DNA of 50,007 nucleotides from Planctomycetota bacterium (GCA_022616235.1 JAKEFC010000080.1:1-50007), one strand, 5' to 3'. Positions 1 through 50,007 are shown, counted from the first letter of the stretch. A program made the numbers and translations. The notes: generated by a model not told the origin, from the letters alone.

Positions 1-120
1 CTACGATAGGCTTCCTCATGTGCATGAGGCATTTCTCACATTGGCTTGCGCCCTTGTGTGTTTCAGGCAGCTCCACCCTTCATTTTGAAACGTGCTCTTA
101 GTTCTCCACCGCGCACGGCG

Positions 121-1812
121 TCACTTGAGTCCGACGACGATCGGGCCGAGGTACCAGCGGGCCTCGGCGCCCGCGGCGAGCACGGCGCGCAAGTCCTCCG
201 GGAAGCGCGGCGGATCCGCGATCTTGCCTTCCCAAAGCCGGTCCCACCAACTCGCCCCGCGCGGGAATACCTCGAAGCTCGCGCGCGCCGGATCCTCGAT
301 CTCGGCAAGCTCGCAGATCGCGCGCCACGCCTCGCTCCAGCCGCCGTCGCCATCGACGAGCCCGAGCGCGGCGGCCTCGCGGCCGACGTACAAGCGGCCG
401 TTCGCGGCTGCGAGGGCGGTCAGCCGGTCGAGGCGCCGCCCCACGCGCACGCGCTCGACGAAGGCATCGTATATCTCGCGCAACTCGTTCGACACGAGCG
501 CGCGCTGCTCCGCGCTGTAGACCTGCCAGCACGAGGGCGCGGAGTCCGCGCGCGCCGCGGCGAGGTGCGGCTGAACCCCGAGCTTCGATGCCGCGCCGGC
601 TAGGACCCAATGGCCGCCGATCACGCCGATCGCGCCGAGCACCGTCGCGGGCGAGCAATAGATCTCGCTGCACGCAGTCGCGACGTAATACCCGCCGGAG
701 GTCGCTTGCGTGCCGAGGAGCGCTACCACCGGCAGCTCGAGTCGATCGATCTCGCGCCAGACCGCCTCCGCGACTTGCACGTCGCCGCCGGGGCTCTCGA
801 TCCGCACGATCACGCCTTGCAGCGACGGTGTGCTGCCAATCTCCGCCACTGCTCGCCGCAATTCGTCGAAACCCTGCACGCGTCCGAGCAACGGAACGTC
901 GTACGATTCCCCCGCGAGGAGCGCGCCTTCGATCGACAGGATGGCGATCGCCGGCGCCCCGTCGAGCGCGCCGCGTTCGTCCGGCACTTCGCGATACACC
1001 GCCGGCGTCACGAAGGCGCGGTCTTCCGACGCGAGCAGCCTTTGCTCCAGCTCGCCGGAATCCTCGATCACATCGATCCAGCCGTCCGCGAGCGCCTGCG
1101 CCGCGCCCAGCGTCCCCGCGGCGGCGGCACGCTCCAGCGCCGCGGAGTTGCGATCGCGCGCCGGCGAGGCGGCACCGCGGATCTCCCCGGCGAGCCGGTC
1201 GCAGAGATTCTGCCATTGGTCGCGGAGTGCATCGCTCGGCTCGGCGCGTGTGAATTGCTCGAACAGCGCCTTGTCGTCGCCATGCCGCACGAAATCGGCG
1301 GCGACGCCGAGCTCGGCGAGGGCGCCCGCGAAGAACGGCAGCATGGCGCGGGGAGCGCGCAGGTCGACGACGCCGAGCGGCGCGAGCGAAATCGTTCGCG
1401 CATGGCTCGCGACTGCCCACGCCGCGAGATCGTAGCGGGGAGCGTGTACCGTCACCGCCTTGCCGGCGGCGGTCAATTCAATGATCAGATCGGATGCTTC
1501 GTAAACGCGCCCGGGAGAGACTCCCTGCGCCCCGAGGCGGATGAGAACTGCCGTAATCCGCGGGTCGCCTCGCGCCCGGCGCAAGAGACGCCGCGCGGAA
1601 AGCAGGGCCGGCGCCTCTTCGCCTCCCGGGATCAGGGCCGGAAGGGCGCGATCGGAAAAGTCGTACGGCAGCACGATCTCGAGGCAGGAATCGGCGGGGA
1701 CATGAGGCTCGCGCCAGAAGAAGTAGTATCCGATGGCCCATCCGGCGGCGGCGAGCGCGAGCGCCAAGAGCAGCCACCGGCGCCAACCGCGGGCGCGCTT
1801 CATCTTCGCCAC
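121..1812 (-). CDS. sppA: Signal peptide peptidase SppA (S49), long two-domain form
   Basis: N-terminal TM helix; two S49 repeats; IESPGG and ATSGGYYVA (catalytic Ser) motifs; GRLYVGREA..LGLVD. The true start may be ATG 1803, behind GGAGAGG. Confidence 0.85.
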   Translation of the reverse strand: MAKMKRARGWRRWLLLALALAAAGWAIGYYFFWREPHVPADSCLEIVLPYDFSDRALPALIPGGEEAPALLSARRLLRRARGDPRITAVLIRLGAQGVSPGRVYEASDLIIELTAAGKAVTVHAPRYDLAAWAVASHARTISLAPLGVVDLRAPRAMLPFFAGALAELGVAADFVRHGDDKALFEQFTRAEPSDALRDQWQNLCDRLAGEIRGAASPARDRNSAALERAAAAGTLGAAQALADGWIDVIEDSGELEQRLLASEDRAFVTPAVYREVPDERGALDGAPAIAILSIEGALLAGESYDVPLLGRVQGFDELRRAVAEIGSTPSLQGVIVRIESPGGDVQVAEAVWREIDRLELPVVALLGTQATSGGYYVATACSEIYCSPATVLGAIGVIGGHWVLAGAASKLGVQPHLAAARADSAPSCWQVYSAEQRALVSNELREIYDAFVERVRVGRRLDRLTALAAANGRLYVGREAAALGLVDGDGGWSEAWRAICELAEIEDPARASFEVFPRGASWWDRLWEGKIADPPRFPEDLRAVLAAGAEARWYLGPIVVGLK

Positions 1813-1857
1813 CTCTCCATGCCCGCCGCTCGCGCGATGGGCGCCGTCGCCTGCCCG

Positions 1858-2439
1858 TCAGCTCTTCGCGACGATCTCCTCGAGCGTCGCGATATAGGGA
1901 AGATTGCGATAGTAGCCGTGGTAATCCAGGCCATAACCGACGACGAACTTGTTGTGGATCTCGAATCCGGCGTAGTCGATCGGCACGGCCTTGATCCTGT
2001 TTGCCGGCTTGTGGAGCAACGTGCAGACGCGGACTTGGCTCGGAGAGCGTGCGCGGAGATTCGCCTTCAGGTAGTCGACCGTCAGTCCGGTGTCTATGAC
2101 GTCCTCGAGCAGCAGAACCTGCCGATTCGCCACGGAATTCGCGAGGTCCAATTCCAGCTTCACTTCCCCCGAGGTTACGATCGCCTTGCCGTAGCTGGAG
2201 ACGCGCATGAATTCGATGGAGAGCGGAAAGTCGAGTTGGCGGATCAAGTCGCCGGCGAATACGAACGAACCCTTCAAGATGCAGACGATCACGGGATCGG
2301 AGCCGGCGTAGTCTTTCGTGAGTTGCTGCGCCAGCTCGCTCACACGCTTCTGGATCTCCGCTTCGGAGAGCAACTGCTGCAAGCGATGCGGCGGAGCGGA
2401 TGCCGCTGCCAGATGGGGTACGCTAGTGCCGGACTTCAC
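1858..2439 (-). CDS. hpt: Hypoxanthine phosphoribosyltransferase
   Basis: ILKGSFVFAGDL, PRPP loop VLLLEDVIDTGLT, FVVGYGLDY..YRNLPYI. Confidence 0.95.
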   Translation of the reverse strand: MKSGTSVPHLAAASAPPHRLQQLLSEAEIQKRVSELAQQLTKDYAGSDPVIVCILKGSFVFAGDLIRQLDFPLSIEFMRVSSYGKAIVTSGEVKLELDLANSVANRQVLLLEDVIDTGLTVDYLKANLRARSPSQVRVCTLLHKPANRIKAVPIDYAGFEIHNKFVVGYGLDYHGYYRNLPYIATLEEIVAKS

Positions 2440-2487
2440 GAGGTCCCTCGTGCGGCGCAGGCGCAGGCGCAGGCGGAACCGGACGGC

Positions 2488-3321
2488 TTACACGTAGGCA
2501 TTGTTCAGAATCTCCCCGAATCCACCTCCGCCTGGAACGATGTACTGGCGCTCGTCGAGCCCGAACTCCCTGTCCCAGTGCGTGCCCGGCACGGTGGCAA
2601 GTACGTCGGGATCGCTCAGGCCGCGGTCGAGCCGAACGGCGTAGATCGCCGCCGCGGGCCACTCGGCCTTCACGGCGCGAATGAATTCAGGCGTGGCGAT
2701 GAGATGGACAGTGACGATCTTCGCGGGTACCCCCGCCACCTCGCGGCGATAGTGCTCGAGCACGCGCAGGATCGAGGCGCCCGTCGCCGCCATGGGGTCA
2801 GGGAGGAAGAGTATTTTGCCCCCAACAGGCCCGCCGACCTTGCCTCCGTGCATCTGAGCGCCCGTGACGCGCCCGGCGGGATCCGTCACGCGATTCAGTA
2901 TCACGTGATCCTGGCGCACGTTCTCCGGCCGCAGAATCCGATTCAGCATGTCGTAGCAGATGTGCGAAGGAAAGGTGCCGGCGCGCGCGATGGCTACCGT
3001 GACCGCGCTCGCGCTTGGATCGATCACTTCGCCGCGAAAGCGGCCGCGCGGCGTGTATTCGATCATGCGCGTGTCCGCGCTCTGGCAAGCCCGCGGTAGC
3101 TCGTGGTTGAAGGAGTGGACGAGCAAGTGCCGGTAGCAGACCTCGATCAGCTCGTTGAATTCCGGCTGCACGGTTTCGGGAGCGCAGAGGCGCGCGAGGT
3201 GGGTGAGCAGAAACGGATCGGGCAGGATGTGGACGCTGGGGCCATAGCGATGCGGTAACTCGCACAGGCGATGCTCGAGCCGCTCGTAGGCCCGCTCCTC
3301 CGCGTGATCGTTGCGCGCCAA
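2488..3321 (-). CDS. upp: Uracil phosphoribosyltransferase-like protein
   Basis: IARAG, PDPMAATGAS (PRPP loop), YIVPGGGGFGE resembling UPRT YIVPGLGDAG; TTG start behind GGAGAAG. Confidence 0.8.
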   Translation of the reverse strand: MARNDHAEERAYERLEHRLCELPHRYGPSVHILPDPFLLTHLARLCAPETVQPEFNELIEVCYRHLLVHSFNHELPRACQSADTRMIEYTPRGRFRGEVIDPSASAVTVAIARAGTFPSHICYDMLNRILRPENVRQDHVILNRVTDPAGRVTGAQMHGGKVGGPVGGKILFLPDPMAATGASILRVLEHYRREVAGVPAKIVTVHLIATPEFIRAVKAEWPAAAIYAVRLDRGLSDPDVLATVPGTHWDREFGLDERQYIVPGGGGFGEILNNAYV

Positions 3322-3526
3322 GCTCTTCTCCGCTCACGATTTCTCGCGCCGCCGGCGGCAGGCGCTCGCGTCGATGAGCATCACGGGAACGGATGCGAAT
3401 TGCAAGGGCGGGCGGTGGAAGGCGGAGCGATGTGAAGTTCAGCGGGCCCCCGTGCGCGCTGCTACCGAGGCCGAGGAACCGCCTAGTGCATGCGCGCCGC
3501 GCGGTACGAGACTCGCTGCGCTCCGC

Positions 3527-5752
3527 TCAGTTCTTACCGAGGGACAACGTTCCGATCGACTCGCACGCGGGGCGGCGGAGCCACAGCTCGACGTCCAAGT
3601 CGCGGCGCGTCGCCGCTGCCGGAGCGACTTCGCGGCCCTCTTCCCGCCGATCGATCTCTGCGAGAATCGCTTCGGATAGCGGGCTGTCGCCGCTTGCAAA
3701 TGCGAAGGCGACGGCCGCGGCCCCCGCGGCATCGAAGTCCTTGTCGGCGGAGAAAAGCTCGAGCATCGCTTGGACGGCGGCCGCGCCGGAGTCGTTCGGG
3801 TTCGCCGCGCCGTGAGCGGCGAGCGCCACGACGAGTGCGCGATGGCGCTCTTCGGAACCGAGGCTTTCCGACGCCGACCATTGGTACGTGATCAGCGCAG
3901 GATTCAGGCGATGGGCTTCTGCCGCTGCGGCTCCTGCAAGGTCGTAGTCGCCGGCCCCCGCGAGCGCGACCGCGAGATAGAGCTGCACGATGCCGCTCTC
4001 GGGAATCTCCACGCTCGCGTTGTAGAAAGCCTCCGCGGCGCGGTCGTACGCGCCGCTTCGGAGCAACGTCCACCCTTCGCAGAACGACAGCTCGCCGGGT
4101 CTGAGGTCTAGGACCTTCTCCTCCGCCTGCGCCGACTCCGTGTAGACCTGCTCTTGGATCGCGTAGCTCGAGTCGTACGGGTAGCAAAGCGAGCAATCGC
4201 GCAGGTGATAGTAGTGGTAGCCGTGCTGGTGGCAGTGATAGGAATGGTAATGTCCGTAGTGATGATGGCCGTAGTGATCGCAGAGCGAGTAGCGGCTCAA
4301 GCGGTAGTGCCCGAATCGAACGTAGAAGTTCGAATAGAAGTCGCAGCCGTAGCCGTAGAGGTACGGATACGGATAGAGCGAGTAGTAGCCGAAGTATGGA
4401 AATCCGATCGCGATCGATGAGTAGCCGCAATACCAGTCGAACGGGTAGTAGGAGTAATAGCCGTATCCGTAGTGGCGATAGCGGTAGCGGTGGTAGAGCG
4501 GCACGTAGATCGACACGCCTCCGAACACTCCCGAGGCGGATACCCCCACGGTCCCGAAGACGTCGAGACTCGACGAAGCAGGGATGCCTGCTCCCGGGGC
4601 CCGCACCGCGCCGGCGACCGGCGCGGTCGCGCCCGAAGTGAGCGCTCCCAATGCGCCGCGGTTCGGAAGCGCCGCGAGCCGCGTCGTGCGGTTGCCGGGG
4701 AGGGGGTCACCCGCGGTGACGCCGCCTGCCAGCCCGCCGCGCGCGCCGGCGCCAGGTTCCGCTCCGCGCCGGACGCCGCCGCGCAGCGCACGCTCGTTTC
4801 CCGCGACCCCCGGTCGCGCGATCGCCGCATCTCCGCGGTTTCGTTCGACTCGGCGCAAGCTCGGCAGGTCGGTCGTCGCGGCGTTGGGGCCGCGCGTGCT
4901 TCCTCGCGAGAGACCGAAGCGGCGCTCGAGGTTCCGCGTCATCTCTTCGTTCACCGCGAAGCGCTTCCGCGTCCCGGTCGATGGAGCAATGCCGGCGGAG
5001 TTGGGAGGCGGCGCGGAGGACTCGCCGGCGCGAGGCGCGACGATTTCGGGGGTTCGCCGCGCACGTTCGCGCCCAGCGTCGAGGCCGTAGCGCTCGCGGA
5101 GGCTCCCGCGACAATCTTGGCTCGCATCGGGGGCGCGGCGCGGGGCGCGCTCGCGTGACACCGCTTCGGGTACCGCGGCCTGGGAGCGCCGCACGGCGCG
5201 AGGAAGCTCCGGCGACATCGCGCCGCGCTCGGACTGCACTCGCTCGGCGCGAGGCGCGACCGGCGCCGGCCTGAGCGTGCCGCCGCTGGGACGGCGCGGA
5301 GCCGGGACCGCCGCTGGCGCCCGGACGGCGCCAGACGAGCCTTGCCGAGTCGGCGCGCGCGTGGCGCGACCGGATCTTGGGGACTGGGAAGAAGGCATTG
5401 GGCTCGAGACACGCGGCGCCGAAACCCGGGGCATGCTCGGCGCGCGCTGCGCGGGCGAGCTTACCCTGGGCGACGGCATGGAACGGGGAGATGACGAGTG
5501 GGAAGGTGCGGAGCGTACGGCGCCGCCGAACGAGCCTCCGCCCCGGCCGCCTACGGCGCCCCCGCCTCCGCCGCCACGTGAGGCGCCGCCGCCGCTCCGC
5601 GTCGCGCGCGATTGCGCGTCGGCGGGAATCGCCATTGCGACTACCGCGATCGCGACGATTGCCGCCGCGATCGCTCGGAGAAGGGATTTCGGTCGCGGCG
5701 CGCGAGAAGAGCGCGCGCGATGTGGGAGTAATCCGGTGAGTGCCTCCGACAT
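3527..5752 (-). CDS. Hypothetical exported protein: long Arg/Pro/Gly/Ser-rich region, Tyr/His-rich segment, C-terminal TPR-like domain
   Basis: GGAAGGAG RBS before ATG 5752; signal-like AIAAAIVAIAVVAMAIPADA; TPR-like FCEGWTLLRSGAYDRAAEAF..LYLAVALAGAGDYDLA. Confidence 0.75.
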   Translation of the reverse strand: MSEALTGLLPHRARSSRAPRPKSLLRAIAAAIVAIAVVAMAIPADAQSRATRSGGGASRGGGGGGAVGGRGGGSFGGAVRSAPSHSSSPRSMPSPRVSSPAQRAPSMPRVSAPRVSSPMPSSQSPRSGRATRAPTRQGSSGAVRAPAAVPAPRRPSGGTLRPAPVAPRAERVQSERGAMSPELPRAVRRSQAAVPEAVSRERAPRRAPDASQDCRGSLRERYGLDAGRERARRTPEIVAPRAGESSAPPPNSAGIAPSTGTRKRFAVNEEMTRNLERRFGLSRGSTRGPNAATTDLPSLRRVERNRGDAAIARPGVAGNERALRGGVRRGAEPGAGARGGLAGGVTAGDPLPGNRTTRLAALPNRGALGALTSGATAPVAGAVRAPGAGIPASSSLDVFGTVGVSASGVFGGVSIYVPLYHRYRYRHYGYGYYSYYPFDWYCGYSSIAIGFPYFGYYSLYPYPYLYGYGCDFYSNFYVRFGHYRLSRYSLCDHYGHHHYGHYHSYHCHQHGYHYYHLRDCSLCYPYDSSYAIQEQVYTESAQAEEKVLDLRPGELSFCEGWTLLRSGAYDRAAEAFYNASVEIPESGIVQLYLAVALAGAGDYDLAGAAAAEAHRLNPALITYQWSASESLGSEERHRALVVALAAHGAANPNDSGAAAVQAMLELFSADKDFDAAGAAAVAFAFASGDSPLSEAILAEIDRREEGREVAPAAATRRDLDVELWLRRPACESIGTLSLGKN

Positions 5753-5981
5753 CGGCAAACTCCTTCCCCTACACGAACTGGAACGCTCAAAACCCCTGTA
5801 ATCCTAGCACCGGAGCGCAGGCGGCGCTTTCGCTAATTCCCAATAACGAACGCGGGAGGCGATTATTCGGTTTCCCGCCGCGCGCCAAACAGGCCTTGCG
5901 AAAGGAAGTTACGGGCGCGGCAATTGCCGCAATTGAGGCGTCCGCCGGCAAGGATTGCTGGAATAACGAGTTACGGCGGCG

Positions 5982-7202
5982 CTAGGCATGGTTCCGAACG
6001 ACCTCCTGCTGCGTCGCGCGCGGCAGACAAGGCAGGCGTATCTCGACGCTCGTGCCTTTGCCGGAGCCCTCCGAGCGGAGGGCGAGTGCGCCGCCGTGGG
6101 CACGGAGGATCTCGCGTACGATGGCGAGCCCGAGCCCCTGCCCTTCGGAGTGGTGGTCGATGTCGCCCGCGATCTCGAGGGGACGCCCCAAGCGCGGGAG
6201 CTTCTCCGGAGCGATGCCGCACCCATGATCGCGCACGGTGACCGTCGCAAAGCCATCGCTCGTCTCCGCCGAGACGACGACGTCTCCGCCGCGCGCGGAG
6301 TATTTCACGGCGTTGTCGAGTACGCGCACTAAGGCGCTGTGGAGCAGCGTCGGATCGCCGCGGACTTGCCAATCGCCCTCGATCAAGTTGCGGAGACGCA
6401 CGCCCTTCGCCGCCGCTTTCCCGCCCACGGCATTCAGCGCGGTGTCGGCGAGCGCGGTCCCGCGTACTGCCAGCTCCTCCGCCAAGGTGCGCCCGCCGTA
6501 CCAGGCGAACAGCTCGAGCGCATCGTTCACGAAGCTCATCAACCGCTGCCCCGCCAGGTGAATGTGGGATTGCAGCTCCATCATCTCCGCTTGATCCTCG
6601 TACAGGCCTTGCTGGATCACTTCGCAGAACCCGATGATGGCGGTCAGCGGCGTCCGCATCTCGTGGCTGACGAGCTTCAGGAACTCGCTCTTCCGCGCAT
6701 CCAATGCCCGCAGCTCATCCAGGGCCGCGGCGAGCTGAATCGTACGGCGCGCCACGATCCGTTCGAGATTGTCGTTCTGCTCCTTGAGGCGGGCGAGTAG
6801 AGCGCGATTCTGCGCTTCGAGGTCGACCTGATAGCCGACTCGGTGCAGCGCGCCTTCGACGGTGGCGTGAAAGGTCTTGGCAGAACTCCTGACCAAGTAG
6901 CACGCCGCCCCGAGGTTAAGCGCTTCCGCGGCGGTGTTTTCCGTGCCGGCGTCGGTCATGAAGACCACGGGAGTGTTCAGCCCGGAGGCCGAGACGAGCG
7001 CGAGCAACTCGAGCCCGTTCAAGCCCGGAAGCTCGCTGTCGACGAGGAGTATCTCTGGAGGAACGGATTGCAGAGTCGCCCAGGCGACCGCCCCATCCGT
7101 CTCGAGCTGCACGTCGTGCCCGGCACCCGCCAGAAACTCCACGAGGGAGCGGCCGCGGGCCTCGTTCGCTTCGCAAACGAGAAGTCGGCGCTTCGATGCC
7201 AC
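5982..7202 (-). CDS. Hybrid response regulator receiver / histidine kinase
   Basis: REC (LLVDSELPGLNG), coiled coil, HisKA (VSHEMRTPLTAIIGF), HATPase (LDNAVKYS, DHGCGI, GQGLGL); GTG start 7202 behind GGAGGG. Confidence 0.9.
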   Translation of the reverse strand: MASKRRLLVCEANEARGRSLVEFLAGAGHDVQLETDGAVAWATLQSVPPEILLVDSELPGLNGLELLALVSASGLNTPVVFMTDAGTENTAAEALNLGAACYLVRSSAKTFHATVEGALHRVGYQVDLEAQNRALLARLKEQNDNLERIVARRTIQLAAALDELRALDARKSEFLKLVSHEMRTPLTAIIGFCEVIQQGLYEDQAEMMELQSHIHLAGQRLMSFVNDALELFAWYGGRTLAEELAVRGTALADTALNAVGGKAAAKGVRLRNLIEGDWQVRGDPTLLHSALVRVLDNAVKYSARGGDVVVSAETSDGFATVTVRDHGCGIAPEKLPRLGRPLEIAGDIDHHSEGQGLGLAIVREILRAHGGALALRSEGSGKGTSVEIRLPCLPRATQQEVVRNHA

Positions 7203-7318
7203 GTTGCCCTCCAACGCGCCGCGTCCGATCGTGCGCTCGGCTGCGGCCCGTCGCCGGTTGCGATTCGCGCCGCCGGTGGCGGCGATCGCCGCTCCAACGT
7301 GCGCCCGTGAATCACCAC

Positions 7319-7699
7319 TCAACGAATAGGGCGATAGATCAAGATTCGCTCGATGGGCGTGCCCAACACGAGCGCCGCCGCGATGACGCCCCCTGCGTCC
7401 GCGGCGAAGTCCAATGGATCCGCAAACCGGCCGGCAACGAAGCTCTGATGCAGTTCATCGCAAATCCCGAATGCGAGGCTCGCGCCGATCGCAAAGGGAA
7501 GCCACTCGCTGCGCGCCCGATGGAGCCGCGACGCCGGCATGAACGAGAGGAGCAATAGCGCGTAGAAGCCCGCGTGGATCGTCTTGTCCGCGCCAGCGAA
7601 CGGCAGCTCGGGCCCGAGCGCTTCCGGCTCCAGGGAGGAAAGATAGGTAAGAACCGCCATCCAGGCAAGGGTAAGCGGCGGCAACCCGATGCGCGTCAA
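7319..7699 (-). CDS. VanZ-like family membrane protein
   Basis: DKTIHAGFY, DELHQSFVAGR..DPLDFAAD; TTG start overlapping the pyrC stop (TTGA). Confidence 0.85.
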   Translation of the reverse strand: MTRIGLPPLTLAWMAVLTYLSSLEPEALGPELPFAGADKTIHAGFYALLLLSFMPASRLHRARSEWLPFAIGASLAFGICDELHQSFVAGRFADPLDFAADAGGVIAAALVLGTPIERILIYRPIR

Positions 7700-8988
7700 G
7701 GCGCGAGCTTGCCGTCCCGCAGGCGCGGCTCGCCGCCCACGAACACATGCTGAGCGCGGCCGCGAACTTGCCACCCCGCAAACGGCGTTACGCGCGACCG
7801 CGATGCGAAGTGCGCGGGATCGATCGAGTATTCCGTGCTCACGTCGAAGCAGGCGATGTCCGCCGGTTCGCCGGCGGCGAGGCGTCCCCCCGGCACGCGC
7901 AGGATGCGAGCGGGCGCCAAGCTCAAGGCGGCGAGCAGGCGCGCGAGCGGCAGTTCCTCCGTGAGGACGAGCCGCGAGTAGAGCACTCCAAAGACCGTCT
8001 CGAGCGCCCCGGTCCCCGGCGCCGCGTGAAAGAACTCAAGGTTCTTCTCCGCGTCGCCGCGGGGCGAGTGCGCGGAGGAGATCGCATCGACCGTACCGGA
8101 GCGCAGCCCTTCGATCAGCGCCTTGCGATCCAGCTCGGAGCGCAGGGGTGGGAAGTACTTATAGACCGGATCGAAGCTCTTCACCTTTTCTTCGTTGAAC
8201 GTGATGTGGTGCGGCGTCACGCTGCACGTTACCGCCACTCCGGCGGCTTTCGCCTGCGCCACCTCCCGCAGCGATTCCGCGGTCGAGATGTGCATCAAGT
8301 GCAGGTCGGTGCGGATCGAGTGCGCGAGGCGCACGTTGCGCTCGACCATGATCTCCTCGGTGCCGGCGCCGATGCTGGGGAGGCCGAGCAGGTCGGCGAT
8401 GAGCCCGGTCGACACCATGCCGCGGCCGCGGAGTCCCTTGTCTTCGCAGCGCGTGAGGATCGGCGCGTTCAGCATGCTCGCGTAACGCAGCGCTCGGAGG
8501 AGCACGTCGGCGCCATGCACTGCCTCGTCTTCATCCGTGAAGGCGATCGCCCCCGCGCGCCGCATGCCGCCCATTTCGCTCAGATGCTGGCCGGCGCGCC
8601 CGCGCGTGAGCGCGCCCGCCGGATAAACGCGGGCGCCGCGCGCCTCTTCCCCCTTCATGCGCACGTACGCGACGCTCGCCTCGTTGTCGATCGGGGGCAC
8701 CGTATCCGGCATGGCGGCGATCGCGGTGAAACCGCCGGCGAGGGCCGCTTGCGCGCCGCTCCGGATCGTCTCCGCCTCTTCGAACCCCGGCTCACGCAGG
8801 TGGACGCAGAGATCCACGAGCCCCGGAGCCACCAAGAGGCCGCGCGCGGCGATCGTTTCCTCGCCGCCGCGCGGGGCGAGGCGCCCGATCTCGGCGATCG
8901 CGCCGCCTTCGATGCGCAGGTCGCAGATTTCGTCGCGGCCGCTCGCCGGATCGACGACGCGGCCCCCTTGCAAGAGGTAGCGGCTCAC
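7696..8988 (-). CDS. pyrC: Dihydroorotase (PyrC, multifunctional-complex type; probably the catalytically impaired PyrC' form)
   Basis: PGLVDLCVHLREPG, GGFT, VTPHH, PPLRS, ISSAHSP; GTG start overlapping the pyrB stop (GTGA). Confidence 0.9.
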   Translation of the reverse strand: MSRYLLQGGRVVDPASGRDEICDLRIEGGAIAEIGRLAPRGGEETIAARGLLVAPGLVDLCVHLREPGFEEAETIRSGAQAALAGGFTAIAAMPDTVPPIDNEASVAYVRMKGEEARGARVYPAGALTRGRAGQHLSEMGGMRRAGAIAFTDEDEAVHGADVLLRALRYASMLNAPILTRCEDKGLRGRGMVSTGLIADLLGLPSIGAGTEEIMVERNVRLAHSIRTDLHLMHISTAESLREVAQAKAAGVAVTCSVTPHHITFNEEKVKSFDPVYKYFPPLRSELDRKALIEGLRSGTVDAISSAHSPRGDAEKNLEFFHAAPGTGALETVFGVLYSRLVLTEELPLARLLAALSLAPARILRVPGGRLAAGEPADIACFDVSTEYSIDPAHFASRSRVTPFAGWQVRGRAQHVFVGGEPRLRDGKLAP

Positions 8989-10025
8989 GCGTCGCCCCCC
9001 GCCGTCAAGTAGAGCGCCGCCATGCGCACGGCGAGGCCGTTCGTCACCTGCTCCAGGATCGCGGAGCGCGGTCCATCCGCGACCTCCGGGGTGATCTCGA
9101 TGCCGCGGTTGATCGGCCCGGGGTGGAGGACGAGCACGTCGGGGCGCGCCCGGCGCATGCGCTCCGAGTTGAGCCCGAAGAGGCGGGAATACTCCTCGAG
9201 CGAGGGGAAGAGTCCTTGCTCCTGGCGCTCGCTCTGGATGCGAAGGAGGCAAAGGACATCCACTTCGGGCAGGACTTCATCCAGAGAATAGGACACGTCC
9301 ACCCCGATGTCGCGGAGCGAGCTGGGAACGAGGGTCGGCGGGCCAACGAGCACGACCTTGGCGCCGAAGCGCAGGAATGCCCACATGTCGGAGCGTGCAA
9401 CGCGGCTATGGCGGATGTCCCCCACGATCGCAATGCGCTTGTTCTCGACGCTCCCCAACTTGTCGATCACCGTGAACAAATCGAGGAGCCCTTGCGTCGG
9501 GTGCGCGTGGGCGCCATCGCCCGCGTTGATCACGCACGCCTGGACGCGTTCCGAGAGGAACTGCGGGGCGCCCGGCGCCGGATGACGGAGCACCACGGTA
9601 TCGACGCCCATCGCGATGATGTTGCGCGCCGTGTCGAGCAGGGTCTCTCCCTTCTTGACGCTCGAAGTCTCGCCGTTGAAGTCGACGACGTCCGCGGAGA
9701 GGCGCTGCGCCGCGAGCGTGAAGGAGATGCGAGTGCGCGTGCTCGGCTCGTAGAAGAGATTCACCACGACGCGCCCCCGCAAGGCGGGCACTTTCTTCAC
9801 GCTACGGGTGCTCACTTCGCGAAAGGAGCGCGCCGTCTCGAACAGGAATTCGATCTCTTCGCGGCTGAGGCTCGCGACGTCGAGCAGATGGCGGCGGCGC
9901 CAGGGACGGCGCTCGTCTCCCGGCGCGCCGGCCCCGGCGCTAGCGCCGGTAGCGGCACCTGCCACTACCTCGGGACGCGGGTTGGGACGCGAGTCGGGAT
10001 GCGGCTCGCGAGACGGCGGCGTCAT
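8985..10025 (-). CDS. pyrB: Aspartate carbamoyltransferase catalytic subunit
   Basis: FYEPSTRTRISF, HPTQGLLD, HPGPINRG. Confidence 0.97.
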   Translation of the reverse strand: MTPPSREPHPDSRPNPRPEVVAGAATGASAGAGAPGDERRPWRRRHLLDVASLSREEIEFLFETARSFREVSTRSVKKVPALRGRVVVNLFYEPSTRTRISFTLAAQRLSADVVDFNGETSSVKKGETLLDTARNIIAMGVDTVVLRHPAPGAPQFLSERVQACVINAGDGAHAHPTQGLLDLFTVIDKLGSVENKRIAIVGDIRHSRVARSDMWAFLRFGAKVVLVGPPTLVPSSLRDIGVDVSYSLDEVLPEVDVLCLLRIQSERQEQGLFPSLEEYSRLFGLNSERMRRARPDVLVLHPGPINRGIEITPEVADGPRSAILEQVTNGLAVRMAALYLTAGGDA

Positions 10026-10594
10026 CGCCCACCGTCTTCTCGGATCGCGACGACTTCGTCTCTCCCATCGAGTTCGGCGAGGCGAAGCTGAACGCGCTCG
10101 TTCCGCGGGCGCTCGACGACGACCCCGACGTGGTCGGGATGGATCGGCAATTCCCGCATCTTGCGATCGATGAAGACTCCGAGCACGACTCGGCGCGGGC
10201 GCCCGAAGTCGGCGAGCTGCGTGAGCGCGGCGCGGATCGTGCGCCCGGTGAAGAACACGTCGTCGACGAGCAGCACGTTCGCGCCGTCGATGTCGAATTC
10301 GATCTGACTAGGTCGTACCGTGGGCTGCGGGCGGGCGGGGGTGAAATCATCGCGATAAAGAGTGATGTCGAGCACGCCGCTCGGCAGCGCGGGCCCGCCC
10401 TCGTCGCGGATTCGGTGCTGCAAGCGCTCCGCCAAGAGGTCGCCACGACGGTGGATGCCGACGATCCCCCAAGGACCTTCGCCGCCGGCGTGGCGAGCCG
10501 CGTCGCCGCCGCGCACGCGCGCCGCCAATTCGTGAAAGAACTTGTCGAGCAAGCGCGACGTCTCCGCCGCATTGAAGATGATCGTGTCGCTCAT
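10022..10594 (-). CDS. pyrR: Bifunctional pyr operon regulator / UPRTase PyrR
   Basis: GIHRRG, LDITLYRDDF, LLVDDVFFTGRTIRAAL, RELPIHPD; ATGA overlap with pyrB. Confidence 0.95.
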   Translation of the reverse strand: MSDTIIFNAAETSRLLDKFFHELAARVRGGDAARHAGGEGPWGIVGIHRRGDLLAERLQHRIRDEGGPALPSGVLDITLYRDDFTPARPQPTVRPSQIEFDIDGANVLLVDDVFFTGRTIRAALTQLADFGRPRRVVLGVFIDRKMRELPIHPDHVGVVVERPRNERVQLRLAELDGRDEVVAIREDGGR

Positions 10595-10715
10595 CCGTTG
10601 TGGCCTATCTCGAGACCTCGCATGGCTGCGGTCGGCTGCGCCGGGGAGCATATCCGAAAGCCGGGCGCGGCACCGGGCGTTTTGCGCCGAGAGCCGGCGA
10701 AAGGGACGCGGAACG

Positions 10716-11873
10716 TCAATCGGGCTCGGTGAGCGCGGCGAGCGCACGCGGCGGCGCGCCCGCTCCCATCTCGGCCTCCGCCGCCGCGAGGATCGCTTCG
10801 TGGCGTGGCAAGAAGGGAGCCGGCACGCCGCGCGGCGGATCTTCTGCGCCGAAGAGCGCGCGCAAGATCCCCGCTTCGAGGGCGTGGAGCCCCTTCCCCG
10901 CCAGTACGGAGACGGCAATTCCATCAGCGAGCGCAGGTGCAGCGCTGCCTGCCGCACCGCGGCGCTCGTCCGAACGCGAGTACACCTTGAGCATCGCGCA
11001 CCGGTCGCGAATGCGTCGTTCCTCCGCGCGCGACTCCGCGCTCGCATTCGGCGGCTCGAGGAAGACCACGAGGTCCGCGCGCGCGATCGCCTCCCGCATG
11101 CGCAGGACCCCCTCCCGCTCCAGCTCGTCGCCCGCTCCGCGGAGTCCGGCGCCGTCGCTGAGGAGTATCGGATAAGCCCCGATCACGGCGGGTTCCTCGA
11201 TGACGTCGCGCGTCGTGCCGGCCGCGGCATCGGTGACTACGCGCTCGCCACCGAGGAGGTAGTTGAAGAGCGTGCTCTTCCCCGCATTCGGCACGCCCGC
11301 GAGGACCACCCGCTTAGGCTCCAAGAGTCCGCGCGCGGCGGGGCCGCGGGCGCGAATCGCGCGCAATTCCGCCAAGGTCGGTGGGGGTGATCCTTGCACC
11401 GCCGCCTCCGCCCAACCGGCAAGGCCCGTCGCCTCTTCCGGCTGCCCCTGCTCGAGCAGAAGCTCCGCCGCCGCCAGAGTACGTACCCCCGGCAACAGAT
11501 CGAGCGCCTCGCGCCAGATGCGGGATGCTCCGGCGGCCGGAAATGCCCAGGCCGTCGGAAAGGTAATGGGCGGCGCTTCGGATGCGCCCGCGGCTGCCAG
11601 CGCCTCGCAAAGCTCGGCGACGAGCAGCGGATTGCCGTGCACGGTGAGGATGAATTCTGCCGATTCGTCGGGGCGCGGAATGACCATGCCGTCGTCGATC
11701 GTCGCCCCGCTCGCCGCGACGAAGCGCCCATAGCACGCGCGATCGCGAGGCACCCCGTGCTTTGACGTGAATACGCGCGCGAGCACCTCGCGGCTCCCCG
11801 GTCCGAGCAGCTCGAGGACGTGTAGCGCGCCGCGTCCGAACGGGGAAGCGCGCCGCACGTAGCAGGGCTTCAC
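10716..11873 (-). CDS. MnmE/TrmE-like GTPase, shortened and lacking the C-terminal CxGK motif
   Basis: TrmE_N-like start (ASPFGRGALHVL, IDDGMV, VHG); G1 GVPNAGKS, G2 GTTRD, G3 DGAG; GTGA overlap with the coaX stop. Confidence 0.75.
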   Translation of the reverse strand: MKPCYVRRASPFGRGALHVLELLGPGSREVLARVFTSKHGVPRDRACYGRFVAASGATIDDGMVIPRPDESAEFILTVHGNPLLVAELCEALAAAGASEAPPITFPTAWAFPAAGASRIWREALDLLPGVRTLAAAELLLEQGQPEEATGLAGWAEAAVQGSPPPTLAELRAIRARGPAARGLLEPKRVVLAGVPNAGKSTLFNYLLGGERVVTDAAAGTTRDVIEEPAVIGAYPILLSDGAGLRGAGDELEREGVLRMREAIARADLVVFLEPPNASAESRAEERRIRDRCAMLKVYSRSDERRGAAGSAAPALADGIAVSVLAGKGLHALEAGILRALFGAEDPPRGVPAPFLPRHEAILAAAEAEMGAGAPPRALAALTEPD

Positions 11874-12607
11874 GCCCCTCCCGACTGCGCCGCGGCCACA
11901 CGCAGGCCATCGAGCGTGAGATGCGGGGCAACGATCTCGATCCCCTCGCACGATGAGGAATACGTCGCCGCCCCGCCGCCGGTTGCCACGACGGCCGTGT
12001 CGCGCGCGAGCCTCTGTTTCATCGCGTGGATATGGAAACCGATGCCGCCGGCGAGCATGCCGAACACGCCGCGGCGAATCGCGTCCTTCGTGTCGCGGCC
12101 GTAGAGGATCTCGGTCGGCTCGATGTCGACGTACGGAAGGAGCGAGGTCCCGGACGCGAGCGAGCGCGCGAGCAGTTCCGGGCCGGGCAGGATCACGCCG
12201 CCGCAGAAGTCTCCCTGCGGAGAGACGACGTCGATCGTGACCGCCGTTCCGAAATCTACGATCAGCGCCGGCCGATTGGAGCGCTCGCGCCACGCGATCG
12301 CATTGAGCAGCCGGTCGGCGCCGACCAGGCGCGGGTCGGGCCCCAAGCAGCGAATCGGCAGTGGGTTATCCGCTCCGAGCTGCTCGATCGGAATCCCGCC
12401 CAGCGCGCCCCAGGAGTCTAGCCAGCGCGCAGCGCCATCGCGGTTGACAGACGCGAACACCGCACGCGCCGCTCCGCGCCACGCGGGGAGCGGTAATTCC
12501 CAGGGTCCGGCCGCGGGAAGGCGCCCGGCATCCGAGAGCGTGCTGCCCTCGAACACCCCCCAATGGAGGTTCGTGTTGCCGAGGTTGAGTGCGAGTAGCC
12601 GGTCCAT
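11870..12607 (-). CDS. coaX: Type III pantothenate kinase
   Basis: NLGNTN, GADRL, VDFGTAVT, GGVILPG, VATGG, HLTLDGL. Confidence 0.93.
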   Translation of the reverse strand: MDRLLALNLGNTNLHWGVFEGSTLSDAGRLPAAGPWELPLPAWRGAARAVFASVNRDGAARWLDSWGALGGIPIEQLGADNPLPIRCLGPDPRLVGADRLLNAIAWRERSNRPALIVDFGTAVTIDVVSPQGDFCGGVILPGPELLARSLASGTSLLPYVDIEPTEILYGRDTKDAIRRGVFGMLAGGIGFHIHAMKQRLARDTAVVATGGGAATYSSSCEGIEIVAPHLTLDGLRVAAAQSGGA

Positions 12608-12770
12608 GCCCCTCCATCGCGCCATGGGCAAAGTCCGCGATTATAAGCAGGTGGAGGCGGAGCAGCGCGAGTCTCTTTGGCGGCGCGCGGCGGCGCGCGG
12701 CGGCGCGGAGCATGCCGGAGCGCCGCTCCCGTGTCTGCCCCAGCGGACGCTCCGCCGATCATATGGCCCT

Positions 12771-12966
12771 CGTGTCGAGGCTCTGACTCGACACGCGCGG
12801 GCCCGCGGCTCTGCTTCCGATGGCGTGACGATGCGGTACGTGCCGGCCCGTGGGACTGAGAAGCGGCAGAGCCGCAGGGGCTCGGTGTCGAGGCGGAGCC
12901 TCGACACCAGGGGCTAACTCGAGGACCGCGCCTATCGCGGAGCATGCCGGAGCGTCGACACTAGGC
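12771..12966. repeat. REP/REPIN-like palindromic intergenic element, copy 1
   Basis: Palindromes GTGTCGAG..CTCGACAC and GGTGTCGAGGC-GGA-GCCTCGACACC-AGGGG flank an inner GCGGCTCTGC..GCAGAGCCGC stem; colinear with 34224-34427. Confidence 0.8.
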
Positions 12967-12991
12967 CGCGTCGATGGCGGGTAAGGCGGTC

Positions 12992-14089
12992 TTAGTACTC
13001 AAAGTGGAAGTCGTGGGCCATCGCGCCTTTGTAGATCCCCTTCAGCTCGAGCTTCAGCTCGTCGGGGTAGTCGGCGGCGGCCATGGCGTCCTCGAGGGCG
13101 ATCTCGTCGGACTGATAGAGCTTCTTCAAGCTCTGGTTGAAGGTCTGGCAACCGAAGTAGTCGCCTTCCTTGATGGCGGTGTACAGCTCGGGCGTGCGGC
13201 CCGCTTGCAGGAGGTCGCGGATCGTGGGGCTCGCGATCATCATTTCGAGGGCGGGCACGCGGCCACGGCCATGCTTGCGCGGGAGCAGTCGCTGGGACAC
13301 GACACCTTGCAGCACGAGGGAGAGCTGCAGGCGAATCAGCTCGTGCTGGTGGGGCGGGAAGTAGTTGATGATCCGCTCCACCGTCTGCGAGGCGTTGATG
13401 GAGTGCAGCGTCGAGAGCACGAGGTGGCCGGTCTCCGCGGCGTTGAGCGCCGCTTCCATCGTTTCGCGATCGCGCATTTCGCCGATCAGGATCACATCGG
13501 GGCTCTGGCGCAGCACGTGCTTCAGAGCATCGACGTAGTTGTGGGTGTCGATCCCGATCTCGCGCTGATCGATGATCGACTTCTTGTCTTTGAAAATGAA
13601 TTCGATCGGGTCTTCGATGGTAATGATGTGGCGGTTGAATTGCTCGTTCATGTGATTGAGCATCGCCGCCAACGTCGTGGATTTCCCCGAGCCGGTATTG
13701 CCGGTCACGAGAACCAGGCCGCGCGGCTGCGCGACCAGGCGACCGAGGACCTCGTCGGGAAGATTCAATTCGGCGAATGAGGGCACGGTGGCGATGATGT
13801 GGCGGAACACGAAACCGAGTTGACCGCGCTGGCGATAGATATTGACGCGAAAGCGGCCGATCCCGGGAAGCTCGTAGGCGGTGTCGATCTCGCAGTTGTT
13901 CGGGAGCGGATCGCGCCGCGAGTCCTCGATGATCTCCAACATCTCTTGCGTGTCCTGCGGAGCGATCTCTTCCGTGTCGAGGAAGTGCACGATGCCATCG
14001 ATCCGGAGCGTAGGAGGTCCGCCGACCTTGATGAAGAGGTCGGAGGCCTTCTCGATGACCATCTTGCGAAGCATTTCGTGGAATTCCAT
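12992..14089 (-). CDS. pilT: Type IV pilus retraction ATPase PilT/PilU family
   Basis: ASDLFIKVGGPP, GRFRVNIYRQRG, GNTGSGKST, TIEDPIE, LRQSPDVILIGEMRD, AETGHLVLSTLH. Confidence 0.93.
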   Translation of the reverse strand: MEFHEMLRKMVIEKASDLFIKVGGPPTLRIDGIVHFLDTEEIAPQDTQEMLEIIEDSRRDPLPNNCEIDTAYELPGIGRFRVNIYRQRGQLGFVFRHIIATVPSFAELNLPDEVLGRLVAQPRGLVLVTGNTGSGKSTTLAAMLNHMNEQFNRHIITIEDPIEFIFKDKKSIIDQREIGIDTHNYVDALKHVLRQSPDVILIGEMRDRETMEAALNAAETGHLVLSTLHSINASQTVERIINYFPPHQHELIRLQLSLVLQGVVSQRLLPRKHGRGRVPALEMMIASPTIRDLLQAGRTPELYTAIKEGDYFGCQTFNQSLKKLYQSDEIALEDAMAAADYPDELKLELKGIYKGAMAHDFHFEY

Positions 14090-14199
14090 CGAACCTCCTG
14101 ATAGGCGGCCGCGATCCTCGAGCCATATCCTTGGTCGCGGCGCACGATCGCTCCGTGCAGTCGTGCAATTCCCTCGTAGCTACCTTTCAGTATATCCCG

Positions 14200-15225
14200 C
14201 TATTCGGAGGGCGGCGAATTGCAGGCGCGGACGGCGCTCCAAGCAGCTTCGAGGAGGTCGGATAGCCCAGCGCCAGTCACCGCGGAAAGCGCCAGAACCG
14301 GTGCGCCGATGGCGCGAGAAAGCGCCGCGACGAGCGCGCCGCGTCGCTCCTCGGCGATGAGATCGATCTTGCCGATCGCGGTGAGCACACGGCGCTCTAC
14401 CAAGCGTGCGGAGAAGAGCCGCAGCTCCTCGCGGATGATCCGGTAATCTCGCACGAGATCTTCGACCGTGCGTTCGAACGGATCCAAGAGATGGACGAGC
14501 ACGCGAGTTCGCTCGAGGTGACGAAGGAACTCGGTGCCGAGACCTAGGCCGGTGTGGGCACCCTCGATCAGGCCGGGGATATCCGCGAAGGTGAGACGCC
14601 GCTCTCCGTCCAGGACCGCGATGCCGAGCTGGGGGGCGAGGGTCGTGAATGGATAGTCCGCGATCCGCGGGTGCGCCGCGGAGACGCGCGAGAGGAGGGT
14701 GGACTTGCCCGCGTTGGGAAGCCCCACGAGTCCGACGTCCGCCATGAGCTTGAGCACGAGCGACAGCTCGCGCTCGACCCCATCCTCGCCCCGCTCGCAC
14801 TCCCGCGGGGTTTGATGGGTCGCCGTGGCGAATGCCTTGTTGCCGCGGCCGCCGGCGCCGCCGCGAGCGACAAGGATCGAAGAATCGACGCGGTCGAGAT
14901 CGGCGAGAAGATCACCGGTCCTGCGGTCGCTCACCTGCGTGCCGACCGGGAGTCCAATGAGCAGATCGGCGCCGTTTCGTCCGGAGCAATTCTTGGCGCC
15001 GCCTGGGCGGCCATTCTCCGCCGCATAGATGTGGCGGTGGCCGAGATCGAACAGGCTCGTAAGTTGGGGATTCGATTGCAAGACGACGTGGCCGCCGCGG
15101 CCGCCATCTCCCCCGTCGGGGCCTCCGCGCGGAACGAACTTCTCGCGGCGAAAGGACACGCACCCTGCGCCGCCCTTTCCGCTCCGCACGAGGATCACTG
15201 CCTCGTCGACGAAATGAACGCCCAC
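14200..15225 (-). CDS. obgE: GTPase ObgE/CgtA
   Basis: FVDEA..FRREKFVPRGGPDGGDGG, GLPNAGKS, YPFTT, DIPG. Confidence 0.97.
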   Translation of the reverse strand: MGVHFVDEAVILVRSGKGGAGCVSFRREKFVPRGGPDGGDGGRGGHVVLQSNPQLTSLFDLGHRHIYAAENGRPGGAKNCSGRNGADLLIGLPVGTQVSDRRTGDLLADLDRVDSSILVARGGAGGRGNKAFATATHQTPRECERGEDGVERELSLVLKLMADVGLVGLPNAGKSTLLSRVSAAHPRIADYPFTTLAPQLGIAVLDGERRLTFADIPGLIEGAHTGLGLGTEFLRHLERTRVLVHLLDPFERTVEDLVRDYRIIREELRLFSARLVERRVLTAIGKIDLIAEERRGALVAALSRAIGAPVLALSAVTGAGLSDLLEAAWSAVRACNSPPSE

Positions 15226-15382
15226 AAAATCGCTCTCTAGGATTCAGATTGGAACGCAGAGCGCGTACAGCGCTGCCGGGCGCCGGCGCGGCTGCGCGCA
15301 GCCTCTTGGCGCGAGCCGGTACGCGCGGCACAGGGGTCCGGATCTGTTGAAGCGGAAGCGAATGGCGCGGGCGGCGGCTCGA

Positions 15383-15628
15383 TCAGGAGCTGGGATAGAC
15401 GCTGATTCGATTCCTGGTCTCGAACTTGACGCGGCCTTCGATCATTGCGAAGAGAGTGAAATCGCGGCCGAGACGTACGTTGTGCCCCGCGTTGAACTTC
15501 GTCCCGAGCTGGCGCACGAGGATCCCTCCGGCGCCCACCAGTTCGCCGTCGAACTTCTTGATCCCGCGGAATTGCGGCTGCGAATCGCGGCCGTTGCGGG
15601 AGGATCCCTGCCCCTTCTTGTGCGCCAT
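15383..15628 (-). CDS. rpmA: 50S ribosomal protein L27
   Basis: [33 protein letters not shown]. Confidence 0.97.
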
Positions 15629-15650
15629 GTCGCTGCTCCTCGATCTCGAT

Positions 15651-15965
15651 CTACTTCGCTTGGATGCTCTCGATGCGGACCTGCGTGTACACCTGCCGAT
15701 GTCCAGCCCTCGTGTGAGAGCCTTCCCGCCGGCGGAAGTGATGGTAGCGGACTTTCGGTCCTTTCGCTTCCGCGAGCACTTCCGCGACGACGCGCGCCCC
15801 CGCGACAAGCGGCTTACCTACATGGATCCGCTCCCCCTCTTCGATGGAGAGGACTTCTGAGAATTCGATGCGGCTGCCCGGCGCGGCTTCGCGGCGCTCG
15901 ATCGCAACCGTATCCCCTTCACTCACGCGGTATTGTTTCCCGCCGTCTCGAATGATCGCGATCAT
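15651..15965 (-). CDS. rplU: 50S ribosomal protein L21
   Basis: [18 protein letters not shown]; canonical rplU-rpmA-obgE order. Confidence 0.96.
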
Positions 15966-16142
15966 TGCTTCACTTTCGCCGTCCATTCCCGAAGCGGCCG
16001 CTACGCGCATCTCCGGGCGTGCCTGCTGGTTGCCGAAAAGGGGAGGATATTACCGGCAGTTACGCCTCGCGAAAAGCCCGTTTCGTTCGTGGGTCTGGCC
16101 TCGGGGCCGGCTCGGCTCCCGGCCTCCTCGCCGGGATGCGCG

Positions 16143-17639
16143 TCATTCGTAGCTCACTCGAAACTGGTCGGCCGCGAGGTCCGGCGACAAGCGGACGGCG
16201 ACGCGCTTACCGCTCTTTCGCTCCAGCTCCAGGATCTGCTCGCGCTTCTCGTTCGCGAGCCGCTCCATGAGGCCGGCGCCTACCTCCACGACTCCGCGCC
16301 GGTGCCGCCGTTCCCCGAGCCCGCGCTGGAGCTGGCGGAAGATGGCAGTCGCGACGTTGCGGGCGCTGCGGACGGTTCCGCGGCCCGCACAGGTCGGACA
16401 GGTCTCGCGGGCGACCCGATCCTTCGAAGGGCGAAGCCTCTGCCGCGTCATCTCGATGATCCCGAAGCGCGACATGCGGCAAAACCACGTCTTCGCCCGG
16501 TCGTGCCGGAGTTCTTGGCGGAGCGCCTGCTCGACGCGCCGGCGATGCTTCGCCTCGGTCATGTCGATGAAGTCGCAAACGACCACTCCGCCGAGATCGC
16601 GCAGCCTGAGCTGCCGGCCGATCTCCGCTACCGCCTCCAGGTTGATGGAGATCGCGGTCTTTTCGAGGTCCTCCTCCGCACGGTAGCGGCCGGAGTTCAC
16701 ATCGATCGCCACGAGCGCTTCCGTTTCGTCGATGACGAGCGACCCGCCGCTCGGCAGAGGGACCTTGCGGTCATAGATGCTCTCGATCTCCTTCTCGACG
16801 CCGAATCGATGGAAGATCGGCGTCGAACCACCGAAGTGCTTCACGCGGTCGGCGTAGCGCGGCATGACCCGCTCGAGGAACTGGCGCACCCGCGCGGTCA
16901 CCGCTTCGTCATCGATCACGATCTCTTCGATCTCCGGCTTGAAGAGGTCCCTCACGGTTCGGATCACGACGTCGCTCTCCGCATGCAGGAGCGCCGGCGC
17001 GCGCCCGTTTTCCAGCTTCTCTAGGATCCCCTGCCAGAGCTGTCGGAGGAACTTGAGGTCGCGGTCCAAGTCGCGCTTGGCTTGCTCGGCGCCCGCGGTG
17101 CGCACGATCAGTCCGACGTGCGGCGGCGGCTTCAAGTTCTCGGCGATCGCGCGCAGGTCGTCGCGGGCCTTTTGATCCTCGATCTTCTTCGAGACGCCGG
17201 CGCGGGTCATCCCCGCCATGAGCACGAGGTAACGCCCGGGAAGGCTCACGAAGGTCGTGACGCTAGGTCCCTTGTGGCCGATCGCCTCCTTGGAGACTTG
17301 CACGAGCACTTCCTGCCCCTTGGTGAGCAGGTTCTGGATCAGCGTCTTTTCCGCCTGCTCCGGCGGGCGCTCATCGAAGCGATTCACCGGGATTCTGCGC
17401 GCGCCGCCGTAGGCGTGGTGCACGTCGGAAACGTGCAGGAAGCCGCTCCGCTCCTCGCCGAGGTCGATGAAGGCGGCCTGAATGCCGGGCTCGATGTTCA
17501 CGACTCGTCCGAGATAGATGTTTCCGTGCTGCGTCTTCTCGGTCGTCTCTTCGATTTGGTACTCGAGCAAGCGATGATCGTCGGCGAGCGCGACGCGCAC
17601 CTCCCCGGGCTCCTCGACGTTTACGAGCAATCGCTTCAT
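16143..17639 (-). CDS. Rne/Rng family endoribonuclease (RNase G-sized)
   Basis: S1 domain (GNIYLGRV..QAAFIDLG), AIDVNSG, LRLRDLGG..DFIDM, Zn-link CPTC. Confidence 0.93.
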   Translation of the reverse strand: MKRLLVNVEEPGEVRVALADDHRLLEYQIEETTEKTQHGNIYLGRVVNIEPGIQAAFIDLGEERSGFLHVSDVHHAYGGARRIPVNRFDERPPEQAEKTLIQNLLTKGQEVLVQVSKEAIGHKGPSVTTFVSLPGRYLVLMAGMTRAGVSKKIEDQKARDDLRAIAENLKPPPHVGLIVRTAGAEQAKRDLDRDLKFLRQLWQGILEKLENGRAPALLHAESDVVIRTVRDLFKPEIEEIVIDDEAVTARVRQFLERVMPRYADRVKHFGGSTPIFHRFGVEKEIESIYDRKVPLPSGGSLVIDETEALVAIDVNSGRYRAEEDLEKTAISINLEAVAEIGRQLRLRDLGGVVVCDFIDMTEAKHRRRVEQALRQELRHDRAKTWFCRMSRFGIIEMTRQRLRPSKDRVARETCPTCAGRGTVRSARNVATAIFRQLQRGLGERRHRRGVVEVGAGLMERLANEKREQILELERKSGKRVAVRLSPDLAADQFRVSYE

Positions 17640-17764
17640 CCTGCCGCCGCTCTCATGACTTCCAAGCCAAAGGAGGGAGTGTAGCGACGCGGGATTTTGA
17701 CAGGAACGTCTTTCCGGTCCGGCGCTCCCCATGGCCGCGCCGGGCGCAGCTCCCGGAAATGACA

Positions 17765-17796
17765 CAAGGCCGGGGGTCCAACGACCCTCGGCCTTG
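17765..17796 (-). terminator. Probable intrinsic terminator of the pil operon
   Basis: Hairpin CAAGGCCGAGGGTC-GTTG-GACCCCCGGCCTTG about 50 nt after the secretin stop; weak U-tract (TGTCATTT). Confidence 0.6.
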
Positions 17797-17844
17797 CGCG
17801 AAAACTGCCCGCAACGAGCCGCGTAGCTAGGAGGCTTCCAAGCG

Positions 17845-19755
17845 CTACTTCTGCTCGTCGCCGGGGGTTTCCTCCTCGCCTTCGGACGGCGCCGGCGACT
17901 TCTCTTCCGGCTTGCCGTACTTCTTCAGGAAGTAGTCGTACTTCTCCGCCTCCGCGATCGCCTCCTGATAGAGCGCGTCGGACATCTCCGTGTTCGCGAT
18001 CACCTTCGGCGTAATCAGAATCATGAGGTGCTGCACCGTGGAGGTCTTGCTCTTCCAGCGGAATAGATTCCCGAGGATCGGAATGCTCGAGATCACCGGC
18101 ACTTTCGTCTCGGCCTCGACCTTGGTCTCCGTGTGGAGCCCGCCGATGATCGCGGTGTGGCCGCTTTGCACGCGCAGGTACGTCACGACGGTCTGCGCGG
18201 ATTCCCTTGGCAGATCGATGAAGTTGACGTTCGTGCTGCCCGCCAGCGCGAACTGGAAGCGATCGAATCCGCCGACGGGAGAGGTGGTCCCGGTCAACGT
18301 GCTCACCTTCGGAATCACGTTGATGTGCACCGTATCCGTCCCCGGGATCACGTGCGGCGAAATGTAGAGGGTGAAGCCGACGTTGATCGGCGACCGGTCG
18401 TTCTCATCGATCTCCACCTGCACGTTGCCGTTCTGGTCGGTCTTGACGCGTTGTACGGCGAACGGCACGGAGTCGCCTACGAAGATCGTCGACGGGTGGT
18501 TGTCGAGCGTGGTCAAGCTCGGCTTCTGTATGACCTTCGAGTTCTCATCGTCCTTGACCATCTTGAGGAGGATTTGGGTCTGCGTGAAATCGAGCACGCC
18601 GAGCGCCGCGAAGCCGCTGCGTAGTGTCTCCCACCTGCCGAGGTCGAATGGATAGGTGCCGCCGCGCTCGAGCTTCGGGTTGAGGACTCCCGCGAAGGAC
18701 TCGCGCGCCCCTACCGTGGTGAGCGGCTCCGGCGCGGACATCACGATCTCGACCCCTTCGCGCGCCGGCGTCCCTGGCAGGTCGAACTTGAGTCCGGTCT
18801 CGAGGATGTCGTCGTTCGAAGTCGAGATGAACGTCACGTCGACTTGCACGAGCACCGGCTCCACGTCGAGCTCCGAAATGATGTGCTCGATCTCGGCGAG
18901 ACTTGGCGCCACATCCTTCACGATCAGCGTGTTCGTCTCGATGTCGAAGTCCATTTCGCCGCTGTCCGAGAGCGCCTTACGCAGCGCTTTGAGCAGGGTG
19001 AATTCGTCTTCCGGTTGCAGCTCCGTCTTGCCGTAGCGGTCGATGGACTGCTTCTCGATGTCCTTCATGACCGCGAGGTAGCGCTCCGGCGGCCGCACGT
19101 ACTTGAGGCGGAACACTCGCGTCTCGAGCTGCTCCTTGAGCGTCTCGGGGCGCACGACGCGAATGATGTCGGTCACGCCTTCGGTGTCCTGGACGGTCAC
19201 GTACCCTGCGGTCTTGACGATCGTGTCCAGCGCATCGCGCCACGGCACGTCGCGCAGGGACAGACTGATCTTCCCCTCGACATCCGAGGAAACGACGATG
19301 TTGGCTCCGCTTTGCTTCGCGAGCAGCTCCAGCACCGCGTTCAGGTCCGCGTCCTTGAATTCGATGCTGATCGGAGGCGGCTGAATGAAGCGAATGAACC
19401 GCGCGCTCTCGTAGATGATCTTGCAGTGCGTTTGGCGCGCGATCACTTCGAGCGCCTTACGCCACTCGATCGAGTCGAGGTTGACGGTCACCGTCTCGTC
19501 GATCTCGGGGTCCGCCACGATGTTCATGTCCACCTGGCGCCCGATCCCCTGCAGCACGTCGCGCAGCGGCTTCTCGCGCACGTCGATCGTGATGTAGTCC
19601 AACGTGTCTGTGCGGCGAGGCCGTCCCTGGAGCACGACGTCTCCGGCGTTCTCCTGGGCACCAACGGGATTCGGCGCCGCGCCAGGCGTGAAGAGGCACG
19701 TCAGTGCCGCAAGGCTTGCCAGGCACCGCACGGAAAAACGGAACTTCGAGAACAT
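17845..19755 (-). CDS. pilQ: Type IV pilus / T2SS secretin (PilQ-like)
   Basis: Signal peptide; two STN/N0-like repeats (VPWRDALDTI); N3; secretin core (PSLTTLDN, IIGGL, KVPVISSIPILGNLF, LMILITP); GGAGG RBS. Confidence 0.9.
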   Translation of the reverse strand: MFSKFRFSVRCLASLAALTCLFTPGAAPNPVGAQENAGDVVLQGRPRRTDTLDYITIDVREKPLRDVLQGIGRQVDMNIVADPEIDETVTVNLDSIEWRKALEVIARQTHCKIIYESARFIRFIQPPPISIEFKDADLNAVLELLAKQSGANIVVSSDVEGKISLSLRDVPWRDALDTIVKTAGYVTVQDTEGVTDIIRVVRPETLKEQLETRVFRLKYVRPPERYLAVMKDIEKQSIDRYGKTELQPEDEFTLLKALRKALSDSGEMDFDIETNTLIVKDVAPSLAEIEHIISELDVEPVLVQVDVTFISTSNDDILETGLKFDLPGTPAREGVEIVMSAPEPLTTVGARESFAGVLNPKLERGGTYPFDLGRWETLRSGFAALGVLDFTQTQILLKMVKDDENSKVIQKPSLTTLDNHPSTIFVGDSVPFAVQRVKTDQNGNVQVEIDENDRSPINVGFTLYISPHVIPGTDTVHINVIPKVSTLTGTTSPVGGFDRFQFALAGSTNVNFIDLPRESAQTVVTYLRVQSGHTAIIGGLHTETKVEAETKVPVISSIPILGNLFRWKSKTSTVQHLMILITPKVIANTEMSDALYQEAIAEAEKYDYFLKKYGKPEEKSPAPSEGEEETPGDEQK

Positions 19756-20089
19756 TCAAACCTCCCGACGGAAATGCGCTTCGTTCACGTTGGCCGCCCG
19801 TACCGTTTTGGCGGCAAGGCCAGAAAGTATTTGTCTATCGGGAGCTAGGGGGCCGGACTTGAAATCAAGTTCCAGATTGGTGGAATCCACCCGCCTGGGA
19901 GCGAGCATCTCGGCGTGTTCTGCGGGCCGCGAGAGCGAGGAATCCGCGGCGAATGCGTGGGTGAAGAGGAGTGCGATGACCGCACGGACGGCGGCGTGCG
20001 GCGGCAAATCAACGAATCAGGGCCTGCGCGGCCGCGGCTCGTCTCCGCGGCGGCGCAGGCCCTTGGGAGCCCGCTTCGGCGATTTCCGA

Positions 20090-21601
20090 CTAGTAGTACC
20101 GGAAGAAGAGCGGGACGCACTCTCCCTTGAAGAGCATGAGCACCCGGTGGGGCTCGATCTTGACGACGCGCAGGTCTTCCAGGCTCTCTCCGACCTTGAG
20201 CAAGCGGTCGTTGATGATCACGAAGCTCGCCTTGTCGTCGGAAACGATGCCTTGGATTTCGAGCGGCTTCGCGTTGAATTCCGCGCGAATCTTCGCCTTG
20301 CGCAGCCACTCATCCGCGACTTCCATTACCTTCACGGAAACCTCGCGGAATTCCTCGTTGATGTCGTTCATCGCCGAGGCGATCTCGCGCACCTCCGCAT
20401 AAAGCGCTTCTACCTGCGCGAAGTCCTCGTTGCGAAACGCGCCGCGCATGTCGTCGATCTTGAGCTGCGCCTGTCCGTAGAAGTACTTGAGGCGAATCTC
20501 CTGGATGCGCGACTCGATCTCCTCCTTGCGGGCGATGATCTGCCGGAATTCGGCGCGGAAGATCGGCACGGACATGCGGTTCACGTGCGGGGTGATCTTG
20601 AGGAGATCCGTATACGCCTTCATGGCGCGATCCTCGTCGTCCTGCGCGAGGGCCCTCTCGATAGCCGCGAGCAGCCGCCGCGCTTCTTCGACGACCTGCT
20701 CCTGCTTCGCGGGGGTCCACCGCGTGGTCGCAGAGACTTCGACCTCTTCCTTGATCTCTTCCGCCCTTTGGAAGCGGCGCGTCATCGGGTCGACGATCGA
20801 GCTGAAGTCGATTTCGTACCGCTCGAGCTTGAGGGCGAGCTTGATGACCTCGGTGTCCTTCTGATACGGCTTCATGCTCTCGAAGTTTTCGATCGCGCGC
20901 ATCAAGTTGAGGCCGCTCTCCGCCGCTGCCCTCATGTGCGCGAGGACCTTCGTGCGGTCGCCACCGTTGGCGTTCGCCGCGGCATAGGACTCGGCAATCA
21001 GGAGATGTCCGATTGCGGTGTTGCCGGCCAGGTCGAGGTAATCCTGATACTTGCGGCGCGCTTCATCGTTGTTGCCGGCCTTGTGAAAGAGGAGTCCGAG
21101 CGCGAGTTGGAAGTCCGCTTCGAAGGGGCGCAGCACGACGAGCTGCTTCACGTCCTCGACGGCGAATTTCCAGCGCTTGAGGTCGATGTTGCGCTGGGCG
21201 CTGCGAACCAGCTCTTTGATCCGCCGGTCGTCCTCCAACGAGACCGCGCCGTCGGGATTCGTCTTCACGAGGTCTGAGCCGGCGGCAGTGTCCGTTTGTT
21301 CGGCGTCTGCCGCGTTCTCGTCGCTCGCGGTCGGATCGGCCGTTTCCACGCCCGGAGGCGTGACGCCGCCGGCCGGCGGCGCCGCGCCCGGCGCGCCCGC
21401 GTCGGGCGCTGCCGAAGTCGCCGGCTCGACCGGCGCCGGAGGCGCGGCCGGAGTTGCAGGCGCGGTCGGCGCTGGGGTCGGTTCGGCGGGCGTAGCTTGC
21501 GCCTCGGGTTCGACGGGAAGCTCGATCGGGGCATCCTGGGCAGACAGCGGCGCCGACAGCGCCAGGATCGCTACGAGGGTCAGTCTGCTCATGGCGCTCA
21601 C
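20090..21601 (-). CDS. Exported TPR-repeat protein with C-terminal PilP/GspB/GspC-HR-like domain
   Basis: Signal peptide, Pro/Ala linker, TPR-like helices, C-terminal LEIQGIV..VIINDRLLKVGE..VVKIEPHRV; occupies the pilP position. Start may be ATG 21592. Confidence 0.75.
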   Translation of the reverse strand: MSAMSRLTLVAILALSAPLSAQDAPIELPVEPEAQATPAEPTPAPTAPATPAAPPAPVEPATSAAPDAGAPGAAPPAGGVTPPGVETADPTASDENAADAEQTDTAAGSDLVKTNPDGAVSLEDDRRIKELVRSAQRNIDLKRWKFAVEDVKQLVVLRPFEADFQLALGLLFHKAGNNDEARRKYQDYLDLAGNTAIGHLLIAESYAAANANGGDRTKVLAHMRAAAESGLNLMRAIENFESMKPYQKDTEVIKLALKLERYEIDFSSIVDPMTRRFQRAEEIKEEVEVSATTRWTPAKQEQVVEEARRLLAAIERALAQDDEDRAMKAYTDLLKITPHVNRMSVPIFRAEFRQIIARKEEIESRIQEIRLKYFYGQAQLKIDDMRGAFRNEDFAQVEALYAEVREIASAMNDINEEFREVSVKVMEVADEWLRKAKIRAEFNAKPLEIQGIVSDDKASFVIINDRLLKVGESLEDLRVVKIEPHRVLMLFKGECVPLFFRYY

Positions 21602-21602
21602 G

Positions 21603-22247
21603 TTACTTCGCCTCCTCGGCGCTCGGGGGGGTCGGTGTTGGTTTGGAGTACGTATAGGTCGAAATGACCAAGCTGATCGACTTCACTTCGTTTTCGGCGA
21701 GCTGCGCGTCGTTCTGCTTGTCCTTGGAGCCGAGCGGCTTGACTTCGAAGGAATCGACGCGCAGGAATCGCACGTGGTTCTCCATCAGGTTGATGAACTT
21801 GAGGAGCCCGAGGAACGTGCCTTCCATCTCGAATCGATACTTGTGCCGTACGAAGTTGCTCTTCACCTTGACGGTCTTCTCGGACTTCTTGTTATCTTTT
21901 TTCTCGACGATGGCCTCCGGCGTGACACCGAGGACTTTCACGCCCGTTCCCCGCAGGAACTCGTAGATCTCCTCGAGAAACGCCTCGTCGCGCACTTCGC
22001 GGTCGCTCGGCAGGATCTGAGCGTATTCCTCGATGATCGCGGCCAGCTCCTGCGACTTCGACTTCAATTCCGGAATCTGCTTGATCTTCTTTTGCGCGTC
22101 CTGCTCCTCTTTGTCCAACTTGTCCAGCGTTACGATGCGTTCCCCGCGCTCCGCGTAGCAGAAGTAGCCGAACACGCCCTCGCCGATTATGCACAGGGCA
22201 AAGACGCCGATCAGAACGAGCATCTGTTGCTTTTCGTTGAGTCGCAC
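21603..22247 (-). CDS. pilO: Type IV pilus assembly protein PilO
   Basis: TM, coiled coil, ILPSDREV, GTFLGLLKFINLMEN..RFLRV; follows pilN. Confidence 0.85.
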   Translation of the reverse strand: MRLNEKQQMLVLIGVFALCIIGEGVFGYFCYAERGERIVTLDKLDKEEQDAQKKIKQIPELKSKSQELAAIIEEYAQILPSDREVRDEAFLEEIYEFLRGTGVKVLGVTPEAIVEKKDNKKSEKTVKVKSNFVRHKYRFEMEGTFLGLLKFINLMENHVRFLRVDSFEVKPLGSKDKQNDAQLAENEVKSISLVISTYTYSKPTPTPPSAEEAK

Positions 22248-22248
22248 G

Positions 22249-22980
22249 TTACTTGCCCTTCTTCTTTGCCGGCCTCGCGGGCTTGGCCTTTGCATCCGCG
22301 ACGACCGGCTCCGCCGGCTTCTCGATCAGAGTGCGGATATCCATGTCGAGTTGGAATCGGTTCGCTTGCGGCTCGGCGTAACCCGGCAGCTCGACCAACT
22401 CCCACGACGGCGGCAGGAACCGGAGGAACTCGCCGAAGAAGTTGTCGGGCTGGGCGCGCAGCTCCACCATGTCCTTGTAGAACCGCTTCTCGCCCGAGAG
22501 CGCCTTACGAAAATTCATGATCGGCAGGGGATCCTTCCCCTGCGCGTAGCAGGTCAGGCTGAGCCTTCCGCCCGTCTGCTCCTTGTGCTTCTCCCACTTG
22601 TATTCCGTCACGTCCGGAGTGTTCATCGTAATGTCGGTGATCCAGACGTTCGACGGGGTCAGCTCCGCCAACTTCGCGAGCTTCGCCGACCACAAGATCC
22701 GGTGCGACTTGATCTGGATGATCGCCTTCTCGCGCTCCTTGTAAAAAGCGATGTCTTCGTTGATGCGATCGACCTCGTAGGCCTTCTCCTTGACGAGGTC
22801 CACTTCGATCTTGCGGCTCTCTACACGGTCGCGCAGCGAGAGCACGTTCCAGTACATGAAGATCATGACCACGCCGAGCACGAGGGTCGCAGCGACACCG
22901 CCGGCGAGACCGAAGAAGAGGCCCTTGGGCGTGCTGGCTGCCCGCTGTAGCTCCTCTGGAAGCAGGTTGATTCGGATCAC
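22249..22980 (-). CDS. pilN: Type IV pilus assembly protein PilN
   Basis: IRINLLP PilM-binding motif, TM, coiled coil, PSNVWIT. Confidence 0.9.
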   Translation of the reverse strand: MIRINLLPEELQRAASTPKGLFFGLAGGVAATLVLGVVMIFMYWNVLSLRDRVESRKIEVDLVKEKAYEVDRINEDIAFYKEREKAIIQIKSHRILWSAKLAKLAELTPSNVWITDITMNTPDVTEYKWEKHKEQTGGRLSLTCYAQGKDPLPIMNFRKALSGEKRFYKDMVELRAQPDNFFGEFLRFLPPSWELVELPGYAEPQANRFQLDMDIRTLIEKPAEPVVADAKAKPARPAKKKGK

Positions 22981-23013
22981 GCGTCGCGCAACCTTTCGTC
23001 GAGTTTGCTAACG

Positions 23014-24054
23014 TTATGCCGGATCCAACAAGCGGGCGCCGAGACCGATCGCCACCGGCAACTGGCTCGCGTGCGCTTTCAACTCCTCGGGGTCGATGCG
23101 ATCCCCGCGGAGCTCGAGATTCTCGGTCGGATCCCAGAATTGAATCTTGCGGTCGAAAACGCGCTCGAACACGGTCTGAAGTCCCGGTGTACGGACGCAC
23201 CCGCCGGAGACGAAGATCTCCCCCACTTCACGGTCGAATTGGTTCTCGAAGTAGTCGAAGGACAGGTGGATCTCGTTCGCCAAATCGTCGAGATTCGTCG
23301 TCAAGGCTTCTTCCAGTTCCGCCTCGCGCCCTTGCGGATTCCGCTTCAAGTCCTCGGCCTCCGTCGTCTCGATGGCAAGCCGGCGCGCCACCGCCTCGGT
23401 CAAGTCGTTTCCGCCGAGGTAGACTTCGCGCGAAAAATAGGTCGTGTTACCGAGGAGAATGCTGATGTTCGTCTTCGTGGCGCCGACATCCACGAGCGCC
23501 ACGACCTCCTGTCGCTCTTCGACGCGCGAGCTGTAGCGATTGCGAAGCTCGAAGGCGTTACCGAGCGCGAAGGTGTCGACGTCGACGACCACCGGAATCA
23601 ATCCGATGTCCTGGATCATGCGCACATGGTCGTGTACCAGCGATTTCTTCGCCGCGACCATCAGCACTTTCATCTCTTTGTCGCCCTCTTCCGCGCTCGA
23701 GGCGATCTCCTCGAGCTTGTGTCCATCGAGCGCGACTTCCTCGATGTCGAATGGAATATACTTGTCCGCTTCGAAGCGAAGTGCGCCTTTAATCTCCGAC
23801 TCCGTCATGAGCGGCAGATTGATGTATCGAGCGACGACCGAGCGACCGGACACCGCGGTCGCCACGCGGCGCGTCTTGATGCCGGCGTTGCGGAGCACTT
23901 CTATGATCGTTTCGCCGATTTGGTCCGGCGCCTGCACCCGCGCGGATCCGAATCCGGTGATCTTGAGATTGCCGCCGGAATTCGTCAGTTCTACGGCCTT
24001 GATCTCGCTCGTTCCGACGTCGAGGCCAACGATCGATTTCTTCCTCGCAAACAT
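23014..24054 (-). CDS. pilM: Type IV pilus assembly protein PilM
   Basis: VGLDVGTSEIKAVEL, EADKYIPF, LVDVGATKT, VAIGL; actin-like ATPase fold. Confidence 0.93.
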   Translation of the reverse strand: MFARKKSIVGLDVGTSEIKAVELTNSGGNLKITGFGSARVQAPDQIGETIIEVLRNAGIKTRRVATAVSGRSVVARYINLPLMTESEIKGALRFEADKYIPFDIEEVALDGHKLEEIASSAEEGDKEMKVLMVAAKKSLVHDHVRMIQDIGLIPVVVDVDTFALGNAFELRNRYSSRVEERQEVVALVDVGATKTNISILLGNTTYFSREVYLGGNDLTEAVARRLAIETTEAEDLKRNPQGREAELEEALTTNLDDLANEIHLSFDYFENQFDREVGEIFVSGGCVRTPGLQTVFERVFDRKIQFWDPTENLELRGDRIDPEELKAHASQLPVAIGLGARLLDPA

Positions 24055-24335
24055 ATCACCACGCCTTCGGAAGGGTGCGTATTGCCGCCGCCGGCCGCGT
24101 GGCCGGCGCCAAATGGAACGTAAACTATTCGTGGGACAGCGTAAGATGTCTCCCGTGAAGTATAGGACTACCCACCAAAAAACGTCAAACACGGTCGAAT
24201 GCCCGACACGATTCGGCGCGGAGCGAACTTGCGCACGTGGACATGCGCGCGCTTGCTGGGATGCGCGCGTCCGATAAATTCGCGTACGAGTGCGCAGGGC
24301 GGAATTGCAACGAACCGAAGAGGTGAAAGCGGCCT

Positions 24336-24510
24336 AGAGCCTATCCCAAAACCTCGCCTGGCTTCGGTCGGCTGTGAAGCGCGCGCGCGGCGTCGAGCCT
24401 CATCGCCGTATTTCTCCATCAATACGACTCTTCGGCTCTTCTTGCGCGCGTGCTTCTCGCTCGACCCCGAATGCTCCAGGTGATGGCCAACGGCGATGTT
24501 ATTGGGCTCT
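24336..24510. mobile_element. MITE-like element, copy A (non-autonomous, no ORF)
   Basis: Left end CT|AGAGCCTATCC, degenerate right end GGGCTCT|TA; colinear and highly similar to 26249-26431. Confidence 0.7.
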
Positions 24511-26246
24511 TACCAGCCCGTGTCGGGCAAGTAGTCGCGTGCCCAGGATCGAAGGAGGGCCGCGATCTCCATGCCATCTGCGAGTCCGGAGCACTGCGCC
24601 GCGAGCCGCACGGCGTCATAGACTTGAATGGAGCGGACGATGCGCCGCACTTCCGGAATCATGGGCGGGCTCACGCTCAAGCGCCGATAGCCGAGTCCGA
24701 TAAGCAAGGGAATATAGAGTCGCTCGGACGCCATTTCCCCGCAAATGGAGACTTCGATCCCGGCGCGGTCCCCGGCGGCGAGGCTCGCCGCAAGCAGGCG
24801 CAGCACGGCCGGGTGGACCGGGTCGTACAGCGCCGCGACGTGCTCGTTGCCGCGGTCGACCGCGAGCGTGTATTGCACCAAGTCGTTAGTGCCGATGCTG
24901 AAGAATTGCACGTGCCGCGCAACTTGATCGGCGGTAATCGCGAGGGATGGGACTTCGACCATCACTCCCACGGGAATCTCGGTATCGAACTGCTCCCCGT
25001 TTTGCCGCAGCTCTTCCTTCACCTGCTCGAAGAAGCCGACCGCTCGTTCGACGTCTCCGACCGAGCCGACCATGGGGAACATGATCTTCACTCGCCCGAA
25101 CATGCTCGCGCGCAAGATGGCCCGCAACTGCTCGCGGAATAGCTCGGGATTGGCGAAGCAATAGCGAATCGATCGGCAACCCAAGAATGGGTTCTCCTCG
25201 CGCTGGTCCTCCGCGCGTTCGAGCCCCTTGTCGCCGCCGAGATCCAGGGTGCGGATCGTCACGGGGCGGTCCCCCACTTCCTTGAGAACCCTCTGATAGT
25301 GTTGTAGGTGCCAGGCTTCGCCCCCGCGCGGCTTCTGGAAGTGAATGAACTCGGTCCGCAAGAGCCCGATCCCCGCGGCGCCGAGCGCCATCGCCGCGTG
25401 AACTTCCTGCGGCAACTCGACGTTTGCTTGCAGCTCCACTCGATGTCCGTCGATCGTCTCGGAAGGGAGCGTCGTCTCCTTGCGCAATCGTCGCGCGACT
25501 TTGTGCACGTTCGCTTCGCGGGCGCGGTAGTCGCGCAGCGTGGCGTCATCCGGGTCGACGATCACGAGCCCGCGAAAGCCGTCGATGATCACGGTGTCTC
25601 CCGCGATCACGGCGGTCGAAATTTCCTCGAGCGCGACGACCGCCGGAATCCCGAGCGCGCGCGCCATGATGGCGGTGTGGGAGGTCTTGCCCCCCACATC
25701 CATCGCGAATCCGCGGACCCATTTCGAGTCGAGCTTGGCCGCCTGCGCGGGAGTCAGGTTGTGGGCGATCACCACGACCTCGCGGTCCAACTCCTGCATC
25801 GTGTCCAGGCGCGATCCGAGCAACGTGGAGAGCAGCAGCTTCTCGATGTCATAGAGGTCGTGGACGCGTTCCGCGATGATCGGCGAGTCCATCACTTCGA
25901 ATTTCTTGATGTAGCGGCTCATGGTGCGGGCAACGGCGTGCTCTGCCGTGTACTGCTTCTGGCGGATGAGCGACAGGATCTCGTTCTTGAGAACCGGGTC
26001 TCCGAGCAGGGTCTTGTGGATCTCGAGGATCTGCGCGTTAATGCCGCGATCCCCGCCCATGCGCTCGATCTCGCGCTGTAAGCTTTGCTCCGCCGCCCGC
26101 ACCCCCTCCTCGTAGCGAGCAGCCTCCGCCTCCACGCGCTCGCTCTCGATGAAACGCTGCGGGATGTGAATCTCTTCCGTGTCGAGGATCATGGCCTCGC
26201 GGATCGCAATGCCGGGAGAGACCGGGATGCCTTTGCGGGTTTCCAT
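24510..26246 (-). CDS. ptsI: PEP-protein phosphotransferase (PTS Enzyme I)
   Basis: GGKTSHTAIMAR (phospho-His), GLLRTEF, RTLDLGGDK, FSIGTNDLVQY, ICGEMA; no GAF domain. Confidence 0.96.
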   Translation of the reverse strand: METRKGIPVSPGIAIREAMILDTEEIHIPQRFIESERVEAEAARYEEGVRAAEQSLQREIERMGGDRGINAQILEIHKTLLGDPVLKNEILSLIRQKQYTAEHAVARTMSRYIKKFEVMDSPIIAERVHDLYDIEKLLLSTLLGSRLDTMQELDREVVVIAHNLTPAQAAKLDSKWVRGFAMDVGGKTSHTAIMARALGIPAVVALEEISTAVIAGDTVIIDGFRGLVIVDPDDATLRDYRAREANVHKVARRLRKETTLPSETIDGHRVELQANVELPQEVHAAMALGAAGIGLLRTEFIHFQKPRGGEAWHLQHYQRVLKEVGDRPVTIRTLDLGGDKGLERAEDQREENPFLGCRSIRYCFANPELFREQLRAILRASMFGRVKIMFPMVGSVGDVERAVGFFEQVKEELRQNGEQFDTEIPVGVMVEVPSLAITADQVARHVQFFSIGTNDLVQYTLAVDRGNEHVAALYDPVHPAVLRLLAASLAAGDRAGIEVSICGEMASERLYIPLLIGLGYRRLSVSPPMIPEVRRIVRSIQVYDAVRLAAQCSGLADGMEIAALLRSWARDYLPDTGW

Positions 26247-26248
26247 CT

Positions 26249-26431
26249 AGAGCCTATCCAAAAAAAACCTCTCCTGGCTTCGGTCGGCTGCGAGGCGCGC
26301 CCACGGCGTCGAACCTCATCGCCGTATTTTTCCATTAGTACGACTCTTCGGCTCTCCTTGTGAGCGCACCTCTCGCTCGACCCCAATGGCTCAGGTCATA
26401 GGCCAACGGAGCGGTTATTTGGACAGGCTCT
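26249..26431. mobile_element. MITE-like element, copy B
   Basis: Terminal inverted repeats AGAGCCTATCCAAA / TTTGGACAGGCTCT (1 mismatch in 14), flanked by CT and TA; no ORF. Confidence 0.75.
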
Positions 26432-26498
26432 TATCTTGCGCTCTTGGGTGCAAGTCCCAACTTGGCGCCCGCTTTCGGTCGAGTTTCGCTTGCTGCCG

Positions 26499-26777
26499 CT
26501 AGACGCCGAAGAAATCGCGCTTGATGAGATCGCTCAGCACATCCATCGCTTGCTCGGCATCGTCGCCGATGATTCGAAGCGTCACCTGGTCGCCTTGCTG
26601 CACGCCGAGCGTGAGGAGCTGCAGCACGCTTTTCGCATCGACCTCCTCGCCGGCATCGCGCGACATGTAGACTTGAGAAGCGAAATCCTGAGCGCGCTGG
26701 ACGAACACAGTCGATGCGCGGGCGTGCAGCCCGTACTTGTGCGTAATCGGGATCGTGCGCGCAAGCTCCTTGCTCAT
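26499..26777 (-). CDS. ptsH: Phosphocarrier protein HPr
   Basis: GLHARAS (His15) and VDAKSVLQLL (Ser46); ATGA overlap with yvcK. Confidence 0.95.
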   Translation of the reverse strand: MSKELARTIPITHKYGLHARASTVFVQRAQDFASQVYMSRDAGEEVDAKSVLQLLTLGVQQGDQVTLRIIGDDAEQAMDVLSDLIKRDFFGV

Positions 26778-27784
26778 GCAGCCGAACCGCCGTTCCCGTT
26801 CCGGCTCTCGAAGTGCTCCGCGATGATGCGCGCAAGCGCTTCCGGAGCGTGCCGGATCGATGCCGCCGCGCGGTCCAAGAGATCCGCAGAAACGATTTCG
26901 ATTCCCGCCGCTTCCGCCACGCGCTCGAATCCAGCGACGGGATACGCACCCTCCGCCGCGTATCGGCCGAGCAATTCCGGCGGAATCGCGCCGCGATGGA
27001 CAACGACTCCCGAAAGAAAACTCGCGCCGGCGTGGATCTCGAGCGCACGCAGGTGTCCCGCGAGATCGAGGTCGGTGGTCTCCCCCGGCTGGGTCATGAT
27101 GTTCGCGACGTAGACCTTGGCACACGGATTCGCGAGAATCTCGCGGCGAATCCCTTCCACGAGCAAATTCGGAATCACGCTGGTAAAGAGGCTGCCCGGC
27201 CCGAAGACCATCAACTCGGCAGCGCGGATCGCCGCGGCGACATCCGGCTCGATCGCATGAACGCGCGGGCGAATCTCCACTCTTTCGATCGGCTTTCTCG
27301 AGCGCGCGATCTGCACTTCGCCCGTCGACTTCGATCCGTCCGCGTGGTGCGCGATCAACGAGATCTTGTGCCCCGTCGCCGGCAGCACTTTCCCGCGGAC
27401 GTGCAGCATGCGGTTCAACTCGCGCACCGCCACGTCGAAGCTCCCCGTGACGCGCGTCAGCGCCGTGATGAATAGGTTGCCGAAGCTGTGTCCGGCCAGC
27501 TCCGATTCTTCGAAGCGGTATTCGAGCAAGCGGCTGAGGAGCGGCTCTCCTTCCGCCAGCGCGAGCAGACAGTTGCGAATGTCCCCCGGCGGCACCATGT
27601 CGAATTCTTTGCGCAGCCGTCCGGAGGAGCCGCCGTTGTCCGTCACGGTGACGATGGCGGTGATGTTCGGAGAGATCCGCTTCAGGCCGGACACGAGACA
27701 GGAGATCCCGGTGCCGCCGCCGAATGCGACGATGCGCGGCGCCGAGCGAGGCTCGCCCTCCTGCCGCCTATTGGGGGCTTTCAT
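26774..27784 (-). CDS. yvcK: YvcK/UPF0052 gluconeogenesis factor family protein
   Basis: FGGGTG, VTDNGGSSGRLR, PPGDIRNCL, GHSFGNL, GPGSLFTSVIPNL, NIMTQPGET. Confidence 0.93.
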   Translation of the reverse strand: MKAPNRRQEGEPRSAPRIVAFGGGTGISCLVSGLKRISPNITAIVTVTDNGGSSGRLRKEFDMVPPGDIRNCLLALAEGEPLLSRLLEYRFEESELAGHSFGNLFITALTRVTGSFDVAVRELNRMLHVRGKVLPATGHKISLIAHHADGSKSTGEVQIARSRKPIERVEIRPRVHAIEPDVAAAIRAAELMVFGPGSLFTSVIPNLLVEGIRREILANPCAKVYVANIMTQPGETTDLDLAGHLRALEIHAGASFLSGVVVHRGAIPPELLGRYAAEGAYPVAGFERVAEAAGIEIVSADLLDRAAASIRHAPEALARIIAEHFESRNGNGGSAA

Positions 27785-28253
27785 CGACCTCTTCCAGGAT
27801 CGCTGCGAGATTATGGAGGTCTTCGCTGCGGATGAGGTACTTCATCGTCTTCCGGTCGCGGCAGATGCGGACGATCTTCTTCATCAATTGCACGTGGTCG
27901 GACTCGCCCCCCGGCGGCGTCAAGAGCAGGAAGAAGAGATGCACGAGTCCGCCATCGTTGGCGCGGAATTCGATTCCGGTCGCCGCACGCCCGAAGATCC
28001 CGCACGCCTGCGTGACGTAGGGGCACTGTTTCATGTGCGGGATCGCGATGCCGTTCCCGATCCCAGTGGTCGCCTCGCGTTCCCGCGCGAGGATCGACTC
28101 CTTGATGTGGCCTATGGCGTCGGCCGTGAATCCTTGAGCCTTGCCGAGATGCTGCAATAGCTCCGAGATGACTTCTTCCCCGCTGGTGCCGGTCAGATTG
28201 GGCACGGAATTGCGCGGGCCGATCAAGCGAGCCAGGGAAACTTCTTTGGCCAT
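27768..28253 (-). CDS. PTS EIIA (PtsN/fructose-type) protein
   Basis: RE..TTGIGNGIAIPH phospho-His motif. Confidence 0.9.
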   Translation of the reverse strand: MAKEVSLARLIGPRNSVPNLTGTSGEEVISELLQHLGKAQGFTADAIGHIKESILAREREATTGIGNGIAIPHMKQCPYVTQACGIFGRAATGIEFRANDGGLVHLFFLLLTPPGGESDHVQLMKKIVRICRDRKTMKYLIRSEDLHNLAAILEEVDESPQ

Positions 28254-28636
28254 TATTCTTCGAAATCCGTCTTCTCGATGATGTCCTGGTAGGAGTCCAA
28301 GCCTTCCTCGGAGTCCGCCGCCGGAGCGGTGGGCGCCGCCGGCCCTCGATGACCGCGGAGCTTTTCCTTGTAGCGGACGACGTGACGCTTTACATGGTCG
28401 ATCGCCAAGTCGATGGCGGCGTGCATCTTCTCGTGGTCGACGTGATGCGCGAATGGCTCCGTACCCACGAGCGTGACCACGACCTCCGCGCGCTGTTTCA
28501 AGCCATTGGTCCCGAGGATCAACTCGACCCGCCGAATGCCGTTGAAGAACTTGTAGAGCTTCTCCGCCTTCTCTCGCGCGTAGTCCTTCATGTCGTCGCC
28601 GACCGCATCATCGCGCGCCGTGACCTGAATCGGCAT
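28253..28636 (-). CDS. hpf: Ribosome hibernation factor HPF/RaiA (short form)
   Basis: IQVTAR..MKDYAREKAEKL..MHAAIDLAIDHVKRHVVRYKEKL. Confidence 0.88.
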   Translation of the reverse strand: MPIQVTARDDAVGDDMKDYAREKAEKLYKFFNGIRRVELILGTNGLKQRAEVVVTLVGTEPFAHHVDHEKMHAAIDLAIDHVKRHVVRYKEKLRGHRGPAAPTAPAADSEEGLDSYQDIIEKTDFEE

Positions 28637-28784
28637 TGTTGCCGCCGCCTTTCGTCTACGACTCGATCGCGTAGGTGCCTGCGCTCGCAGCCAAGTCGCT
28701 CGTTTGCGCCAAACCATCTAATTATCACACCCGCTTGCGGGCTAAAAGGTAAAACGGCGGCGGCGGCGCACGGCGTGCGCCGCT

Positions 28785-29576
28785 TCATCGAAACGGAATC
28801 TCCCAGGGCGCGGAATCCGGCTCGCAGGGAGCGGTGTCGGGGTAGGCGACGCGCACGAGAAAGAGCCCCTGCGGCGGAGCGCTGGGGCCCGCTTCGCGGC
28901 GATCGCGGGAGGCGAGGATCTCGGCGACGCGCGCCGGCGCCATGCGCCCGCGACCGACGTCTACCAGCGTCCCGGCGAAATTCCTAACCATGCGATAGAG
29001 GAATCCGTTTCCGATCACCTGGAACGAAGCGACCTCCCCGCGAACGCTCCAACCCGCCAGGCGCACGCGGCGCATGGTGTTCTCCGGCTCCCCCTCCGAG
29101 CGATTCCGAAATGCCGCGAAGTCGTGTTCCCCCACCAAGTGCGCCGCGCCTTTGTTCATCGCCTCCGCGTCGAGATCGCCGGGGAGGCGCCATTCGTAAC
29201 GCCCGCTGAATAGCGAGTCGCGCGCGGCGAGGCGCACGCGATAAAGATAGAGTTTCTCGATCGCCGAGCGGCGCGGGTGGAAGTCAGGCGCTGCGTCTCG
29301 GCATTCGATGATGCCCATGTCCGCCGGGGTCAAGGCGGCAAGGGCCCGCGCAAGCTCCGGCGCTTCGAGCCTAGTGTCGCATTCCGCGAGCGCACATTGC
29401 CCGCGGGCATGAACTCCAGTGTCAGTGCGCGACGCGCCGCATGTCTCTATGGTGCCTTTCGACACCGCACTCAGCGCTTCTCTGAGGCATCCCTCCACGG
29501 TGCGAACGCCTTCCTGCTCCTGCCAGCCATGGAAACCGCAGCCGTCGTACTCGAGGACGATGCGGAAGCGCCGCAT
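28785..29576 (-). CDS. truA: tRNA pseudouridine(38-40) synthase
   Basis: EYDGCGFHGWQ, SRTDTGVHARGQ, GEHDFAAF, GFLYRMVR, PPQGL. Confidence 0.96.
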   Translation of the reverse strand: MRRFRIVLEYDGCGFHGWQEQEGVRTVEGCLREALSAVSKGTIETCGASRTDTGVHARGQCALAECDTRLEAPELARALAALTPADMGIIECRDAAPDFHPRRSAIEKLYLYRVRLAARDSLFSGRYEWRLPGDLDAEAMNKGAAHLVGEHDFAAFRNRSEGEPENTMRRVRLAGWSVRGEVASFQVIGNGFLYRMVRNFAGTLVDVGRGRMAPARVAEILASRDRREAGPSAPPQGLFLVRVAYPDTAPCEPDSAPWEIPFR

Positions 29577-30553
29577 CAGCGGCCGAGGATCGCGCGAGCG
29601 ATCTGCACAGCGTTCAGGGCCGCCCCCTTCAGGAGCTGGTCCCCGACCGCCCAGAGCTGCAAGACGTCAGGGCGCGGCGCGCGCAGCCTGCCGACCCACA
29701 CCGCGTGCTCGCCGGCGAGCGGACGCGGCGTCGGCGGCTGGCGCGGATCGGGCTCGAAACACACGCCAGCGGCCGAGCGAAGCGCGCGCTCGGCGGCCGC
29801 GGTCGCCACGGGGCGCTCGAAGAGGAGGGTGATCGCTTCCGAATGACACCGTTCGACCGGAATGCGAACGCAGGTCGCGAACACTTCGAGGTCCGGCATC
29901 CCGAGGATCTTCCGGGATTCGAGCGCCATCTTCGTCTCTTCGCCGGTTGCGCCGCTCGCGTCGTCGAGGTCGCCGATCAGCGGAAACACGTTGTGCGCGA
30001 TGGGAAAGGGAAACGGCTCGCCCCGCAGAAACGGCTCGCCGGCGAGTTCGCGGCGGAGAGCTTCCAGGCCGCGTTGCCCCGCTCCCGACACGGCTTGGTA
30101 GGTCGCCACGGAGATGCGGCAGCGACCCAGCGCAAGGAGCGGGTGCACCGCAAGGAGCATGATGATCGCCGAGCAGTTCGGATTCGCGATGATCCCGGGT
30201 CCGGTCCGAATGTCGCGCGCGTTGATCTCCGGGACGACGAGCGGCACGCCCGGGTCCATGCGGAAGGCGCTCGAATTGTCGATCACGATCGCGCCCCGCT
30301 CCGCGAATCGCGGCGCGTACTCGCGGGAGACCGCGCTCCCGGCGGAGAAGAGAGCGATGTCGCAGGGCTCGAGCGCGTCCTCGCCGAGGACGCGGACCGG
30401 CAGCTCTCGGTTGCCGCTACGCATTCGCGCCCCGCGCGAGCGCCCAGAGCCATAGAGCGCGATGGGGAACCCGGCGAAAGGTTCCTCCGCCAGGAGCGCG
30501 AGCATCGTGCGCCCGACGGCGCCCGTCGCTCCCACTACCGCGATCCGCTTCAT
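29576..30553 (-). CDS. asd: Aspartate-semialdehyde dehydrogenase
   Basis: VVGATGAVG, DNSSAFRMD, NPNCS, TYQAVSGAG, DQLLKGAALNAVQ. Confidence 0.96.
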   Translation of the reverse strand: MKRIAVVGATGAVGRTMLALLAEEPFAGFPIALYGSGRSRGARMRSGNRELPVRVLGEDALEPCDIALFSAGSAVSREYAPRFAERGAIVIDNSSAFRMDPGVPLVVPEINARDIRTGPGIIANPNCSAIIMLLAVHPLLALGRCRISVATYQAVSGAGQRGLEALRRELAGEPFLRGEPFPFPIAHNVFPLIGDLDDASGATGEETKMALESRKILGMPDLEVFATCVRIPVERCHSEAITLLFERPVATAAAERALRSAAGVCFEPDPRQPPTPRPLAGEHAVWVGRLRAPRPDVLQLWAVGDQLLKGAALNAVQIARAILGR

Positions 30554-30666
30554 TTGCGATTGCGCTCCTTCTTCGCCAGGATCCAGCACGCGATCGGCCA
30601 GCCGAACAGCACGCAAAACACTGCGACCACGATCGCGACTTCGTACTGGCCGAGTTGAAAGAACAT
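30550..30666 (-). CDS. Putative 38-aa single-TM microprotein
   Basis: MFFQLGQYEVAIVVAVFCVLFGWPIACWILAKKERNRK; its stop overlaps the asd start (ATGA). Confidence 0.55.
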   Translation of the reverse strand: MFFQLGQYEVAIVVAVFCVLFGWPIACWILAKKERNRK

Positions 30667-30725
30667 GGCGCCTACTTCGCTCCGGTGCCTGGTGGGCAGG
30701 TACGTACTCGCGGTGCGCGCCGCGC

Positions 30726-32768
30726 TCAGCTTTGCGCGCGCCGCCGAATCTCCTCGAGCAGCGCGCCCTGGAATTCCGCGAGGGAGACCGCGCCTTGGTC
30801 GCCGCCATCTCGCTTCCTGACCGCAACGGTTCCCGCCTGCTCGTCGCGGGCGCCGACGACCAGCATATAGGGTATGCGCAGCTCCGTCGCGCTCAGGATT
30901 TTCGCGCCGATGCGCTCGTTGCCGGCGTCGATCCCCGCGCGCACGCCGGCCTCGCGCAGCGAAGCGAGCACGCGGTTGCCGTAGGCGGAGAACTTCTCGC
31001 TGATCGGCAAGACGCGTACCTGCTCGGGCGCGAGCCAAGTGGGGAAGGAGCCGGCGAAGTGCTCGATCAAAACGCCGATGAATCGCTCCAACGAGCCGAA
31101 TGGCGCGCGATGGATCATCACCGGCCGGTGCTGCTGGTTGTCCGCGCCTACGTAAGTGAGGTCGAAGCGCGCCGGAAGATTGTAGTCCACCTGCACGGTG
31201 CCGAGCTGCCACTCGCGGCCGAGCACATCCCGCACGATGAAGTCGATCTTCGGTCCGTAGAACGCGGCCTGGCCGGGCTCTTCGGTATACGGCACGCCGA
31301 GCGACGCCGCCGCCGAGCGACACGCCGCCTCCGCCCGATCCCAGACTGCCGCGGTGCCGACGTACTTGGCGTTGTCCGGGTCGCGCAGCCCCACACGCAC
31401 CCGAAAGTCGCGCATGCCGAGGGTGCGGAAGATCAGCTTCACGATGTCGAGACAGCCCTGGACTTCCGCTTGCACCTGATCCTCCGCGCAAAATAGATGG
31501 GCATCATCCTGCGTGAAGCCGCGCACGCGCGTCATGCCGTTCAATTCGCCGGACTGCTCCCAGCGATAGACCGTGCCGAATTCCGCGTAGCGAATCGGCA
31601 AGTCCCGGTAGCTGTGCGGCTCGGAGGCGTAGATCCGAATGTGATGCGGGCAATTCATCGGCTTCAGGAGGTAGCCGTCCAGGTCGCCGCTCGCCAAGCG
31701 ATTGGAGAGATCCGCGCAACTGCAGCCGTCGCTCGCCAGCGCCGCGAGCTGGGTCTCGAGGATGAGCGGCGGATATTGGCTGTCTCGGTAGTACGGAAAG
31801 TGCCCGCTCGTTCGGTAGAGGTCGAGCTTGCCTATGTGCGGCGTGTATACGGGGAGGTAGCCGTGGCGCATCAATTCCGCGCGGATGAACTCTTCCAGCT
31901 CGCGGCGTACGATGGCCCCGGCAGGCTTCCAGAGGACGAGCCCCTGTCCGACCTGCTCATCGATGTGAAAGAGGCCGAGGCGCTTGCCGATCGCGCGATG
32001 GTCGCGCTTCTTCGCCTCTTCGATCTGTTCGAGATGCCGCTCCAGCTCCGCCGCGCTGAAGAACGCCGTGCCATAGACGCGGGTCAAGCGGTCGGAGGCG
32101 GCGTCGCCATGCCAGTACGCGGCCGCGATGCTGAGGAGCTTGAACGCGCCGATCCGCGCCGTGCTCGGGGCGTGCGGCCCGCGGCAGAGGTCCTCCCAGT
32201 TCCTTCCCGGCTCGCCGGTCGTGTACCAGGAGAGGATCCGCGCGCCCTCCGCGATCGCGCGCTCCGCGTTGTCGAGCTTGTACTTGCTCCCTTCCGCGCG
32301 CAGCTTCCGCAGCCCTTCATCCGCGGGAAGCTCGTAGCGCCGGAGCGGGAGATCGGCGGCGATGATTGCCGCCATCTCGCGCTCGATCGCCGGAAAGTCC
32401 TCCATGGAGAGCGGCCGCTCCGGCGGAAAGGCAATGTCGTAGTAGAAGCCGTTGTCGACCGGCGGCCCGTAGACTGGCAGCGCGCCGGGCACGATGCGCT
32501 GAATCGCCTCCGCCATGACGTGGGCGCAGCTATGGCGAATGAGGAAGAGCGCATCGGGCTGCGGGGCTTGGTTGCTCTTCGGCGCGGTCACGATCGAGAG
32601 GCCGATGTCGCGCGCGATGGGTGCGGACAGATCGACGAGTTCGTCGCCGGCGCGGGCCCCGAGCGCCGCGCGCGCGAGCGCCGGCCCGATGTCCTTCGCG
32701 ACCTCCGCGGGCGTCACGGGGCCGGGATAGGAGCGGGTGCTGCCATCCGGGAGGGTGATGCGTGGCAT
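30726..32768 (-). CDS. thrS: Threonyl-tRNA synthetase
   Basis: TGS domain, RHSCAH, DLCRGPH, KPMNCPHH, RVRGFTQDDAH, FYGPK, HRAPFGSLERF. Confidence 0.97.
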   Translation of the reverse strand: MPRITLPDGSTRSYPGPVTPAEVAKDIGPALARAALGARAGDELVDLSAPIARDIGLSIVTAPKSNQAPQPDALFLIRHSCAHVMAEAIQRIVPGALPVYGPPVDNGFYYDIAFPPERPLSMEDFPAIEREMAAIIAADLPLRRYELPADEGLRKLRAEGSKYKLDNAERAIAEGARILSWYTTGEPGRNWEDLCRGPHAPSTARIGAFKLLSIAAAYWHGDAASDRLTRVYGTAFFSAAELERHLEQIEEAKKRDHRAIGKRLGLFHIDEQVGQGLVLWKPAGAIVRRELEEFIRAELMRHGYLPVYTPHIGKLDLYRTSGHFPYYRDSQYPPLILETQLAALASDGCSCADLSNRLASGDLDGYLLKPMNCPHHIRIYASEPHSYRDLPIRYAEFGTVYRWEQSGELNGMTRVRGFTQDDAHLFCAEDQVQAEVQGCLDIVKLIFRTLGMRDFRVRVGLRDPDNAKYVGTAAVWDRAEAACRSAAASLGVPYTEEPGQAAFYGPKIDFIVRDVLGREWQLGTVQVDYNLPARFDLTYVGADNQQHRPVMIHRAPFGSLERFIGVLIEHFAGSFPTWLAPEQVRVLPISEKFSAYGNRVLASLREAGVRAGIDAGNERIGAKILSATELRIPYMLVVGARDEQAGTVAVRKRDGGDQGAVSLAEFQGALLEEIRRRAQS

Positions 32769-32959
32769 CGTATCGGTCCTTGCCGCGTTGCTGCCGATTT
32801 CGCTTCCGCGCCTCCGACTTGGGCGCCGAGGGGGAATTTTTATAAGACAGCGGCCGGGCGGCCGCCACCGGAACGGGCTAACGGCTCGGCGCCGCGCGGC
32901 CGGCGGCGGCGGGTAGAATCCCGCGGGAACCCTTTCGAGAAAGGAGCGCGGCGCGCGCG

Positions 32960-34168
32960 ATGGCGGAGGAGCACGACCCGCGACTCGCGATTCTCCATGC
33001 CGACATGGATGCGTTCTACGCGGCCGTGGAGGTCTTGGACGATCCGTCGCTCGCGGGAAAACCGGTGATCGTCGGCCACCCGGGGCGCCGCGGCGTGGTG
33101 GCGACGGCCTCGTACGAAGCGCGCCGATTCGGCGTCCGCTCCGCGATGGCCTCCCTGGAAGCGATGCGGCGCTGCCCGGAGGGGGTGTGGCGCGCACCGC
33201 GCATGGAACGCTACGCGGAGCTGTCGAGCCAGATTCGGGAGATCATGCTCCGCTTCACGCCGCTCGTGGAGCCGCTCTCACTCGATGAAGCTTTTCTCGA
33301 CGTTCGAGAGTCGCTCCGTCTCTTCGGAGGGGCGGTCGCGATCGCGCGCGCATTGCGCGCCGCCGTGCGGGAAGAGACCAAGCTCACGGTGTCCGTCGGG
33401 GTCGCGGAGAATCTGTTCCTGGCGAAGATTGCGAGCGATGCGAACAAGCCCGACGGCCTCACGGTGATCGACGCGGGGCGCGGCGCGGAGTATCTATCGG
33501 CGCTCCCCGTCTCCCGGCTCTGGGGGGTCGGACCGCGTACCGCGGAGCGGCTCGAGGCGCTCGGGCTGCGCCGAATCGGCGACATCCCCATCTACGGCGA
33601 GGCGCGCCTCGTGCGGCTCCTCGGCGAGGCGCACGGCCGGCACCTCCACCGTCTCGCGTTGGGGCTCGATGACCGCCGCGTCACGCCGGAGCGCGCCGCG
33701 AAGTCGATCTCGACGGAGAGCACGTTCGCGGAGGATCTCCATTCGCGCGCCGACATGGAGCGTTTCCTCTTCCAAGCCGCGGAGACGGTCGCCGAAGCGC
33801 TCCGCCGCGACGGTCTGCGGGCGCGCACCGTGGAGCTGAAGGTGCGGACCGCGAGTTTCCGCACCCAGATCCGGTCCCGTACGCTGGATTCATCGACGGA
33901 TCTCGCCGAGCGCATCTACGCGGCGGCCGTCGAGTTGTTCGAAACGCGCATCGACCTCGGCGGCGAAGGCGTGCGCCTGCTCGGCGTCGGCGCGAGCCAG
34001 CTCCAAAATGCGGGCCGACCCGCGCAAGGGGAGCTGTTTCCGCACGCCGCGGAGGGTGCCGGCAGGCGCGTCGCCCTCCTCCTCGATCGAATTCGCGACA
34101 AGCTCGGCCCAGAGGCAGCTCGCCGCGCGCGCCTCGTGGCACCGCCGAAGCCAGACAAGACGGAGTGA
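32960..34168 (+). CDS. dinB: DNA polymerase IV (Y family)
   Basis: HADMDAFYAAVE, ASYEARRFGV, SLDEAFLD, AKIASDANKPDG. Confidence 0.96.
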   Translation: MAEEHDPRLAILHADMDAFYAAVEVLDDPSLAGKPVIVGHPGRRGVVATASYEARRFGVRSAMASLEAMRRCPEGVWRAPRMERYAELSSQIREIMLRFTPLVEPLSLDEAFLDVRESLRLFGGAVAIARALRAAVREETKLTVSVGVAENLFLAKIASDANKPDGLTVIDAGRGAEYLSALPVSRLWGVGPRTAERLEALGLRRIGDIPIYGEARLVRLLGEAHGRHLHRLALGLDDRRVTPERAAKSISTESTFAEDLHSRADMERFLFQAAETVAEALRRDGLRARTVELKVRTASFRTQIRSRTLDSSTDLAERIYAAAVELFETRIDLGGEGVRLLGVGASQLQNAGRPAQGELFPHAAEGAGRRVALLLDRIRDKLGPEAARRARLVAPPKPDKTE

Positions 34169-34223
34169 CGTCGCACGAGTCGCTAGTCTGTCTCCATCAG
34201 CGCTCTGCCTATCAGCGGTTCAT

Positions 34224-34427
34224 CGTGTCGAGGCGGGGCCTCGACTAGGGAGGACCCGAGGCTCTGTCTCCGATGGCGGGACGATGCGGTGCTTGCCGGC
34301 CGGTGTCATGGAGATGCGGCAGAGCCGCGGGGGCGCGGTGTCGAGGCGGAGCCTCGACACCAGGGGGGCTACGCAAGAGCCGCGGTTATGACGGAGCGCG
34401 CCAGGCCTCGACGCCAGGAACGGCGGC
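34224..34427. repeat. REP/REPIN-like palindromic intergenic element, copy 2
   Basis: Same palindromes and inner stem as 12771-12966; lies between convergent dinB and the MetE-like gene. Confidence 0.8.
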
Positions 34428-34444
34428 GGAGAAGCTCGGCAGCA

Positions 34445-35587
34445 TCACGCGCGGAGGATACGCGCCGCGGCGGCGAGGGCCGCGAGCTTCGCCTCGGCGA
34501 CGCGCGCGCTGGCGACGGGGCGCTCCGCGAAGGTGCCGAATCCGCAATCGGGATTGAGAAAAATCCGCTCGGCCCCGAGCACGGCGGCCGCTTCGCGCGT
34601 GCGCGCCGCGATCCACGCGGGGGTTTCGATCTCTTCCGTGCGCGGATTGACGACGCCGAAGCCGAGCTGGGTGCGCTGCGGCAAGTCGCGAAGTGCGACG
34701 ACAGACCCCGCGCGCGGCGTCGCGTATTCGAGGACGAGCTGGCGCACCTTCATGCGCCGCAGGTACGGCACGAGCGGATCGTAAGGTCCCTCGAGCAGCA
34801 CATCTTCCCGCTGGCTCCAGTTGCCGCGGCAGATGTGGAGCGCGAGCAACGGACCCTCGATCCCGTCGACGACGCGGTTGATCAACTCCACCGCGAACTC
34901 CAGCTCGCGCTCCGGACTCGCGCTCGCCGCCAGCGCCGCGCACATGAACGTGCGCGTCGCGGACTTGCCGGCGAATACCAGCTCGGTGAGCACCGGCTCG
35001 TCGAACTGAATCAATTCCGCCCCTTCCCGCGCCAACTCTTTGACTTCATCGCGGAGGATGCGGACGAAGTCATCCGCGAGCGATTCTCGGGTCGGGTACG
35101 CGCCTTCGGAGAGGGACTTCACCCAAGTGGATCTGCTCAAGAGATAAGGGCCTGGAAGCGTCACTTTGACCGGCCGGCGCGTATGCGCCCGCAAGAAGCG
35201 ATAGTCGCCGAGCACGAGCGGCTCGCGCACCGACAGCCTGCCGACCACGGTAGGGTTCTTGATTGCGTAAGCCGGAACGTCGAGCGCGCCGAGCAGCGCC
35301 TCGAATCCCGCCTTGTCCTCCACGTAGTCGAGCAGCTCCGCCATCGTCATGAGACGGATCCCATCCAGGCGCTCGGTGATGAAGGAGTAGAAATTGTCGC
35401 GCCGCTGCTCGCCGTCGGAAACGATGTCTACGCCCGCGTCCTCTTGCCTCTTGATCGCGAGCAGCGTCGCGTCGTCTTGAAGCTCTCGCAGATTGGGAGC
35501 GCGCCGCTTCATCGCCTCGAGCAACCAAGAGGGGCGCGGCCAGCTTCCGACGACGGTCACTGGGTAGAGCGGCCAGCGCGGGGTCAT
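34445..35587 (-). CDS. Single-barrel cobalamin-independent methionine synthase II (MetE C-terminal/CIMS-like) family Zn enzyme
   Basis: VVGSWPRP, SDGEQRR, QFDEP, Zn ligands LHICRGN / LEYA / NPDCGF; no N-terminal MetE barrel. Confidence 0.88.
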   Translation of the reverse strand: MTPRWPLYPVTVVGSWPRPSWLLEAMKRRAPNLRELQDDATLLAIKRQEDAGVDIVSDGEQRRDNFYSFITERLDGIRLMTMAELLDYVEDKAGFEALLGALDVPAYAIKNPTVVGRLSVREPLVLGDYRFLRAHTRRPVKVTLPGPYLLSRSTWVKSLSEGAYPTRESLADDFVRILRDEVKELAREGAELIQFDEPVLTELVFAGKSATRTFMCAALAASASPERELEFAVELINRVVDGIEGPLLALHICRGNWSQREDVLLEGPYDPLVPYLRRMKVRQLVLEYATPRAGSVVALRDLPQRTQLGFGVVNPRTEEIETPAWIAARTREAAAVLGAERIFLNPDCGFGTFAERPVASARVAEAKLAALAAAARILRA

Positions 35588-36324
35588 GTCCTCCTCAATT
35601 CGACGTGCAGGGGTATCTCGCGGAAGAGCGACTGTGCGACCGGCGAACGGGCGATGGTCTCCCGCCAGAGGCTCTCGATCTCTTCATCGCTGCCGTCCGC
35701 ATCGATGAAGAGCTTTCCTTCGACCGCCGCGAGCCCGGGATGGCCGCCCTCTTCGACGCCCAAGAAGTAGAGGATATTGTCGGCGCGCGCTTCGAGCGAG
35801 ACTTCCAGGTTGCGGACGGCGACGCTCCGCTGCGACATGCGCCAAGCGAGCCCCACCGCGAGACAACCCGCCAGCGCTCCGAGCAGGTACTCGATCGCGC
35901 TTGGCGCCGGATCCGCGGTGTCGAAGCTCGCCGGCTGCCCGATCGCGAAGGAGTGGCTGCGAGCGAAGGCCTTCGCGTGCAAGCCATCGCTCCAGCGCAC
36001 GCGCACCCGCCAGCGATAGTCGCGAGCCCGCTCCAGATCCGAGCCGAGGGAAGCGTCCTCGCCGCGCTTGCGGATGAAGTAGCGGGTGACGCGCGGTTCC
36101 ACGGCGGCGCTGCCGACGAGCGTGTGCCCCACCATGCGACACCATGCAGGCAAATCTTCCCGCACGCTGCTCTCGCGGCTCCGTACCTCGAGCACGCCGC
36201 CGGGAGGGAGCGGCTGCATGGCGTTTCGGATGATGAGCAGGAGGCCGCTCCCGCAGTCGAGATCGCCTCCATCGCACATCGCGTCCGCGCGCGGCAGGCC
36301 GTGGTCTTCGCCGGGAAGGCTCAT
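35584..36324 (-). CDS. TusA/SirA-like sulfurtransferase fused to an OsmC-like domain
   Basis: DGGDLDCGSGLL..GGVLEV..EDLPAWCRMVGH, then PSAIEYLLGALAGCL..RSPVAQSL. Confidence 0.82.
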   Translation of the reverse strand: MSLPGEDHGLPRADAMCDGGDLDCGSGLLLIIRNAMQPLPPGGVLEVRSRESSVREDLPAWCRMVGHTLVGSAAVEPRVTRYFIRKRGEDASLGSDLERARDYRWRVRVRWSDGLHAKAFARSHSFAIGQPASFDTADPAPSAIEYLLGALAGCLAVGLAWRMSQRSVAVRNLEVSLEARADNILYFLGVEEGGHPGLAAVEGKLFIDADGSDEEIESLWRETIARSPVAQSLFREIPLHVELRRT

Positions 36325-36334
36325 TGGAAATTCC

Positions 36335-36703
36335 TCAATAGGTGATCGCGGGGCTACCGTCGCCCAGGAACTCGACGAGCTTCGCGCCGCCGACGATCGT
36401 AGCGCCGGGGACGAGTTTACCCTCGTCGAGGTTGCGCTTTTTGAAGCAGGGGGAGCAGACCCAGATCTTTCCTCCAGCTTTCACGAAGTTCCCCATCAAT
36501 TCCGCGAGCGGAGCGAAGCCGCTCTCGTGGATCCTCTCTGCGCTTCCGCGCTGCGACAGGAGCACGCCTTCCGTGCTCAAGAAGACGAGAGTCTCCTTGT
36601 CGGACGCGGCGGCCGCGTTCGCGACGACGAACGCGACCGTCGCCTTGTCGGGATTGTCCAAGGAGCAAGTCAGACTCACGCAGAATTTCTTCGACACGGT
36701 CAT
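36335..36703 (-). CDS. DsrE/DsrF-like family protein
   Basis: AFVVANAAA..VFLSTEGV..GGKIWVCSPCFKKR; ATGA overlap with the upstream gene. Confidence 0.85.
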   Translation of the reverse strand: MTVSKKFCVSLTCSLDNPDKATVAFVVANAAAASDKETLVFLSTEGVLLSQRGSAERIHESGFAPLAELMGNFVKAGGKIWVCSPCFKKRNLDEGKLVPGATIVGGAKLVEFLGDGSPAITY

Positions 36704-37329
36704 TCCGCCTTTCGTTCGATCCGGTAGTGCGGGTGGGCGGCCTCGAGCATCGTATGACCCGTGAGGCCGCACCAGGCCGGCAGGTCCGCCGGCGCGCCGG
36801 GGTCCCTGGCGGTCACCGCGAGGATGGCCCCCGGCGGCAACGCGCGCAGGCGTAGCCTCAACTCGAGGACCAGGTCCCCGCACGACATGTCTCCCGCGTC
36901 CCATGTCGCATCGGGTTCGCGGTCGAGCGCCGCTTTCGCTCCGCCTACTTTGCCGCGCGCCCCGCCGCCGCCGGCTCCCGCGCCGCTCGCGCGATACCAG
37001 TCGGCGAATGCGTCCTGCGGCAGGGCCGTAGCCGCGAGGCCGAGCGCGATATTTGCCCACTCCCACCCCGCGCGGAAGCAATCGATCCGTCTCGCGTAGT
37101 CGTGCACCTCCTCGAGCAGCTCGCGCCGATCGCGGCCGAGGAGCGCGGCGGCGCAGGGCAGGCAATACGGCGTGCTCTTGTAGCCGAGGAGCACGCTCGC
37201 CACGTAGTCATGGCCGCCGACGCGAGCGTGGCACCGCGCGCAAAGCACGCCGCCAAGGCGCGAAAGCTCCTCGAGCAGCGCCGCTTTGCGCGCGTTCTCT
37301 TCCCCAGGGGCAGGAGAGCCGCCGAACAT
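36700..37329 (-). CDS. Cys-rich (CxxC..CxxC) N-terminal domain fused to a TusA-like sulfurtransferase
   Basis: CARC..YCLPC..DCFRAGW, Gly/Ala linker, WDAGDMSCGDLVLELR..DPGAPADLPAWCGLTGH; AGAGAGG RBS. Confidence 0.8.
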   Translation of the reverse strand: MFGGSPAPGEENARKAALLEELSRLGGVLCARCHARVGGHDYVASVLLGYKSTPYCLPCAAALLGRDRRELLEEVHDYARRIDCFRAGWEWANIALGLAATALPQDAFADWYRASGAGAGGGGARGKVGGAKAALDREPDATWDAGDMSCGDLVLELRLRLRALPPGAILAVTARDPGAPADLPAWCGLTGHTMLEAAHPHYRIERKAE

Positions 37330-37344
37330 CGCCGCCTCTCTTCT

Positions 37345-38430
37345 CTACTTCTTCTCCTTGAAGGTCAGCTTGCGTGTGTATTCGCTCGACTCCTTGCCGT
37401 CGATCTCGACGTATGCTTTCGCCATCGCGTTCACCGGACCTCCGGTCTGCTTCGGCTCGAGGGTGAGGTCGCGGCCTTGCGACCAGGTGATGCGACGCTC
37501 CTCGAGATTGCCGAAGTAATAGTTCACCTTCGCCAGGTCCGTGCCGGAATATCCATCCGCAGTCGTCAATCCCACCTTGCCTTTGTTGCCGTCGGTGAGC
37601 TTGAAATCGCCGACGAAGATGTCCGCCACCGCGACGTCGAGCGGCACCCAACCGATGCCGGGCGCGAAGAACTCGAGCCAACAATGATAGCTCTGATCCT
37701 TGTCATGCCCATCCAGCTCCTTCTTCAGGAACGAGCCGTAGATGATGCGAGTCGGGATTCCCGCGGCACGGGAGAGCGACATGTAGAGCGAATGGAAATC
37801 GGTGCAGTTGCCGGTCTTCGACGAGAGACAATATTCGGTATTACCCGTCGGCGAAGCCTTCTTGTGGTCGGGGTCCTTGACCCAATAATCGATGTTCGCG
37901 AGGACCCAATCGTAGATCTTGCGCGACGCGGCGATCGGGTTCTTCTCGTCGCCGACGATCGTGCGCGACAGCTCCTTGATCTTGTCATCGATGACGACGT
38001 TCGCGTGCGGGCCCAAGTACTTCTGCTTGTCCGCGAGGTCCTGCGCGGAATAGGCGCGGGTCATCGCCGGATCGACCGCGACGCTCACCTCGCTCCGGGC
38101 GACGGTGAACGCGGTCGTCACCTTGAATTCCCCGGCCGCGGGCGAGGCAAGCTCGAAGTACAAATACTCGTTCCCATCCTGGTCCTTCGTATCGCGCCCG
38201 GCGACCGGAGCGTCGACCTTCCAATTCGTGACCCTCTGCGCCGGATCCGCTTGGGGCCGCGTAAACCAGATGCGGACCTGTTTGGCGCCGGCGGGCACTT
38301 TTACCGCCAGCTCGTGCTGCACGTCGAAGACCGCCTGCTTCGCCGCCGCCGCCGCCGCCGCCGCGTCGCCTTGGGCGGTGCAAAGGATGCCGGCGAAGAG
38401 CGTGCCGAGGATCCAATTCTGCGATCTCAT
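37345..38430 (-). CDS. Exported transglutaminase-like (Cys-His-Asp) domain protein
   Basis: Signal peptide; GNCTDFHSL..RAAGIPTR, YHCWLEFF..GWVPLD; GAGGGG RBS. Confidence 0.88.
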   Translation of the reverse strand: MRSQNWILGTLFAGILCTAQGDAAAAAAAAKQAVFDVQHELAVKVPAGAKQVRIWFTRPQADPAQRVTNWKVDAPVAGRDTKDQDGNEYLYFELASPAAGEFKVTTAFTVARSEVSVAVDPAMTRAYSAQDLADKQKYLGPHANVVIDDKIKELSRTIVGDEKNPIAASRKIYDWVLANIDYWVKDPDHKKASPTGNTEYCLSSKTGNCTDFHSLYMSLSRAAGIPTRIIYGSFLKKELDGHDKDQSYHCWLEFFAPGIGWVPLDVAVADIFVGDFKLTDGNKGKVGLTTADGYSGTDLAKVNYYFGNLEERRITWSQGRDLTLEPKQTGGPVNAMAKAYVEIDGKESSEYTRKLTFKEKK

Positions 38431-38498
38431 TGTCGTCCCTCTTTCCAAAGTGCCGGCGTGCCGCCAGCACCGTCTTTTTTTCTCGGAGTACCCGTGGC

Positions 38499-39809
38499 TT
38501 AGAAGTGGTAGGCGATCCAGAGCCGGTAGCGGTTGTCCCGCCCTTCCGCGATGCCGCGGAAGTCCGTCTCCCAATGCATGTATTCGAATCCGACTTCCAC
38601 CGGCTTCCAGGAGATGATCTTGCCGCCTGCGTAGCCGATCTCGTTGCGCGTGCGGCCGGCCGCGGCGCCGCCGTTCGTGACGTCGGTGCGGTTCGGCTCA
38701 TCCGCCGAGTAGCCGACGAACAGCTCCAGCGCCTGCGACGGCCTGCCGCCGAATTCGATCCAGTATCCCTGCGAATGCACTTCCTCGCCGGCGACGACGC
38801 CCTGGCCAATGCCTCCGCGCAGGTCGTCGAGATTCGAGCCCTTCCAGATCTCGCCGCGGACGTAGGCCGTATCGCCGACGTACACGTTCGCGTCGAGTCC
38901 CCACAGGATCACGTTGAAGTCGTCATCGCCCGCGACTGGCACATCCGTTTCCTCCCACCCGCGCGCCCCCCAAATTCCGATCGACAAGGGGCCCTTGGCC
39001 TTGCCCTCCGGCGCCGTGGCGACTGGCGACGGCACCTCGAAGCCGAGGCGCGCCTGCAATTGCGGGAGACCGGCATCCTCGCCGTCGAGGATCGTGTCGC
39101 CGTTCGCGTCCGAGTTGTCGATCGCGCTCTGCAACGCGAGCGCGCCCTGCACGAGGAATTTCGCCTCGCCATGTTTGTGCTCGTACGTAAGACGCGCCTG
39201 CGGGCGGCGGTCGCCGGTATTGCCGGCGTTCCAATTCAACATGTCGGGATTGGCCGACGGCCAGAGCGGCGACACGAGGTCGATCGTCTGACCGCCGAGG
39301 AAGGTGACGTTTCCCTTCTTGAGCGTGAGATACGCGTGGCGCATGCGGAAGGAGTTCCGCGAATTCGAACCCGCGCCGTAGAAGTCCACTTCGATCTTGC
39401 CGTCTACGTCGAACGATTCGAGCGTGGGACCGTTGAAGTCGAAGCCGATGCGAGTGAGGCGCGTGTAGAGCGAGAAGTAGTCGTCGTTCTTGTGCGCGCC
39501 CGTATTGACGTCCTCGGACGCGATGAAGATCGGAATCTGGGATGTGTTCGGCTCCGAGTCGTCGTATACGGCGTCGATGCGTGCGAATCCGTAGAGCTTG
39601 AAATAGGACCCGAGCTTGGTGAGGAACTCGGAAGTCTTCTGCGCTCTCTCGAGCACTTCGACTCTTTTCGCGAGGTCGGTCGGATCGCCGGTCGCCGCCG
39701 GCTGCTGTTGCGCGAACGAATCCGCGCGCGCCTGCGCTGCGACGGCGAGAGGCAGGACGACCGCGGCGAACCAGAGCAGCGCGCGGACAGGAGACTGTGC
39801 GCAATTCAT
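38499..39809 (-). CDS. Outer-membrane porin, DcaP-like
   Basis: Signal peptide, short coiled coil, FKLYGFARID, TRIGF, GKIEVDF, RMRHAY, RRPQARL, C-terminal YHF beta-barrel signature. Confidence 0.82.
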   Translation of the reverse strand: MNCAQSPVRALLWFAAVVLPLAVAAQARADSFAQQQPAATGDPTDLAKRVEVLERAQKTSEFLTKLGSYFKLYGFARIDAVYDDSEPNTSQIPIFIASEDVNTGAHKNDDYFSLYTRLTRIGFDFNGPTLESFDVDGKIEVDFYGAGSNSRNSFRMRHAYLTLKKGNVTFLGGQTIDLVSPLWPSANPDMLNWNAGNTGDRRPQARLTYEHKHGEAKFLVQGALALQSAIDNSDANGDTILDGEDAGLPQLQARLGFEVPSPVATAPEGKAKGPLSIGIWGARGWEETDVPVAGDDDFNVILWGLDANVYVGDTAYVRGEIWKGSNLDDLRGGIGQGVVAGEEVHSQGYWIEFGGRPSQALELFVGYSADEPNRTDVTNGGAAAGRTRNEIGYAGGKIISWKPVEVGFEYMHWETDFRGIAEGRDNRYRLWIAYHF

Positions 39810-39812
39810 TGG

Positions 39813-39905
39813 TTACCCCCTATGCCCTTCCTTCTGATTGCGATTCCGATGATGATTCCGGGAGCCGTGCGCGGAGTGACCCCATGCCACGCCGTGCAGG
39901 TGCAT
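39813..39905 (-). other. Candidate His-rich leader ORF (30 aa) upstream of the porin operon
   Basis: MHLHGVAWGHSAHGSRNHHRNRNQKEGHRG*, stop 3 nt before the porin ATG; no clear SD of its own. Confidence 0.3.
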
Positions 39906-40092
39906 GGGAAGCGGAAGGACCGAGGGGAGCTGCCCGGTTAGGTCGCGGGCGATGCGGTGCGCGGAGGATTGCGAACGGGAGAGTGCGTGCCGCTAGGTCC
40001 CAATACCAGAAATGGTCCCGCCACTTCGCAGGACGGGGCGTCAGCCAAACGGCAACGAGATCAGACTAGAAACGGCGCGGCGTGAAGCGAAC

Positions 40093-41004
40093 ATGATCCC
40101 GGACGCTACTGGAAGAAAAGGGCGCGGTCAAGGCGAAGAAGAGATCTCTCGGCGCAGCAAGATCGCCTCGCGCGAGTTGGGTGCGGGCATCGAAAGAGAG
40201 AGTACCCTGCGCGAGGAAGGCGCTTCCCCGCTGTCCCCGCATGTAACTGCCTTGGAGGCACCGGCGCCCTTCTTGCGCGCCGTAGAGGAACTGGGGATCG
40301 AATTCGAAGGCGCGGAGCTTTCGCGGCTCGGCCTCTATCTCGCGCACCTTCTCGACACGACTAGGCGATTCAATCTGACGGCCATCCGCGACCCCGAACA
40401 GGCCTGGACCCGACACATCCTGGACAGCCTCTCTCTGTTCCCGCTGCTCGTCACGCAGAATGCGAAGCGCGTGGCCGACGTCGGCTCGGGAGGAGGCCTG
40501 CCGGGATTGCCGCTCGCCATTCTATTGCCGCGCACGCGCTTCTCGTTGATCGAGGCAACCGGCAAGAAGGCGCGCTTTCTCGCCGCCGTTGCCGAGCGTC
40601 TCGCGCTCGCGAACGTTGCCGTGTGCGAAGGGCGCGCGGAGATGCTCGCTCACGATCGCGCGGTCCATCGCGAGAGCTACGACGCCGTCCTCGCGCGCGC
40701 GGTCGGACCGCTTGCCACGCTCATCGAGTTGACTGCGCCATTCGCCAAGGTCGGCGGGCTCATCGTGGCGATCAAGGGTGAGCGCGCGGCTGCGGAAGTC
40801 GCCGCCGCCAAGCGCGCGCTCGAGGCGCTTCGACTCGCCGTCGAGAAGACGCGGCGCACGGCGACGGGGACACTGGTAATCCTGCGAAAGAATCAGTCGA
40901 CGCCGCGCGGCTTTCCGCGCCGCCCCGGCGAACCCGCCCACAATCCGCTCGGGGTATCGCGCGGGCCGCGCGTGCCCAAGCGGAAGGACCGGCGCGGCGT
41001 GTGA
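40093..41004 (+). CDS. rsmG: 16S rRNA m7G527 methyltransferase
   Basis: FNLTAIRD, HILDSL, DVGSGGGLPG, IEATGKK, RAVG, FPRRPG; start uncertain (possibly TTG near 40252). Confidence 0.92.
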   Translation: MIPDATGRKGRGQGEEEISRRSKIASRELGAGIERESTLREEGASPLSPHVTALEAPAPFLRAVEELGIEFEGAELSRLGLYLAHLLDTTRRFNLTAIRDPEQAWTRHILDSLSLFPLLVTQNAKRVADVGSGGGLPGLPLAILLPRTRFSLIEATGKKARFLAAVAERLALANVAVCEGRAEMLAHDRAVHRESYDAVLARAVGPLATLIELTAPFAKVGGLIVAIKGERAAAEVAAAKRALEALRLAVEKTRRTATGTLVILRKNQSTPRGFPRRPGEPAHNPLGVSRGPRVPKRKDRRGV

Positions 41005-41017
41005 TTCGAGCTGTTCC

Positions 41018-41314
41018 CTATTCTTTCTTCGCGCGCGCGACGGCTTCTTCCAACTCCGCCAACTGCTTGCGCAGATCGCGTATTCGCGCCAGTTGATCCG
41101 CGATCCCCCGCTCCGCGCGGTCGAGCGACGATTCGTCGCGGTCGACGAGACGCTCGGCGGCGGCGCGCCCGAGGTCTCGATACGCGCCATTCAGCGCGCT
41201 CTTCGTGTCCATGCGGTCGAGCTGCAAGCGCCCGACCCGCGACCAGCGCAGGATGAAGCGCTTGATCCGCTCCCAGATCCCGCGCGCTTGCTCGCCGACC
41301 TTCGCCACTTCCAT
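41018..41314 (-). CDS. Hypothetical small helical/coiled-coil protein
   Basis: AAGGGGA RBS; directly downstream of the phosphodiesterase gene; helical pattern AYRDLGR..IRDLRKQLAELEE. Confidence 0.7.
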   Translation of the reverse strand: MEVAKVGEQARGIWERIKRFILRWSRVGRLQLDRMDTKSALNGAYRDLGRAAAERLVDRDESSLDRAERGIADQLARIRDLRKQLAELEEAVARAKKE

Positions 41315-41327
41315 AGTCCCCCTTCAC

Positions 41328-42698
41328 TCAGGAGCGCGCCGCGAGCCGCGCGAGGATGAACTCGGCGATGGCTGTCGCGGGCATCGTTTTCCCGGGCGGC
41401 GCACCCCAGGACGCGAGCACGATGGGGCCGCGCTCGGGATCCTCGAAGAAGCGGCCGTGGCTTCCGCCGACCACGGACGGATCCGTGCCGATGACATCCA
41501 TCAGATAGCGGAATCCGAGCGCCTTCTTGAAGATGATCCAGGCGGCGCGCAGCTTCGGTAGGGACAACCGCGGATCGAAGAAAAGCTCGGCCGGGTCGTA
41601 TCCCGGCTTCCGGTGGATGTCCACGGTCGGCGCGAAATCGGGGCGCCGCGCTTCGTCCAGCCAATAGTGGTAGGCGAACCACGCGCCAGGTACGCTCTCG
41701 CAAACCAGCTCTCCCGAGCGCGCGTGATCGATTCCCCGCCGCGCCTGTGCCTCGCGGTCCAACACGCGCGCGACGCCGTCGGTCTTCGCCAGCAGCGCCT
41801 GGACGGCGCGCAAGTCCTCGCCGGCGCGAACGTAGACGTGCGCCGCCTGATGGTCGCAGACGGCAAAGGCGCGGCTCGCTCCCGCATCGAGGAGCTGGCC
41901 GTGGCTCGTCTCTTGGACGCGCAGGAATCCCTGCTCGTGAAGGACGCGGTTCAAGAACACCGGGCGCGGCGCGCGTTCGATGCCGTATTCGGAGAACACG
42001 AACACATCCGCGCCGCGCGCGCGCGCGGCATCGATCAACACACCCGCTTCCCGGTCGAGGTCGCGGACCGCGGCGCGCGACCGCGCGTGATCGGGGCCGA
42101 AGCGCTGGTGGTCGTAATCGAGGTGCGGGAGGTAGGCGAGCAACAGGTCGGGGTCATGCGCGGTCATGACATGCAGTGCCGCGTCGCGAATCCACTGCGT
42201 CGACCGCAAGTCGGCACTCGGACCCCAGAAGCGATAGAGCGGGAATTCCCCGAGACTGCGCTCGAGATCGATCGCGAGCGATGGCGGCTCCGAGTAGAGC
42301 CCGGGCTTCTTGAGTCCGTCGGCATGGTATTCCGGCCGCGGCGTCACGCTGTAGGCGACGGCGGCGTACATGTTGAACCACCAGAACAGCTTCGCGCAGC
42401 GAAACGCCGGATCGCGAGCCGCGGCGGTCTCGTAGAACTTGCTGCCTTCGATCAGGCGGTTGCTCTGGCGCCAGAAGAAGACCTGCGCGAGGTCGCGGAA
42501 GTACCAGCCGTTGGCGACGACCCCGTGCTCTCGCGGCAGGCGTCCCGTGAGCACGGTCGCCTGCACCGTGGATGTCACCGCGGGAAACACCGTCTCGAGC
42601 GGCACGGCGAAACCGCCGCGCGCGACACCGGCGATGCGCGGCGCCAACTCGAGGTCCCGCGGGCGCAGCCCGACCGCGTCGATGACCAAGAGCTTCAT
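41328..42698 (-). CDS. Alkaline phosphatase/nucleotide pyrophosphatase family protein, EboF-like
   Basis: VIDAVGL, PAVTSTVQ (Thr nucleophile), HGVVANGWY, LFWWFNMY, YLPHLDYDHQRFGP, HRKPGYDP, GSHG; ATGA overlap with dus. Confidence 0.88.
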   Translation of the reverse strand: MKLLVIDAVGLRPRDLELAPRIAGVARGGFAVPLETVFPAVTSTVQATVLTGRLPREHGVVANGWYFRDLAQVFFWRQSNRLIEGSKFYETAAARDPAFRCAKLFWWFNMYAAVAYSVTPRPEYHADGLKKPGLYSEPPSLAIDLERSLGEFPLYRFWGPSADLRSTQWIRDAALHVMTAHDPDLLLAYLPHLDYDHQRFGPDHARSRAAVRDLDREAGVLIDAARARGADVFVFSEYGIERAPRPVFLNRVLHEQGFLRVQETSHGQLLDAGASRAFAVCDHQAAHVYVRAGEDLRAVQALLAKTDGVARVLDREAQARRGIDHARSGELVCESVPGAWFAYHYWLDEARRPDFAPTVDIHRKPGYDPAELFFDPRLSLPKLRAAWIIFKKALGFRYLMDVIGTDPSVVGGSHGRFFEDPERGPIVLASWGAPPGKTMPATAIAEFILARLAARS

Positions 42699-43810
42699 GA
42701 AGCCCGATCCGCAGCGCGCGCGCTCACCGCCGCGGGCGTTGCCGAGCACTCCTCATCGGCGAAGCCGCCGTCTCCGGCGACGCCGGCGGTTGCCGCACAA
42801 GCGTCCGCGGCGACGCCGGCAGCGAAGCCCTCGACGATCCTGCGGAAATCGTCCGCGTCCTTCGCGCGGGAGATGGCGCTTCGAAACTCCGCCGACCCCG
42901 GTACGCCGGTCATGTAGCGGCACGCGAATTTTCGCATCTGCACCGTGCCCCACGGATCGCCGTGGCGGTCGACGAGCGCTGCGTGGTGGCGGAGGAGCTG
43001 CGCGGTTTGCTCGCGCACGGTCGGAGGCGGCAGAGGCGCTTCGCCGCAGAGCGCCGCTGCGATCTCGCGGAAGATCCACGGCCGTACGAGCGCGGCGCGC
43101 GCGACCATGATCCCCGCGGCGCCCGTCGCGGCGAGAGTCCTCACCGCGGAACTTGCATCATCCACGTCGCCGTTCGCGATCACGGGAATCGACACCGCGG
43201 CCGCGACGCGCGCGATCATCGCGAGGTCGACGGGCTCGCCGTACGCCTGCTCCGCAGTGCGGCCGTGCACGGTGACGGCGGCGGCGCCGTTCGCCTCCGC
43301 GCTCCGCGCCACCTCGACCGCGGTCGTTTCTTCGAGAGATGGCCCGAGTCGGATCTTCGCGGTGACCGGGATCGGCCCCGCCCCCGCGACCGCCGCGCTC
43401 ACGATCCTGCCCACCGCCCAGGGATCGCGAAGGAGCGTCGCGCCGGCTCCCTGCTTCCCCATGATGCGGCGTTTGGGACAACCGAAATTCAGATCGATCA
43501 CGGAAATCTGGTAGTCGCGAAGTCGCGCCGCGGCCTCGCGAACGTAGTCGGGCTCGCGGTCCCAGAGCTGCACGCCGAGGGGGCGCGGCTCCTCCCGCAC
43601 TCCCGCGAGGCGATCCGGCGCGAACTTGCCGAGGATCCATCCGCCAGCGGACACCATCTCCGTGAAGATGAGCCCGCAGCCGCCGAATTCGCGGAGGATC
43701 CCGCGGTAGACGAGATCGGTGAATCCGGCGACCGGCGCCGAGAGCACGGGCGTCGCCAGCTCGAGAGTGCCCAGAACGAGCGGCGGCATCCTCTTCGCAC
43801 TCGCATTCAT
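42695..43810 (-). CDS. dusB: tRNA-dihydrouridine synthase (DusB-like)
   Basis: APVAGFTD, TEMVS, DLNFGCP, VTAKIRLG, VHGRT, IANGD. Confidence 0.9.
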   Translation of the reverse strand: MNASAKRMPPLVLGTLELATPVLSAPVAGFTDLVYRGILREFGGCGLIFTEMVSAGGWILGKFAPDRLAGVREEPRPLGVQLWDREPDYVREAAARLRDYQISVIDLNFGCPKRRIMGKQGAGATLLRDPWAVGRIVSAAVAGAGPIPVTAKIRLGPSLEETTAVEVARSAEANGAAAVTVHGRTAEQAYGEPVDLAMIARVAAAVSIPVIANGDVDDASSAVRTLAATGAAGIMVARAALVRPWIFREIAAALCGEAPLPPPTVREQTAQLLRHHAALVDRHGDPWGTVQMRKFACRYMTGVPGSAEFRSAISRAKDADDFRRIVEGFAAGVAADACAATAGVAGDGGFADEECSATPAAVSARAADRAS

Positions 43811-43939
43811 GCCGCCAAGATAACGAAGTAAGAACGCACCGGAAAGGCGCTCGCGCGCCGGCAGACGGCCACGCGCCGGCGTATTCCGGCGCCGACGGCG
43901 GCGCAGGCGTGCCGCGCGCTCCGCACCGAGGCCTCCCGA

Positions 43940-45535
43940 TCACAGCGAGCCGAGCAGCGCCAAGCTGCCCGCGCCGCCGCGCGGTGAGTGATACTCGATC
44001 GCCTCCAACAAATGCTCTTCCTCGATGATCGCTGCCTCCGCCGCGTCGGCGATGGTGCGTGCAAGGCGCAGGATGCGCGTCAGCGCGCGCGTAGAGATGT
44101 CGAATTCCTCCGTGCTCCGCAGGAACAACCGCCGCGCGCCGTCCGAGAGCGGCGCCCAGCGCTCCCGGTCCCTCCATCCCAACGTGCGGTTCGGCTCCGG
44201 CCGCCCCTCCGCTTCGCGGAAGCGCTGCGCGCGGAGCACAAGCTCCCGCAGCTCGCCGCTGGAACCGGAGCGCGGGCCGCGCGAGTCGAGGAGCAGCCGG
44301 CCCGGCTGCGACAAGATCTCGATCCGCATGTCGATGCGGTCGATGAGCGGGCCGGAGATCTTCTCGAGGTACTTGCGCACGCGCTCCGGCGGGCAGTGGC
44401 AAACCCTGCGCGGATGCCGGTAATTACCGCAGGGACAGGGATTCATCGCGGCGACGAGAAGGAATGCAGCGGGAAAGGTGAGCGTTGCGCGCGCGCGCGC
44501 GATCGTGATGCGTCCATCTTCGAGCGGCTCTCGCAACGCTTCGAGGGAGCGCCGGGGAAACTCCGGCAGCTCGTCGAGAAAGAGCACGCCGCGGTGCGCG
44601 AGAGTGATCTCGCCGGGACGCGGGATGGCGCCGCCTCCGACGAGCCCCGCCCAGGAGACGGTGTGATGGGGCGCGCGGAACGGGCGCTGGGAGATCAGCC
44701 CGTTCACATCGATCCCGGCCGCCGAATGGATGCTCGTGACTTCGAGGACTTCGTCGCGGGAGAGCGGCGGCAGGAGCCCCGGCATGCGCCGCGCGAGAAA
44801 ACTCTTGCCCGCGCCGGGCGCTCCGGCGAGGAGGACGTTGTGGCCGCCGGCGACCGCAATCGCGAGCGCGCGCTTCACCGGGCCATGGCCCACGACCTCG
44901 CCGAGATCCGGATGCGGCGCGGCCTTGCCCCGCGGTGGAGCGGCAACTTCGCTCGAGACGCCGGCGCCGGCGCGGGAAGAGTCGGCGAGCGCAGCCTCCG
45001 CCGGTAGCGAGACTCCAGGACTGTCGCCGCTGAGCACCGCTACCGCTTCCCGCAGATTGCGTGCGCCGATCGACTCGATCCCATCGACCGCGCTCCCCTC
45101 GACGAGGTTGTCGCATGGGATCACCGCGCTACGAATCCCGATGCCGCGGAGCGCCGCGAGCAACGCCAAGACCCCGGAGATCGGACGGATCGATCCGTTC
45201 AGGGAAAGCTCGCCGAGCACTCCCCAACCTCGGCGCGCCGCGCCCGGGACTTGGTCGCTGTCGATGAGAATGCCGAGCGCGATCGCGAGATCGAACGCGG
45301 AGCCATCCTTCTCCCAAGTCGCCGGAGCGAGGTTCACGACGACGCGCCGATCGAACGGATAATAGAAACCGCAGTTCACGATGGCGGAGCGCACGCGATC
45401 GCGGCTCTCGCGGATCCCTTTGCCCGCGTGACCGCTCACGACGAAGGCCGCCGCGCCGCTCAATAAGTCGACTTCGATCTGTACGACGCGCCCTTCGATG
45501 CCGAACACATCACAGGATGCGAGTTGAACGACCAA
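43940..45535 (-). CDS. comM: YifB/ComM Mg-chelatase-like AAA+ ATPase
   Basis: ESRDRVRSA, VNLAPA, GELSLNG, GAPGAGKS, FRAPHH, LFLDELPEF, AAMNPCPCG, ARTIAD. Confidence 0.93.
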   Translation of the reverse strand: MVVQLASCDVFGIEGRVVQIEVDLLSGAAAFVVSGHAGKGIRESRDRVRSAIVNCGFYYPFDRRVVVNLAPATWEKDGSAFDLAIALGILIDSDQVPGAARRGWGVLGELSLNGSIRPISGVLALLAALRGIGIRSAVIPCDNLVEGSAVDGIESIGARNLREAVAVLSGDSPGVSLPAEAALADSSRAGAGVSSEVAAPPRGKAAPHPDLGEVVGHGPVKRALAIAVAGGHNVLLAGAPGAGKSFLARRMPGLLPPLSRDEVLEVTSIHSAAGIDVNGLISQRPFRAPHHTVSWAGLVGGGAIPRPGEITLAHRGVLFLDELPEFPRRSLEALREPLEDGRITIARARATLTFPAAFLLVAAMNPCPCGNYRHPRRVCHCPPERVRKYLEKISGPLIDRIDMRIEILSQPGRLLLDSRGPRSGSSGELRELVLRAQRFREAEGRPEPNRTLGWRDRERWAPLSDGARRLFLRSTEEFDISTRALTRILRLARTIADAAEAAIIEEEHLLEAIEYHSPRGGAGSLALLGSL

Positions 45536-45796
45536 GGGAGGCCTCCCGAAGGGGAGGGCTTCGCGGCAGGGACGCTGAGGATAGCAGCCGCGTGCCGCGG
45601 CCGCGAGTGGAGGCCGGAGCCGCGGCGCGCGCCTTGGAGGCGTCCGATGCGGGTGCTATTATCGGCTCGTCGCGTGCGCGCTACCGCGCGCCGCGCCGGC
45701 ACGCGCCCGCCATGCCCGAGACCAGTCCGCCCGCGGACGTTTCGCGCTCGCTGCGCCGTACGCCCCCTGAGACCTGACTCGCTACGAAGGAAGAGC

Positions 45797-48178
45797 ATGG
45801 AATCGAATCGAGACCGAAGTCTGCCGCTGGCGCGGCGTAGTTGCCCCCTTTCGCGCGCGCTCGCGATCGCGCTTACTCTCCTCTGTTGCGCGCTCGCCGG
45901 TGCGCAGGAGGCGCCGGCCGCCGCCGATATCGCTAGCGACGTCGCGCAAGTCGTCGAGAGGTACGGAGCGGGCGATCTCGCGACCTGCTGGGCGGGAGCG
46001 CGCGCGCTCGAAACGCTCGGCGATGGCGCCGTCGCAGAGATCCAAAAGCTGCTCGATGCATCACCCGCGCGCACGCGCCTCATGGCGATCAAGGCCCTCG
46101 TTGCGCTCGGCGCAAACGAGGATGAGCCCGCCGGCGGCTCCGGCACGGGCGCTACTTCCGTGGAGTCAAGGCTGCGCGAGATCGCCGGCGACGCCAACGG
46201 CAAAGTGGAAGATCGCGGCGCCGCGCTCGGCCTCTTGGCCGGACTCCCCTCGGAAGAGATCGACGCGTTCCTCCGAAAGCTGCTCGAGGGGGATGCCTAT
46301 TACGTTCCGGAGCTTCGCATCGCGGCCGCCGCGGCGCTCTCCCGCAACTCCAGGACGGCCGCACGCGATGCGTTGACGCCGCTCTTGGCGACGGAAGATC
46401 CCGCGACCGCTGCCGCCGCCGCGCTTGCGCTCGCTGAGCTGGGCTCCTTCGAGCCGGAGGTTCGGCGCCTGTTGCAGCGCCTGAAGGACGAGCCCTCGGA
46501 GCAGGGACGCCGCGCGCGGCTCTTGCTCGAGAACGATCACCTCCTGCGCCAGATCGAGCAAGACATGGCGCGCGGAACAGCGTCGAGCGAACCCGAGATG
46601 CACAAGACCATCGAGGGTTTGCGCCGCGATCTCGAAAAAAGCTCTCGCGAGGTGGTCGAGCTGCGCAAACGGTTGCAAGACCCGACCGACCTGCCGCCGC
46701 TCCTCGAGTCGCTGCTCTCGCAGATCAAGTCGTACTACGTCGAACCCGAGAAGCTCGACGAGAAGGAGCTGCTCGTCGAGGCCGCCAAGGGCATGGTCGC
46801 GAGCCTCGATCCCTTCTCGATGTTCATGGATGTGGCGGACACGAAGCGTTTCGCGGAGGACATGTCGGGGGAATACGCCGGAATCGGCGCTCAAGTCGGC
46901 TTGGATGGCGATACCGGTTACTTGCTCATCGTCCGGCCCGTATACAAAGGTCCCGCCCACCGGGCGGGGCTCCGCTCCAACGACAAAGTGACGGAAGTGG
47001 AGGGAATCTCCACCAAGGGAAAACAGGTCGATGAGATCACGAAGATCCTGAAGGGCGCCGCCGGCAGCAAGATCCGCTTCAAAGTGCTACGCCGCGGATG
47101 GACCGAAGAGCGAGAATTCCTGATCGCGAGGGAGACGATCCATCTGCCGCCCGTGGAGTCCGATGTGCTGCCGGGGGGCATCGGTTACGCGAGAGTGCAT
47201 CGCTTCGGGGACGATACGATGGAGGATTTCTCCGACGCGCTGGACAAGTTCGATGAGCGGCAGATTCAAGGGTTGATCATCGATCTGCGCGACAACCCCG
47301 GGGGCTACTTGCGCGACGCGGTGAACATGGTCGACGAGTTCGTGGACGACGACCCGCGGCCGATCGTACGCCAAGCGGGAAACTCCGAGGCGGCGCCATC
47401 CGAGGAGCATCTGCCGAAGAAGGGGATGCGGCGCAACTATCCGATCGTCGTTCTCGTGAACAGAGGCAGCGCGAGCGCTTCCGAGATCGTGGCCGGCGCG
47501 CTGCAAGACTACGGCCGCGCCACCATCGTCGGCCAACGTACGTTCGGAAAGGGCAGCGTGCAGAGGCTCTACGACATGCCGAGGGAGATCGCCGATTTCC
47601 TTGGCGGCGAAACGAAACTGCGACTCACGGTGCAGTACTACTATCTGCCTTCCGGCCGATCGATCCACGCGAAGCGCGACCTGGACCGGTCGATCGTCGA
47701 GGAGAACGGCGTGAAGCAGGAAGGCGGCGTCATCCCCGACCTCGATGTCGAGCAAGACGACGTGCCTCCCCATCGCGTGAGCGCGTTGGAAGAGCTGCTC
47801 AGGGTGGATGCCTTCGGCAAATACCTGGACCTCTATTCCGAGAAGCACGCCGAAGATTTCAAGAAGATCGCTGCCGTCGGAGATGGCGGGAAGACGGAAG
47901 CGTATCCGGATTTCGATAAATTCTTCGGACCTCTGAATACCTCGCACGCCACCGCCGACGACATTCGCCGCCAGCTTCGAGGCGAGATACGGCTGCGGAT
48001 CGAGGATCAGCTCGGAGAGATGTATCCGTGCGACTACGGCGAGGATTTGCAGCTCCAGCACGCGATCGTCGCCCTGCTCGGGCGTATCGACCGCGCGCCC
48101 GCCGAGATCCCGGAGTACGCCGCTTTCGCGGAGAAGATCGGCGCCGCCCCCCCCGCCCGGGAGAAGAAGGGGCTGTAG
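45797..48178 (+). CDS. S41 carboxy-terminal processing protease with N-terminal HEAT-like repeats and coiled coil
   Basis: Signal peptide; LDPFS, PDZ (GIGAQV), DLRDNPGG, SASASEIV (Ser), TFGKGSVQ (Lys); GAAGGAAG RBS. Confidence 0.92.
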   Translation: MESNRDRSLPLARRSCPLSRALAIALTLLCCALAGAQEAPAAADIASDVAQVVERYGAGDLATCWAGARALETLGDGAVAEIQKLLDASPARTRLMAIKALVALGANEDEPAGGSGTGATSVESRLREIAGDANGKVEDRGAALGLLAGLPSEEIDAFLRKLLEGDAYYVPELRIAAAAALSRNSRTAARDALTPLLATEDPATAAAAALALAELGSFEPEVRRLLQRLKDEPSEQGRRARLLLENDHLLRQIEQDMARGTASSEPEMHKTIEGLRRDLEKSSREVVELRKRLQDPTDLPPLLESLLSQIKSYYVEPEKLDEKELLVEAAKGMVASLDPFSMFMDVADTKRFAEDMSGEYAGIGAQVGLDGDTGYLLIVRPVYKGPAHRAGLRSNDKVTEVEGISTKGKQVDEITKILKGAAGSKIRFKVLRRGWTEEREFLIARETIHLPPVESDVLPGGIGYARVHRFGDDTMEDFSDALDKFDERQIQGLIIDLRDNPGGYLRDAVNMVDEFVDDDPRPIVRQAGNSEAAPSEEHLPKKGMRRNYPIVVLVNRGSASASEIVAGALQDYGRATIVGQRTFGKGSVQRLYDMPREIADFLGGETKLRLTVQYYYLPSGRSIHAKRDLDRSIVEENGVKQEGGVIPDLDVEQDDVPPHRVSALEELLRVDAFGKYLDLYSEKHAEDFKKIAAVGDGGKTEAYPDFDKFFGPLNTSHATADDIRRQLRGEIRLRIEDQLGEMYPCDYGEDLQLQHAIVALLGRIDRAPAEIPEYAAFAEKIGAAPPAREKKGL

Positions 48179-48232
48179 GCCGAGACTTGGATCTGGCCCC
48201 TGTGAGCGCTCGGAATCGCAACTAGTACGCGA

Positions 48233-48314
48233 GACGAGGCTCCGCCTCGACACCAGGGGGTTCGCGCCAGAGCCGCGACGATCGCGGGGAACGCAAGGGC
48301 CTCGACACCAGGGG
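48233..48314. repeat. REP/REPIN-like element, partial copy 3
   Basis: CGAGGC-TCC-GCCTCGACACCAGGGG..AGAGCCGCG..GCCTCGACACCAGGGG; matches the right half of copies 1 and 2. Confidence 0.7.
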
Positions 48315-48326
48315 CACAGATGAACC

Positions 48327-48367
48327 TAGGCCCAGACGAAGCGTTGCGCGCGCTTCGTCTGGGCCTA
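48327..48367. terminator. Perfect 17-bp hairpin between convergent genes (probable bidirectional terminator)
   Basis: TAGGCCCAGACGAAGCG-N7-CGCTTCGTCTGGGCCTA; no long U-tract. Confidence 0.6.
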
Positions 48368-48380
48368 AATCGCTGCGCTG

Positions 48381-48836
48381 TTACTTGCGAGCGCCGGCAG
48401 GCTTCCCTACGCCTTCGCCCTCATCGGTATCGTCGCCGTCGTCATCGGCGCCGTCATCATCGTCTTCATCGTCGTCCTCATCGTCCGCGTCTTCTACCTC
48501 GAGGACCTTGTTCGTCTTGCCGTCGATCTCCGCTTCGAGCAGCTTCGGCGCGTCGCCGTCCTTGAGGATCGTGACCTCGATCACCGCGCCGCCATTCTCG
48601 AACTCGACCATGCAGGCGATCGACTTGCCGCCGGTCGCCTTCTCGGCCTCCTTGATCGCGTCGCTCATCGAGTAGGTCGTTCCTCGCATCGCCTTCGAGA
48701 TCTCCGCGGCCTTTTGCGCCGCCTTCTTCACCGCCTTGGGCTCGGGCTGCCCGCCGCGCGCACTCGAGATCCCCCAAACGATCGTCCCCAACGCCGCCAC
48801 CAATGCCACCGCTACGGTCAAGCCAAGCTTCGTCAT
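48381..48836 (-). CDS. Exported PepSY-like protein with highly acidic tail
   Basis: AAGGAG RBS; signal/TM; SMSDAIKEAEKATGGK..EIDGKTNKVL; Asp/Glu-rich C-terminus. Confidence 0.8.
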   Translation of the reverse strand: MTKLGLTVAVALVAALGTIVWGISSARGGQPEPKAVKKAAQKAAEISKAMRGTTYSMSDAIKEAEKATGGKSIACMVEFENGGAVIEVTILKDGDAPKLLEAEIDGKTNKVLEVEDADDEDDDEDDDDGADDDGDDTDEGEGVGKPAGARK

Positions 48837-48958
48837 TCGATTGCTCCTTCCTTGGCTCCTGAGGTCAAGCAACGTACGCGCAACTCCCTCCTCCGTGAAG
48901 TGTCTTCCCAATGATCTCGCTCTAATCCTCGCCTAATCATGGCGCGGGCCGGTTGGCA

Positions 48959-50007
48959 CTACTTCGGCACTACCGGCTGCGCCTTACGGCGTTGGTCGCC
49001 TATGAGCTGGCGCACTTCGTCGACCGTGAGAGATTTTATGCGGAGGTCCGCGTGCAGGACGTTTACCCTGCCCGCTTGCGCAAGCTCGAACCTCTCGTGC
49101 AAGAGAATGACTGCTGGAGGTGCATTGGAGTCGAACCCGCCCGCGAGGTACACGTAGTCCGAGTTCTCATCGATCCATCTCGCCAGCTCCTTCGCGCTGG
49201 CATGCGCTTGCGCCGGCGGAGTTCGTGTTCCGCTTCCCGGAACGACGAACAGAAAGGGATCCAATCCTTGCTGGGTCTCGACGAGCTCGCCGAGGCTGCC
49301 GGGATAGCGCCCCGCCCGCTCGATGGCATGAGACGCCAACATCTGCCCGATCACGGCAAGATTATTGACAGTCGCCACACTCTCCGTACGTCGGTGCGCC
49401 CCGAAGAAAGCTGGCACCGCCAGCGCAGCCACGAACGAGGTCGCCACGATCGCCGTCATCACGTTGAAGTCGAGGAGAGTCGAACCAGGAAACGGACTCA
49501 CGCTGTGCGAGTAGGTGCCGGCGTCGTCGCTCCAAGACGCTTGACCCGCCGGCGCCAAGTGGGTCTTCAGCTCCGGAAGGATCGGCAACACGAGTGGAGG
49601 CGTCTTGCAGCCGAACATGTCCATTATCCCGAAGGCCAATTGCGAGACACAGAGCAGCATGCCGTAGGAGCCTGGCACGGTGCGCGGCAGGTCGTGAAAT
49701 ACGAAGCTCTCGAACTGCTTGCCGCCGAGGCGTTGGCGCAAGGCAAGGAAGTCCGGGTTCTCGAGTATCGATTTTCCCTTGCGCGCGGCCTGCTCCGCCG
49801 CGGCGACGACGATTTGCGGATAGAGACCGGCGTAGAGGCACCCGTCGCGAATACACCACGCCGGCGCAACGTAAGGCAGCGAAAAATAGTGCAGGTTGGT
49901 CTCGCCGACGCGGCTGATCTCGAAGGCGAATTGGACGCGCTCGCGGCGGAGCGATTTCGCAATCAGCGCATTCACGAACGTTTCGATCTGGCCGCCGATC
50001 TTCTCCA
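48959..50007 (-). CDS. Hypothetical protein, 5'-truncated by the window; ends in a pilin-like helix and an H-X9-DG-like domain
   Basis: Hydrophobic helix AIVATSFVAALAVPAF, then NNLAVIG..GRYPGSL and GRVNVLHADL; ORF open at the window edge. Confidence 0.7.
   Translation of the reverse strand, partial: EKIGGQIETFVNALIAKSLRRERVQFAFEISRVGETNLHYFSLPYVAPAWCIRDGCLYAGLYPQIVVAAAEQAARKGKSILENPDFLALRQRLGGKQFESFVFHDLPRTVPGSYGMLLCVSQLAFGIMDMFGCKTPPLVLPILPELKTHLAPAGQASWSDDAGTYSHSVSPFPGSTLLDFNVMTAIVATSFVAALAVPAFFGAHRRTESVATVNNLAVIGQMLASHAIERAGRYPGSLGELVETQQGLDPFLFVVPGSGTRTPPAQAHASAKELARWIDENSDYVYLAGGFDSNAPPAVILLHERFELAQAGRVNVLHADLRIKSLTVDEVRQLIGDQRRKAQPVVPK

Follow-up and report, generated by a model that had tools for sequence, protein, structure and literature searches.

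A conserved module of TusA- and DsrE-type proteins with a methionine-synthase-related zinc enzyme: a candidate chalcogen relay with a putative Cys/Sec exchange at an extra loop

What might bring two TusA proteins, a DsrE protein and an enzyme with a methionine-synthase fold together in one bacterial operon? The question is raised by a locus in a 50,007-nucleotide stretch of DNA from a Planctomycetota bacterium (GCA_022616235.1, JAKEFC010000080.1:1-50007), which was analysed as a whole and is called the window below. ORF calling yielded six co-oriented minus-strand genes at 34445-39809 (Table 1), and the coordinates gave gaps of 68, 15, -4, 10 and -4 nt in gene order from the porin to the MetE-like gene; the start of DsrE overlaps the stop of X-TusA by 4 nt, and the start of the MetE-like gene overlaps the stop of TusA-OsmC to the same extent. 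The locus is flanked by genes for a DinB-type polymerase (Pfam IMS, 168.9 bits) and RsmG (GidB, 165.3 bits), all Pfam matches being judged against curated cut-offs, and no terminator was detected between the operon genes. An initial annotation of this DNA had listed six co-oriented genes with these gaps and domains, placed them between dinB and rsmG and noted a motif Cys in all five non-porin products; the ORFs and Pfam matches bear out the first point, the flanking Pfam matches the second, and the motif Cys is indeed present in all five. In four of the products (transglutaminase-like, DsrE, TusA-OsmC and MetE-like) it was invariant among the orthologues compared, apart from a single Tyr in 30 transglutaminase-like sequences and from residue 216 of the MetE-like enzyme, which is encoded by TGA in some species. 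The same annotation remarked on the lack of an inner-membrane transporter, which holds in this window but not in two relatives (L010 and L029), where genes for a PhnD-type binding protein and an ABC transporter adjoin the module.

Table 1. Genes of the locus and the loop codon discussed in the text, with positions counted from the first letter of the window.
Feature	Position	Strand	Basis
Porin, DcaP-like	38499..39809	-	ORF + Pfam DcaP
Transglutaminase-like enzyme	37345..38430	-	ORF + Transglut_core
X-TusA	36700..37329	-	ORF + TusA
DsrE	36335..36703	-	ORF + DsrE
TusA-OsmC	35584..36324	-	ORF + TusA + OsmC
MetE-like enzyme, 380 aa	34445..35587	-	ORF + Meth_synt_2
MetE-like codon 216 (TGC, Cys)	34940..34942	-	Family-specific loop residue; TGA in some orthologues

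The cytoplasmic core of the locus consists of TusA, a CxxC-type DsrE, TusA-OsmC and the single-barrel MetE-like enzyme, and its conservation was examined in two sets of genomes. The first comprised 80 named loci with MetE-like orthologues of 56-78% identity, labelled Planctomycetota, Acidobacteriota, Methylomirabilota, Verrucomicrobiota, Actinomycetota, Poribacteria and Chloroflexota. The second was a sample of 401 genomes from the phylum to which the window belongs; 54 of them had a MetE-like orthologue, and 53 other loci were compared. DsrE was found upstream and co-oriented in 61 of the 80 named and 48 of the 53 own-phylum loci. A separate TusA occupied such a position in 56 named loci, and another TusA was present in 42 own-phylum loci. 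The full TusA-OsmC protein was encoded in 64 named loci, directly adjacent in 50 of them, and TusA(-OsmC) in 51 own-phylum loci. Recurrence of this gene order among loci whose MetE-like proteins share no more than 45-78% identity puts the arrangement far beyond chance. The proposal that the genes form one conserved unit is thus confirmed by the neighbourhood comparison as far as the cytoplasmic core is concerned, whereas the porin and transglutaminase-like genes proved optional members of the six-gene set. A failure to co-occur in other genomes had been named as the ground for abandoning the proposal; since the gene set does co-occur elsewhere, that test fails. A third context was also detected, in which the MetE-like gene is accompanied by OsmC alone, an Rv1679-family acyl-CoA dehydrogenase and an Rv1680-family binding-protein-like gene, without TusA or DsrE; other partners can therefore serve the MetE-like enzyme. 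Literature searches found no description of the module's gene set and no characterised pathway containing it, in agreement with the initial annotation.

The functional tie of TusA and DsrE to the MetE-like enzyme, which had been proposed from the window, is supported most strongly by gene fusions. In 20 of the 53 own-phylum loci, all among those with 45-55% identity, TusA and MetE-like domains lie in one open frame, and two examples (505 and 507 aa) were confirmed by Pfam (TusA + Meth_synt_2). The second TusA of these loci is joined to the MetE-like enzyme itself, without an OsmC domain.

The putative carriers were then compared residue by residue. X-TusA contains a TusA domain at residues 144-199 (37.7 bits, cut-off 28.6), preceded by a Cys-rich domain (CxxC...CxxC, residues 1 to about 135) that has no Pfam match, belongs to no known family and occurs in about half of the orthologues. 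In an alignment based on ORFs only, C150 was kept in 54/54 and C187 in 53/54 sequences. TusA-OsmC gave 28.9 bits for TusA (cut-off 28.6) and 42 bits for OsmC (cut-off 27.5), and its C24 and C62 were kept in 64/64 orthologues, so that both copies combine a TusA (PF01206) domain score with a conserved active Cys. The same combination was observed for DsrE/TusD (PF02635): the DsrE protein scored 55.3 bits (cut-off 22.7), and its C83-S-P-C86 motif is a CxxC kept in 61/61 named and 49/49 own-phylum orthologues. The OsmC-like domain has a single Cys154, which is Cys in only 50/72 orthologues, and position 232 is Ser/Thr in 70/71 and never Cys; we take these two positions to be the canonical catalytic Cys sites, and a canonical thiol peroxidase was rejected on this basis. 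The thiol redox role once assigned to this domain is consequently not that of such a peroxidase, as the Cys is not conserved and the domain is absent from a whole subfamily.

The MetE-like enzyme belongs to Meth_synt_2 (95.9 bits, cut-off 21), and its nearest structure is 3RPD (MesD), both by sequence (E 5e-30) and by fold (E 6.5e-23, TM 0.72-0.80). All NCBIfam methionine-synthase models scored far below their cut-offs: PRK04326 (172 vs 406 bits), PRK09121 (142 vs 392), PRK00957 (99 vs 258) and PRK01207 (57 vs 399). PRK09121 is the model that we presume to fit the MesD group best. With all scores below cut-off, membership in MesA-MesD as judged by these equivalog models was rejected. The two-barrel MetE (TIGR01371) was likewise rejected: the match reached 69.1 bits vs 929.95, covered only model positions 423-619, and the protein has 380 aa vs about 750 aa. 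Seven residues (S15, E60, D196, H251, C253, E287 and C348) were kept in 80/80 and 53/53 orthologues. In 3RPD and 1YPX, the HxC, E and C motifs stand at the positions of H251, C253, E287 and C348; following the MetE literature, we take these residues to be zinc ligands, and the zinc enzyme claimed at the outset thus has its site intact in every orthologue of both sets. The 3RPD counterparts of S15, E60 and D196 are Ser22, Glu73 and Asp188, so the Mes-type Ser/Glu(or Gln)/Asp feature, which contacts homocysteine, is present as well; in the MesD structure these three residues contact selenomethionine (Price 2021, PMC7857596).

The decisive feature, which the initial annotation missed, is an extra loop bearing Cys or, presumably, Sec at position 216. 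Segment 201-230 is absent from 3RPD and directly follows the D196 strand, and residues 208-221 have pLDDT <50 in a model with a mean pLDDT of 88.2. The window itself has the Cys form. Position 216 was Cys in 78/80 named loci and TGA in 2/80; in the own-phylum set, 48/53 had Cys and 5/53 TGA, and TGA was also found in 1/4 loci of a second phylum sample. The six TGA216 orthologues of the phylum samples group in two clades. In the TGA216 orthologues the frame is conserved past the TGA, zinc ligands included, and selA was detected in 5/5 own-phylum genomes with this form. The alignment of TGA with Cys, the kept frame and the presence of selA make these orthologues candidate selenoproteins with selenocysteine at 216. 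Hairpins that might serve as SECIS elements are present 3' of the TGA, but their energies were not beyond those of shuffled sequences (z -1.08, -0.54, +0.11, -0.24 and -1.98). Selenoproteins named in published reviews include DsrE-like (UxxC) and rhodanese-like sulfur-transfer proteins, and the CxxC of DsrE in our module corresponds in motif position to this UxxC type.

We lean towards reading the module as a chalcogen relay, in which carriers serve the loop Cys/Sec216 for chemistry with a zinc-bound, homocysteine-like substrate. What has been observed is how the genes are ordered and conserved, that TusA is fused to the enzyme in some loci, that position 216 is Cys or TGA (Sec), and that the zinc and homocysteine-binding residues are retained; which way the transfer runs, which atom is passed on and what reaction results is what we infer below. 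The Cys-rich X-TusA, the CxxC-bearing DsrE and TusA-OsmC would hand sulfane sulfur, or its selenium equivalent, from Cys to Cys, and the final receiver would be Cys216 (Sec in some species), borne by a flexible loop on the catalytic side of the MetE-like enzyme. A homocysteine-type amino acid may be bound through Ser15, Glu60 and Asp196, with its chalcogen atom held on the His/Cys/Glu/Cys zinc site; given such a receiver and such a substrate, the chemistry would therefore take place between loop and substrate. The likeliest version may be one in which sulfur or selenium is moved onto or off a molecule of the homocysteine type, such as (seleno)homocysteine formation fed by the relay, although this specific version is at best rather improbable. 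Several findings count against a relay. No cysteine desulfurase or rhodanese that could act as a sulfur source was seen in the window's operon, the active Cys of both TusA domains stands in a C-G-[D/S] motif, the OsmC domain is lacking in a subfamily and varies at its Cys, the third context has neither TusA nor DsrE, and 2/53 own-phylum loci (L085 and L110) have no partner genes within their flanks. In addition, the zinc site and homocysteine pocket would equally be needed by a plain methionine synthase, and we know of no chemistry in which a MetE-type fold accepts a persulfide. Cys carriers that appear to serve a methionine-synthase-related zinc enzyme have been conserved widely and yet gone unstudied, and the Cys/Sec exchange at the extra catalytic cysteine points to undescribed sulfur or selenium chemistry.

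A different division of the locus is conceivable, though we would not favour it: the porin and transglutaminase-like genes may carry out a separate envelope function upstream of a four-gene cytoplasmic module. The porin matched DcaP (PF19577, 36.1 bits, cut-off 27) over only residues 68-212 of 436, and its translation shows a signal peptide, a coiled-coil-like stretch towards the N terminus and Phe as the last residue. The transglutaminase-like protein (PF01841 Transglut_core, 83 bits, cut-off 23) also has a signal peptide; its ORF starts with ATG, a longer TTG frame is present, and the nearest solved structure (3isr) reached an E value of only 0.0027. Its triad C209/H249/D265 was kept in 30/30 named sequences, and in the own-phylum set in 29/30 for C209 (one Tyr) and 30/30 for H249 and D265. 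Consistent with two units, the transglutaminase-like gene is found in only 31/80 named and 27/53 own-phylum loci and a co-oriented porin orthologue upstream in only 13/80 and 20/53, none of the 20 loci labelled Poribacteria has either gene, the largest gap (68 nt) separates the two genes from each other, and no mechanistic link is known. On the other side, the transglutaminase-like gene lies directly upstream of TusA in loci of four phylum labels and in both MetE-like subfamilies, which are 45-50% identical to each other; here the gap to X-TusA is 15 nt, and the six genes are uninterrupted by any detected terminator. Moreover, an unrelated second beta-barrel family was found in the neighbourhood of 7 further loci, which suggests that an outer-membrane channel has been recruited repeatedly. 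For the relay reading, we regard the porin, together with the exported transglutaminase-like enzyme, as an optional front end that probably helps outer-membrane bacteria to acquire an outside substrate.

A selenium-specific pathway is a somewhat unlikely reading. The carriers would hold selenium as a thioselenide and either pass it on towards SelD or act on an analogue of homocysteine or methionine that contains selenium, with TusA and the CxxC DsrE acting as a split YedF equivalent; there is partial overlap with the relay reading, in which the element may be either. Among the own-phylum genomes, selD (TIGR00476, E<=1e-40) was present in 51/54 module-positive vs 211/347 module-negative genomes (odds ratio 11, Fisher p 1.4e-7), a p value that overstates the link because related genomes are not independent. 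Two of the three selD-less module genomes have the TGA216 form and selA, and selD was therefore probably missed by assembly. All 5 diverse carriers and all 4 further carriers had selD, as does the window's genome, where the gene contains an in-frame TGA and where selA and selB are present too. Downstream of the MetE-like gene in L029 lie selD (335.7 bits, cut-off 125) and a gene whose product matches TIGR04553, the model for a putative selenate ABC binding protein (326.1 bits, cut-off 250); a SelD homologue of 42% identity adjoins the MetE-like gene in L025. YedF, which combines TusA with a DsrE domain containing CGXC, is reported to be linked to SelD (PMC5322559). The option of selenium, mentioned in passing in the initial annotation, gains weight from TGA216, the selD association and the L029 neighbourhood. 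However, selD is common anyway (262/401 genomes, and 233/301 in a tally to which three unpublished genomes, G427, G452 and G549, contributed), and its presence in 5/5 genomes of the second phylum is uninformative because it is common in these phyla. A SelD homologue occurs in the flanks of only 2/133 loci and SelA or SelB in 0/133, most orthologues have Cys rather than Sec, and Sec in an enzyme tells nothing of its substrate.

We consider it still more doubtful that the enzyme is a plain methionine synthase, that is, a fifth folate-independent "core" family that methylates homocysteine from an unspecified donor while TusA, DsrE and OsmC only keep the thiols of the zinc site and loop reduced or protected. 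The fully conserved zinc ligands and homocysteine-binding triad fit this reading, as do the closeness in sequence and fold to MesD and to the catalytic barrel of MetE and the lack of a folate barrel, shared with the Mes families; MesD also needs an accessory protein (Price 2021, PMC7857596), and 2/5 carriers have neither metH nor two-barrel metE. Against this reading, the two carriers without metH contain further single-barrel paralogues with better scores against the MetE model, and searches of the window and of 22 loci detected neither a SAM nor a cobalamin riboswitch. The in-frame TusA fusion is hard to explain as mere protection, TusA being known as a sulfur carrier and not a reductase, and the invariant Cys/Sec nucleophile lies in a new loop with no 3RPD counterpart. 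Folate-independent methionine synthesis as the sole route, one of the functions first suggested, is improbable, since metH was detected both in the genome of the window (1002 bits) and in 2/4 other carriers.

The relay reading resembles several known systems in part. Persulfide relays lead from TusA to TusBCD or DsrEFH in tRNA thiolation and Dsr sulfur oxidation. They use the same carrier families (TusA and DsrE/TusD), whose active Cys residues hand sulfur to a terminal enzyme. That acceptor is a tRNA thiolase or DsrC in those relays and a zinc enzyme of the methionine-synthase fold in our module, where, unlike in the known relays, it contains Sec in some orthologues; moreover, our DsrE is a single small CxxC protein, whereas TusBCD and DsrEFH are heterohexamers. 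Homocysteine synthesis dependent on a sulfur-carrier protein, such as HcyS with MetY in Wolinella, relies on ubiquitin-like thiocarboxylate carriers and PLP enzymes. The concept is alike in that protein-bound sulfur, not free sulfide, builds homocysteine or methionine, a homocysteine product being hypothetical in our case, but our module would use persulfide-type carriers and a zinc TIM barrel.

The SAO system of anaerobes, as described in the Haft preprint (10.1101/2022.07.06.499078), is likewise a multi-gene neighbourhood with Cys/Sec motifs and includes a DsrE-like CxxC protein (SaoD) and an ABC transporter; its other families are unrelated (MerB-like lyase and others), it belongs to strict anaerobes, and neither a MetE-like enzyme nor TusA is described there. 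YedF, as described by Lin et al. 2015 (PMC5322559), also has TusA-type and CxxC DsrE-type domains and is SelD-linked. The YedF model (TIGR03527) gave no NCBIfam match at E<=0.01, and in our module the domains are in separate genes (with a 4-nt overlap), TusA is present in two copies with C-G-[D/S] in place of the CPxP of the YedF type, which is the motif quoted for SirA/TusA-like domains in that text, and the module ends in a MetE-like enzyme. Finally, MesD/MesX (PMC7857596; 3RPD) likewise has a single MetE-type barrel without the folate-binding barrel; MesD depends on its accessory protein and likewise has an unknown co-substrate. No MesX gene was found in the window's operon with Pfam, and MesX (DUF1852, PF08908) was detected in 0/5 carrier genomes, but 14 control genomes were equally silent. 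MesD and our enzyme agree in their zinc motifs (HxC, E and C) and in the Ser/Glu/Asp residues that contact the amino-acid portion of the substrate; however, the two are only 27% identical, the 30-residue Cys/Sec216 loop is absent from 3RPD, and the partner of MesD is MesX, whereas those of the MetE-like enzyme are TusA, DsrE and OsmC.

Between the genes for a DinB-type polymerase and RsmG, the window carries six co-oriented ORFs spaced, in order from the porin to the MetE-like gene, by 68, 15, -4, 10 and -4 nt, and all six products had Pfam domain calls above the curated cut-offs (see the table). The ORFs and Pfam matches bear out the gene arrangement and domains proposed in the initial annotation. 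Its remark that the operon has no inner-membrane transporter held for the six window genes but not for two related loci (L010 and L029), in which the module has ABC genes beside it and also a true PhnD-type binding protein bearing a signal peptide. A pattern scan of positions 34000-40400 gave promoter and terminator counts at the level of chance (1 versus 0.5 expected; 6 versus 4.7 expected). No SAM or cobalamin (B12) riboswitch was found in the window and 22 loci, where the only Rfam matches were tRNA and tmRNA.

Locations of the module genes and of associated features (L, fetched related loci; G and C, genomes and contigs, G000 being the window's own genome)
Feature	Location	Strand	Evidence or content
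Porin	window, 38499-39809	minus	ORF; Pfam DcaP, 36.1 bits, partial coverage; signal peptide in translation
Transglutaminase-like	window, 37345-38430	minus	ORF; Transglut_core, 83 bits; signal peptide in translation
X-TusA	window, 36700-37329	minus	ORF; TusA, 37.7 bits; no signal peptide
X-TusA, N-terminal domain	window, 36925-37329	minus	135 residues, Cys-rich: C30-x-x-C33 ... C56-x-x-C59, C84
DsrE	window, 36335-36703	minus	ORF; DsrE, 55.3 bits; no signal peptide
TusA-OsmC	window, 35584-36324	minus	ORF; TusA, 28.9 bits, and OsmC, 42 bits; no signal peptide
MetE-like	window, 34445-35587	minus	ORF; Meth_synt_2, 95.9 bits; no signal peptide
Second beta-barrel family	L048:3835-5121; L046:6804-8282; L023:5793-7046; L024, L036, L037, L042	minus (L023)	signal peptide, C-terminal Phe
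Genes after MetE-like in Poribacteria-labeled loci	L052-L080 (about 11300-15800)		conserved DUF4432, weak DUF3352-like, unknown genes
OsmC-only context	L077:7164-11176; also L049, L072, L073, L078, L064, L079, L047, L136, L137
selD and TIGR04553 gene	L029:2839-4709		directly after TusA-OsmC and MetE-like; TIGR00476, 335.7 bits; TIGR04553 (putative selenate ABC binding protein), 326.1 bits, above cut-off, signal peptide
ABC ATPase and likely permease	L029, on to about 6341
SelD homolog	L025:3866-4726	minus	42% identity; adjoins MetE-like gene
selD (in-frame TGA), selA, selB	G000:C163:2194-3925, C25:4-927, C225:9981-11858		selD beside a selA fragment; selA split over two contig ends; selB elsewhere

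One genome per species was scanned with an alignment of MetE-like homologs, and at least 539 stretches were found to encode a relative; the best 80 of these were fetched as loci (MetE-like proteins 56-78% identical). Partners were counted by tblastn with the window's proteins as genes co-oriented with and upstream of the MetE-like gene, a length-greedy ORF map having been discarded for this purpose because antisense shadow ORFs prevail in GC-rich DNA. Among the best 80 loci, DsrE was present in 61, a separate TusA in 56 and the full TusA-OsmC in 64 (directly adjacent in 50), and 10 further loci had an OsmC-only gene. The transglutaminase-like gene was detected in 31 (64 of the loci extended 3.5 kb or more upstream) and the DcaP-type porin in 13, of which 12 were labeled Planctomycetota and one was unlabeled; the porin-bearing architecture was confined to loci of these two kinds. 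The core of DsrE, TusA-OsmC and MetE-like was found in all 30 of these best loci labeled Planctomycetota, in 9/14 labeled Acidobacteriota, 13/20 Poribacteria, 3/5 Methylomirabilota and 1/4 Chloroflexota, and in the single loci labeled Verrucomicrobiota and Actinomycetota.

A second, less biased sample came from the phylum to which the window belongs, probably Planctomycetota in view of the labels on the porin-bearing loci; of its 401 genomes, 54 had a MetE-like ortholog (E<=1e-100); both samples were drawn from the same species-representative collection and overlap, so their counts are not additive. In the 53 own-phylum loci besides that of the window, TusA(-OsmC) was upstream and co-oriented in 51, DsrE in 48, the other TusA in 42, the transglutaminase-like gene in 27 and the porin in 20. 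The core thus recurs in other genomes, as the DsrE counts of both samples illustrate. The module occurs under at least seven phylum labels, of groups often met in soil, sediment, sponges and anammox reactors, and its function therefore bears on the way in which many uncultured bacteria acquire or handle sulfur or selenium. Some loci had additional genes. A beta-barrel family unrelated to DcaP, with no Pfam or NCBIfam match, adjoined the module in seven loci. In Poribacteria-labeled loci, an insert of 0.1 to more than 9 kb, with tautomerase-like, DUF4268 and 160-aa unknown genes, separated MetE-like from TusA, DsrE and TusA-OsmC.

The MetE-like protein scored below every methionine-synthase cut-off of NCBIfam (best 172 versus 406; two-barrel MetE model, 69 versus 930). 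Its nearest solved structure by sequence was 3RPD, MesD of Shewanella (E 5e-30), which was also nearest by fold (Foldseek E 6.5e-23, TM 0.72-0.80, 27% identity) when an AlphaFold model was used (mean pLDDT 88.2, from 79 sequences; the alignment left out two of the 80 loci that have an in-frame stop). HMMER alignment to 3RPD placed S15, E60 and D196 at the positions of its Ser22, Glu73 and Asp188, which Price et al. 2021 (PMC7857596) describe as contacts to selenomethionine. These three residues and H251, C253, E287 and C348 were invariant in all of the best 80 loci and all 53 own-phylum loci. The latter four form HxC, E and C zinc motifs, which we take to be the zinc ligands. Because both pocket and zinc residues are invariant, the enzyme still looks built to bind an amino acid of the homocysteine type, with zinc holding the chalcogen.

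A plain methionine synthase would have the same zinc site and homocysteine pocket, and these features fit such an enzyme equally well. The role of sole methionine synthase was rejected, since the window's genome has metH (1002 bits), as do 2 of 4 other carriers; folate-independent methionine synthesis, one option of the initial annotation, is unlikely as the only route. In two genomes, G002 and G004 (those of L009 and L011), neither metH nor two-barrel metE was detected, and 2-3 more single-barrel MetE-like paralogs scored 110-125 bits against the MetE model, above the module's enzyme. A MetY-type sulfhydrylase was above cut-off in none of five carriers, yet related PLP enzymes occurred in all five, which makes this result uninformative.

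The family differs from 3RPD in residues 201-230, which have no counterpart in that structure. They come after the D196-bearing strand and were modeled as a helix and a low-confidence loop (208-221, pLDDT <50), which TIM-barrel topology would place on the catalytic face. Its TFM-C motif had C216 in 78 of the best 80 loci and TGA in the remaining two; among own-phylum loci, 48/53 had Cys and 5/53 TGA. A sample of 301 genomes from the phylum of G002 (locus labeled Acidobacteriota) had the ortholog in five genomes, with TGA at this position in one of the four new orthologs. The six TGA216 forms fell into two clades (67-75% identity within, 49-54% between), one of which was common to both phyla. 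In all six the reading frame continued through the zinc ligands, and selA was present in all five own-phylum genomes with TGA216. Hairpins were found downstream of TGA216, including a 7-bp stem common to one clade; their fold energies did not differ significantly from shuffled controls (z +0.11 to -1.98), and they are candidate SECIS elements only.

From the aligned sequences, we read position 216 as a Cys/Sec pair. A pairing of this kind typically marks a catalytic nucleophile. The MetE-like enzyme is probably a new selenoprotein family and, if so, adds to the listed bacterial selenoproteins. In the main text of selenoproteome reviews from 2022 and May 2026, a word search did not find "methionine synthase", "MetE", "homocysteine" or PF01717; these texts do list DsrE-like (UxxC), OsmC-like and rhodanese-like selenoproteins. 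A methyl relay via residue 216 would be chemically unlikely, since thioethers and selenoethers donate methyl groups poorly. Within one order, that of the window's genome, the ortholog was patchy (2/19 genomes in one family, 3/4 in another), which, together with the TGA216 clade spanning two phyla, suggests horizontal spread of the module.

Three architectures were observed. In the first, that of the window, a separate TusA-OsmC gene overlaps the start of the MetE-like gene. The second involved 26 of the 53 own-phylum loci, in which MetE-like was just 45-55% identical; in 22 of these 26 (MetE-like 45-50% identical) the adjacent TusA match spanned the TusA part only, and in 20 of these 22 TusA and MetE-like lay in one open frame with no stop between them. 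Two such proteins, 505 and 507 aa long, had both Pfam domains (TusA and Meth_synt_2). With a length of some 505 aa, the fusions belong to the "near" length class; they were detected by frame analysis, and a search for longer fused forms gave three matches, none with partner domains. Of all the evidence for direct cooperation of TusA with the enzyme, this natural fusion is the strongest, and such loci show that the OsmC domain can be dispensed with. A complex prediction for MetE-like with TusA-OsmC gave 0.14 and 0.16, under the mark of 0.32, and was counted neither for nor against.

The third architecture, found in 8 of the best 80 loci (e.g. L049, L072, L073, L077 and L078), had MetE-like and an OsmC-only gene, with both TusA and DsrE absent. 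Several of these loci contained an Rv1679-family acyl-CoA dehydrogenase (442 bits versus 600) as well as a binding-protein-like gene of the Rv1680 family (about 257 bits versus 400) that lacks a signal peptide. MetE-like in the OsmC-only context was about 55-60% identical and retained C216. A literature search on Rv1679, Rv1680 and moeX gave no functional information, and the Mycobacterium namesakes appear uncharacterized there.

Cysteines were strongly conserved in the carriers. Both were kept in the TusA part of TusA-OsmC in 64/64 orthologs and the two of X-TusA in 54/54 and 53/54; the active-Cys motif of both TusA domains is C-G-[D/S], not CPxP. The C-S-P-C motif of DsrE was kept in all orthologs of the two samples (61/61 and 49/49). 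The Cys-rich X domain was present in about half of orthologous TusA genes; it matched no Pfam family, and Protein Atlas gave "hypothetical" and a weak zinc-ribbon lead only. In the OsmC domain, the first canonical site was Cys in 50/72 (Ala in 13, Asp in 8, Glu in 1) and the second was Ser/Thr, so the domain is no standard peroxidase. OsmC as an obligatory peroxidase partner is rejected, given the variable Cys and the OsmC-less loci. The transglutaminase-like protein, for which Protein Atlas yielded generic labels only, had His249 and Asp265 in 30/30 sequences of both samples and Cys209 in 30/30 of one and 29/30 of the other (one Tyr).

It is possible, though doubtful, that selenium is the element handled by the module. 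In the own phylum, selD was detected in 262/401 genomes, namely 51/54 module carriers versus 211/347 others (odds ratio 11, Fisher p 1.4e-7, a value that ignores kinship and overstates the association, related genomes not being independent). Two of the three selD-less carriers have the TGA216 form and selA. In the phylum of G002, selD was present in 5/5 carriers versus a background of 233/301 (a tally that takes in three unpublished genomes, G427, G452 and G549), which is uninformative. Physical linkage of the module to selenium genes is rare but real: among 133 loci and the window, no SelD, SelA or SelB homolog was found besides those of L029 and L025. The gene content of G000 indicates that the window's organism decodes Sec; its own MetE-like gene uses Cys, though the organism decodes selenocysteine.

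In the module, Cys carriers that are conserved, translationally coupled and sometimes fused go together with a zinc enzyme whose homocysteine pocket is intact and which has an additional Cys/Sec nucleophile. We infer from these features that the carriers may load or unload residue 216 with sulfane sulfur or selenium, and that chemistry could occur between the S/Se atom of this residue and a zinc-bound substrate. Three observations count against such a relay: the operon has no sulfur-mobilizing enzyme, the OsmC-only architecture lacks TusA and DsrE, and the zinc site and homocysteine pocket would suit a plain methionine synthase too. The leading candidate reaction, relay-fed (seleno)homocysteine formation, is a guess with at best a small chance of being correct. 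It is improbable that the MetE-like protein is a new chalcogen-inserting enzyme, PLP-free, independent of free sulfide or selenide and served by a porin and an exported cysteine enzyme that gather a sulfur or selenium source from outside. In that scheme, the TusA/DsrE relay would load a persulfide or thioselenide onto Cys/Sec216, the zinc site would activate it as a nucleophile, and its attack on an activated homoserine-type substrate in the Ser/Glu/Asp triad would give (seleno)homocysteine.

The carriers belong to the known families TusA and DsrE. As the initial annotation had supposed, the literature searched gave no description of a pathway with the module's gene set, nor of a TusA/DsrE relay combined with a MetE-fold enzyme, and we rate the joining of a persulfide-type relay to such an enzyme as a new combination of known kinds. 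If true, a relay of this type would end in a methionine-synthase-fold enzyme. The loop with Cys/Sec216, the TusA fusion and the unvarying homocysteine pocket make the question accessible to ordinary biochemistry. In its working the module enzyme appears to be like the MesA-D core methionine synthases, to which it does not belong, and the TusA and CxxC DsrE of the module resemble YedF, which Lin et al. 2015 (PMC5322559) linked statistically to SelD.
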